Shown here: positions 1 through 64,000 of the stretch, piece by piece
Position numbering within the stretch: position 1 is the first letter of the stretch
Layout: each line of letters begins with the position of its first letter
Assembly: GCA_907165135.1 (NCBI GenBank)
Contig: OU015566.1
Span: 12,586,001-12,650,000, forward strand
Reading direction: 5' to 3'
Origin: Oikopleura dioica
Taxonomy: Eukaryota > Animalia > Chordata
DNA: 64,000 bases
Notes under the pieces: generated by a model
The model's input: only the letters and a program-made list of their open reading frames with translations
Databases searched by the model: none
What the model was told of the DNA's origin: nothing
Program-made: the position numbers and the translations under genes

Positions 1-1407
1 AATTTCGCGTGGTACCATTGCTTGTACATTTTTCGATAAGGATCGCACTCTGGGGACTCCTTCACCAATCCAGCTTCAAGTCTGAAAAATTTTTTTATGA
101 ATCAATTATTTTATTTGAGAGCTTACTTTTCTTGATAATCGACAAGTCGAAAAGGTGCATCTTCATACACATCATTTGCAAAGTAAAACCAGTTATTACG
201 ATCATACTCATCTTCAGAATCCCAGTACTCGTCATCATCATCCTTCTTCTTCGAGCTTTTCTTTTGCTCTTTTGGTTTTCCGTTGTCTTTCTTTGTGGCA
301 GATTTATCAGAAGCTTTAGCTTGAGTCTAAATGATTTATCAGCAATTTTTTCCTAAATCTTATTTTACCGTAGTCTTTGGAACTATTAGCATCTTGACTG
401 GATCCGCTTCGTGCCATTGTCGGTATTTTCGAGATTGTTGATAGGAAGCAAAGCCTGGGGAAAATTCAGTCCTTTGGTTGTGACCGATCAATCTCATGTT
501 CTCAAAGTACATTTGACGATAAGGGTCATGAAGAGGACTCCTAGTCACTTGACCAGATTCAAGCCTAAACCAATTTTTAATAAAATCCTAGATTTCACAA
601 AAACATACTTCATTTTATAATCGAGCATTCTGTAAGGTAAATTCGCAGTGTAGAACCAGTCATCGTCATAAGAATTTACTTGATTTTGAAAATCCGCTTC
701 AGCCTTCATCTCGAATGGATTTTCGTTCTTGATCTTCATGTTTAGCCGTGATTCTTTGTTGCTAAAGTTGTATTGTAGCAAATGCGAAAGGCCTAGGGCA
801 ACTGTTTTCTTTGGCTCATTCATCGGAGGTTTTGTGGCAGTTGTTTTTTCATTCTTCGCTGGGAGGACTTTTGGTTTTCGGGCGCTTCTTTTCGTGTTCT
901 TGGACGTAGATTTTTTCCCATACTCGACGCCAACACATCTCGCATCCGGATCATCATAAAGTTCTTTTAACTCCTGACATCTCTGACAAAGGTGGTGCGG
1001 ATGAGGCCTTTCTACTTCCTCTTCAGATTCGAGTTCTTCATCAGAGTCCCTTATATCATGCTCACGAAGCATAACAGGAAAGCAGTGAGTACTACACTTT
1101 TGACATTGTTGCCATTTTTTATGAGAGGCATTTCCGGAAAACCAATGCTTTTTGCAGCGATCGCACCAAAATTTGCCAAAAAGCCTTCCTTCATAATCAT
1201 ATTGATACGGCTCAATTGTCGAATGACAATGATAACACTCCTGCTCTTCCGCCTTGTAATTTACATAAATAAATTGATAATAATTAATAATAATAATTGA
1301 CATAATTTTGAGAATTAATAATTTACTTGATGCTTGTCGTTTGACCACTTCGGTTTTATCTTGCAATTTTTATTCTCGCATCGGAAATATCTCGTTATTT
1401 TGCCCAT
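1..1407 (-). CDS. 3CxxC-type zinc-binding protein (ZCCHC24 C-terminus/RTP-like); multi-exon, 3' end runs off the window
   Basis: Spliced reading MGKITRYFRCENKNC...EQECYHC then FGKFWCDRCKKHWFSGNAS..WQQCQKC..HCFP...HPHHLCQRC fits the zf-3CxxC pattern. GT-AG introns of 44 nt (565-608) and 45 nt (82-126) restore the frame. Confidence 0.75.
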
Positions 1408-2022
1408 GATTTGTTGCTCTGAGTTGGACAACAAGGAAAAATAAAAGAAAATTTTTGATTCATTGATGCTATCTAGAAAAAAGGGGAACGACGCAAGATG
1501 ACAAAGCTTTGATTTGATAATAATCATGCATGGTATTTATTGATGTTTGGCAAATTGCTGTATAAAATCAGTACTGAAATACAGAATAAAAAGTTAGGAC
1601 TAAGATTAAGACATTTATGTGTCGGGCGCATTTGTGCGCCGTCGTTTCACCGAATGGATTAGAGCAATGGTAAAGTTGTTTGCAAATTGCTTGTTGGATG
1701 GTTTCGCTTTTTTGAATTGGTGTTGAACTTTGTTGGCGTGTTGTGGCTTTGCCGACTTCGGTCGGGTTCAGTCTCTCTGTGGGGAGCGACTGATGAGGTC
1801 AGGTGACTCGGCAAGTTGCTTGAAGGATCGCATGCTGAAGGTAACTAGAATTTATGTTAAATAAAGATGCTGGAGAAAATTTCGTACCGTGGCTCCTTGG
1901 TAAGAAAGATTGAAGAAATGATCAGGGCCTGGATCCAAATTGATCGCAGACCCGGGCCTGAAAAACTCAAGGCCTTGAAAACTGGCAGTTTTGTATTACT
2001 CGTATGCACATTTGAAATTCGA

Positions 2023-4328
2023 TTAGTAGCCTTTTCCAGACAAGCCGGATTTGTAATCGTAATCGCCGTAATAGTAGCTGTATGCCGCGGTATTGTAGGG
2101 CTCCACAGTTGTAGAAGCTCCGTAGGTCATTTTATCCGCTGCGATGGTATTCTTTACCCATCCTTCGTAATTGGCCATGTTCGCATAAATGCCGAGATGA
2201 CCAACTTTTCCGCAGTCAGAGAATCCGAAAGAAGTGACTCCAGCGAGATAGTACTGGCCTGAATTTTGATCAAGGCATGACAAGGGTCCACCAGAATCTC
2301 CGCCGCAGCTGTCAAGACCGACTTTGGAGGAGTCTCCAGCGCACATGTGGGAGTCTTCCTGAAGGAGCTTGTACCAGATGCCAGTTTTTCTACATTGGTT
2401 GAAGCTGACGACTGGAATTTCAGCATCCTTCAAGTGATACGATAGCTTGGTGTCCTTTGGATTGCCAGTGGTGTAGCCCCAGCCGGAGATGGAACATTTA
2501 TCACCGTGTTTTGGTTTTCTTCCGCCACCAAGACAGATTGGAAGTCGATCGAAACCATAGGTGATTTCAGTTCGGAGCTTCAGGAGCGCGATATCGTGAT
2601 GAGTGATGTATTGGAAGCGGTATTCACTGTAGGGAATTATCTTTTCGAGCAAGAATCGAGTACCGTCGCTGTTCTTATTCGCCACATCGTCGTGCTTGTA
2701 GTTGAGCTTGTCCATGCCAACAACGATCGCCCAATCGTCACCGGGGTTGTTGTTGTCAGTGAAATAGCCGGATTCTTCGATGCAATGCGCCGCAGTAACG
2801 ATCCACTTGTTATCGACAATCGATCCACCACAGAGATGCTTCCATTCGCAGTTGTTTCGATGATTGCAGTTTCGATGCTGAAGAGACACTTGCCAAGGCC
2901 ATTCACCATCGTTCGAAATTGCGCCTCCGTGGATTCGAAGGTTCACTTTCGGTCGATCAGGAAATTGGCTTGGCTGAGTTCCACACTGCCATTCATTCGT
3001 TGCGGGTGATTTCGTGCTTTTAGGTCGAGCGGTGAAACATGGGTGAGTATTGCACGGTTTCTGAGTATACGCATCTCCCTTGCACTTTGAATCGTCGACG
3101 TAATTGCCGTTCACTTTGTTGATGCAGCTTCTGAAGCCGTAGGAGATTCCTCCTCCGCAATCTTTATCGCATTCGTTGAACTCGAACGAAGTCCAGGCAT
3201 ATGCTTCTGGAGAAGAACAGGGGTGAGTATTGCACTTGACTCTGGCAGTTGTTGGGCCGGAGCCGCAATTACTCTCGTCGACGACGTAGCGAGTTCCTTG
3301 CTTGAAACATTGACGCTTGGCGATTGTGGTACCACCGCCGCATTCTTTTGAGCAAGAAGTGTACTCGAAAAGACCCCATTCATAGCCTCCGCAATTCGCC
3401 GGCTAAGAAAGGTTAGATCGACGACTGAGAGGAGAAAACTTACATTGCATCGTTGTCGTTCAACAGCACTACCAGGGCAGTCTCTGCTTCCAACACTAGA
3501 ATTCTTGCAGAATCGTCGCCTGAGCCTGAATCCTTCACCGCAGGTTACGCTGCACTTGCCCCACGCGGCCCACATTGACCATCCCGGCTGAGTCAGTCCC
3601 TTCTTCGGTGCCTTAGAGGAAGTAATCTGGGCATAAGAAGAGTATTGATTTTTATTTTTCTTTTGTTGTTGTAATTTACGCCTTTGCTTGGCAGTCAAGC
3701 GTCGTCTCTGAAATACAAGAGTGATGAAAACTTGAACTGTTATTCTGAAAGATTGACACCGAAATTCAGTGAGTTGAGTTCAGCCGAAGCGGGGAGAGAG
3801 AGGTTCCATTCTTTGGCTTGATTTTTAAATCTGGGATTCCAGAATTTTTGATTCTTGAGTTTCCGACATTGATCATTTTTAGTAGGAAAAGCAAGCTTGC
3901 ATTCATTTCATTTCACATAATGTAATGAGAGTATATGAGCATGAGCATCAAAGTTGCTTTACCTCATGGTTAGAATTAGGTCGACCAGGGTATGAGAGAC
4001 TCAGCTGTCTGTCTGTGTTAATACTAGCGTCGGAGTTAGTTCTTACCTGTCCGTTTCCGGAGCGACGAACTCGCTCGTTACTCATCATCGGTTCGGGAAA
4101 GAGGATCACACTTGCATCCATCTTACCGACGAACTCGGTTTCTTCAAGTTCCCGAATCGTGACTACATTATAAGTTGGAAAAGCCCCTTTTTGAAAGATT
4201 TCTTTACCCTCCACGAATTTGGGTTCATCATCATTCTGGTTCTGGATCTGTTCAATGTCCAGAGCTCCAGCAGCGACATGTCCAACTAGCGAGAGCAAAA
4301 GCAGCTTTGCAGCACATTTTCTAACCAT
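2023..4328 (-). CDS. Secreted trypsin-like (S1A) serine protease with three thrombospondin type-1 repeats
   Basis: Signal peptide MVRKCAAKLLLLSLVGHVAAG; TSP1 motifs WSMWAAWGKCSVTCGEG, CSKECGGG, CDKDCGGG after removing a short intron near 3405-3445; activation site R|IHGG; triad TAAHC, HDIALL, GDSGGP; S1 Asp in LDSC. Confidence 0.92.
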
Positions 4329-6477
4329 TCCAAAGGTGAGCTCGGAAACCTGAGCCGCCGTTCTAGTAAACGCTGTTGTTACCAGCTTAGAACGTCCGAC
4401 AACGAGGTTTAAAAATATACTGAAATAAAATTAAACCCTGGAAAGGACGCTAAAAGAAATTAATAATAAACGATTCTTACAGAAAACTAATTAAAAAAGG
4501 GCCGGGTTGTTCTGAAGCACTTCTCCCGATGTAGCCTCGTTCAGCACGGTGAGATCAGGAAATCGTCTAAAAATAATGTCAATAAGCAGCTTTTCCTCAA
4601 GTTACGTCATGGAAACAAATTGCACAACAAAAAGCCAGCTTCGTTGAACCCCGCGCATCCGTAAGAATGTTCCACCCCAAAATATTTACACCAAGCTCTA
4701 ATTCTCCTTTCAAATATTTCTCTAACCTAATCCAAATATTATTTATTCCCTCAGCCTCTTTTTGGAGGCTTTCCAGACTCTATTCTCGTCTTTAGGTACC
4801 TTTTTCTGCTCGTTAACTAAGATTCAAAACTAAGACTCTTCATTCATATTCGTTTATTTAAATATCTCTTTAGTAAAATGTTTTTGTTTTGTTTCAAAAA
4901 AGTGTTAAAAAGGATTTTCTGTTTATTTCGGAAGTGATCTGATATCAGGGTTCCATAAGGTGCCGCCGGCGGCGCACGACGTCTCTAGTCCTACCACTAG
5001 TCCGGCCACAAGTTATCCAACAAAAATCCCTTCGCAAACAAGCTTGATTCGCCAAGCAGGTTCAATTCACGCAAGTTATTCAAGAGTCCCCCTTGCTCGT
5101 TCTGAGGACCCAAACAGCTTCAACTCCTTCGAGCAAATATGCGACACTTACCGTATGGATATTCTAAATCTAACAGGGCTCTGATCTGATTCTCTTGGTA
5201 GTCAGTAGGCCTCCAGACGTATTTCCGTGGCTTTTTTCAAGGATACACACATGTTCTATTTTTTATTCTCTTATCGCTAAGCTCATTTTCGGTTATTTTT
5301 CTCTAACAAGCGAAAACATAAAAAAATCTAAAAGTGTGTTTATCCCCCGGTCCCTTCAATTTAGTCTGTCAGCTAGGACGAAAAATTTCTCTCAGGAGGT
5401 GGTGGAGCGCTTGGTGGAACACACACCAACACCGAAAAGCGGGTGCGCCTGGTGTAGTAATAATTCCCGAAAGGGGACGCCGCGCTATTTATCAGAAAAT
5501 CCACAATTATCTTATTTGGTTCAATCAAAAACGTGCTAAAGTAAACGTGAAATCATGGAGGACTCATCCATTTTTTAAAATAATTCGTATAATTATTGAT
5601 TTTTCATTTTTTCGAATGATTTTTTGGGCTGTAGATATTTTGTCTTTGGAAAAATATTGTTGAAAAAAGCTGCGATTCACTTCCAAGTGCTAGAATCACC
5701 AAAAAATTAGCCGCAACAAGTTTGGCCTTTTCCCTTTTTTGAACGAAAATTTAACCTTGTTTCCTCAAAGTTCACAGCTGGGTTATTACATCTTCTCCGT
5801 TCTAAATGCTGACGATTTCTTTAACACGTTCACGGAAATTCTAGTGGTGTCTTTTTCGCCAATTACCAGGCCAATTTTGTCTGTGGGTACTTTTTTGGGC
5901 TCAAGGTCCAGATATGCATTCAACTTCTAGCGAGATTGGCACGTGACGCGCGGAGGAACTAGACTCAAGAATAATTGTCAGGTAAGTTACATAACCGACC
6001 GTCCGGTCCTCCACTTTTGCTCCCGAGCGCCGCCGATTAGCCACTAAGGGGACGAGGACTTCACCGAACAAACGAATGTTCTTAGAAGCAACAAACTAGA
6101 TTGACGCAAAAGTGAATACCCAATGTGTGGTCACCCCAAATGTCACAAAAAATGGACTCAATGAACCAATGAGTAAGGAATTCACCCAGTTAATGGATCA
6201 TTTAGCTGTTATAAAATCAATGTAGTTTTGCATGTTTCAGTCTGCGTTGAACCCAGGTGTAGCTTTTATCATGGATGTAGAATGGCTATCTCTCCATAAG
6301 AAATTATCTAAAAACGCTATTGCTATCATTGATAGTCTATCAAGATTTGACCAATAAGATATTTTGCTGATGATATTAACACTTTTTCTGCTGAGAATAT
6401 TTATTTGTGGGTAAATTGTAATTCAGAAGGAAAGGGCTTTAGACAGACATTACAATTAGATTCAACAATTAGAGATT

Positions 6478-8366
6478 TTACGAATCTGTCTTTTCCATAA
6501 AGATCCACTCATCGGGGGTCTTACTCAGAATTATATCCCAAAAATCTCGCTTGAAATAGCTGAATGATTGCAGATCAGAAATTTTGAAAAATTGATTTCC
6601 GTTGATTTCATCTTTTTCTATTTTCCATTCAAAATTATCGTCTGGTTTGTCTGGCAATTCGCTCATCGCAATTTTTTGGGGAGATTCAGGATGTTCCACC
6701 GATCGAAAAGGGTTTGCAAATTTTAAGATTCCGGAGTCATTAATTGCAATTCGGTAAACATCTTTCTTGATCTCGATGATTCTAATAACAGAAGCACCCT
6801 CTTGAAAAGAATTAAGTCGTAGGAAGCTTCTTCCAGTATGATCATTTTCGAGCACCCAGTACGCCTAAAATTTTGATAATTAAGGGACCCGGTTAGGCAA
6901 CGGCGAGCTGAACTTCACGCGCCCGTCGTTACTCTTGTGAATAATATTTTTCAAAAATTCTTTTTGCTAATGATATCTGCAGATCACCAGCTTTCTCATC
7001 CAATTTTCAGTTTTTGCCTATCATCACTCGTTCATGAGCCAGGTCCGAAAGAAGGAGCGCAACTTCAAAAGGGTGTTTGAAGAGAAATCCTTTTTCAATC
7101 TTCATAAAAGCGGCACTATTGAAAAGCCCATTAAATTCTCTACAAATCTTACCTATCGCGCAAAAATGAATCATTACTAATTGCGGATTAATGGCTGATA
7201 AACTGGAGAACTTAGCGCGCTCAGCACGCCACAGCGCTGCAGGACGCTCCGAAATAGCTCCGGGACATGAATCCCGCTGGGCGTGCGCTAAGAAGTTTTG
7301 TTTATCTGACCTGTATCGCTAATAAGTACAGCTTCAGATTTGCGCGATAGGTAAGATCTGTGGAGAATTTTATGAGCTTTTTAATGGTGCCGCTTTCATG
7401 AAGATTGAAAAAGGATTGCTCTTCAAACACCCTTTTGAAGTTGCGCTCCTTCTTTCGGACCTGGCTCATGAACGAGTGATGATAGGCAAAAACTAAAAAT
7501 TGGATGAGAAAGCTGGTGATCTGCACATATCATTAGCAAAAAGAATTTTTGAAAAATATTATTCACAAGAGTAACGACGGGCGCGTGAAGTTCAGCTCGC
7601 CGTTGCCTAACCGGGTCCCTTAAAGTCATAATACTGCATGCTTACACTGTCGCATCTATGTTCAGAATCTCTCCTTCCGCAGACTGTTCCAGATATCTCT
7701 TTCGGAAAAGGCGACTCAGTAGTGAAATCTTCTGAAATTGTTGTCATCTCTTCTGTTGTTGGCGGGTATGTCGTGATCTTAGCTGTCGGTTCTTCTGTTG
7801 CTATTGTCGTGTCGATCGGGTTTCGAACTGCAGTGGTCTGTGTTATTTTTGTCGTCAACGATATTAATGATTCTGTTGTAGCGGATGTGGCTGCCATCGT
7901 TGGTAAAGTCATTGCAGTTGTTATTGCAGTTGACGAAGTCTCATCTTTTGTTGTCGTCGATGATGAGGATGATTCAATGCCAGCTGAGGTAGCGTCTGTT
8001 CTTGAGTCAGTCGTTGGCATTGTTGCAGTCGTCAATATCTCATCTATTGTTATTGTCGACAAAATCGATGTTGATGTCATTGTAGAAGATGAGCTTGATG
8101 GGAACGTTGTTGTTAATATAGTTGGAGGAGTTGTCGTTGTAGACGTCGTTGTTGTCGTCTTCGCTATTGTTGTTTTATAGTTATTCGTCACAATTGGAAC
8201 TGTTATTCCAACCACAATGCCGATAAGTATCACTAAAGAGAATTAATTTATTCAATCACATAAAAATCATACAGAGAATCGAAAGAATGAGACCAACGAG
8301 TCTCTTCTTGCTTCGTTTTATCGGGACGAAATTTTCGTCTTGGATTTGTTCTTCTTCGGAAGTCAT
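6478..8366 (-). CDS. Type II membrane protein with Thr/Ser-rich mucin-like stalk and an unidentified C-terminal domain (3' end uncertain)
   Basis: ATG at 8366 gives MTSEEEQIQDENFVPIKRSKKR, then a hydrophobic segment across a 40-nt intron (8233-8272), ~170 aa Thr-rich stalk, and in-frame splice 7645->6865 giving CDS|AYWVLEND. Confidence 0.7.
6884..7619. mobile_element. 736-bp MITE with ~280-bp terminal inverted repeats and TTAA target-site duplication (Kolobok- or piggyBac-like)
   Basis: 6884-~7163 is the near-exact reverse complement of ~7339-7619; termini GGGACCCGG...CCGGGTCCC; TTAA at 6880-6883 and 7620-7623. Confidence 0.9.
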
Positions 8367-8740
8367 TTTTTCAAGAGTGAGAAAATTTCACAACATCCGC
8401 TTGTATTATGCCCCACTATCGCGCCGATACTGTCAGATAACACACTTCTCGTGGAAGAGTTCCAACTTTCTAAGCCTGTAAATCCCCTGGCTACAGTGTG
8501 GATTCTACTCTATACAAGATTCTCGAAGATTCCTACGAATTCTTCGAAGAAAAAGGCGCCAGAGAGAAGAAATTTTCATGGGAAAAATTCGTCTTCCGTT
8601 TTCTTCCTTCAAAGAAATCAGAGTCTTCCACCATCAACATTGCATTCTTACTGAAATTCACTTTTTCGGAAGGATTTGACTATCTGTCAATTAATCAAAA
8701 GGCCAATTTTATTTCCGTAAAATTTTATTGAAACAGGAAT

Positions 8741-10490
8741 TCAAACATTGTTCAAACAAAAATCGAAAGAAGCATGATAAAGAATTGGCCAGTACTCCGC
8801 TCTATTATGACTTCCTATCACTGTAGTGTTTTTGATTTGATCATCTTCAAGGTCAATTCGTTGCAGTGGATATCCATCGTAACTCTGTCCAGAAATTACG
8901 TAAATTGACGATCCTATCAAAATTGAACCACCAGTAGACAGGCCCTTAAAGGAACAGTTAATGCTTTGTTCACTAAACGAGACCTTACCTTTTCCATGTA
9001 GCCATCGATGGACCACTGTCCGTTTTCGAGTCTCCAAACATCTTTTCGATTGCTGTATCCGCCGATTAGTAGCAATGAGCCAGAGTCCAGTCCGACAAGG
9101 TTGTGAAGCTTGACATCCCTTATTTAGGCATTAGAATTTCGAGAATATGAGCCAATCTTACTCAGGGTGGTCTGCAAGAGATTTCCATCCGTCGCTCGTC
9201 AATGTTTCAACTTTACTTGTACCATCGTAAAACCAGCTTCCAACGGTTGTTGGGTTTCCTTCGTACATACCGAGACCGCCAGTAGGATGACTGTATTGAG
9301 AAGGCATCGTTGAAGAGCAAGTGTAGCCGTCGAATCTATCACAGTTGTTTCCAGAGCTTGTTATTTCTGGAAAGCAGATCAAGGCCTCGCTTCCATCATT
9401 TATTGCGAGAGCTGCTTCGCCTCCCCTTGAAGCGGAAAAACTGAGCAGAGCGGGAAGTTGGACAAAGGAACAACCTTCTAGTCGGGCAATCTACTCAAAA
9501 CTAAAGATCCGTCTTATCCACAAGAAGCCTACCTTTTGACTATCATAGCTTCCTCCGAAAATATGTAGATGATCGTTAACGATAGCATAAGAAGCATATC
9601 TGACGAAGTTTTCTGAGGGAGCATTTATAGTTGGCTTCAAACTTGAACTGCCGTCGCCAGATAGAATGTATGCATTTGAAAGACCTGTTTCAACGAAGAT
9701 CATGAGCGCAGTATCTTTCTGAAGAGAAAGATAAAAACAGACTGATCGAATTTTGAATCTTACAGGAGCGATCGGAGCAAGTGTTGTTGTCGTTGTGGTG
9801 GTTGTAGTTGTTGTTGTGGTGGTGGTGGTGGTTGTTGTTGTTGTCTGAATGGGCATGATAATTCAAGAAGAACAGTGCTTGATTTACCTCCGGTTCAAGG
9901 CAGGGACATGTTGCCATTTCTTCCCGGTACTCAGCATAGCAGCTGTCGTAGCACTCAAAGCTCGGTGGACATTGCTTCGAGCAAACGTTCTTAATAAAAA
10001 ATATTTCTTTCCGGGCAGAGCATGCAAGACTTACAAATTGATCAAGCGCGATTTGCAAGCAAACACGATAATGGTCGTTGTTCTCTTGCGCGAAGTCACA
10101 ATCGTGGCAAAGTTGATGCTCGCAGTCATCACAGCCGCCGGGGCAGTTGAGTCCGCATGGACAAAACGAATCGCAAGCTTAGAAAGATTTATGGAAAATT
10201 CGGTAACGGATTCAATCTTACATTGAAAAGTCTCCAAACATTCACTGTGACAATATGAGGATTCGCAATGAGACATACAGTCGACGTAGTCCACTCGGCA
10301 AAATGTCAAACACTGATCATAAAGATCAGGAACACTGAAGAAAACATTTAAGAATTTCGAACTCGGCGGCCCTAACTTAGGGTTAGGGTTAGAGCTCCTT
10401 CGGAAGCATCTTTACTTACTCGCATTCCATATCCGTTGTAGGAATTAGGGAACAAGCTGCAAAATTCAGACAAGTTATCAAAAATATCAT
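8741..10490 (-). CDS. Secreted protein: Cys-rich repeats + poly-Thr linker + Kelch/galactose-oxidase-like beta-propeller
   Basis: Signal-like MIFLITCLNFAACSLIP; Cys-rich exons (CDSFCPCGLNCPGGCDDC); 22-Thr run; propeller-type motifs HLHIFGG, GGLGMYEGNPTTVG, VETLTSDGWKSLADHP, IYVISG. Confidence 0.72.
9781..9846 (-). repeat. Imperfect (ACA/ACC)n trinucleotide repeat encoding poly-Thr
   Basis: (gtt/ggt)n on the + strand, in frame in the 9491-9856 ORF. Confidence 0.9.
10377..10392 (+). repeat. Short interstitial telomere-like repeat (TTAGGG)2TTAG in intron 1 of the Kelch gene
   Basis: Direct reading; similar CTAACCCTAACCCT tracts at 29079-29092 and 48838-48854. Confidence 0.6.
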
Positions 10491-11008
10491 GTTTTCTTTC
10501 TTATCAAAGATTAATTGATAAAAATTTTTGATCAGCGCGATATTTATGCACGCATATTTGCACTGGAAAGAGACCAGAAGCAGAAGGTAAATTTCAGATT
10601 CTTCTTCCAGAATGTTCCATCTTCCTCGGGAAGCATTCATTTTAGGGCATTTGAAAAACTCCCAATTTATTTTTTTTTTTGAGAAGAAGGGCATTTTATT
10701 TGAAGGAAGCATCAAAATATCATTTTAAGCAAGTTTGGCTGTTGAATTTTTTGAACTTTTACAGGGGCATTTTTTTTATTGTTTTTCTTGAACTTTATTT
10801 GTCTCAGCATTTGTCGTCGTTCTTAATTAAAAATTATGATTTGTAATAATAATTATTCAATTTGCAAAAGATGAAATACCTGGCGATATTTGACATCTTT
10901 ACTAGACAGTTTCTACATATTCAAGTTGCTCATTTTCACGCTGGATCTAAACAAAAATGAGTATCTCATTCATGTTTTATTATTCAAGTATCTCATTTTT
11001 GTTTTCAG

Positions 11009-12690
11009 TCAATTTATAAGCTCAAACCTGAGGTCATTAGTAACGATTGAAATTTCCGTCTTGTTACTGGCTGTTGTCGTTGTCCTTGGGGTAAGAAAGG
11101 ATCCAAGCTGAAAAGGGCCTAGACGAGGGGATCCTTGAAGCTTAGGGGTTAATCCGCCGGCTGTTAGGTCTGAACATATAAATTTATTACATGTTCCCGA
11201 TTTTTATCAAATAAAATTATCTTACAAGTTGAATTCGTAGCGTCAGAATTGGGAAAGTCGGTATCGCGAATGAGTTTGGCACCAGAGTGATATTGACTTG
11301 CTAGAATTCTTTCTCTCCGTCTCCTGAATATCAAGTGTTCATATTGCGTTTGCACTTGACCTAGATGAGGAAACATACGTTAGAAGACTCTTCAGCCTCG
11401 TTCTGAAGGAATTGTTCAGGAATGCGTAAAGCAGCGGGTTTATACAGCTATTCGACCAAGCGAGGATAACAGTGACCATATGGAAGCTATTAGTAAGGCT
11501 ATCATGCGCCCTTTCTCATGAATATTGAAATCAACGAGGAGTACACCGGGGATAAGCCGTTCCTACTTTGAGTCTGGACTGGATCCTCGAGATCGTTGGT
11601 ACTCGTGTTGTTTCCCCCAATCGATGTTGCCAAATCAAGGTTGAAAGAAATCCAATTTGGATAGATTCGATGCAGCAAATTGGAAATTTGGTTAGGCAAC
11701 CAGCAGACGAAGAAGATCAGAATCACCGAGGCCACGAGTCGGGTCGACTTGTCATGTTGCTTTTTTCGCTCGAATTGGCGGCCTGATCACGTGATTCATT
11801 TTTCCACGGTTTAAGTTGTTTCATACCTTGTCTCTTGGCAGATTTCTGGTTGTTTTCCTTGAAGCGCCGTTTTCTGAGGAAAACGAATATTGAAGTGTAG
11901 CAGTAAGTGATGACTATCAAAGGCAAAATAAAGGCAAATCCAACACGGGAGGTAATTTGAACATTCAACCAGAACTCGTGCTGCTCCGAGCCGATTTCTC
12001 CCGGAAATAGCCAGGCGCAGTGCGCTTGTTGTTTGTTCAAAACTTAAACGGGTTGAAAAACGTTGATGGTTACTCCTTACTTTTGTTGTTGATGTAGGTC
12101 ACTTGGCGAAAGGCAAAGGCTTGTAACGAGAAAACGATTGAAATACACCAGACTAGTAACGAGCAGAGCATCGAGTTTCGAACAGTTCTATTTTAATTCA
12201 TATTAATTTTTGGCTTTCTTGAATTATTAAACTAACCGATAAGGCCGCGAGTTGATGGCGATGACCACTGCCAGGTAGCGATCTATAGCCATTGCCATCA
12301 GAAGCTTTTGAGGATTTCATTTTTCATTATAATCAAAATTATTGTTTTAGGTTCCTTCTTGTTAAAATCCGTTCCAGAATGGACGATGACATATTCAAAA
12401 AAGTCACGAACGAGAAAACTCGACAAGCAGCATTTCCAAAGATCCACTCGTCTTGAATAAGGTCGAAGGCCCAGAACGGGATGGTAGAAACGAAGATGAA
12501 GTCCGCAATTGCCAAATTGGCGACATAGACATCTGCGCAACGCATCGTATCAAAAATGCATAACAACTTCCATACCTGTGCATGTTTTGCTGTTGCTGTT
12601 CAGAAACATCGAGCAGAAGATGACGAGCCCGTTCCCACACAGGCCCAGCATGCAGATGACGATGCATAAAGATGGCAGGATGATCTGAGG
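11009..12690 (-). CDS. Class A (rhodopsin-like) GPCR, peptide/chemokine-receptor-like; N-terminal exons not resolved
   Basis: TM1 GLCGN, TM2 VANLAIAD, TM3 AMAIDRY, TM5 FILPLIVITYCY, TM6 FFVCWLP, TM7 SNSCINPLLY reconstructed across short introns. Confidence 0.9.
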
Positions 12691-14393
12691 GAAATTTAAG
12701 CGGAAAGATTACTGACCGAAAATAATATCAGATGAACATTAGGGCGACTTGAATACATAATTTGGTAAGGAAGCATTTATTTATGAGCTTGACCTACGTC
12801 TAATCAACGACAGATACAGGTATTGCTACAGTAATCAAATTTTATATGCATTTTACAATATTATTAATAATTATTCTATAAAGGGAATTTTTAAAGAAGG
12901 CTGGGAAATTGCCAATAGATGAAAATCAGCCTGACAACAACGATTTTCAGGGGCACGTCCACAACGATTTTCAGCCGTAAATCCAGTCTTTTTATTTTTG
13001 ACCCCTATTATCCGCTTTGAAATATATCTTGAACCTTTAAATGTCCATCAAGTTGAATAGTACTGACCTGTTTGAGTAGGGCGGATTGTGAGTACAGACC
13101 GTCAATGTGATCTATTACACTCGCGTCTGCGAGGAGTAATGCTGTTCCACGGATCATTTATCAAACTTTTTATTCCGAGTTTGGTCTTGTCACGTGACCG
13201 GAAGACAGTAATTAATTCAAGTTCATTTTTGATCCGTTAGCCATAAATGCCCCGCATTCCAGGTCCATGATTTCGCCATATTTGTCGGGTTCTTCTTTCA
13301 GGAAAAGCTCCTTTTCCTTTTAAAGAAGATCTTCACCCAGTTTTTGATGAATAATTCATAATTATATCGAGTTGAGCTCCTTCGTTTCTCAAAAAACGCG
13401 ACAGAAAACGATTGGAGTTAATTATTCTGAATAATAAACGATTCCCTTCAGAAAAGAATAAGAAAAAACCTTCTGAGTTTACAATGAAAGGAAACTGCCC
13501 AAAGCTCCAGGGGAGGGATGATAAATCTACCAGCAAAGGTTAATTCTGACAAAATGGGATTGCCCTCCATTTATTGGGGAGGGGGACCTTTTCCTTCAAG
13601 CATCCTGTGTCATTTGAGCTTGTAAACGGGTTGTAATTGAGGAAATCGCTGTCCACTGTATTTGCTCCATCTAAAATATCTTTCAGGAGAACCTTTCTTT
13701 TGTTTTTTTATTTAGTTAAATTAAGCTTTCTTTTTTGGATAAATTCTAAGATCAACACTTATGTAACAAGAGGGTATTCTATGTGACCCAGATGATTTGA
13801 TGTCCACTCAAATAAGTTACTGTAAAAACTGCTGCATAGACTTATTAGAGTATGTCAACCTTTCGGAATTGTCAATTACCAATGCAGCAATGCTTCGCGA
13901 ATAAAATGACATTTTAGTTGAGTTAATAAGGAAAAAAGAGCGAATAAAATCAATTATCAAAAAGGTCGAGGGGTCTTACGAGAATTTCGCTATAGAATAT
14001 GCAAATGTATCTTTTTACAAGAATCCTGGACACACAAGGAAAGGATAACTTTACAAGGTCAAAGATGGTATGAAAGCGAGCATATGCTTACATACACGCT
14101 TCGTAAAACCATTTGATGGTTTGCAATTCAGCGCTATTTGAAGGAGGTCAAGTCGAAGTACATTAAATTCCAATTTTTCAAAAGAAAAAGTTTTCTTTGT
14201 GAACTCCCCTGCTGATTTGTATATAGCCACTCCTTCAAATCGAACTATGGCTGTATTGTTTTGTCAAACAAGTGCTTTGGTTGTCTATCATGTTAATACG
14301 ACAATAGTAAGAGTAGATATCTGATCTGAGCTCAGCAGATTTATATCCAAATAAGTAAGAGCGTATACAAATTCAAACATTCTTTAGTTTATA

Positions 14394-14784
14394 CCAGAGT
14401 TGGTAAAAAAGTATACTTCCCCTCGCCCTTCAAAAATCTGCAGGGCGCCCTTCATTCTTGAAGGGCGGTGAAGTGTACTTCACGCGCCCTTCAAAGCCCT
14501 GAAGTATACTTCAGCTATCGGTTCATCTGCCACAATCAGCGTGATTTAAATCATGGCGCCTGAGAGCCAATAAGCGCAAAATTTGAAAAAATTCTGGCGG
14601 ATGGATTCTGATGGCCGACAGAACCAAGTTGAAGTAGAGTGAAGGGCGGAAGGGCGGTTGAAGTAGAGGGAAGGGCGGAAGTACACTTCACGCCCTTCAA
14701 CGCCCTGCAACGCCCTGAAGTATACTTCATGAAGTATACTTCATTCTGAAGGGCGAGTGAAGTATACTTTTTTACCAACTCTGG
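14394..14784. mobile_element. 391-bp MITE-like element with ~26-bp TIRs and internal GAAGTATACTTC / GAAGGGCG repeats
   Basis: CCAGAGTTGGTAAAAAAGTATACTTC at the left end with its reverse complement at the right end; flanked by TTTATA at 14388-14393 and 14785-14790. Confidence 0.8.
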
Positions 14785-15637
14785 TTTATACAGACGGTTT
14801 ACAAGCATAGATAACAGTCGTTCTCGTGAATTTCGTAAAGTCTTGTCTCGCAAAAATGATGTTGAAATGCAGAGCTAGAATTTCAAGCTCGAAAAGAAGT
14901 GAAATTCGAAGGCAAAAATGACCACTTTTCCTGAGAAAATCTCAATTATTTTCCAGTAAAGGAGAATTTTTTTCAATAAAATTCAATTTCATAGAAGAAA
15001 AAGAAATCTCGTACCGTTAAAAGATGCATCCTCCATCAGTATTTTTCCTTGTTCTCTTCTATGTCTTCAAATTTCCTCTCTATAAATAACTTTTTCGGTC
15101 TTCATCATCAGAATTCTTGCTGACAAGTTTTATCCTCTGAAGTTTATATACAATTAAATTGAAGCTATTCGAAATGTTTCTCCGCCATGGTTACATTTGG
15201 GCACGCCATCTGCTCGCGCGCGCCCTCGACTGATTTTAGCGTCGTTTTAGTGTCACCAATCTGCTGATAAGTGTTTAATAAAGAAAATTAATGAAGCATT
15301 TATAAAATTGAATATTTTCTCAGACTCTCAATTTTGAATTGGGTCGGCAAATAAATCAGCATAGTATCAAAAGAAAAAAAGCATAAATTAAACTGACTTG
15401 ACAAAAAGTAGATTTACTGTCTCGACCTTCCTGTATGAACCGCGGGCGAATCCTCCCGGTATCTAACTGTAAATCCGTATATAATCGACTCTAACATTTG
15501 TCTCTCGAAGAAAGAGCAACGAGAGCTCACAAGTCAAGTGCAGGCAAAAAAACTGCCAATTCTTGCACTTTTCTATTTGGGGATTTCTGTAAACAGCGAA
15601 GATAGATTCCATGAAATAAATATTTATTGAACATGTA

Positions 15638-15829
15638 CAGAAAATACGCCTGGTCTGGGACGGTCTTAATCAGCCAAAGCGTCCCAAACCAGGATTATTT
15701 TCGCTCTCGCCTCTGGCGCCACTTTCATATTAAAAAGCACCCCCCAGGCGTGCGCCTTTGATCTTTGAATGGCCCGACCGTCCCAAACCAGGCGTATTTT
15801 TGACCGTCCCAGACCAGGATTATTTTCTG
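15638..15829. mobile_element. 192-bp Tc1/mariner-type MITE
   Basis: TIRs CAGAAAATACGCCTGGTCTGGGACGGTC / GACCGTCCCAGACCAGGATTATTTTCTG; TA on both flanks; internal repeats of CGTCCCAAACCAGG. Confidence 0.8.
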
Positions 15830-16199
15830 TATAAGAGGTATGTTAATTAAATTGTGTCTTTCTGAGTCGTTGAAGCAGGCGTTAGTAGGTTCAAGAATGC
15901 TTAGAAGAATATACAGGAGAACAGGAGTATGTACAGTTATTAGTCGTTTCTCAAGAGGTCGAGAAGAGCATCTGCAAGAATCAAGCTTGGTAAATCTATC
16001 GACTTTGTCATACATTTCTTTCTTTTCAAGGGCTTACTATCGAAGAGTCTTTTAAACCTACTTATCCCTTATAGAACAAGGTATATTTTGATGTATAAAA
16101 AGCTTTATCTAATGGTTAACCTAAGGTTATACTAAGGGCATGCGATTTAATATAAGAGCAGCATGCATTCTAAAAGATCAGCATCTGATTTATCTAAGA

Positions 16200-19100
16200 T
16201 TGTTCATATATACCAGTAGTAATCAGGTTTCTGCGAAAAACCGTTTTTCTCAAGTTTTTCATAAGCCTTTCCTATAAGAGCAAATTGTCTTTCCGCCAAC
16301 GACGGAGCATTGCGGAGCACATTGCCCGATTCCACTAGACGGTCTCATCCCAACTTGACGACCAGACGTTTCGGAACCGTTCTCGTTGAAGCAGATGCCG
16401 AGGGATTGGCAGAAAAGAGCAGAAGTCACTAAATAAGGGTACTTTAACCTATATTTCTTTTTTAAAAAAGGGATTTACCTTGAGAGCTTTGTGAGCCTCC
16501 AGGAACTTTAGCGCCGAAAAAGTCACGTGAGGACCTATCCGATGTATCAGCTTTTCCAACAGTAGATTGATCAGTTGTTGAGCTGCTCGGGTTAGAAGAG
16601 GAATAAGATGACCCAAGATTGTCATTAAAGATCTGGAAAGGCACCTTCTTCTGAGGAGCTTGATTGTAATCGCCATTGAACTCGTTGTTCACATTATGCA
16701 CGAGCGGCTTGGGATTACCCGCTTGCGAATAATTTTCAGGGATGATCTTGACATTTGATGCGGATAGTGGTGGTCTCATCCGACCATTTACATTTTCTTC
16801 TACTTCAGACGCAACGGGCTTTTCCGGGCGATGGGAAACCGATGGGCGAGTGATCGAATTTGGAGTCGAAGAATCTGGAACGACAGATGCTCCGAGGTTG
16901 AGGTAAAATGCCAATTCGGGCGGCAGATCCTTATTCTGTAATTGCACATTTTGATTGACAACGGGTTGATGCTGTAATCGGCTTCCAATGTAAACCTTTG
17001 AATTCAGCCCCAGTCGATTTGGATCAGCAAAAACTGGGTTTTCTCGATTCAAAATTTTGACCCTAGAATCATTGTTGATTTCAGCAACTTCGGAATAGGA
17101 ATTGACAGAAACTTGTTCTTTACTGAAAACTTGATCTGTTATCAGGCTCTGTTTTCCGGGAACAGCGTAAATCGGATTTTGTCCACTCAAGACTTCAGCT
17201 TTGGAATTCGGGAATATTGCGGAACTCTCATTTTCGCGTGCATTATTTATAAGATTCTGTACGTTTTCAAATTCAGCAGGGGTTACTGTTGCCAGCTCGG
17301 ATTGAATGGTAGGTACTGTATTTTGAGAAGGAGCAGCTTCATAAGTATGCGGATTACTGGAGCCCATCCAATTCTCGTTCATTTGAATAAGCTTTAATGG
17401 ATTGTCGCCTTCTATCCGCTCAGGGCTCGCGGCCTCGTTGACCTGCCGATTCTGTTGCAGAGTGAGATCTTCTGAAGATCCCGATTCGTATGCGACAGGA
17501 TTAGTCGAAACTGCACTTGATATGGTTACTGTATTTTGAGCAGTTGGCCTGAGATTGGCGTTGTGGCTGTTTTCTGCGGCGAATTTTACGTCCTCGGCGG
17601 TAAAGATGGGAGAATTTACAGCCAAAAAGTCCGCAGCGCTCGGGGATGAAGAAGTGTTCAGAATCGAACCTGGCTGACTTTTGCTTGAACTTTGGAGAAC
17701 TGAGGACTGTTGTTGACTGAGATCATTCTGGAATGCTGGTTGGTGAGATTGAGAATTGGTATAAGCCTGGATAAGGTTGGATTTTGATTGCTCGGCAGAT
17801 GGAACTGGGGCCGTAAAACTCCTGTCACTTTGTTCCAAAACGTCACTTTTCGGAATCATATTCGCATGATTTTCTCGTTCAGATTGTAATCTAGCGTTCG
17901 CTTGTTTTTCCTCAGCGTCCATCCTGTTCTCTTCCAAAACACTTCCATCTATCGTCTTCCCAGAAATCATCTCTTCATATTTTGACATGATGAAGCGTTC
18001 GTGAGCTTGTGCAACTTCTATTTGTGATCCTGAAAAGCTGTCTTGCACAGAAGGGCCTTGATTGAGATTATTTTCTTTAGTGGTTGAGATTTCAAACGGC
18101 TTGGTTGTCGGAACACTGCTTGGTTGATCGACGTTTTCAGGGGTTAAAATTACCCTGTTTTCGTCGGTTTTCTTCGCAGCAGATTGAACATCATCATTCA
18201 TATTCACTAGATTTGATGATGATTGAATAATCTGTTTAAAACCGGGTTCTTCTGATTGAGATCCCTTTTGACCGAGTTCTGCAATCATTGATGAAGCAGA
18301 TGATGGCTCATTTTGTCTATTTGTTTCAATGGCTCCCAAGTTATTATTAGAGCTAAGCTTGTTGAGACGACCCACCGTCTGAGTACCATCCACTTTATAG
18401 CGGTCGCCACTATTGGTTTTAGAATCGAACAGCGAATTCGACTGACTCGAACTTGCGTCGTAGTCGCTGGGCAGAAAGTTGACGCTAGTTGACATCATTG
18501 TGGCGGAATTCGGCGCCTGTGTAGCGCCTAAGCTCAATAAATTTGACGCTGATTGCGTCTCGTATTTCGATCCGGTGTTTTCAGCAGCTGAAACGATCTG
18601 TTGAGAAAATAGGGGATCGAGTTCCGTTGTAAATTGTGAAGCGACAATTTCACTGTTTAAAGTACCGGGTTGTTCCTGTAGCTCCGTAAAAGGAGCTGAA
18701 AATGGATTTAGAACAGTCGCGGAAGATGGTATTTTCGAAGCGTTGGATAGAATCGTTTGCCTTTCCGATTCATCAGCCGCGGATGATGAGATTTGACCTT
18801 TGACCGGATCTTTGTGGAAATCTGCATAAGCCCCGTTTGTGCGCAGAGCATCGAGTAATTCAGGAAGGCGTAAATCGTTTAGAAGCGCGATATCAGAGCC
18901 TTCTGCGTACGCGCCAGATTTTACGGCGGAAGTGAGATTTTCCACGGGCTCTGATTTCGGGATTTTTGGATTTTCAGCATTTGAATCGTTTGAAGTTTTC
19001 GTAGAAGTTATTACAATCGATGGAGAAGGAAGAAAACTTGTTGATTGGGCATTTTGAAATTGTTGCTTGGCAGCCAGCTGACTGTAAGTGGCACTTTCCG

Positions 19101-22100
19101 GCGGAGAATTAATTTCGAAAGGAAGAGAATTTGCGTCATCCCCGCGTTCATCGATCTTTTGCTCAGAAATTTCAGTCTTTTCCAGGTGGCTTTCTGCTGT
19201 CTTGTGGTCTTGTAAAGAACTGCCTGTAACAGGCGGAGAAGAATGCTGCTGCACGTGTGAAACAGCGTCGGGGAGCGCATTGATGAGGTGATTTTTCAGC
19301 TCTTCAGGTTTCTGTTTAGAACGTGCTGGAGTTACGGAGCTACTTATTTTTACGATCTGAGTATTTTCCCTCTCAAGTTCGAGAGCAGCCAGAGCACCAG
19401 CAGGACTCTCAGATTGCGAACTAGATCGAGATAAGCCAGAGAGTTCATCGGCAGTGATTTCACTTTTCCGATTCTGCTGAGCGGTCGGAGCTTTGTGGGA
19501 CACCGGATGTTCCCACTCGGGGGAAATGACATCTGGCTTTGTTTTCAAAACGCTTGTGCTCGTCATTTTCTTCTCAGGCGAAAGAGTTTCTGAATTGAGA
19601 GCATGAGAAGTTACAAAATTTCTAGAGTAAGTTGCAAAAACTATAAGTGCGCGACAAAATGCTAGAAATATATAAATTTTAACAAGTTTCATATATTCGA
19701 TAATAATCAACCAAACACTCTACTGCAATTTGTGCATTTGTGACTTCATGATTGTGCAAAAAAATACTCACCTCTATGGTAAAGCAAATCACGTGATTGA
19801 CCGTGCTCAATTAACTCCTCATCTTGGACATCTCCTCGATTTGACGCCTCAATTGGCAGATTCGAGTTAATTTCATCCTTTCCGATATTTGACGATATTG
19901 ATTCTGTCGTGTGCCAAAGGTCACTCGATTGTGATTTCTCAATCGGCTCGTTCGTTTCATTCGTTTGTTCAATTGCTGGAAGTTCTTTTTCAAATTGGCT
20001 CTTTGATGCTCCTGTCGATTCGGAATCTGATGATGGCGATGATGATGATTTAGAACTTATTGATGAAATTTCTTCTTTGAAAGATGGAGCTTCTGAAGCT
20101 GGAGCATTGTTTTGATTGATGATGAGCTCATTTTTAATGTCACTGGATGATCGAATTTCCGCGTTGTTATTTTGATGAATTTCTTGAAAGCCCCCGTCGC
20201 CAGCAGAGGTGTCAGCGTTTTGGGTAAATAGAAAGGCTTTTAGCTCATTTAAGGGCTTTAGGTACGCTTCCTTTGTTTTGAGTTCCAACGAGTTGGAGTC
20301 AGAGGAGATCGGGGAGCTTGCATATTCGCGTATTGCTTCATTTAACAAATGGATATCGTCATTAGTCAAGAAGTTGTTCTCTTCGCCATGATTACTCTTA
20401 AGAATTTCCGGTGTACTTGTTGTTTCGGGAAAAATCCCTGACCCACGGGTCGGTTGCTTATTTTCGCTGACTGATTGCTTCAACCCAAGACTGGAAAGTA
20501 GATCTTCAGATACAGATGCCGATTGTTGATTTTTGACAAGTGGAAGAGCTTCACTTTCATCTTTCGCCAATTCTAGCGCATTCAAGATTACGTCATCGCG
20601 ATTACGATTATGATCAAGTGCAGCACTTTCAACTTCACTTGTGTCCATGTAATCGAGCTCATGAATTAAGCCGGAGAGGATGAGCCACTCCTTCAATGAT
20701 ATCGGCTTAACTGTCGGAGAACGGATGATGGTTTGATCATGTGATCCAGTGTTGATTGAGCCAGACAAAAACGTGGTTGAAATTTCATCGCCTGCTTGGG
20801 TTCCATCTTCTTGTCCAAAGATGCCGGAGAATCTTTCTTGCTTGCTAACGGCATTTCTGAACGAACAAAAAAATTTTTTGACGGCATTTCTGGCTGCGTA
20901 AATAAAATTTTGCGGAGAATTGCAAAAAACTGTTTAGTTTTGCAGTTATGCGCAAATAAATAAGTTTGAGAGTGCACAAATAGTACGGATTCGCCTCGGA
21001 AAATCTCAGTCTGCGAAACTTGAGTTTGAAGTATGAGGTTTCTCATCCTCATATTATATTCGGCAGTTGCCGAGACAGCATTATCAAAGGAAAAAGCTAG
21101 TTCCTTTTTACGCAAAAGAAGATCCTACGATTATTACGGGGAAGATTGCATCCATTCGATGCTTCAATATGGATTACGCGAAACTTTAGTTGAATCGATT
21201 TTTCCGCACAAAAGTATCGTTGATGCTGTCAACGAAAGAGTATTTGAGGAAGATCCATGTGATTGGAAAGCTGATTGCAAAACATTCGTTAAAAACAGAC
21301 CAACGAAACCGGGAAACTCCTTGGGCAGGTGTTTCGATATTTTATATAAAAAAAGTTTATTTGTGATTAATGATAAAAAAGGCGAAAAAAATTGAGAAAG
21401 CTAAATCTTGACATAAACTACGAAATATCAATCGAAATTCAATGCTCAAATCGTCATCCAACCGGCTCGTGGTTTAACATTTTTCACTTGACCAATGGTG
21501 GAAATTACGGCGCGTTCTGATCAAAAAATTCCTGACAATTAATTCTCTCACCTTGGTCGTTTAGAGTTGGACATCAAGTAGCTCCCCAGAATTTCATTTT
21601 GCAGTTTTTCATTTTTCGTCGCCATTTTGAGCACCAAATCAACCTCTCCATAAACTCGAGAATTCCTAAAATTTCATAAGACAAATTGCATTTTCCCAAA
21701 AACTGAAAAAGAAGGTAAGGAAGGGCGTTTTTAAATTTGCCCCAACAAAGCGCGCGAGCCAGCTTTGTTGTAATCCGGTTTGGAGCTCACCTGGCTTCAG
21801 TCTCAGAAGTTCCATCCTCTTTTGGTGCGTCAATTCCGCTCGCGCTCTTATCATATCCTCTCTTTTGAAGATTGTCTATTGAAACTAGCCGCTTCTTGCT
21901 GGATTCTTGATGGAACTCCGGATTTGGTGCTCCAGCGAATAAGTCATTACCGGATAGCGCTGGCGCGGATGAGGAGCGATTTGGGTCAACCACAGTCAGC
22001 AACCGCGTATTTTCTTAAACCAAGATCAATGCACGCAAAAGGTTAGCACCGCTGTCCCACGCTAGCGGTTACGTATAAATTCTTATCATACGCTTGATTA

Positions 22101-25100
22101 TTCTACAACCGAGATAATAGCCCTCCGAATAATTATCTTCGTTTGAAACAAAAAAAAGTAGGACACTTTCTAAATCCAAATAAACCGCCTTTATTTTTAA
22201 TGACCCTTGTCCCAAAAGATTTCGATATCGAAGGGGGTACCCTTAATTTCCTAGAAAGAAACGTACCTCGAGTATACATAGCACTTTGTTTATCTTGTTG
22301 GTCGGACACTTGGTGACCATTGTCGTCCAGTTGGCGTTGTTGTTCCTGCCAAGTACTGACTTGTTGATAAGCGGCCAGCTGGTTATTATCATCAGAGGCC
22401 ATTACTCCTCCCTCCTGCCTCACTTCTGCCTTCTGAGGTGTCAAAATTGGCACTTCCACTGCTTGCCCGTCGTTTCTTACGTTTTCAAAGCTCGTGAGTT
22501 CTGAGTCATTTTCGGGCACTTCAAGAATGGTATCGGGGTCTCGCGGTCGCATATTTCCAGTATTGACATCTATTGATGGAACATGTGCATTGTTAGTGCC
22601 CTGTGCTTGAGTTGGCGCCACGGCGGCAGGCTCAAGAAAGGCTAAACCCTCATCCGTGGTGAACTGCACCGAGCTCACGTCCAGTTCAGCCGGGAAAATG
22701 ACAAGCGCACAATCATCCTTGAGAAAAGTATTAGAGTAATTGCATTAAAAAGGTTAATGGGTTATTTTTCGTGAATTTACCTTGTCAAGACAGCCTGGCA
22801 TTGCATCACTAGAATCCGCCTCCGAGTCGTTTACAATTTCTTCGAGATATCGTCTCAATCGAGTGAGTTGTTCTTCTGAAACTCCGTTCAGCAAAGACGG
22901 GGAGTTCTCAGCTTTCCAGGAGAATAAGGAGCTAGGGCAGCTTTTTGGACAATCCTGACGAAGAGCAGAAAATAGAACGTCCGTTCTTTGGCAATTTTTC
23001 GCGACGAAATCGCAGATGAGTTCTTTGATTTCACGTGTTTTATGCGTTGATTTATCTTTGGAGACTTCTGTGGTTGTTTTTTGCATTTTTTGCGGAGAAG
23101 GTTCTAGCGCGGAATTTGTTTTGGCAAATATTTCGGAAACTAGGTTTTTGAGGAATGTTGTGTAGCTTTCATCAGTGTTTGGCCCTTCATTTGAGCTTCG
23201 GTCGTTTGTGGATTGTTGAGCAGCATTAAGAGGACTAAATGGAGAGAAAGAAGAAGAGGGATTAAATGGTACCTTTGGGTATTTGAAGAAATCGGCAGTG
23301 GGGTTGTTTTGGCGACTGAAACTTGGCACATGGCTTCTAACTCGTCGGAGCCATCGATGCAATCTGCGATGCCATCGCAAATGTTGTCTGTAGTGACGCA
23401 AAAGTGTCCATCTCGGCATTGGAAGTCACATGGTTTGTCATCCGGACGCATGCTGCTAAGAGAGCATCTGGTCTTGCCAAAGGTGGACTTGGTGACTTGG
23501 CGGTGGCCCTCGCCATCGAGCGCGGTCAGCGTCAGTCGAAAAGTGTGGCAACTGTGGAGGTGTCCGATCGAAGTGTATTCTATTCTTTGGATCACCGAGA
23601 TATTCACGGAGTGAGGCTAATCCCTAAAACGAACTGCCACCGGAATCTCGTGGCCCAAGCTTGAGTCCCGGCCACGTACTGAAGCGGCACCTTCGCGCCG
23701 CCGCGATTCGTGATATCAATCACTTGATCACGGGGTAGATAAAAGCCCTTCTGCTATTCTTGCGCGTAAATTACAGTTACAATTCTAGCTCACGTAACAA
23801 CAAAAAACTTTGCATTTCGTCTGGAATGTTAATTGAGCATTCTTTCGAAAATATTACCAAAAATAGCAAGAAAGAAAAAAATCAGTGTTTACACTAGGGT
23901 GTTCTAATAATGAAAGCGTTCGGTAATATTTGCGGCGAGTAAAACTACCCACTCTATCATTGGCTATAATTTGACCGTAATTTTCTGGCAGTTCCCGTTT
24001 CGCCCAAAATCCCGGATCGCCCACATCCCGGATCGCCCATTTTCCTGGATCGCCCATTGTGGGCAAAACGGGAAAATGTGCGAATCAGGAAAATGTGCGA
24101 TTCAGGATTGGGCAGAACGGGATTTACAAAATTAGAAAAGGAGCTCTTTATCCCTGAGTCAGGGGTCTAAATTGCAACTGTGAATTCGCTTTCGCTTCGC
24201 ACAAAATATCAAACTCTCAAAAGCGAAAAAAAGCTAAAAAGTGACATTATTTGTAAAAAGGCAGTTACTTGTTGCTCTATAGTAGGGCGTCTGTAAGAAT
24301 ATCATAATAATTTTGATGTTTAATTCTTAACAACCATTCGTCACTTTGAAATTTTTAACCTTTACAAGTGCCGAATGTTACCTAACTTGAGATGGGCCAT
24401 CTCAGATGGCCGACTTAAAGGGTTAATTCTGATGAACACAGTAGCCCTGAGCACCTTATTTGAAAGATAAGAGCTTGAACTCTCTCAGAGGCTTCGGGAC
24501 CTTAGTTTGGGTCTTATAATTCCGCAAAAAATACATTTTAGGGTTTTCCTTCAGGCGTTAGAGATGGTCGCCTTATGTCTCACAAACCTTTGTGAACTTA
24601 CCCTTTTATATCGACGTTTTCATAATTGTCAAATTTTTCTAAATCAATGAATTCTATTATTCTTGAAATAAAAATTTTTACCTCCTAAAATTTTCGCTTT
24701 TTTTCGCAATTTTAAAGAAATTTTCGCTTCGCACTGGAAGTTCGAATTCGCTTCGCTTTTGCTTCGCAAAAAATTTGAAAAAAAGTTTCGCTTTCGCACT
24801 GGGTTTTTGGCTGATATTTAGACCCCTGCCTGAGTATTATATCTTTTCTTCTTTCAAATAAAATCAAAACTCGATCAAATCTTCTTTGGAATGTCCGATT
24901 TCCAAAGATCAATTTCGATCGATTATCAAATTTCAAATTTACAATTGCAAATCCTGGTTTGCACACAAATCCCGTTCCGAACATTTTCCCGTTTTGCCCA
25001 CAATGGGCGATCCAGGAAAATGGGCGATCCGGGATGTGGGCGATCCGGGAATTTGGGCAAAACAGGCGCTGCCTAATTTTCTCGTCCCAAGAGCCTCTTT

Positions 25101-25540
25101 ATCTAGTTATGGGTTCGTGTTATCACCAAAACGCAGTGCTAAGAAAACCAAGCTACTGTTCATATTTTCGATAAAGATTGCTACGACTGTATAATTTATT
25201 TGTACTCCCGTTTCCTTCAAGCTCAAATTGATACGGCACCGAGTAGGAATTCCACTCCAGCTCAATTTTATGCTCCGATAACGCGTGCGCTCTCAAATTC
25301 TGAGGTGGCATAACTTGAAGATTTTTTCAATTTCAGATTTGATTTGTTGTTGTTTACCTTGCGTCGGGTAAAAACAAGCACCGTCTTTGTAGCAGCAGTA
25401 TCGCTCGTGTTCGCACTCTTGCTTCGAGATGCCATCTTTGCCGCAGCGCTGGAGTTCGGCCAGGCTGGGGTCGGTGACTTCGCATGCTGCGTATTTTTTG
25501 CGCAGTCTCATGAAACCTTGCCATTTTCGCCAACGCCATC
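16200..25540 (-). CDS. Very large extracellular protein: trefoil (P-type) + FN3-like + LDL-receptor class A + >1700 aa Ser/Asn/Gln/Glu-rich region + Cys-rich C-terminus; both ends uncertain
   Basis: Trefoil CGKDGISKQECEHERYCCYKDGACFY; FN3-like PPQNLRAHALSEHKIELEW...FRLTLTALDGEG; LDLa CDFQCRDGHFCVTTDNICDGIADCIDGSDE. Phase-compatible GT-AG junctions link the ORFs at 22754-23607, 22133-22678, 21787-22002, 19746-20856 and 16462-19710. Confidence 0.7.
21033..21395 (+). CDS. Small secreted protein with Gla-type propeptide, nested antisense in a 934-nt intron (20857-21790) of the giant gene
   Basis: MRFLILILYSAVAETA signal, LSKEKASSFLRKRR propeptide, acidic mature region with 3 Cys; possible donor near 21330, so the 3' end is uncertain. 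Confidence 0.6.
   Translation: MRFLILILYSAVAETALSKEKASSFLRKRRSYDYYGEDCIHSMLQYGLRETLVESIFPHKSIVDAVNERVFEEDPCDWKADCKTFVKNRPTKPGNSLGRCFDILYKKSLFVINDKKGEKN
24160..24828. mobile_element. 669-bp element nested in the MULE-like element; CAGGGG termini, 7-bp TSD (P- or hAT-like)
   Basis: TIR CAGGGGTCTAAAT / ATTTAGACCCCTG; CCTGAGT at 24153-24159 and 24829-24835; subterminal TTCGCTTTCGC-type repeats. Confidence 0.78.
24359..24422. mobile_element. 64-bp piggyBac-like micro-MITE nested in the two elements above
   Basis: TTAA-CCTTTACAAGT...ACTTAAAGGG-TTAA with internal palindrome GAGATGGGCCATCTC. Confidence 0.5.
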
Positions 25541-28500
25541 CGACTAAAGCGAGTTAGAACTGCTGATGTTTGTCATTTTTCTTCAATTTTAATCTTATTT
25601 TTAAGGATATACCGGCCGATTAATAGGCCCGAGACGCAAAACTGGACACGTTAGCGCTCGGGGGTTAAACCCGTCTTGTTCCATCAAAACCGGTCAAGGC
25701 AGGTGTCCAGGAACCCGATGAAAGAAACCGAGCGTTAAGGAGCGTGTGGTAGGTATTTTAAGGGATGAGTCGTTGAATTACGTTCTATCGCTTTTTGCGA
25801 TAAAGCGCACGCGCACCTCATCCGACAGCTCTATAAGTGCTGATTATCCCAAAAAAAAAGCTCAAATATTTTTTCGCTCCGCAATCGAAATTTAACGCCT
25901 TATCGATTTAGCTCTCTGGGAGCCTCCAAGTTGAATGTTATCATAACATGGATATACTTACACAATGATCGACCACCAGCGCTATAATCAAATAATTGAA
26001 ACAATAAGATGACCCACAAGCGCATGACTTTATCATTCTAAGTCTCTTTCAGGAGATAACTTTTTAATCCTCTTGGCTTACCAGAGAACATGACCTACAT
26101 TTGTCTACCTGTGTAAGGCTCTTACACAGGGTACCCATTATAAGATCATGGTGAAATAGATGAAGAAGAGGTTTATGAAAATGAAAAATTGAGTCATAGT
26201 TTTGGTGAGGTTCAAAAATAAGGATATATGATCCGTTAAATTCATAATGATCTGAGAGAGCTAAAATTGGTGGTGCGAAATTCGTAAATCGAACGTGGGC
26301 ACCTCTTTCTTGTCAATTTCAAAAATCAATTTCTTAAAAGCTTTTCAGTTACGGGGATAAGTCAATTTTTGACAGCTGCCTCAATTTTTGAAAATATTAT
26401 AAAAGGGTTGTGATACTCTTTGGGTAAGCGAATTACCGGGTTTGAAAGTATCTGTCAAATAGTAAGGGGGCAGAGTTGATTTTTGGCATTTTCTCATGTT
26501 GAAAATCTCTTCGCCTAAACATTTGTCGAAATTACATTGTTTCACGGAAAAAGGGTTGAGAAGCTGATACTCTCGGAAGAAGAGAAATTGAACCGGACGG
26601 ATTTTTAATGAACCAGCGACATTATTATATAAATATGAAAATTAACCTCCGGCGCAAAAACTGGATGAGTACAGGGTCTGCACTACAGACAGCGCTTATT
26701 TTGAAAACCAAAATCATCGATCTCTGTAGATCAGACTAAAACATCTTCCCTGCCAAAAGAATAATTACGCGTAATTGTCTCTTTTGGGGCGGATCCAGAA
26801 TTTTTGAATAAACACGTGACAAGCAATTAACCCTTACTCCCTTTGAAAATGCCAACATCACCTTCTTACATCGATTTAGCGCTAGAATACACGCTTGAAA
26901 AGGTCGAAATGATTACAATTTTATCTCCTTTCCTGTAACTATCTCATTTTCCAATTCTTCCTGCTTCTTCAGAACAAACTCTCTTTCTCGAATAATCCTT
27001 TCTCTGTTTTTTCTTATGAAAAAAATTGGTAAACAAAAGCAATCTGTAATTTTCTATCGGAATTCTAGTTTTTGAGAAGACGTGCGGCGCGGATTTGAAC
27101 GCGCGGCGCTTGACGTGGTGGCGCTAGGACGACGCGCGCCGCCGCGAAGGAATCATGAGATTCTTATTCATAAAAGCTCTTTTGGAATCTACATAATCAA
27201 GTTATGTTCTGAGCTAAGTGAATATTTGAAATGCTAACATGAAACTTGTCCAACATTTGAACCTTTTGGAAACTCAAAAAAGTTGTGTTACAGAAATCCC
27301 TGAAAAGAGATGACGTAAATTGACCTCTCGTGTTTCTTCAAGGGCTCGTTGTTTGCTTTGGTGTTATCTGTTTAGTCTTTTGTAGAAAGAATAGGTTTCT
27401 AGAGCTCCTTACTAAATCCAACTATCAGCTTGATAAGCGTTGATTACGAGTTTTTGTGGAGAGCAATGACGAGTTTTTTATGCTTTTTTTGAACTAAGGG
27501 TTTCAAAAGATTACTTGCTGGAAATTTTTCCGTCTCGACTTTGAGATTCTTTCTAAAAGAAACTCTGAAAGTCCCACTAACGAGTTTAGTTGTTTTAATT
27601 AAATAAGAGTTATTACAGCAAATTAAGCGCGTTTATGCGACTCTGCCGGCTGTTTTTGAAATCTGTCGAGAAGCAAAAATACGCGCCTGACAGGGCGATT
27701 ATTTTGAATTTATCCAAAGGACCAAAAGGAGCCCTTCGTGGGAAAAATACGTAATGGAAGAAATATTGTGTCAGGATTTTGGCAGGTAGTGTATTCGAAC
27801 TCAGCGGGGGACGATGCTGCTGCCTGGAATGGCGCCGGTGTAACTGATAGCGTTTCTGGCGGCTGGTGATAAGCTTCAAATGCATAACTTTAGGAAAGAG
27901 GATAATCTCGGACTTGAACCTTTTCTTGCCAATTATTGGAGCTTTTTTCTAATAGCCAGACAAAATCGTGCGGCGCGGCGGGGGAAACAATGTTATTCCA
28001 GGCCCCTTATCAGCCACGTAGATATTTTGATTGGATATATTATCACAAAGGAGTCTTGTAAGGCTTTGTATCTAAACCAATTTTACGCTCAGCGGGCCTT
28101 ACTCCAATTTAATTTCGCGTGCTTGTTCTTTTTTACATTTTTTGATTTATCAACTTTGTTTTATCATCTGAAAATTGGGCATTGACTTGCCTCTTTAGGC
28201 TGATATTAGATTCAAATTTTGGCTGATAAGTTTAATTTATTCGTTAAATTTTTCAGTGGTAAAGAAGGATGCTTCTAATTTTCCCAATCACCGAATATTA
28301 TTGATTTTTTGCTATACTAGTTTTTTCGCAATAATTATTAATAACGGAAACAGTAAACAATCCGTCAGTGTTAATGCTTCAGCCTTTATGGTTGATGACG
28401 GTGCTGCTGATGAAAATTGTGTTATAACAATTCTTTTGACAATTCTATTTATTCCGAAGAAAATTGCCAGATTTCTAAAAGAGAAAAGTATTTTCTGAAT

Positions 28501-29393
28501 TGGCAATTCAGAATTGCACAAGTTGTTCCCTGCCGGGAAAGAGTATTGTATACAGTATAGGCTTCAGACTATTAATAATACAGCTCCTTCTGAAGCTGCT
28601 CGATCAATCAAATATTCCACCTTGATCTTTTATAAGAGTAATCTTGTTTAGAGTACTCTAAAATATTGAGATTGAGGCTCAGTTTCGCGAATAAACGCAT
28701 CGAGGCGATAAACATTGTAAACATATATTTTTTGATTAATTATGCAATATTTCGAGCAGCAAAACGACACGCACATTGTCGATAAAACAATGATTCAGAT
28801 ATAGATAACACTCCAGAGGAGACCTCAAAGAGAACGCTCACTGCAAATTCAGATGAGTACAGAAAGAACTGGGAAAAAGAGACGCTGAAATCAAGGAAGA
28901 AAATAATCAAAAATCGGATTTTTCGATGATCAAAGATGGTTGAAGATATGGAAAGGAAAGGAGTTTAGAACATTTTTCTAGCGACAAGAATGGTTCAAGA
29001 TTGTTTTATCAAAATTACAGTAAGGGTAAGGATCTTACTGTTAGGCTTTTGTAGGGGTCCTATCTTAGGGGTAAGGGGCTAACCCTAACCCTACCTTTGG
29101 GGAACTCAGATTAGTAAACAATATGAAGAAAAAGCTCATAATTATGTGATATATTCATAGAGGAAAGAACCTCTTTATCAAGTAAAACTCCTGAAAAGTT
29201 TATGTCAAGAACTCATTTCGACGCAAAAATGCACATTTTACCAAATGTGCACCATCAGAAGCGAAGACGGAAAGCTAGATTTTTATGGCCAAACAAAGGT
29301 AGTAGTACCAACTCGATCTGATTTCATTTTCCGCCTGTACAACTCATTAGACAGGAGTTAATAAAGGTCTCATACTTTCATTAGCTTCGCGAC

Positions 29394-31142
29394 ATGTTTG
29401 TGACAATATATTTGTCGGTCCTTTTCATTATCGGTTTATTGGGAAACAGTCTCGTTTTCTTCGGAATGGTCCTCAATCATTCGCAGATGGTGACTGCTAG
29501 CCATGTTTACGCGATTCACATGGCCTTTGCCGATTTACTTCTTATACTTGTTCTTCCGCTCAAGATTTCCCAGTACTTGAATCATGAAGGAAGGGGATCA
29601 TGAATTCAGAAAACGGCAAGGAAGCAGTTTTGATCCTGAAAACAGAATGGTTATTTGGAGCGACCATGTGTAAAATTGCCAACGCAACAACAAACGTGAA
29701 TTTCATCGTGTCTATTTTCTTTCTGACCCTGATGGCGGTGGACAGGTACATCGCCATCAAAGGAAAATACAATCCGATTGTTTCCAGAAGACGTCCTATC
29801 GTTACGCACTCGATTTCGGGCGCCATCTGGCTCATTGGCATCCTCATATGAAAAAGGCTCTCGATACTTAGACTTTATAAGCAGACAGCGTCAATGTTTT
29901 TATGCAAAAAACGTTCTTCGAAAACCCAAATAAAGCTCTCCACAGATTCTTAATACAGATCTCCATCCAAAGACGCGCATTTGTCGAGAAGACTGGGGTG
30001 CAATTGACCCCTATGTTATTGGAAATTTGACAGAATATGAGCAATCAAACTGGTACTATACTCCTCCTTGATTTCATTTCATTAATGTTCAGTGGTTTGT
30101 CCTCAGAAAAGACTTTTCTCAGCGACAAATACATGACGACTCCAAGTCAATCATTTGATGATATTTTCGGAAATACGACTGAATTCCCAGACTGCTCGGA
30201 TAAATGGTGGGAGAAAGAGCCCGATATTGCCAAAATTTGCGATGATTTTCTGACCTATTGTCCCGAAGAAGTCGAAGAAAACTCTTGCCGGTAAAGGACA
30301 ATCAATCTTCCAGCTTTCTTTAAAATTTTTAGGGGAACAGCAGACGGCATCAACCAATGTATTTGTCCTGTTTCAACCAGATTTAGATACGTAAGAATGA
30401 TCAATTTTAGCAAAAAAGATCGAAAATTCAGTACGTGGTTTTCGTCTTCCTGACCTGTTTCGCTCTCCCCGGCGGTGTCATAACATACTGTTACTATAGC
30501 TTCATCAAGCAAATTACCAAAGTTCACAGGCTCGTTCGTAATTCTGCCGGGATGACGAACCAGCATCAAGAAGAAATTCAAAAGCTTGTGTCTGTCATAG
30601 TTTTTATCATTACCGCCTTCTTTCTTACTTGGGGTCCTGTTCAGATATGAGTTCAAAAATATGGCTTTTTCTTTTGAAAAATTGCAATTTTTGAACTCAT
30701 TCGAAGATTATCAATATTCTTCTTTATACAACAACATTGCAGTCTATTTGCCATGGATCCTGTCGATTTTTGAAACGGGTTTTGCGATTATCCGTCAAAA
30801 TTTTAGATACTTAAATTTTCTTTTCATTCAAAAACCCGAAACAAGATGCAGTTAAAGAAGAACCTGATCTGGATCTCATGTGCCATCAATTCAATAATCT
30901 ACATATTCTCAACAGGTACACAAGTTATTTCATCTGACAGTATTCGAACCGCTTTTCAAGGACACAAGAAGAAGATAAAAGCCTTCTTAGCGAAGAAATT
31001 CCGCAAGAAGGGCAAGAAACCAACAAGCGACTACGAGACAACACCGAATACCCAGCGAATGACAATAATGACAAACTCGGCGGTCGGAGAAGAATCTGTG
31101 CGGCTCCACTCGAGGCCGAGCAGTGGCCGAGATTTTAGATGA
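29394..31142 (+). CDS. Divergent class A GPCR (peptide/chemokine-like) with enlarged Cys-rich second extracellular loop; 5' exon likely upstream
   Basis: TM1 GLLGN, TM2 IHMAFAD, TM3 LMAVDRY, TM5 FALPGGVITYCY, TM6 FFLTWGP, TM7 SCAINSIIY. Confidence 0.85.
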
Positions 31143-31171
31143 TTTTTAAATTTATTGCTTCATTTTTTTGT

Positions 31172-32579
31172 TTACAAAAACGATCGAACAGTAGTGTCAA
31201 TGATATCAATACATTCAGTCAATTGCTCGTCGTTTATAACAAGTGGCGGTGCGAATCGGATAATATGGCCGTGAGTGGGCTTGGCAAGGAGGCCATTGTC
31301 TTTGAGCTTGTAGCAAATTTCGGTAGCATCGTAGCCTTCGTTGATGACAATCGCATTTAGCAGTCCTCGGCCGCGAACGAGGGAGACAATTTCTTGGGGG
31401 AGTTTTGAGAGCTCCTCGCGGAGAACTTCTCCTTTTCGGAAGGCATTTCCAGCCAGGTCTTCGTCGACGAGAACTTCAAGGGAAGCCTTTGCGACTGCGC
31501 AGGCAACTGAAAGAACTAATGAAGTCTCGATCCTAGAAAAGACTCGTACCTGGGTTTCCTCCATAAGTTGAGCCATGCTCGCCAGGACGGATAGAGAGGA
31601 TCGTTTCGTGGCTACCAAGAACGGCTGAGACGGGATACACGCCCCCGCTGAGCGCCTTGCCCAAAATCAGTAAGTCTGGTTTTACATTTTCGTAATCAAC
31701 AGCAAGCATCTTTCCAGTTCTTGCAAGGCCGGTCTGAACCTCATCTGCGATCCAAAGGACGTTGTATTTGTCGCACAAGGCTCTGACTCCCTTACAAAAA
31801 AATTATGTCAGAACAACTCTTTGCTACAAACCCGAAGATAGCCATCATCAGGAACAACAACGCCAGCTTCTCCTTGAATCGGTTCAACCATAAAAGCAGC
31901 AATATTTGGATTTGCTTTGAATCGTTCTTCAAGCGCCGCCAAATCGTTGTATGGAACGATGGAGAATCCCGGCATCTTTGGACCAAAGTTCGTGAAGCAC
32001 GTTGGATCAGTTGAGCTAGAGCAGGCAGCTAGAGTTCGACCCCAGAAGTTCTCGGCGGCGAAGATGATTTCTGCTTGGTCAGCTTCGACTCCCTTTTTTT
32101 CTCGAATGATTTGGATAAATGGCGGGGTTCTCTTACCTTGACTTCATAAGCCCACTTTCTAGCGATTTTACAAGCAGTTTCACCGCCTTCAACACCTGTG
32201 TTCATCGGAAGAATTCGATCATATCCAAAGAACTTCGTGACGAATTCGGAATAAGGTCCCAATTGATCGTTAAAAAACGCACGCGAGGTCAAGTGCAGCG
32301 TCTAAAATCACCCTGAAATCATTACATAATCCGATCAGCTTTTACCTTCATTTGCTGAACGGCAGCATCAATAATCTTTGGATGACAGTGGCCCTGGTTC
32401 ACAGCAGAATAAGCAGAGAGAAAGTCGAAGTATCTTTTGTCCTCCGCGTCCCACATGTAAACCCCTTCAGCTTTTTTAATCGCGCATTTGATAGGGGCAT
32501 AATTTGTGGCTCCAAATGCCGCTTCCTTTTCAAAAAGCTCGGCGGAGGAAAGCTGTCTTTTTAGTGCATTTCGTATCAT
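31172..32579 (-). CDS. OAT: Ornithine aminotransferase (class III PLP-dependent aminotransferase)
   Basis: [76 protein letters not shown] (PLP Lys), [26 protein letters not shown]. Confidence 0.97.
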
Positions 32580-33186
32580 TCTGAAAAAGTTCTCTTTTTT
32601 ATTGACTGTAGTTCTCTATGATTGCAAAAAGTTGAAATCAGATTTGAGATTCTCTCTCGTGCGCGAATCCAAAAGAAAAAAATAAAATCCAAACATGTCT
32701 CAAAGCAAATATGAAGACAAGTGTTTACGGCGAATTTTTATGGGCCGCCGATCAGGCTCACTTTTCATGTCCTTCTGAAAAAGGCTTGGGTTCTTAGACA
32801 GGGCGTGAATTCTCTAAGCAAGGAGGGGATTTTCAGACAGAAATATTTTTCTCAGGCACTCGTGGCCAATCCCTAAAGTTGTGACACTTTTGGAGTGATA
32901 AGAAGCTGCGAAAAAGGTGTTGCGCGTCTCAATTTGGAAGTGGAAGAATATGCCCGAAATAGTCGTACCAAGTTCAACTGGCCTTTGATTTTGAAAATAA
33001 AATATTCAGGATGCTGATTCTAGAACTTCTTCATTTATTTACCACGTCTGTTTCCGTCTGAATAATTTAAAAATTCTCCAGAACCGCCGGAAGTTTCCCG
33101 CATCCAATCAGCTCTCAACTTTCTCCATCGACAAAAAACTCTCGCTCCGAGGCAGATCAAACCGCGCCCGGAGCAAGAAAATAAAA

Positions 33187-34604
33187 ATGGAACATGTTTC
33201 GCGCTCCTTGTTGTACCAATTTTTCAGCCTTGGTTGCGAGATGATTTTTGTAATAGAGCAGAGGCTAAAAGACTCGCAAATTGAAGAAGAAAGAAGGCAG
33301 AAAGTCTTGAGAGAAATCGTCGAGAGATTTTTGTCCGAGGAAGAAATTTACAACTTGGGAAATTTCAAAGAACAATTCACGAAAATCGCGCATTGTACGA
33401 CGATGAAATTGAACCCCGTATCAATGGCGAAGTTGTTTGATCTGATGACGATGGGTAAATATGAATTAACTTTTCCGAAAGCGCTAGAATAAACAAACTT
33501 TTCCTAGCTGTGAAGTATCAAGTCTTCCACTGCCGCAACCCTAAGCAAATGTATCTTTGCTTACTGAATCATTTTGAGGACCTTGAAGGAATTTGGTCAA
33601 ATATAGTCCTCTGCAAACTTAAGTTTATACAGGCCCTGTATTACAGGGTAAAGGAGAGCTTATCCCGTTCGATTTTTGTCCAAATAAAAGAGCTGTTCAA
33701 AAGCATTGAAGACAGAAGAGTGAGAAAGTTTTTCACAACGAAAGTGGCTCCTATTTTCGGCGATCTTTCAGGAAGGGATATTCAGCAGATTGTTACTAAA
33801 GAAGATGTTCCCTAATATCTTTTCTAAAGCTGCAAAATGGACAATACTTCGGCGTAAAATCCTCAACGATTACCAGGTAAAATTTTGACCAGGAGCTGAC
33901 GCTACAAGTCTGCTAAACAATAGATATAATGACTCTTTAAATTTTCCAGGAGCACCAGATCCGAGTTTCATTACTGTTGCGACGCGAGTTACAATTGGAA
34001 GACGCGCGTTTTGTCCTCAAGAGAACAATTCCCGACGGTTTTCAAAAACCAGGAACGACGAAATTTTACGGAGCGATGGAAGAAAGCGATCAAGTAACTT
34101 GGGCGATGGCTGGAGGCCCTCCAGGTTGATAAAACTAACGCTTTAGATCATAAAGTTGATTCAGAGACAGTTTTGGAAGAAGAAAAGGAGCTTCAGTCAG
34201 CGGAAGATTTCGCTGGAAAACGAAATTGGAAGCTTGGCCGAAATTTATACGACGAAGCTAGCCAACAACCACGAGTTCCTGAAGACGCACCGTCTGTTTT
34301 TGAAGCCCAAACTTCGATTTTGTCGAATATGATGTTCGAGGAAAGCAAAAAAGAAACTGCTGCTCAGTCGATGATCCAACTGTCCGTCTTACACGACGAA
34401 GCTGATGGCAAAACAGATCCAGAAGAGAAGCCAGAAAAACAAACAGTTCGTTTCGAAAAAGAAGGTGACTCTTGCCCGACCGTGAATTCCAAGAATGTCA
34501 ATAGCTTCCATGTCCAAAAACTCATCAAAAATCTCCAAAGCGATGCTCAAAATGACAAACAAGCACCTGAAGACGATTTGCTAGCAATGATGGATGCTTT
34601 ATAA
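33187..34604 (+). CDS. OSCP1: OSCP1 (organic solute carrier partner 1 / NOR1) homolog
   Basis: LGCEMIFVIEQRL, IAHCTTMKLNPVSMAKLFDLMTM(A)VKYQV..C...LLNH and C-terminal DDLLAMMDAL match OSCP1 family motifs. Confidence 0.88.
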
Positions 34605-34936
34605 ATTATAATTTTTTATCACCGAAAATCTGCCTTTTATAATCCTTTCTAGTCAAAAATTTTACATGAAAAATATATTTATTGAAATATAATTCGCCAT
34701 GTTTCATCATCAAAATAAAAAAATATGAAATATTATTGTTAATTTTACAGTTTTATACAAATTTATACAGTCTTATATGAACCGTGAATGAATGATTAAA
34801 TGAAAGATGAAATGACATACTATGCGAATTTTTTAATTATGTGCAGTATAAGGATGTATCTACAAGTAAATATTACCGGTAAAGAAAGATTGAAAAAATA
34901 TTAAATGAATAAGAGGCAGTGTAAAATAAACTGACC

Positions 34937-35477
34937 GAGACGAGGCGATTTTCGAACGTCCTTGGCTGTTTTCTTCTTTTTGGACTTCGATGCTCTTGGT
35001 TTCGCTACTGGAGGAGTACGATCTGAGAAAATTTCTTTTTTTGTTACAAGAATACTAAGAAGTACCAGTCTGCTCGTCTTCAATGACTTCTGGTACGTAA
35101 TGCTCGCCATTGTTGATATCAATCTTTCTTTTCTTCGGGAATGATTTTTCAGTTGAATCTCCGCGCAAAAGAAAAAACTCTTTTTCTTTTAATTTCAGTA
35201 TATCTTTGCATCGTGCCAGCTCCTCTCGAATTTTTTGTAGCTCTCTTTCGTACTCGGCGTGAATCGAAGATGCAAGAGCGTTTCGCTGCTCCTCTAGTTT
35301 CTGGATGACCTTTATTGACTCTTGAAGAATATGTGTAATCGGTGGAATTCCCTCAAAGCCACTTTTGATATGAATTTCGGTCATGGAGCCAAGCCTATTG
35401 TAGGCTTCAGTGAGCTTCTCGAGGCGCGTTCTCTCACTTCCGGTATTCTCAGCGGAAGATATTGCGGAAAAGCTCAT
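34937..35477 (-). CDS. Hypothetical coiled-coil protein with a Lys-rich C-terminal exon
   Basis: Open ~140 aa ORF with heptad-like ELQKIREELARCKDILKLKE; GT-AG splice gives TDRTPPVAKPRASKSKKKK. Confidence 0.55.
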
Positions 35478-35836
35478 CTCTCCGTTATTTTTTTTTTGTT
35501 TTGACCGTTTCAAAATCTTTGAAATCACAAAACTCATCGACGAAAAAAGTGCGCAAGCGCTATCAAAGCATCTTCAACGACAAAAACGGAACACCTTCAT
35601 TTTGAATAAGAAACGCATCACCATCCTTGAAAGCTATTTTAAACCTCGAAAAAGGCTTTCTTCGTGCCCAAAAATAGACCACGCATAACACCGGTGAAAA
35701 GTGCAATGACAGCAGTCCCTGGCGTGTATTGCGACTGGCGGTGTATCCTGAGGCTATTCGCGCAGTATGCGTTCCACCAAGCTGATTCTTTCAAATTAGA
35801 AGCGAATCTTTTTGCTAGAAGGATGCTTGTTTAATC

Positions 35837-37983
35837 ATGAGAACCCGGCGATTGATAAAAATTCCCCTCGGTGGATACATTTTATGCGCACTACTCGTCT
35901 TGAACTTTTACCAATTCAATGAGAACCAAAAATTAACAGAAGAAAGATCCGAAAAGCAAGAGAAAAATGAAAAGAAGATTTTGTTCTACACCGCCGTCAG
36001 GGATTTCGGCCTGCCAAGAGCGAGGCATTACAAAATGTTCAGGTAAGAAAACTCATAATTACGCCCTTTTTCATTCCTCTCAGGCGGCAGTTCCGAAATC
36101 TTTATGAAACCAAAGCAAATTCTTCAAACTTCTACTCTGAGATTTTCCTCGATAACTCTGGCTACAGCAGTACATTTATGAATTACGAGGACGAGTTTCC
36201 TGACACACTATACACGAGCAACATTCCAGAATCCTTCGCCATCGACGTCATGAAAAACGCCAACAAAAACTCACTCTTCGTGTTCATGTCCAACCACCAA
36301 TTCGATATCACCGAACCTCTCATCGAAAAACTCAAAGAGCTCAAATTAGAAAACGACGAAATCGCCTGCTTGAATCGAAAGAACGAAGCAATGCTGCCAG
36401 AATCTCTCAACAACACAATCATAAGCCAGTGTCATTGGGACATCTTCGCTATCAACTCCAAAACTGCCGAGAAAATACGAGACGCGTTGATCGTTCAAAA
36501 AGAAGTGAAGAGAAAACAAGAGCCGGAGAGAACGATTTACGAGTATACTCAAAAACTGCTCAAAGCGGATTATCAAGGTCTCATGGTTCAAAATAAAACT
36601 GGTCGATCAAATGGATCTGCTTATTGGACTAGTCATCTGAACTCGTTTACGACCCTTTTGAGTTGTTCGATTTCGACGAAATTCAATTATACGTAAGTGA
36701 ACTTACTCTTTATTCGAATGAATTTCGAACTTTAGGGATCACTCTTATCTATGGGAAGATTTCCTCACATACCCAAACGACAGCGCCCTAAAAGCCCCAT
36801 TTGACTACGATTTGGACGCTCAAATCAACGAATTGCCGCCGCAATACCAACTCAACGACCCCCAAGATCTCATTCGCTACCTCCGACGGCCAAGAACCGC
36901 ATGTTCCAAAGGAACAGTAGTGTCTTTTATAAAGTGCGCCCGCGGGGATTTCTTCGAACGAGAATGGATCCGCGACTATTATCAGAAAATGGCGAAGAAA
37001 GGAAACTTTGACTACAACATTTTCTTTCTTCTCGGAACAGGTGAGAACAGAACTTTGAATATTTTCTTCATTGAATTTTCAGGAGAAACGCTCAACGATG
37101 AAATAGACATGGAAGCGACGAAATATGACGATCTGGTCATCGGTGACTTCGTTGATACATATGAAAATCTTCCTCTGAAGACATTTCTTGGATTCCAGTT
37201 CTTTGCTGGTTTTTGCTACGGAAACAAGGTTTCATCAGCTTGCCATTTCATTTCTCAAGTTTTCTTTTAGAAAATCATCAATTTTCACGACTCCGACGCA
37301 TTCGTCCTCCTCCCCGACATCGTCAAAGACTACAAGACAAATACAGAAATGAACAATCGAGAAAAGAAGCCTTGGGAACCAGATCCGTTTCTCTCCGATG
37401 AATCAATTTACTGCATAAAAGGGCAGAAGATCAATATTAGATTCAAGGATGGCGAAGCTTTTCCGGGCAATATGGTCGCGACTTACACTAGCAAATGGTA
37501 CAACTGGATTGCTGATTGGCCTCCAAAATATTCTATTCCAGAGGTAAGTGCATTTTGAAATCATAGATGATGTTAACTGAGTAGTACTGTAATGGAAACT
37601 GCAATTCGATGGGTCCAGAAGCGGCAATGAAAATCTGGAAAGAAGCCCAGCGCACCAACCGTTACTCAATGCGAATCGAGGACAAGTTCTACCTCGGCAT
37701 TTTACGAGTCAAAGCCGGAATCCCCAATGAAAATATCGTCGCCGTAACAAACATGCTCAAGATCGATCCAAGCATGTTCAACCTCAACGGTCTCCATCGA
37801 TGCATGCACGTGAGCGAAGCGGAAATGTACGAAAATCCCGATGCGAATCTTCTCGAGTTGAAGAAAATGAACAAAACTTCGTTGATGAACATGCTTACTG
37901 ATTGGTACATAAATGGAGATTGGACTCAGACGCGAAAAGGATTCTTATATGGCGGGAAGGATCATCTCCTGGCAAGACAATAG
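35837..37983 (+). CDS. Glycosyltransferase family 31 (beta-1,3-galactosyltransferase-like), type II membrane
   Basis: N-terminal TM; REWIR; IFFLLG; EATKYDDLVIGDFVDTYENLPLKT; HDSD (DxD-equivalent); WPPKY...YCNG; IEDKFYLGI. Confidence 0.88.
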
Positions 37984-38839
37984 AATCGAAAATGATACAT
38001 TTGCATATAGATAGTAACCAGATGTAAATTCTATATTTATTTATTTATGTTGAAATGAGAATAAAAAGAAAGAAAAATAAAAACGAGGGTTTTGATAAAC
38101 GAGTGATTCTGTTTGATAAATGAAGCAATCAAGGAAGAGTCTTAAAGTCAGTTCTTATGAAGGTTTTCATTGATCTCCTCCGCTTATGTCATAAGAATAA
38201 AAATGAAAACCGTTCCTTCAGAATTCGAACATCGGCCAGTGCAAAAGCGCTGCTACAAGTTTGGCATAAAGGCAACCGCTTGGTATTTCCAGCTTCTTCA
38301 GCAAGACAACCGTAGCAAAATTGATGAGAGCAGTTTGAGATGTAAGCTCGTTGTCGGAAAATGACATCTTCAAAAAATATATTTCCTTGATTTTGGTGAG
38401 CCTTACCTGGATCGAATTCTTTGGAGCATATTTTACAAGTGCGGTCATCAATGCATTTTTGAATAGTATTCGCAGCTAGCATCGCTACTTTGAGATCATT
38501 CGTTGTTGATATTGATTTGATGAGGTTCTTGCACTCGGCTAAAGATGCATTTTCAGCCATAAATTAGTATATTTGCCTTACCAAAAGAGGGTTAGTAGCA
38601 GCTTCGCAACAGCTCTTCTCCTCGAATTCATGAAATCTAAGAATTTTGTCGCAGTTTTTCGCAGGACACTTGAATCTTCGCCCTTCAAGCTCGTAAACTG
38701 GCAGCTTTTCAATAAAAGTCTGATCTTCTTCTATCGACCATTCGATTTCTTCATAACTTGGAAGTTTGAAAGCGCAGTTTTCACAGAGCAGGAGAACTGG
38801 GGCATCAATCCGGCAAAATGTGACTTTGTCGAACATATT

Positions 38840-41800
38840 TAGGCTTACCGCGGTGTTTTCTATTTTTCAGGCTCTTTTGAAAAATCTCCCCATACTTTCA
38901 GAACATATGCATCAAGACAAGCCTTGAAAAACTGCACTTGCAGAATTTTCGATATGAGTCATCTTACCCCCTTTTTTGGGGGATTTTTAGCAAGAAAAAA
39001 AGCACTAGTTTGATTAGAAGCGGCTTTTGAGTGCGTGCTAGATCGATTTTGATAATTTGATGCCTACCATGTGAAAGATAAGCGCAAGATGCATCGATAC
39101 ATATGAAATTTATTATTGCGGAGTACTTCCTTCATATGATTCTAGAGCTCCAAAGTTGACGCAAGCAGCCAGATACGAAAATCCAATATTATCAACTTCT
39201 GATATAAGCATGCTATGATGATGTTTTATAGCTCAAATTGAAGCTTATAAATTACTGAACAAAATGGTGTGGTATTTTTTTGACCAGCCGGTTGTGCTTC
39301 CGGTTCGTCGCGGTTCATACCCGGAAATAGGTCAAAATGTAGAAATATGTATATCAAATGAATTAATTTTCAACAGCGAATCTTTTGAACATATTCAGAA
39401 GTTCAACCGCCCGGTTATGATTGCGGTTCATGGTGGTTCATGGTGGTTCAAGCGCAGAAATGAACAAAATAGCAGCAATATGTATATCAAATTGAAACAT
39501 AAATTAAGAACATTCATAAAATCATTTAATAAGCCCGAACCAACCGGTTGTTCTCCCGGTAAATGGCGGTTCCAAACGGTTCAAGCCGGTTCAAGCTAAA
39601 AACATGCTCAAAGTGGTTCAATATGGTTATCACATGTATTCATTTACAATAGCGAAGCTTTCTAGCATATTATGAAATTCAACCGCCCGGTTATTCTTGC
39701 GGTTCATGGTGGTTAATCGTGGTTCAAGCCCAGACATGAACAAAATAGCATCAATATGCATATCAAATTGAATCTTGTATTAAGTACATTCGTCGAATCA
39801 TTGAATAAGCCCAAACCACCCGGTAACTCTCGTGGAAAAAGGCGGTTTCGGACGGTTCAAGCCGGTTAAAGCCGAATATATGCTCAAAGTGGTTCAATAT
39901 GTATATCAAATGAATGTTTATTAAAAAGCACGTCTTTTGAAACTTTAACGAGATCCGGACGCGTGGTAAAACACTAGATATGCGCAAACCGCCCGGTTTT
40001 AATCGATTTTGTCTCTTTAAACGGGCAAAAATAAGGTAAGGCCAGGCCCGTTTATTCAATTCAGTCTGAGACGGGGCCAAGCCGACCCGAAGGAAATAAA
40101 CGGGCCTGGTCTCCCCTTCGGGTCGGCTTGACCCCGTCTGAGACTGAATTGTATAACGGGCCTAGCCTGTCCTTCGGTTCGGCTTGGCCCCGTTGCAGAC
40201 TGAATTGAATAAACGGGCCTTGCCTCCTCTTCGGATCGGCTTGGCCCCGTCGCAGACTGAATTGAATAAACGGGCCTGGCCTCCCCTTCGGGTCGGCTTG
40301 GCTTCGTCTCAGACTGAATTGAATAAACGGGCCTGGCCTCCCCTTCGGGTCGGCTTGGCCCCGTCTCAGACTGCATTGTTTAAACGGGCCTGGCCTCCCC
40401 TTCGGGTCGGCTTGGCCCCGTCGCAGACTGAATTGAATAAACGGGCCTGGCCTCCCCTTCGGGTCGGCTTGGCCCCGTCTCAGACTGAATTGTATAACGG
40501 GCCTAGCCTGTCCTTCGGGTCGGCTTTGCCCCGTCGCAGACTGAATTGAATAAACGGGCCTTGCCTCCCCTTCGGGTCGGCTTGGCTTCGTCTCAGACTG
40601 AATTGAATAAACGGGCCTGGCCTCCCCTTCGGGTCGGCTTGGCCCCGTCTCAGACTTAATTGTTTGAACGGGCCTGGCCTCCCCTTCGGGTCGGCTTGGC
40701 CCCGTCGCAGACTGAATTGAATAAATGGGCCTGGCCTCCCCTTCGGGTCGGCTTGGCCCCGTGGCAGACTGAATTGTTTGAACGGGCCTGGCCTCCCCTT
40801 CGGGTCGGCTTGGCCCCGTCTCAGACTGAATTGTATAAACGGGCCTGGCCTTCCCTTCGGGTCGGCTTGGCCCCGTCGCAGACTGAATCGAATAAACGGG
40901 CCTGGCCTCCCCTTCGGGTCGGCTTGGCCCCGTCGCAGACTGAATTGAATAAACGGGCCTTGCCTCCCCTTCGGGTCGGCTTGGCCCCGTCTCAGACTGA
41001 ATTGAATAAACGGGCCTGGCCTTTCCTTATTTTTGCCCGTTTAAAGAGACAAAATCGATTAAAACCGGGCGGTTTGCGCATATTCAGTGTTTTACCACGC
41101 GTCCGGATCTCGTTAAAGTTTCAAAAGACGTGCTTTTTAATAAACATTCATTTGATATACATATTGAACCACTTTGAGCATATATTCGGCTTTAACCGGC
41201 TTGAACCGTCCGAAACCGCCTTTTTCCACGAGAGTTACCGGGTGGTTTGGGCTTATTCAATGATTCGACGAATGTACTTAATACAAGATTCAATTTGATA
41301 TGCATATTGATGCTATTTTGTTCATGTCTGGGCTTGAACCACGATTAACAACCATGAACCGCAAGAATAACCGGGCGGTTGAATTTCATAATATGCTAGA
41401 AAGCTTCGCTATTGTAAATGAATACATGTGATAACCATATTGAACCACTTTGAGCATGTTTTTAGCTTGAACCGGCTTGAACCGTTTGGAACCGCCATTT
41501 ACCGGGAGAACAACCGGTTGGTTCGGGCTTATTAAATGATTTTATGAATGTTCTTAATTTATGTTTCAATTTGATATACATATTGCTGCTATTTTGTTCA
41601 TTTCTGCGCTTGAACCACCATGAACCACCATGAACCGCAATCATAACCGGGCGGTTGAACTTCTGAATATGTTCAAAAGATTCGCTGTTGAAAATTAATT
41701 CATTTGATATACATATTTCTACATTTTGACCTATTTCCGGGTATGAACCGCGACGAACCGGAAGCACAACCGGCTGGTCAAAAAAATACCACACCATTTT

Positions 41801-42222
41801 GTTCAGTAATTTATAAGCTTCAATTTGAGCTATAAAACATCATCATAGCATGCTTATATCAGAAGTTGATAATATTGGATTTTCGTATCTGGCTGCTTGC
41901 GTCAACTTTGGAGCTCTAGAATCATATGAAGGAAGTACTCCGCAATAATAAATTTCATATGTATCGATGCATCTTGCGCTTATCTTTCACATGGTAGGCA
42001 TCAAATTATCAAAATCGATCTAGCACGCACTCAAAAGCCGCTTCTAATCAAACTAGTGCTTTTTTTCTTGCTAAAAATCCCCCAAAAAAGGGGGTAAGAT
42101 GACTCATATCGAAAATTCTGCAAGTGCAGTTTTTCAAGGCTTGTCTTGATGCATATGTTCTGAAAGTATGGGGAGATTTTTCAAAAGAACCTTGAAAATC
42201 GAAAAACACCGCGGTAAGCCTA
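38840..42222. mobile_element. 3383-bp hAT-like foldback element with ~1.25-kb inverted arms and a central minisatellite; no transposase
   Basis: TAGGC...GCCTA termini; 8-bp TSD AACATATT at 38832-38839 and 42223-42230. Arms 38840-~40093 and ~40968-42222 are near-identical reverse complements (identical 111-aa ORFs at 39264+ and 41797-). Confidence 0.92.
40096..41020. repeat. Tandem array of about 16 GC-rich 57-bp units
   Basis: Unit AAACGGGCCTGGCCTCCCCTTCGGGTCGGCTTGGCCCCGTCGCAGACTGAATTGAAT; the 19-aa periodicity in the ORF track reflects it. Confidence 0.93.
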
Positions 42223-42626
42223 AACATATTCTTGGTGATCTCTCTAATGCTTTGTAAAAGAATGGAATAGAAAGCTAGAATTACCCGCATTCTTCACAAT
42301 TTTGATCCGTACAAGTGTCGGAAAAGAAGAACTCTTCGGTGATGCTGAAATTTATTCTTTCCATGCGATGCTATCTCTCGATGTTTTGCAAATGAGAGCC
42401 CTAAATCCCGCTAGAACTTGTTTTTAATACAGTGAGTCTCTAAGACGTTTATATTTTTCACAACAATTGAGGTTATCTAGAGCCTTTTTATCGCATCGAA
42501 ACGATCAAAAATCGAGAAATCAAAAAAATAAATCAAATTTATTTTCAGAATTTAAATAGTAGTTAGTACAGTAATCAGGTTAGTTTTCATCAGTCATTCG
42601 AACATGTTACTAAAGTCCTCGACTTT

Positions 42627-43264
42627 TTAACAATTGTGGCTTCCAGCAGTAGAGGTCGTGGAAACGTAGGCCTTGGCTCCTGAATTCTTCAATCGGCATT
42701 CGTTAGTGTTCTCGTTCCAGTCGTAGAGCATGCATTCGGGGATCATGTCGCAGATCCATTGGCAGCCCTCGACGGCAGCGGTGAATTTCTTGAACTTGGG
42801 GTCGAGATCTTGGTCTGCTCCTTGGAATTCGACCGCGCTCATCATACAGTCGTCTAAGAAAAGTTTGATTATAACCGGAAAAAAGGGAAAATCTTACTAT
42901 CGCCGCACATGTGCGATCCAGAAACAGCATTGCTGTCCTCAGAGATGACTGGGGCATCATCGGAGGTGATCAAAAGACACTTGTGAGTTCCGTTCTTGTG
43001 ACCTCGGACGTTTGAGTGACCGTGGTTGTCGTAGTGGAACGTCCAGTTTTTGCACTCTTCGTAGACGGTGCAGAGCTCCCAGCATTCCTTGGCGGATTCT
43101 GTGTAGACCATTTCGTTCTGGCTCTGGTTGGAGAACATGGAGATTCCCTTGAGAAACATGTTTATGGAAGGGTTGAAAAGATAAGATCTCACCTTGACAT
43201 AGCAAAAGCTCTCCAAATTGGCTCTGAGAGGAAGAGCACCAGCCAAACCGTTTGCAAGGGCCAT
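42627..43264 (-). CDS. Small protein with two PAN/apple domains
   Basis: ESAKECWELCTVYEECKNWTF...CLL and AVEGCQWICDMIPECMLYDW...ECRLK, each ending in SGSH(M/N)C; short GT-AG introns. Confidence 0.8.
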
Positions 43265-44476
43265 TTTTTGTTAGATATAACTCTATATTCTCTTTGAAAA
43301 ATAAAGTAACAAGAGTGCTAAAATCAGGAGTTTTTATGCGGCCAGGATTGAGCCTGGCGCACGCGAGCAAAGAGCGCTCATGATGCGACACAACGTGGAG
43401 ACGAGAGTTGTGTTATTACGATTGACTATCGTAATTTTAGAGGATGAGCGTTTGAAGGTGGACATCAGCACTGTTGGCGGATGTTGGCGGACACTATTTT
43501 TCCAAAGGTAAATTTTGATAAGCTATCGTATCAGCTCAAAAACATGGATTTTGCCTCCGACGATCCAAAAGTGGCTTCCTGACTTTCTATCCTTTCCAGT
43601 CATTTTTGATGAAAGTTGCGAATTTCTTTAAGACAGAATACAACAGAAGCTTTCTATAGCTTTCAGAGAATTATTGCTCTGCGGTCCCTTGGAATAGGGT
43701 CTAAAGAAAATTCTTTCCTAATGGCTAAAAATGAGAGTCTTCTCATTAGTAAAATAGCTAATAATAACTCTGAGAAGCAAATTCTCACACACGCCTTTGC
43801 AATTTGACAATGTCCATTTTTCACATTGTCGTTTTTGGGCAAAACAGATTGTTAGTTCTATGGGATAATTGACAGCAGTCGTCTAAGACAAAGACAGCCA
43901 GACTAAACCAGTCATCAAGCGGCTGAAAAAATCTTTTTATTTCAGTAATTTGAAGAAGCAAGCCTGGAAGGTTCCATTTTTAAAACGGATAATGACCGCT
44001 GTGTTTTTACGGAAAGCTTTTAATATTTACTCAGCGCTGAACGAATATTTTCGTGAACCTTTTTTTAGTACTCCGACAGCCACGTTGTTCTAAGCTAAAA
44101 ATATTGGAGAAGACACGATATACATGAAGCGTTGATGATACAACAATCGAGCGCGATATTTTTATATTATTCTCAGAATTGATTTTTGTGTCAATATTTC
44201 AATGCAAACATAAAACGTTCAAAGAACCCGTATTTCTAAGTACAGAGAGGATTCTAGTGAACTCTAAATTTTCGAAATTCGAACCAAGATTGAAGATTCT
44301 AGTGAAACCTTAAACTCATATCAACTTCGTCAACTTCCGACTCTAAAAATTAAGCGTTCAAATTTATCAGTGTTCATCAGAAATCAAGGAATCTCTGTAT
44401 TTTATTGATAATAAGGGTACAGACGAGGGATAATGGCAAGTTTTTTTCGTCGTCAGGAGAAGTTACTGTTTAATTA

Positions 44477-47400
44477 TTATTTGTTGAAATAGCTCATGAA
44501 GGAATTTCGCATATCACGAATTTTTTCTGCGTTTTCGCCGTCCAAGGGGTTGGGGACAAATGTATTCTAGCAATGTTTTAGTACTCAGGTTCTTTCATGA
44601 AGCAGTCTTGCCTTTCTAGCCGAACTGGGCGAATTGGGCAACGATTGCCTAACTTTCGGGGTTGGTCGCTCTGGAGTACAGGGCTCACTCACCATTTTCT
44701 TAATTAAAAGAATAAGCTCTTCTTTGATAGAGGTAAAATCCAACCTTGTGGTGCGGATTCACGACCGTCTGCCCAGCACTAAAATCATATTTATTCGCAT
44801 CAGTTATCTTCGTTACGTGATTATATAACTGTTAAAGTGCACAAGAAGAAAAGGTTAATAGAAGGCAAGAAGAGTAGTTTGGAGAATATAAAAGGGACAG
44901 AAAAGAGACAGAATGAAGAAAGATGTGGTAAACGGTGCCGGTTAGACATGACATAAACTCACTTTTTTGCTATCGACTGCGGCCGGCTCGCTAAAGAATA
45001 CGTTAAAGATTGATGTTTGGAAAAATGCGCTTTAATAAACACACGTTGAATAGGTTTAACTTTAAAAATCAACATATAAGACGGGACGAATCAATTCTTA
45101 ATTTTCATCGAAAAATAATCCTCTCACTTTATTTCAAACAAAAACATACATTACGCAACATATAATCCATTTTACCGAGCTCCATTTTCTTGACAATCAC
45201 ATCCGCAATCAGTGCTTCATCATTTTGAGCCGCTACAGTTTGTAAATTCAGCCAACTGCTCTCGACGTTCACGATGATATCCCGACCATCAGCAGTGTGG
45301 ATCGCCCGTATTCCAGCTATTCGAAGAAAAGTTAATCAAGAAGACATTTTATGCATCGTCTGATATTGCTACTAGCAGATCATGTGCATGCATTTTTGAT
45401 GCAATTATAGTAATTGATGCATTTCTTACCAATGTCAAGTCCACCAAATAGCTCGCAAACTGCATCTATCCACAGTTTATACCTTTTTAAGATGCTCAAT
45501 GTTGCGAAAATTAGCTCAAAGCTGAGCAAACTTTTAGCTAAGCCGAGAAAGTTTGCTTATTAATTTTGTGAAGAAAAAAAACGTGAGGGTTTGTTTTTAA
45601 AGAGATTTTGATCTTTGTAGGTCACGGATTTTGAATTACACGATTTGACATAGATAACATCATAAACTCAAGATTGCGTCTTCTGCTTTGAGAGAGCATC
45701 CTTTCCTTGGAGTTATTTCAACGCGCTCGACCACAGGATTCCCTTCTTGAGGCGAGGTGCGGACATAGACGGAGTAGATTCCGCCAATTCGCGTGACGTG
45801 GAGCTCGTAAGCCGCTTTCACCAGTGGCTCGACCATGATGTAGTCGTCGATTTGTTGCAAGATTGGAATGATGTCTTCTACCTGTTCGCGGTTTCTAATC
45901 CGCAGTCGGGCGTCTTAGAAGTATTTTGGGAATTGATGATGAAGTAGCTTCGTTACCTGATCTATTTGAAGAGCTGACAATTGCGGGAAAGTCGCGGAAT
46001 CGACGGAGACTATTAGCATTGGGCATAAATGTGGTCGTTGTCACGGGAAACTCTTCAAAAGAAAATGTTAGGCGGATTCTTAAGAATCTATTTGAGCGAA
46101 TTTTGGGATGTCGAGCAGAATGGCCCGACCTACTCCCGCATGAGGGCGCCAGGTGCGCGGAGGACTCTGAATCCTCCGAACTTTGCGAGTCCAGGGAGAA
46201 CTGATGAGTTGGCGATAAGCCCTAAATACGATAATCGAGCCTTCCACCTGGGAGTGAGCGCAGCAGGGGCGGACGGGATACTTTTGTTCTACCCATGTTA
46301 GTATTAATTCTAGAGGCGAGTAGGAGTGATGGCCTTCTTTCTATGAGACATATATATATCAGAAGAAAGCTTTTCGCGCACAGAACATAGATTTTACGGA
46401 GGAGCAAAACGAGAAAGCTACGCTCCAAGTCTTGGATCAAAAATTGATTTTGACGTTTGATTTAGATTCAGCGCAAAATCTTACCTTTGAAAAGTTTTTC
46501 TAGTTTATTTATAATTTCATAAAAATGTGCGCGAAAAATCAGTCTAACGAAATTTTGCTCCTGCAGGGGGTACTACGCAGTCAGAAATGATAGCGGTGTT
46601 TGAACAGAGATTGACACACTTCACGCTAGGATTAGGCGGCTTCGCGCTCCCTTCCTTACTTGCCCACCCGCTGAGTAATTCATGGAGGTTCTCCATCTGC
46701 GCTCCCCTGCGCACTCTCCTCCGGCGCCATGCTCAGGGCGCTCTTCAACCTCTTTTCCGTTCTTCCACCTCTTTTCCGCGCGCCCTCTTGCGGATGAAGG
46801 TCGGGCCATTATGCTTTTACCCCGAATTTTGAGCTGATCAACTTTAGCGAGAACAAAATAACAGCGAAAAAACAAGGGTTTTTCTATGTTAATTCTGAGA
46901 TATACACTTTCTATTGGAAAGTAAGTACCTGCTCCAAATCGCATTCGTATCCTAGCAAGCTGGGCAAAAACCCATGGCGGGTCGAACATGTTATAAATTG
47001 AGTGGAGCGAGTTAATCGACGGAATCCCACCGAGCTTCAGTCCCAAAAGAACGCTTCGATGCTGCTTGGTCAATGGTTGTTGTCGGATGAGAATGAAGTC
47101 GGGGCGGAAACGAATTTCTTTGTTTTCTTCCCTGAGTTTTCTCGAACACGCCTTTTTTGAGGTTGGAAAAGAAAAGCGGATGAAAAGGTCACGGAAAAGC
47201 GACATGCGCGCACGTCAGGTTCTTAGATTGTCTGATCCAACCCAAACCTGGACCATGCCCTCATTAGTGGCGATAATAGTCAAATCATCGAACGTATGCT
47301 GCTCAACTCTGAATCTCATCCCTTGAACCGTCTTATTCGCAAAAGCCTTCCCCCTTGGGAGAGAATTTTACTCGCTGCTTATTGGAAAAGTTGTCGTTCT

Positions 47401-48554
47401 TACCAATCTGTCGCGCGATTTTCGATAACCAGTAGGCATTTTGACGACGAGTCCTGAAATAAACATTTGCATATGCGCAACTACTGTAAAATAAGACATA
47501 CAGATGGACAGTGAGATGGATACGTGGGTTCAACTGGGGAGATGCGCTTATTTGAATATAATCGCCTGGGAAATGAGAATAATTGATTCTCGCCCAAGGG
47601 TAGATTCTTATTCAAAGAAACATGCTGTACAAATGAGCTTTAATTACTGATTCGACTTACTGTTTTTTGGCCGACATTGACAGCACTAGCCATGTTTGAA
47701 AGAAAATTAGATGCAGTAGAAGCAGCGTTCGACAAATTCGGCCCTGATGAGTGGGAAACTCTCTCGGCTGGATTGCTAAGAAAACGCTGTTTCAGATTGA
47801 TAGAAATGCATAGTATACGTTTTCGATTATTTTTTAATAGTCTTTTGAGTCATATATTGACATATTACTTCATGATGCCGCTGAAGAATCCGGCTTTGCT
47901 TTTTTGCGGCTGATCGGTCGATTGTTGTGTCATTTCACCTTGTCTTTTAAAAGGGATGAAATATGCAGAGTCAAAGAAATACAGTGAACTCGCTTTTACT
48001 GTCAATTTAAGTGACGGTATTTAATTACGCAGTCGTTTATGAACTTGTGGCGCGTCAAACTTGCGGCTCCCTTGAGTCCCATCAGAAGCCGCAATTCGTC
48101 TTTACTAAGGGTGTACCCACTCAAAGATTGGGACAAATTTGAAATCGATGTGTTGCCTCAGGAGGCGGCTTTGTGACCACTCTTGGCTAGTTAATTATTA
48201 ATTGCACGCTTTTTCTCTCCCTCCTCATCCCCTTTCCTTGATATTCCTGTGGAATCTGACGCTCTGCTTGCTAAAGAATTTGTAGTAGAACTCGCTGTTG
48301 GGACCATGTATCCATTAGTAGGAGCAGCGTCCATCGTCGAGGAGGGTTGACCGTCAGCGCCGGTTAAACCCAAGTTTGTCTCAGACAGTCTCTAGAATTA
48401 TCTCTTTGTTAGAAAAGCGACCCTAGTTTATAAGGTTTATTTTTAATCGAATTAAAAATGAAGCGCTTTCTCTCAAAGAGAATTTCTCTTTTTCTACTTT
48501 TTTTCTCGTTGATTTTTTAAATTCCAAGAAGCTTACCCTTCTTATGTACTCCAT
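44477..48554 (-). CDS. SYN: Synapsin (a-type: domains A, C, Pro-rich linker, E), at least 9 exons; linker exons not fully resolved
   Basis: Domain A MEYIRR|RLSETNL...PTNGYM; domain C KCLLVIENRATDW|GKAF...VEQHTFDDL, FRPDFILIRQ, GGIPSINSLHSIYN..D.PWVFAQL, R|YKLWIDAVCELFGGLDI; domain E NAEKIRDMRNSFMSYFNK-stop. Confidence 0.9.
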
Positions 48555-49129
48555 GAATAATTCGTCTTCAAATTGTTTCTCTCGTTGTTGACGGGCAAGA
48601 TTTGTCGACAAGGGATTTTTCCTGTGTCAATCGGTAAGGGAGCACGGCTCGCGAGCGCCTCGGCTATTTGGAGAAAAAGGGATTAGAAAACATAAGTCAA
48701 GCAATTTAGCCCATTCAGAATATACACTCATCAGTCAAAATTTCAATATCGATTGCGCGAAAAAAAGGTTCCGAAAAAAGGGCCCGAAACAATTTTTCAG
48801 GTCTAAAAGGGCTCGACCTCTCTATCCCCCAACCGGGCCTAACCCTAACCCTAATCCTTACGGTAAGGACCTTACCTTTTATTGAAGAAGAATCTCTCTA
48901 AATCACCAGCTTTTCATTTATGAAGAAAAGTTAACAACGGACAAGATATCAAAAAACGATAACACCAAAAACAGTACATAGATGCGTGTCGATGAGGGAT
49001 GAGCACTAGCGGAGCGCCAGAGATCGATCGGGAAAATTGAATTGAAATGAAGTTGTCTTTTATCACTACAATTACTGTATTGCTCAGTATTACTTTTTGC
49101 GCTGTAATGAAATTGAGAACTCAAGGAAC

Positions 49130-49740
49130 ATTTTTTACGTGACTGTATTATCAGAAGCTGACTTGTAAAAAGGTGCCAAGACTTGATTTCGGCATTCTCA
49201 CAATAAAACGATCGTCGATCGTTGATCGTGTCGCATTCAACGCTTGGAGTGTATGGCGGCAAAAGAGTCACTGTTGTTCTCGCTGTCGTGGACGTCGCTC
49301 AAAGCCTTCCGGATGATCTGAGAGGGTAATTGAATTGGATCCCTTTTTGGAACGTACTTACGGTATCGCAATTCTTGCCGTATCTGCCGCTCAATCATTG
49401 GCACCAATAACTGTTCCACTTATTCTCGCAATTCGCACTTCCCGACGCAAAGCATGGTTCCAGGATCTCGCATTTATTGAGCCGCGTGTACATGAAGTGA
49501 TCCGTTTGATCCTGGTCGCCGAACACTTCAAAAGCCTCGGTCCAGTCGCAAGTTTCTTCGTTGCATTCTCGCTCAAGATCTACCGCTTGCTATTTTATTA
49601 TACAAAAAATTAATATAAAAAGCATCTCTTACTCTGTCTTCTCAAAGAATGTACTGGCTTCCTCTTTGCTTATTTCTGGAATACCTCCGACAGCCATGGA
49701 ACTCAAAGGAAAAATACTCAAAAACTTCCGTAAAACGTTA
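49130..49740 (-). pseudogene. Decayed tandem copy of the Gla-EGF-ZP gene
   Basis: High similarity to 51227-52158 but no ATG, +1 frameshift in the propeptide exon, TGT->TGA at an EGF Cys (49395-49397), 7-bp duplication, and a deletion joining KSSLG directly to the tail sequence. Confidence 0.85.
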
Positions 49741-49885
49741 TTCTTCGAAATAGCGCGTCTTTTTTGCTATGAAGCTTTTTAGATAATTGTTTTTGAGATG
49801 TTAGATAAGAAAAATTTTCCATCAGCAGAGGGACAGCCTTTCTGGGTCTCCGAAAATATTTTTTATTCAAACAACAATAACACCG

Positions 49886-52158
49886 TTATGTAACTGTATT
49901 ATCAGAATCTGACATAGATGGAGCAAGTTTTTTTCTGAAAATGTGAATGACAAAATGAACAGTTGCACAGGCTCCTACGAACCAGCTTAAACATGTGGAC
50001 CAGAAAGTAAATTTGCTCGCTTTATTTTCTTTCTCTTCCTCATCTTGAATCCGGAATGGTCCAAGAGTGACGATTCGTTCCGGATGATAGTCTAACGAAG
50101 AAGCTCTTCGTTTTCGCCGATCGGCAGAGAAGATAGGGTTGGTAAGATCGCCTAACCGACAGGTTGATTGACAGGCTGGGTCTTAGTAAGGGTTCTGTTT
50201 GTTAGTTCTTTGTCAATTGCTTAAATTTGTGAGAAAGTCTAAGGCTTTTAACCCGTAGCATTAGCTTTTCGCAAGTCGCAAATAATCACATCGCACTAAA
50301 ACTTATGTCAGTCTTCGTTTGATAGTGATGATTGCCTGTATGTAGACGAAGTTGGAGCCGGGAAACCTCAGCGTCTTCGTTTCGAAGCGATCTTCCTTGT
50401 GGAGCCGTGGTTGAAGAAAAGTAAAGGAATCCGCGGGACAGCCGTTGTACATCATTGGATAGGAAACAGTGTTGCTAGAAAAAAATAAAAAGAATTGAAA
50501 AGTGAGTCTAGTGTGAACTAACTTAGGGTCGACAGAAGGAGCCGACCAGCAACTCTTCGTGAAAATGTAAAAATAATGCATTTGAGTGATCACCTCTGCA
50601 CCGAGAAAGACGCGTTCGTTGAGTGATTTCGGCAGAGGAAAGGATTGAAATGGGTATCTTAGAATAAATTAAAGCATTATCTTCCACGCGTTTGTTATTT
50701 TTTACCTGGTCAGATAACTGGAATTCTCGTAGACATTCAATCTGAAGAGAAAATCGCCAGCGTTTTGAATCGCTCCCATTCCTCTTTCAAGGTCACTTAT
50801 CATTATTGGTTTCACAAAATTATTTTTTGCTATAAAAATTCATCCTGTAAAGTGGTATTTAGATTTGCTGATGTTTTGAACCGTTCCCTGTTACCATAAA
50901 GTCCGAGATAACATAAACGGGCATAATTTCTGAGGACACCTCCCAACTCGTCTCATTCACGAACTTGTTGTCGATTCGACCAAGGCGATCAATCACACAT
51001 CGAAATAAATAAATTTCTCCGTAGTCTCTGTAAACTCCCCCGGTCAATGCTGGTGCTCGGCTAAATTTCAAAGTGTTCAACTTTTTCTTCATGTCGGAAA
51101 CTTACCTTAGGTTATTCTCATAAATGAACTTGGTCGGTTGGTTTTCGTCGTATCTCATTCGCGTTTCGCATTCAGTAAACCTGAAAGAATAAAACACTGG
51201 CTATTCTACTGGTAAGAGTAGAAAACTTACTTGTATGAAAAAACGACGCCCTGTTGATCCTCAAATGAATGTGTACAGGTCGCACTCATCATGTCGAAGC
51301 CAAGCAAATAGTCGCCAAGACTTGATTTCGGCATTCTCACAATAAAACGATCGTTGATCGTGTCGCACTCAACGCTTGGAGTATATGGCGGCATAAGTGT
51401 CACTGTCGTCGTTATTGTCGTGCTCGTTGTCGTTGTTGCTTGTGCTCCGAAGAAGCCTTCGCAGCCTTCTGGGCGTTGACACATGTAGCCATCTGAATTT
51501 TCGAGGTGAGCAATGATCAAATAACGATGAAAACACAGATTGCTTTTTCTCGGAAAATTTTATCCATAAAAACAAGAAAAGATTATTTTTAAAGATAAAA
51601 ACCGGTTTGAACTGGGGGTGTTGGAAACAACCGGTCAGTCAGTAATTTGACCTTTGATGTACGGTCCTCATTGACCTCGAATCGCTCTATGGAACGTACT
51701 TACTGTATCCTTAACATCGCAATCTTTGCCGTAAAAGCCGCTCAAACATTGGCACCAATAACTGTTCCACTTATTCTCGCAATTCGCACTTCCCGACGCA
51801 AAGCATGGTTCCAGGATCTCGCACTGATTGAGCCGCGTGTACATGAAGTGATCAGTTTGATCCTGGTCGCCGAACACTTCAAAAGCCTCGGCCCAGTCGC
51901 AAGTTTCTTCGTTGCATTCTCGCTCAAGATCCGCAGGTTGCGCTTCTTCCGCAAGAGTGTCGTCCATTGCGGAAGGGTCGGAATTCATTCGCCCTAGAAT
52001 AAAGTTCATTATGGTTCCATATTTTTAAGAAAAAAAGCTTCCAAAGATAACTAACTCTGTCTCCTCAAAAATGCACTGGCTTCTTCTTTGCTTATTTCCG
52101 GCAGACTTTCGACAGCCATAGCACTCAAAGCAATACTCAAAAATAACCGTAATGCCAT
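49886..52158 (-). CDS. Type I membrane protein: signal + propeptide + Gla domain + EGF + Thr-rich linker + ZP domain + furin site + EHP + TM
   Basis: EISKEEASAFLRRQR|R, LAEEAQPADLERECNEETCDWAEAFEVF, 6-Cys EGF, ZP-N Cys1-4 (VECDT, SATCTH, FTECET..IYENNL, LFRCVI), ZP-C (GDFLFRLNVY, KSCWSAPS, YNGCPAD, DRF..LRFPG..VYI), RRKRR, IVTLGPFRI, TM, RKK tail. Confidence 0.85.
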
Positions 52159-52455
52159 TCTCTTCAAATAATTAGACTGACTTTCCCGGAAAAAGTTTCC
52201 GTTAAAATCTGCGTTTCTTGGAAAAAAATCTGCGTTTCCTGGAAAAATGAAAACCGAATAATTTCAGTTTCGAAATGTGTTTTTTAGATCTAAGATAAGA
52301 CCTCTTCTTCCACGGTTATGATACCGAAATAAACCGCTGGTAGGTCCTTCTCTCTTAGCATGATCATAACGGCTTCTTGATGACCTAACAGGCTAAGATT
52401 TTTTAATCTAGCCAGCTCCTTATTTTTCAGAAAAAAGCTTCCAAAGATAACTTAC

Positions 52456-52561
52456 TCTGTCTCCTTAAAAATGCACTGGCTTCTTCTTTGCTTATTTCTG
52501 GAAGACTTTCGACAGCCATATAACTCAAAGCAAAAATACTCAAAAATGATCCTAACGCCAT
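52456..52561 (-). other. Duplicate signal/propeptide exon upstream of the Gla-EGF-ZP gene (candidate alternative first exon)
   Basis: MALGSFLSIFALSYMAVESLPEISKEEASAFLRRQ with intact ATG and GTAAGT donor in the same phase as 52056-52158. Confidence 0.7.
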
Positions 52562-52966
52562 TGTTTCTCTCAAAAATTGAACTGCCTTTTCCGGCAAAAT
52601 CTGTGTTAAAATAGTTCGTATTTTGGTCGTGAACCGGTCGGAACTAGTATTTGAAACTGAAAAATAGGCTTTCAAATAGGTTGTTCCAAGCTGAACATGT
52701 TTTCAAGATGTAAGATAAGATTATTTTTTGTCATCTGCAGTAGCCATGTTAGAAGGCCCTTCTTCAAAAGTTAAGAAAAATATATCGCTGATTTGTCATT
52801 TTCTATGAGCAAAGTTCGCTTCTTCCCGTATGAAATTGTTTATGAGAAAATGTGGTTTATTCCGCAAAATCCAGTACACAAACAAATACTTGTTCAAATA
52901 GGCGGAGATCATAAAGCCGTTTTCTTCTCAATAACGATTCTCAGTTGCAACGAAAGACAGAAAAAA

Positions 52967-55900
52967 ATGAGGTTCAAAAAGCCTCTTTTGCTGCTTTTCG
53001 CAGCAGTTTGCAAGAGTAGCTTGATAAGTCGAGATATCTGCGCAAGATGCAACAATCTTTCCCAGACGTCCAGAAGTCTTACGATGAGAGAAGTTCGAAA
53101 CGCGGAAATTGATGACCTCTATCACGTCTTTCTTTTGACAGAAAATGTGGACCGCCCTTTTGCTCGTTTTGGGCGCTCGCCTTCTTATGGCTTGGATTAT
53201 TATACTGATGCAGAGTTGAGCAGAATGGTTTGGGAAAATCCGCGTTATCCTTATGACGAGGATTTCGAAGTTCTAGTCGTTGCGGACGAAAATGGAAACT
53301 CAGGAATGCGTTAAACGCTAGTTTAGCTACCTCCTTTATTTGAAAATATTCAAAAACGCAATGAAAGTTTGCAATGCTGAAGAAAATCAATCTTCTAGTC
53401 CCTTGCTTTGCTACAACGGCGAGGATAAAAATGCAATTTCAAAGCTAGCTTTTTTGATATCATCAAAGCCTTTTCTCGAGCAAAACAGGCCTTACTCAAT
53501 TTCTCCTTTCAAAATCACCGAACTTCATTCTCCAGAATGGGATCGAATTCCAGCAGAATTCACTCAAATTGGTAATGCTCAGTATCTCCAACGCTTTTCG
53601 CAGCTAAATGTAAAAGAAGATATCCTTGGTGTTTTATCGGAAGCCTGCCAGGCTGAAGACAGAGGTCATCAAACAGCAGAACTCGTCGAGCAACTCAAAG
53701 TTGCTTCGCCAGGCGAAATCGAAGCAGCCGCCAACGCCGCGCACTCTGTTTGCAATGACAAAAACGACCTTGACGGAGAAAAACTTCTCTTTGACGCGTT
53801 AATCTTTTGCAGACTGGACAAATGTTTATCTCAAGCTGTGAAACTTCAGCGAACTAATGGATACGCTGGCTTTCCAGATCTACTCATGAACAGTCTTTTC
53901 ATCACTCCACAAACAGGGGAGAACAGTCTTTCAACTTTGAAGAATTTCTACGAATTCGCAAAGAACAGCTTTTCCCGAGACATCGAAAAACTGCTCCTAG
54001 GGAAGCTTATTCACGAGTTTTGTCAATTCAATTCGAATTGCCGGGCGACAAATGCTGTGAAAAACGCCGTTGAACTTCTTGAGAGGGGAATTTCTACATA
54101 TTGTGATGCAGAAGAAGATCTAATCTACCTAAAAGCGCTTGGAAATGGAGGCGTTTTCAACGACATTACAGTCATAACAGAGCGCTGCGCGTTCAGTGAT
54201 GACGAAGAAATCAGCTCGACAGCGATTGATGCTCTTCGACGAACAGAGTGCACGGAAGCACGATTCGAGTTCCTGACTGGAATCATGGAAGAGATCGACC
54301 ACCTTGCTCCGGAGCGGCGGCAAATGGCCCTACTCGCGCTGTGGGAATGTCCTTCTATCGAACTAAGAGACTTTTTGATCCAAGCGAGTATCGAGGAAGA
54401 AAGCTCGGACATGCTCAATTTGATGAAAACCCTGCAACTGGATCACATGAACTTGATGGGAGCGAACATGTCTGACTTTGCAGCGCTCCTCACTGGAAAC
54501 AGCTTCGTCTACAAAAACGATGTTATCAAGATTGAGAAGCTTAATCATCCGGGCTCCATTATTCTGAGACGACTGAACATCGATATGAACAAGTTTGTTA
54601 CTTTTGCGTATTTATACGTGAGTGGGGCGAACTTTCTATCCACCCAAGAAATGGTCAAAATAGATGAAGGGAAATTCGGCAGCTTGGAAATGCGCATCAG
54701 AGCGGTCAATTTGGAGAATGAAATCATCAAGATCTTCGACCCAAGGGCAAAGAACAACGATGTCGAGGGAGATTATGTTGCAGAAACCCTTGGACTCAAT
54801 CAAAAGCCACAATTGAAGCTCGACTTCCGACTCAGAGGCAGTGACGTTTTCAGCATTGAAATCGATGATATCAAGGCGTTCTTTGCTCAAATTTCTGAAG
54901 ATTACGAACGAACGATGAACTTGTCCCTTTTTGAGAAAGTAAAGGTGGCTTTCGGATACACAGACGTTGGAATCTTCAAATACTTGAAAAATGATGCCTT
55001 TGATTTTCAACGTTCTTTTCTCGTTCACCAAGAAAATGAGCAGGGTGAAAATTCAAACGACCCTCTTCGTCTAGAGACAGTGTCAAGAGAGACGGCATTT
55101 GAAACATTACGGCTCAAAAGCTCTCTCTCCCTTGATAAAAATTGGGAGTTCGTTCTGAAAGGAATTTTAAAAAGCGAGTTGGAAGAAAAAGAAACACTTG
55201 CAAATGAATTTATCCGTCGGCGTAGAAACTCAGACGTGTCCCACTTTGAAATTGCCTTTGGAAGTCAGGGATGGCGACTAAAAGCAAACGATGGAACTGG
55301 ACTCGAATACAGCAACGTCGGTGGATTCAGTTTCAAAGTAAATGGCGATGGAGCTCACGCTACTTTTGTATATTCTGAATCAACTGGAGAATTTATTATA
55401 ACAACTGCTGGATTTTTGGCTCCAAATGAGCAGGTCTTCTCTCTGCGCTCTGTTGATGGGGAACTCAGAGGATCATTCAGTCAACCATACGGTGAAGATG
55501 TCGAGTTCAAAATTTTCGATCAGATTCCAGAGTCGGAAAGAACGATTTTCAACATGAAGCCAACCATTGAGGCCCATGACAACGCAACACGTGCTTATTT
55601 GGCCCTAGAAAAGACTGAAAATCTTGCCGAGATTCTGGCCTTTATGACGTTCAAGAAATCTCCTGACAATCCAATGGCCGGTCCTCCTGCTGACATGAAA
55701 TATTTGAATCAAACTTTGGCGATCATGGATGGTCGATACGAAGAAGAGGAGATTATAACTAGTTTTGTTAACGTAAAACTCTCGCGAACGGTAGAAATCG
55801 GCAACGCGGAAGGAGAAATAAAGTTTATCCTCGACCTCGGAGACAATTTTCAAGTGCTTTTAGACACTGGAGTGGGAATTCAAGATGATAAGGCAAATGT

Positions 55901-58900
55901 TTTCTTTCATGGCGACGCTGGTGAACTTGGCAAAGTTGATTTCTTGGTTGACTCAAACTGGCGATCGGGAAAAGACTCGACCAAATATCAACTAAAAATC
56001 AGCCAGTTTGAAATCCAATCTGACTTCGTCCAACTTCGATTCGATAAAGGAAAAATGGCATTTCAACAAAATCACGTGCAAAAGTCCAAATGCCCGGCAG
56101 AAATGGGAGGATTCGTCGGATCTCAACGGGAAGTCGAAGGAACTTTTGACTTCAAATTCGATCTCATGGGAAAAACAGAACTTCTGGACATGGCGTTCTA
56201 TTTAAACATGGCCGATGATTATTCAAAATCCGCAGCGGGAATAAGGCTCAATCTGGTGCCTTCTTATCTTCGACTTTTTGCCACTAAGTACCAACTTGTG
56301 ACTTATTACCAACTCACTCCTGAAAAAATGATTGGCCGACTGGATGGGAAAAAGGAAGGCGAACATGAGATCGACATCAAAGGTCAAATTCTAGCGACGC
56401 CCGAGCAACTCCAATTCGAAGCGCTTTACAAATGGAAATTCTACGCTGAGTCGACTAAATATGGTCTTCGAAGCACATGGCAAGTCAAGAACCCAAGAAA
56501 CCTGTTTATCAGCTTCGAGCCGATTATGAACGATGAGAGCTACCCAGTTTCATTCAGATTCGTGGACAAGTCGGCAAAACGAGTAGATTACTATATTGAC
56601 GTCTCGCAAGACGTAGAAGCTCTATCATTAGATTTTCCAAGTCGAGTTCGTCTCCAATTGAAGGAGCCTACCGACGGCCATTACAAAGCTGTTGCTCTTT
56701 TGAACGGCCCTGGAGAGAAAAATCAGGAAAGCTACAGTGTGGATCTCTACGCCCAGAAAAAACGAACAGGCTTTGCGCTGAAGCAATCGAAAGAGTTCTT
56801 CCTGAGCTGGGAAAATTCGACTGACGTACGAACACAAACACTTTTCGCGATCAAATCAAGTGATGAAAATTATCTAAAAACATCAGCTGGTTATTCAAAG
56901 ATAAATAGTCTTGGTGCAAAAAAATGCAGTTTGACATTTGTCTCTGATTTTAAACCGGAAGCTGGGGAGACATGGAGGAGAAGCGCTCAGTTGAACATCA
57001 AAAACGAATGCGTCAGGGATCCGATGGTGGATCAAATCATCGGCAAAAACTCGGGATTCAAATTCTACGCCGCGGAGAACAACAAGAGACTGACAAGCTA
57101 TCTTGAGCTCGCCAAGAAGGGAATGGAAGAGAATCAACTTCAACGAATAACGGCTGGTCTCCTTGTTGATCCCAAAGCATCGACTATTGCCCTTCAAGTT
57201 TCTTTGGATCTGAATGAAGACTTGAAGAAAAAGTTTAAAATCGCGGGACGAAAGTTTACTGATACAGGCTCCGTTATTGTCAAAGTCTCCGAAGTACGTG
57301 AGCCAGAAGACATCGTTCTCGGCGAAATTTCGTATCTCGTCAAACCAGAAGAGTATGAATTCAGCATCGAAATTCCAGAAGAAACAGCAATGGAACAACA
57401 ATTCCAGATGGGAATCCTCAGTGTCAATGATGCCCTAACTAAACTCAATTTCGTTTATGTTCCCAATCGGGAGAAATTCGAAGCAAAATTGGCTACAACG
57501 GAGTTGCAACGAGAGTGGAAAGATGATGGAACATCAAACGAGCAGCAAGTGGACTTCAATTTAAGATTCACTGTTCCGAATGGATTAAAACCAGCAGAAG
57601 ACGGCCTCGTTGCGATAATAGAGGAAACAATTGATGGAAACTCTATAGCTAATTCTCTGAAGATAATTGTTGATGAGGAGCGAAAATCATTATCGGTTGT
57701 CGAATCGAATAATGATTTTTCTTTGGAAATATCTGTTGTTGATTTCAATTCAGAAAATGACATAAAATCTGAAATTTATGATGCCACAGGCGCTTTACTG
57801 GACGGAAAAAGCTTGCTCGAAGTAAAATGGTACAAAGAAGAAAGTTTAACTTGCAACCGAACTGATTATTTCCGAATATCAGCTGGGAAAATAGTCAACA
57901 TTTACGAAAATTTGATGGGTTTTGAAGAATCGGAGAATATTTACCCTGGATTTTTCGCACAAATGATGGGTACCAGCGACTCTCTTCCTGATTACGAGTT
58001 TATGATAACAAAGACTGCAGGTATTTTTGAAGCTCATTTCTATGGGCCAAAACCGATTCCTCGAGAACTATTGGACTTTACGTTGGAATCTGCTCTCTGT
58101 TTCACATACGATGAATACGATGAATACGGAGAACGGATTAACGATAAATACGGAAACTCGTTCTTGAAATTCAAAAATGTTGATGATCTTACAAGCATTT
58201 GGTGGAGTATACACGATTTAGAGACCCTGTTTATCGATTATCTACCAGAGGAAGTGGCGGTAGTCGAGCATCTGATCATGTATGAAAACGAAATCGAAAT
58301 CAAGAAAGATGGTCATAAAACGACGGTCGAACACACTTTGCCTGAAAAAAATCAAGTACTCGCGGAAATAGAAATGTCTTTCCATCAAAACGGACTCCAA
58401 GATTTTTACATTTCCGGTAAAAAGCCTGCAATCGAAGATGAAAGTCTCTGTTTGGAAAAATCAACTTCAATTTTTTGCTACCCATCACAGTCAATTTACT
58501 TGGATTCCTCAAACATGAAGGATTTCATTACAAATTTCGACAAAGAATCTTCTCTAACCATCGATCATAAGTTCCTTGAAAGATCAGAAAATTTGAGAAT
58601 CCGAGGAGTCATCAACAAAGTCGACTTGAATTTGAGACTTGAGGAAATTTATGAAGCGCCTGAGCAGAATAAGAATCTTACCGTCATTTTCAGCATTGAA
58701 AAGATCGGTTTGGACATTGGTCGCGGTCTCGTTGAGTCCAGCCCCATCACAAAACTTGTCTTAGTCTGTGATGTCTATGAGACCTCTCCGGAAGCTCAAC
58801 TAATGGGACTAGAACAGCGACATGCTAGACTCACTCTAGGGGGTGAACTTGACGATAACTCGATTTTGCTGCACGGCTCTGTTGTCAGCTTTATTCAATC

Positions 58901-61900
58901 GCAAGAGTTTACTGCTCTGTCGTTCAAAATTCACGGTCTTCTTGATCTCCCCTCCTCGTTTTCTTCCATCAATTCGCGCGCAAATCTGTTGATCGACATT
59001 GAAGAAAGAGGACGTCAGCTTGTTCTTTTCGACATGAAGAATGAATTGAGATCCTCCGCTGGTCGTGGCGATTTCTCATCGCAAGTCGAGGTCGAAGCCT
59101 ATGAGCTTCTGAACCAAACGACTGTCGATCTCCTTGTCAATTTTGGTGATCCAAGCGGCTCAACTGGGCTGATCTTTGGCTACGACGGCGAATACAAAAT
59201 CGACACAGATTGGCGGGTCGACATCAGCCGCAACGATGCTAGTATTCGCGCGATCGAATTCAAGCTCAATCCACTCCTGGAAGTCCGCAGCGATCGTGCA
59301 GAAGAACCAATGGTCGACTTGAAAATGAACCTCGAAGTGGAGCCGGAGTACAAAACCGCGACTTTGAACGAGTTCTTAATGTTGATCGACAACGATGTTT
59401 TCTATGAATTCGAAGTAACTCACGCGAATTTCCGAATGAACGAAAATCACATGGAACTTGTCGCCGAAATGTTCCACAACATCGATTTCCTGCACTATCA
59501 AATGGCGATTTTGCCGCACACGAGAATCGACGCCTTCGCTGATTTCCCCGAGCATGAGGCTTTCAAAGCAACAGCAATCGTCCAAGGCGCAGAAGGAAAA
59601 CATGAACAAATTTACCTCGTTCATGATTTGAGCCTTACATGCGATTACAAACTCGGCGGTCTTCATGATTTCTACGGAAAAGGGGCATTCAAAGCAGCCA
59701 GTCCAACTCTTCCGGAAGAAATCTCTTTCGACGTCGTTTCTGATCTTGATGCTGGAATCAACGTCAAGGCCGGCTACAACATTACAATAGGAAATGAAGA
59801 AGAGAACAAGTTTCTTCTTGGCGCGAGATTCGGAGAGCTCGTCTTTGATTACTCAAAAGATGGAGATTTGAAGACAAAGGTCGACCTTGCTGAAGGAAGC
59901 GTTTATCTTGACGGACACGTGAGCTTCGGCGAGAGTGGTTTCAGTGGAATCTCGCTTGCTTTAGACTTCTTTGGGAAGGATTTTGAAGTGCTCTTGAATA
60001 CATCGGAGTCTTATTTAAGCTCGGAAGTCTTCGTCAGTCACGAAGAAAAAGAATATGTCAGGCTGAGCTACGACTTTGAAAACAATCACAAAGAAGGACT
60101 TGTGATAAACATCCGCGAAATGAAAAACAAAATAATCATCGACCAAGATTGGCAAAATAGCCGCCTTTCATGGACCCTGGATACTCACGGTCCCGATCAT
60201 AAGTTCCAAAATACTGGAGAATTCAACAAGCCCTACAGAGTCACTTCTGAAACAATTCTTTCTGGATTCGGACTTGAAGACGAGCATAAATTGACTCTCT
60301 CAGGCGATATTATCGAGGAGCAGTCACCTGGAGAGGAAAAATACACGCTGAAAACAAGCGGCGAATACAACGAATACAAAGCATCTCTCGCCCTAGGCGG
60401 CGCCCTACGCTACACAACGGATGATTATTATGGACAAACCTACCATGCTTTTGACCAGCTAATAGGAGGAAGTGCCTTAATCGAGTGGTCGATGCCTAGT
60501 TTGGAGAAATTCCACTTTTTCTCGACCGAAGCCAGTGTCGATCTCAGCGGCCGAGTCGGTGGCGGACTCGAAGTGGAAGTCAATGACAATGAGCCGATCA
60601 AACTCGATGTCCGCTTCGTTGGTTTAGAAGAAGGAGCTACTTTTGGAATCGAATCCAAACTCAGTGGAATCATGCAACATGTAGATCCAGAGATCATTGA
60701 GAAGTTCATGCTCGCCAGGTCTTCTGTTGACATCGTTGTTTCATTGGACTGGAGTCTTCATACTTACTCCTTGACTGTAACTCCCGATGGCCAGGAATAC
60801 CATTTCAGAGGCTCGTACGAGCGAGACGGATTAACGATTTACTTCACTCAGCCGAATCAAATCAAAAACGTGCCTACTTGGGGCTCAATTCATTGCGAGG
60901 GAAGCGAGTCTGATGATGAGTTCTATTTCATTTGCAATGCCAAGGCTCTTGTCAACGATGTAAGTCGAGAATTGAACACAAAGTTCTCCAACATCGCCAC
61001 TTCCAACGCTGTTTACGAGTTCACCAGCAATGTTGCCGAATTAGACGTTTTGTACAACGACGAAATCCACGGACCAGAAAAGTGGTCGTTCAGACAAGAA
61101 AAGAAATCTGACGGATTTTTGTCGATGATTTCGTCGCATTCGAACAATAAAGGGACGAATAGCAGAAAGATTGTCGTCCTTGATACAGAAGAACGCGCCG
61201 TTATCGAGCTAAAAGCTCTTGATGAGCCAAAAAATTCTGACAAGTCGCGACTTCAGGAAAAGTTCATTACTTTGTTTTTTGTAGAAGAAAAATTTCTAGA
61301 ACAATTTGTTTTGTTTTATTCTTTAATTTTAAAAATTTTATTCTCCCAACCCGGGATAATAAAAAAAGAAACTTTCGTTTTTAATTTAAAAACAAACAAT
61401 TTGTTCTAGAAAAAAATCTTGAACTTGAAAAAAGTTGACTTTTAACTTGGACAAAAACACTCGCGAAGCAAAACTCTCCATCGACCGACCTGGTAACGCG
61501 GAAGGACTTGAAACCTACAGCTTCATCTTTCCTTCTGTTACTGACAGTGCTCGAGAACTGTTCAATGGAAATGGAAGCCGTCAATATGATTCGAACATCC
61601 GATTGATCATTTCTGGGGATGAAACTGAGGAGGGCTCTATTTTCAAGTTTGGCTTGAAAATCGGCAAACATGACTACACCGTCAACGTCCGTCATTTTGC
61701 AAAGCGAAACGAGCTGCCAAACGTTCTCGTTTTCGGATCTGAAAGCTTCTTGGAACTGGCTGGATCGAAAATTCCAATTCAAGGCACATTTGTCGAGCTT
61801 TACAAGGATCTCGGCCAAACTGGAGTGCGATTTACTCTCAATGAATGTCTCGCAAAGCTGATCAGAAAATACATTATTGAAAAAACAGACATCGTTGATG

Positions 61901-62919
61901 AGATTCGCTTCTTTTTCTACGACAATGAGTGGTTTTTTGGTGATTTTGCCGGACAAGTGGACAAAATTTCGAGAGATCTTGAAATCGAGCAGCTTTTTTC
62001 CTCCCTTCAACAGATGAATCCAGTTTCAATGATCGACGAAATGGCTGATTCCGCTGGTCAAATTTTGCCTTCAGAACTCGGTCTGAAAGCACGAATAAAA
62101 TCGCTAATCAACAGTTTATTTTTTGTTGGCGATTCGGAGATGTTCATCGGTCTTCCAATCAACATTCCCGACCAAATGCCGAAAGACTTCGACTTGTCCG
62201 CGGCGATTCTCGCTTCAGGACCTGTTCAATTCGCTGGAAAATTGTCGGATGTTGACTATTGGGTTGATATTTGGTTCCATATCAGAGCTTTTATCGCCAA
62301 AGAAAGATCTGTAAGATTCATTAAAATTTCAATAGCATTTGTATGAACTAATTTTTAGCCATTTTCCGGACGAGCCTGGCTCGTGGAAAACAGATACGTC
62401 CATACTTTCGACGGTGGAGATGGAATTCTCGATTCCGGATCTTCGTATCAAACAGACTACCTCTACAATCGAGAAATGAAGCTCTTGCCAACAGCAATCG
62501 GGGAATTCGAGACGATTATGGGAGTTGTTCACGGACAATTCGAGCTGGCGAAAGTAACTGAGCTTATCCTTCCTTGGAAGATGTTTGGAAATGTCGCGGG
62601 TTCTTTCGGTCGAATGGTAAGTCCTTCTATCTCTTTCAAGCCATTCAACGAGTTCTAGTCGCGAGAAATCGCCGATGATTTCCTGGTGATCAACAAACGC
62701 GTCAATTCTTCAAGCGAAGCCTGCCCAGTTGAAGAACTCCGACCGCGAAATGCTCGAAGATCCCTTCGACCTTGCCTTCCAATCGTTGACATTGAACCCA
62801 TCCGAAATATGATTCTCGAGGAAGACTGCGGAAAAATTTCTTCCTGTTCGATTTTGAAGTATTATTTGAGAAGATGCGCTGCTGAAGGCATTTTAATCGA
62901 AGAACCACAATGCAGCTGA
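52967..62919 (+). CDS. Large lipid transfer protein (apolipophorin/vitellogenin-like), ~3100 aa, with C-terminal vWD-like and C8-like domains
   Basis: Signal MRFKKPLLLLFAAVC; LLTP helical-domain motifs LKALGNGG, AIDALRR, RQMALLAL; long beta-rich body; YVHTFDG (vWD start); CLPIVD...DC...C..LKYY..RC..EG (C8 pattern). Confidence 0.8.
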
Positions 62920-63093
62920 GCGATTTCATTCTAGCACGAGCAAGATTTACATGTTCCCTTTCTTTTTTCTGAAAACAAATAAAAATTATAACTCGCAAAT
63001 AAATGACTAAAAACGACTAAACTAGTCAAAAATGGAAATTTATTTGAATAGCAATTGAAGGTCAGATTTTGCAGGTGGAGAAGAAGGTTACAG

Positions 63094-63516
63094 TCACGCA
63101 TTATTGGCGCCCGTAAAAAGCTGAAAGCAGCATAAAATCACAATTAGCGGAACGGCGACTTTCAACATTTCATTGTCCAGAAAATTCAGCTGTTCCTTTC
63201 CGCTCTCCGATTTCATGTGCTTCTCCCAGCTTTCTTCCATAAATTTCCTGTTCGCTTTTTCTTGCTCGACTTGAGATTTGACCTTGGAGGTGAATTTTTC
63301 GAAGCCGGCGTTCATCTTATCCATCTTTTCTTTGAACTTCGGATCTTGGGAGAATTCTTGAGCTGAAGATCTTTGAGATGAAGAAGGCTCAGACGAATCA
63401 TCAGAGGAAGATTTTTCTTTTCGCTTTCCTCGGGCTAGAATTGAAGGAGAAATCTGAGAGGGGGCTTCATAAATGATAACGTTATGGGCGAGTAGGGCCC
63501 TTTTACCCGAAGACAA
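63094..63516 (-). CDS. Hypothetical small protein with charged helix and C-terminal TM segment; 5' exon probably near 63620-63700
   Basis: KFKEKMDKMNAGFEKFTSKVKSQVEQEK followed by hydrophobic VAVPLIVILCCFQLF. Confidence 0.55.
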   Translation of the reverse strand: MSSGKRALLAHNVIIYEAPSQISPSILARGKRKEKSSSDDSSEPSSSQRSSAQEFSQDPKFKEKMDKMNAGFEKFTSKVKSQVEQEKANRKFMEESWEKHMKSESGKEQLNFLDNEMLKVAVPLIVILCCFQLFTGANNA

Positions 63517-64000
63517 AGGATTAACGAGGGCCCATTGTTAAAAGAAACAGATTAAGAAGGGATACCCTTATAAATTGAGGAAAGAAATTCGTTATTTTTG
63601 AAGCTTTTCCTGAATATTTCTTTGATGACTCATCTTTGAGTAAATTTGTCTCTGTAGTAAAATTCGTCTGACTGAAACAATCATGTTCTTTCTTCGATTC
63701 TCTTTGTAGAAATCGTAATTAATACAACTTCAAGCTTCAAGTTCAAAAAGCCATTCACTGTAAAATGGAGCCAATGAGGAGTCGTATTCAAAATTGGCGC
63801 GCGATTGGAGGATTGAATTTTTGTAGTGAATCGGGTCGATCCGCCCGAGCTGCCAGAATCCTACGCAGCGCCGCGGGCAATGAAAAATGGGAGAAATTGA
63901 AAAGAAAAATGGCGAAAAAAACGCAAGAAAGAGAAAAAATGAATAATGAACAAGAAGAACTTCACGAAAGATGAATGATTCATCAGAGGGATTTATTACG

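What the first reader, a model, noticed from the sequence alone, without database searches (positions are those of the whole stretch)
44477..48554. Full-length synapsin whose ATP-binding site looks dismantled
Not evident from the ORF track, but domains A (with the RRLS phosphosite), C and E are all recoverable. Relative to vertebrate synapsin motifs: DKPW->DPPW, VVKMGHAHSGMGK->IVSSSNRSDAR (Lys and Gly-rich phosphate loop gone), SGNWKTNTGSA->PQEGNP, IIEV->IVNV, while surrounding structural residues are conserved. Established: the synapsin C domain is an ATP-grasp fold that binds ATP via these motifs. Inference: an ATP-independent synapsin that keeps the vesicle-clustering A/E domains, a natural test of whether ATP binding is needed.
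Basis: partly seen in the sequence, partly recalled or inferred. Interest (0 to 1): 0.75.

Follow-up and report, generated by a model that had tools for sequence, protein, structure and literature searches.

The report
Oikopleura synapsin lacking its ATP site
This is an intact, strongly conserved synapsin gene of the plankton tunicate Oikopleura dioica whose core domain keeps the synapsin fold but has lost the residues that bind ATP and form tetramers in every other synapsin sampled, so it is a natural test of whether synapsin needs them.

Summary
On the minus strand, 48554-44477, I rebuilt a 15-exon, 492-residue open reading frame. It has an A domain (RRRLS, Ser9), a full C domain and an E domain.

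An intronless mRNA contig from a sister lineage (P0161/L009) is colinear with window exons E7-E18. It has no extra exon that would restore the motifs.

The gene is under strong purifying selection (dN/dS about 0.02, with synonymous sites saturated). The same losses occur in two more distant relatives (54% identity), one represented by a full-length mRNA.

Among 238 other synapsins, K269 (219 of 220 scored), G276, W335 and K336 are effectively invariant.

The predicted fold still matches synapsin crystal structures (TM 0.88-0.91).

Loss of ATP binding is inferred, not measured. The replaced loops are themselves conserved, so "remodelled" fits better than "dismantled".

It is not wholly new. The Norwegian orthologue is already in GenBank (CBY34534.1) and UniProt (E4YGB0, "Synapsin-1"). 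C. elegans synapsin is reported to carry K225R and K269S. Another scan note flags a second eroded synapsin-like gene in this genome, which I did not test.

The parts
48537..48554 (-). Coding exon E2: ATG and MEYIRR, the first part of the A domain. It is preceded by a 5'UTR intron, 48645-48566.
   Evidence: Sequence and splice sites. RNA joint 48565/48646 and the spliced continuation into E3 in the sister lineage.
48237..48391 (-). Exon E3: RLSETNLGLTG... It holds Ser9 of the RRRLS site (48385-48383) and part of the B linker. Its donor is a non-canonical GA (AAG|GAAAGG).
   Evidence: The join to E6 follows the public model P0152; this junction has no direct RNA support.
47869..47943 (-). Exon E6: B linker (…KAGFFSGIM).
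   Evidence: Conserved with L001; part of the open frame.
47661..47775 (-). Exon E7: end of the B linker (…SNFLSNMASAVNV…).
   Evidence: The mRNA contig L009 starts inside it.
47404..47453 (-). Exon E8: start of the C domain (SKCLLVIENRATD).
47248..47353 (-). Exon E9: C domain (…RFRVEQHTFDDL…MVQ).
   Evidence: RNA reads in the sister lineage give the MVQ|ACSRKL junction.
46929..47151 (-). Exon E10: C domain, with DPPW. K225 is replaced by Pro at 46980-46978.
46053..46928 (-). 876-nt intron. It holds a 36-nt inverted repeat (46114-46149 and 46780-46815) and a chance Lys-bearing look-alike of the next exon (46925-46822). The same intron is only about 45 nt in L001.
45957..46052 (-). Exon E11: …FRDFPAIVSSSNRS. 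K269 is replaced by Ser at 45975-45973, and the former phosphate-binding loop begins here.
   Evidence: The same join is read without an intron in relative P0009.
45706..45913 (-). Exon E12: DARLRIRNREQVED… It holds D290 (45875-45873), the hinge E305 (45830-45828) and the shortened loop TSPQEGNPVV (45758-45729), which lacks W335 and K336. The donor is GA.
45430..45482 (-). Exon E13: (R)YKLWIDAVCELFGGLDI.
45176..45316 (-). Exon E14: AGIRAIHTADGRDIIVNVESS…KKMEL. E373 is replaced by Arg (45308-45306) and E386 by Asn (45269-45267).
   Evidence: The donor at 45175 is supported by RNA joint 44988/45176.
44963..44990 (-). Exon E15: linker (ASRPQSIAK).
44745..44778 (-). Exon E16: linker (NAGQTVVNPHHK).
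44612..44698 (-). Exon E17: short Pro-rich linker with RQSLPNSP. The donor is GC and the following intron is 45 nt.
44477..44566 (-). Exon E18: E domain (…GENAEKIRDMRNSFMSYFNK) and the stop codon.

Best explanation
This is the synapsin orthologue of Oikopleura dioica, from a lineage well diverged from the Norwegian reference. It is a functional gene under strong constraint.

Its C domain keeps the synapsin ATP-grasp fold. The canonical nucleotide site, however, was rebuilt on the stem of an appendicularian-like clade:
- Both phosphate-binding lysines (K225, K269) are gone.
- The Gly-rich phosphate loop is replaced by a shorter Arg-rich loop.
- The lid loop is cut by six residues, removing W335 and K336.
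- Both metal-binding glutamates (E373, E386) are replaced.

The most likely consequence (inferred, not shown) is that the protein no longer binds ATP in the canonical way and cannot form the ATP-dependent tetramer.

It probably still works as a phosphorylation-regulated vesicle-associated protein. That would rest on its intact A domain (Ser9 site), the C-domain scaffold and the E domain.
For: - Gene model: an intact 492-residue ORF over 15 exons. Of the 14 introns between them, 11 are GT-AG, 2 GA-AG and 1 GC-AG.
- Identity: it is 91% identical to CBY34534.1 / UniProt E4YGB0, "Synapsin-1" of Oikopleura dioica.
- Splicing: the mRNA contig L009 (protein P0161) is colinear with exons E7-E18 and has no added exon. 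RNA reads from the sister lineage confirm three junctions.
- Selection: against L009, dN is 0.05, pS is 0.70 and omega about 0.025. For the C domain alone omega is 0.021.
- Shared losses: P0233/P0162 (a full-length mRNA with A, C and E domains) and the L003/P0009 type carry the same losses.
- Phylogeny: the clade is monophyletic (100/100), sits on a stem of about 2 changes per site, and lies next to the ascidian Styela.
- Comparison set: in 238 other synapsins, position 225 is K or R in all, K269 is K in 219 of 220, G276 is G in 220 of 220, W335 and K336 are present in 212 of 212, and the loop is 15 residues in 211 of 212.
- Fold: the AlphaFold model of P0161 has C-domain pLDDT mostly above 90. 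Its TM-score is 0.88-0.91 with rmsd about 2 A to synapsin I, II and III C domains.
- Roles of the residues, from the literature: K225, K269 and G276 bind ATP (PMC2825198). K269 and E305 line the site (PMC2922380). The phosphate loop, the lid loop, E373 and E386 are described in PMC9678998. D290, W335 and K336 are needed for the tetramer (PMC8002314). The NWK-to-NWQ mutant K337Q is tetramer-deficient (PMC10933366).
Against: - No binding or oligomer measurement exists.
- The replacement loop (NR.DARLR.R.R) is Arg-rich and conserved. K279 becomes Arg, and the adenine hinge Glu (E305) and D290 are kept. A non-canonical nucleotide or other anion site therefore remains possible.
- RNA of the window's own lineage was not seen. 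The runs that were laid come from a diverged lineage.
- The E3-E6 junction rests on a public gene model only.
- A second synapsin-like gene is reported in this genome by a scan note, and I could not inspect it.
Confidence: 0.75

Rival explanations
1. The site still binds ATP or another nucleotide in a non-canonical way. The arginines of the new loop would stand in for K269 and the Gly-rich loop.
For: - The loop NR.DARLR.R.R is 70% identical between relatives that share only 58% over the C domain.
- K279 becomes Arg in all six clade members.
- The hinge E305 is kept.
- K225R is common in ordinary synapsins, in 50 of 238.
Against: - Position 225 is P, A or V among clade members, so no positive charge is maintained there.
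- The lid loop that covers ATP is cut by six residues and varies within the clade.
- Both metal-binding glutamates are replaced, and position 386 is N, S or G.
Confidence: 0.12
2. Division of labour between paralogues. A second, canonical synapsin elsewhere in the genome does the ATP-dependent job, which frees this copy to drift.
For: Scan note s1-319441 reports a second synapsin-like gene on another piece of this genome. Several sequence types exist in plankton data.
Against:
- No Oikopleura protein with canonical motifs turned up among the named hits.
- The 54% relative P0233 has the full A-C-E layout of an orthologue.
- Omega of about 0.02 is not drift.
Confidence: 0.08
3. The finding is an artefact. 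Either the gene is a pseudogene, or the exon model is wrong and skips the real motif-bearing exons. One candidate is the Lys-bearing stretch YFVLAK…IRG read through after 46929.
For: HMMER aligned that read-through to the VVVK region of synapsin I with low confidence. Its frame and its GT donor would fit.
Against: - That intron is only about 45 nt in the sister lineage and lacks the stretch.
- The mRNA contig joins RFG(S)|EFPVTT directly.
- The ORF is intact and omega is about 0.02.
Confidence: 0.02

Closest known systems
Vertebrate synapsins I, II and III (PDB 1AUV/1AUX, 1PK8, 1I7L, 2P0A)
   Same: - The A domain has RRRLS with Ser at position 9.
- The C domain has the same fold (TM 0.88-0.91, 34-36% identity).
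- The E domain motif at the C-terminus is present.
- The hinge E305 and D290 are kept.
   Different: - K225, K269, the Gly-rich phosphate loop, W335/K336, E373 and E386 are all replaced or deleted.
- The linker between the C and E domains is only about 60 residues, against a long Pro-rich domain D in synapsin I.
- No TIMP gene is nested in any intron.
Ascidian synapsin (Styela clava XP_039263090, P0011)
   Same: It is the nearest named relative in the tree. It has the same A-B-C-linker-E layout and a similar E domain (NAEKIR.LR.SF).
   Different: Styela keeps VVK, GHAHGGMAK, NNWKANMGSAM and IIEV. It scores 337 bits on Pfam Synapsin_C, against 114-130 bits for the Oikopleura proteins.
Caenorhabditis elegans synapsin SNN-1
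   Same: It is a published natural case of loss of ATP-binding lysines, K225R and K269S (Candiani et al. 2010, PMC2825198). It is still a working synapsin in vivo (bioRxiv 10.1101/838953).
   Different: I could not retrieve the worm sequence. Whether its Gly loop and NWK loop are kept was therefore not compared here. Clade I nematodes (Trichuris, Soboliphyme) keep K269. In Oikopleura, position 225 is not even basic.
Engineered mutants: synapsin I K269Q and E373K, synapsin IIa K337Q
   Same: They target the same positions that nature changed here: the ATP lysine, the Ca ligand and the tetramer lysine in NWK (PMC9678998, PMC10933366).
   Different: They are single substitutions in a canonical background and they impair vesicle clustering. 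Here all the changes coexist in a protein kept by selection.

Membership tests
Synapsin family | Pfam Synapsin pre-ATP-grasp domain (PF02078) above the gathering score | tested here: met
   Window exon: 32.6 bits against a cut-off of 23. Orthologues: 68-74 bits.
Synapsin family | Pfam Synapsin_C (PF02750) above the gathering score | tested here: met
   Window exon pieces: 24.3 and 24.2 bits against a cut-off of 22.5. P0161: 130 bits. P0152: 114 bits.
Synapsin family | C domain with the synapsin three-dimensional fold | tested here: met
   Model of orthologue P0161 (92% identical to the window protein): TM 0.88-0.91 and rmsd 1.9-2.7 A to 1I7L, 1PK8, 1AUV and 2P0A.
Synapsin family | N-terminal A domain with the RRxS phosphorylation site (Ser9) | tested here: met
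   MEYIRRRLSE, with Ser at residue 9, read across the E2/E3 junction. Pfam PF10581 does not reach E 0.1, so this rests on the motif alone.
Synapsin family | C-terminal E domain | tested here: met
   The window's AEKIRDMRNSFMSYF matches Styela's AEKIRNLRKSFASMF. It is present in the mRNA-derived P0161 and P0233.
Synapsin family | ATP-binding residues K225, K269 and G276 (Candiani 2010) | tested here: not met
   The window has P, S and S at these positions. The 238 other synapsins have K/R, K and G.
Synapsin family | Tetramer residues D290, W335 and K336 | tested here: not met
   D290 is kept. W335 and K336 are deleted with six residues of the loop.
Synapsin family | TIMP gene nested in an intron (typical of animals except nematodes; not defining) | tested here: not met
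   The largest intron is 876 nt and its ORFs have no TIMP domain.
ATP-grasp nucleotide-binding proteins | Two phosphate-binding Lys/Arg, a flexible Gly-rich loop and acidic metal ligands | tested here: not met
   The fold is ATP-grasp: RimK, LysX and D-Ala-D-Ala ligase follow the synapsins in the structure search. The lysines, the Gly loop and both Glu ligands are replaced.
ATP-grasp nucleotide-binding proteins | Measured ATP binding | not testable with these tools
   This needs recombinant protein.

The most novel reading that the evidence does not exclude
The former ATP pocket has not merely been lost. It has been converted into a new, conserved Arg-rich site (NR.DARLR.R.R, next to the conserved AG[IV]RAIH…DII..[VI]ESS segment) that binds a different anionic partner, such as a phosphoinositide head group or a phosphoprotein.

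On this reading, appendicularian synapsin organises vesicles with neither ATP nor the canonical tetramer, and with only short disordered linkers. That would be a third mode beside tetramer cross-linking and phase separation driven by disordered regions.
Probability: 0.2. Interest if true: 0.75.

Novelty: new variant of a known kind. Interest (0 to 1): 0.55.

Why it matters
How synapsin holds the reserve pool of synaptic vesicles is an open debate. One view is ATP-dependent tetramer cross-links through the C domain. The other is phase separation through the disordered tail (PMC8002314, PMC10933366).

This is a chordate synapsin, kept by strong selection, in which four things have changed together:
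- the ATP lysines,
- the phosphate loop,
- the metal ligands,
- the W335/K336 tetramer contact.

Its disordered linkers are also short.

Oikopleura dioica is a laboratory animal with a very small nervous system, so the question can be tested directly. The protein is also a ready-made scaffold for asking which C-domain functions survive without nucleotide.

The value is tempered in three ways. The C. elegans precedent exists. Oikopleura proteins evolve fast in general. Nothing biochemical has been measured.

Tried and rejected
- RNA support in the window's own lineage. The single read-laying run used runs labelled as the same species. They come from a lineage about 20% diverged in the exons, so only conserved patches were laid. 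Those reads still confirmed three junctions in that lineage, because their loose ends match L001 exactly.
- Exons E4 and E5 in the B linker (48190-48135 and 48090-48030). I tried to place them because these stretches are conserved. No frame-consistent chain exists in both lineages, and the public model splices E3 directly to E6. I treat them as intronic.
- Lys-bearing read-through after 46929. Rejected; see the rival explanations.
- Conserved intronic block as a small RNA. There is no Rfam hit and no stable conserved hairpin.
- Telling paralogue from orthologue for the relatives. I looked for shared repeats and for synteny between L003 and the window and queried earlier findings by sequence. 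None of these was informative.
- C. elegans SNN-1. A search seeded with Trichuris synapsin did not bring it into the 120 hits listed. The worm comparison therefore rests on PMC2825198.
- Orlando et al. 2014 (K269Q) is not held in the library.
- Structure of the window protein itself. It was not folded, because a spliced protein has no reference. I folded orthologue P0161 instead.
Full report
**What is there.** The window has eukaryotic gene structure with many short introns. On the minus strand between 48554 and 44477, the six-frame translation shows pieces of a synapsin. Pfam Synapsin (PF02078) and Synapsin_C (PF02750) match the exon translations above their gathering scores. The only PDB sequence matches are synapsins I, II and III.

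**Gene model.** I defined the exons in three steps, using splice signals, comparison with a related genomic contig and an mRNA contig. The result is 15 coding exons and a 492-residue open frame from ATG 48554 to TAA 44479-44477. Eleven of the 14 introns between them are GT-AG, two are GA-AG and one is GC-AG. A further GT-AG intron lies in the 5'UTR (48645-48566). Both GA donors have the same AAG|GAAAGG sequence.

**Organism.**
- A word-index search with the largest exon found P0001, 92% identical, on ENA contig L001.
- P0001's 90% cluster holds CBY34534.1 / UniProt E4YGB0, "Synapsin-1", Oikopleura dioica, 520 residues (P0152).
- The window protein is 91% identical to P0152.
- Earlier scan notes also call this genome O. 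dioica.
- Synonymous sites between the window and the Norwegian-type sequences are saturated. The window therefore belongs to a deeply diverged lineage of that species complex.

- JGI contig L009 (1328 nt) encodes P0161 (383 residues) as one uninterrupted ORF. It aligns to the window as twelve blocks whose ends match exons E7-E18 to within 0-4 nt. The blocks abut one another on L009, so it is a spliced mRNA with no additional exon.
- The relative P0009 reads FPAIIISGNRNDARLRV within a single exon.
- The public RNA runs I could lay come from the L001 lineage. Their loose ends match L001 30 of 30. They show the 5'UTR intron, MEYIRR|RLSE and MVQ|ACSRKL.
- The Lys-bearing read-through after 46929, which HMMER weakly aligned to VVVK, lies in an 876-nt intron. 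That intron is only about 45 nt in L001 and is absent from the mRNA.

**The substitutions.** Alignments to rat and bovine synapsin I and to 17 named synapsins give the following.

| Synapsin I position | Canonical | Window |
|---|---|---|
| K225 (DKPW) | K | P |
| K269 (VVK) | K | S |
| Phosphate loop | GHAHSGMGK | SSNRSDAR, two residues shorter, no Gly, last K now R |
| D290 | D | kept |
| E305 (hinge) | E | kept |
| Lid loop | SVSGNWKTNTGSAM | SPQEGNPV (six residues deleted, W335 and K336 gone) |
| E373 | E | R |
| E386 | E | N |

Candiani et al. name K225, K269 and G276 as the ATP-binding residues (PMC2825198). K269 and E305 line the site (PMC2922380). The phosphate loop, the lid loop and the Ca ligands E373 and E386 are described in PMC9678998. 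D290, W335 and K336 make the ATP-dependent tetramer (PMC8002314). The NWK-to-NWQ mutant K337Q of synapsin IIa cannot tetramerise or rescue the reserve pool (PMC10933366).

**How unusual is it?** I aligned 244 synapsins of 280 residues or more to a profile: 6 from this clade and 238 others. The 238 others cover vertebrates, an ascidian, arthropods, molluscs, annelids, clade I nematodes and cnidarians.

| Position | 238 other synapsins | This clade |
|---|---|---|
| 225 | K in 188, R in 50 | P or A |
| K269 | K in 219 of 220 | S or I |
| G276 | G in 220 of 220 | S or gap |
| W335, K336 | present in 212 of 212 | deleted |
| Lid loop length | 15 residues in 211 of 212 | 8 or 9 residues |

The single exception at K269 looks like a truncated model.

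**Not decay.**
- Window against L009: dN is 0.05 and pS is 0.70 (dS about 2), giving omega of about 0.025. For the C domain alone omega is 0.021.
- Two further sequence types from ocean metagenomes and metatranscriptomes share the same state.
- One is P0162/P0233. P0233 is a 529-residue mRNA product with A, C and E domains. It has HAPW, ATVISGNRHDARLRV, a short loop (TAGNELVV), R at position 373 and S at position 386.
- The other is the P0009/L003 type. It has HVPW, AIIISGNRNDARLRV, a short loop (NAGSEIVV), R at position 373 and G at position 386.
- In a maximum-likelihood tree these sequences and the three O. dioica sequences form one group (100/100). The group sits on a stem of about 2 changes per site, next to Styela.
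- Between the window and P0233, the former phosphate-loop segment is 70% identical and the 373-386 segment 79%. The whole C domain is 58% identical.
- The site was therefore rebuilt once and has been held since.

**Fold.** AlphaFold2 on P0161 with a 46-sequence alignment gives mean pLDDT 81.8. The C domain is mostly above 90, with a dip to 68 at the shortened loop. The best structural matches are the synapsin C domains (TM 0.88-0.91, rmsd about 2 A), followed by RimK, LysX and other ATP-grasp ligases.

**Mechanism.**
- Shown: the gene is intact, an mRNA of a sister lineage carries the same exon chain, and selection is strong. The fold is kept. The A-domain Ser9 site and the E domain are kept. 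The canonical ATP and tetramer residues are absent.
- Inferred: there is no canonical ATP binding and no ATP-dependent tetramer. Function would then rest on the phospho-regulated A domain, the C-domain scaffold (probably still a dimer) and the E domain.
- Open: whether the Arg-rich replacement loop binds something else.

**Comparison and novelty.**
- It is a member of the synapsin family by domain content, fold and architecture.
- It fails the family's ATP-binding and tetramer features.
- The sequence is already public, although CBY34534.1 retains two mini-introns that the mRNA contig contradicts.
- I found no paper linking Oikopleura and synapsin in this respect.
- Candiani et al. report K225R and K269S in C. 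elegans, whose synapsin is functional (bioRxiv 10.1101/838953). A natural ATP-lysine-less synapsin is therefore known.
- New here is the wider, coordinated loss, which includes the tetramer contact, in a chordate clade.

**Limits.**
- RNA from the window's own lineage was not seen.
- The E3/E6 junction rests on a public gene model.
- The second synapsin-like gene of scan note s1-319441 was not inspected.
- The taxonomic identity of the two distant relatives is inferred from the tree only.

Noticed in passing
window 48130-48199 (minus strand, inside the E3-E6 intron): A block of about 70 nt is about 93% identical to L001, although synonymous sites of the gene are saturated. All three frames have stops at its 5' end. 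There is no Rfam match and no conserved hairpin. It may be a conserved non-coding element or a facultative exon.
   Followed up: partly
window 46053-46928: The E10-E11 intron is 876 nt here but about 45 nt in the Norwegian-type contig L001. It carries 36-nt inverted arms (46114-46149 and 46780-46815, 86% complementary, 630 nt apart), which looks like a foldback or MITE-type insertion.
   Followed up: partly
window 48236, 45705 and 44611: Two GA-AG introns share the donor AAG|GAAAGG, and the GA is kept in L001. A 45-nt GC-AG intron precedes the E-domain exon. Non-canonical splice sites are part of the normal gene here.
   Followed up: partly
window 45176-45224 (run X4): Seven poly(A) reads join the first 20 nt of the first C-domain exon (E8, as in L001 1520-1541) to the last 49 nt of exon E14. 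The join is out of frame and has no canonical sites. It may be a template-switch artefact or an odd isoform in the sister lineage.
   Followed up: partly
P0152 (CBY34534.1) versus L009 and the window: The public O. dioica protein model contains two in-frame retained mini-introns (VWVGSFPILKK and PGLSIFTQTSSLHYYQ). They are absent from the mRNA contig, and the first is contradicted by an RNA junction.
   Followed up: yes
window 44477-48554, all introns: No TIMP gene is nested in the synapsin gene. That arrangement is reported as conserved across animals except nematodes (PMC2825198).
   Followed up: partly
window 48952-49047: A 96-nt block upstream of the 5'UTR exon is 82% identical to L001 53-146. 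It could be a further 5' exon, a promoter element or the edge of the neighbouring gene.
   Followed up: no
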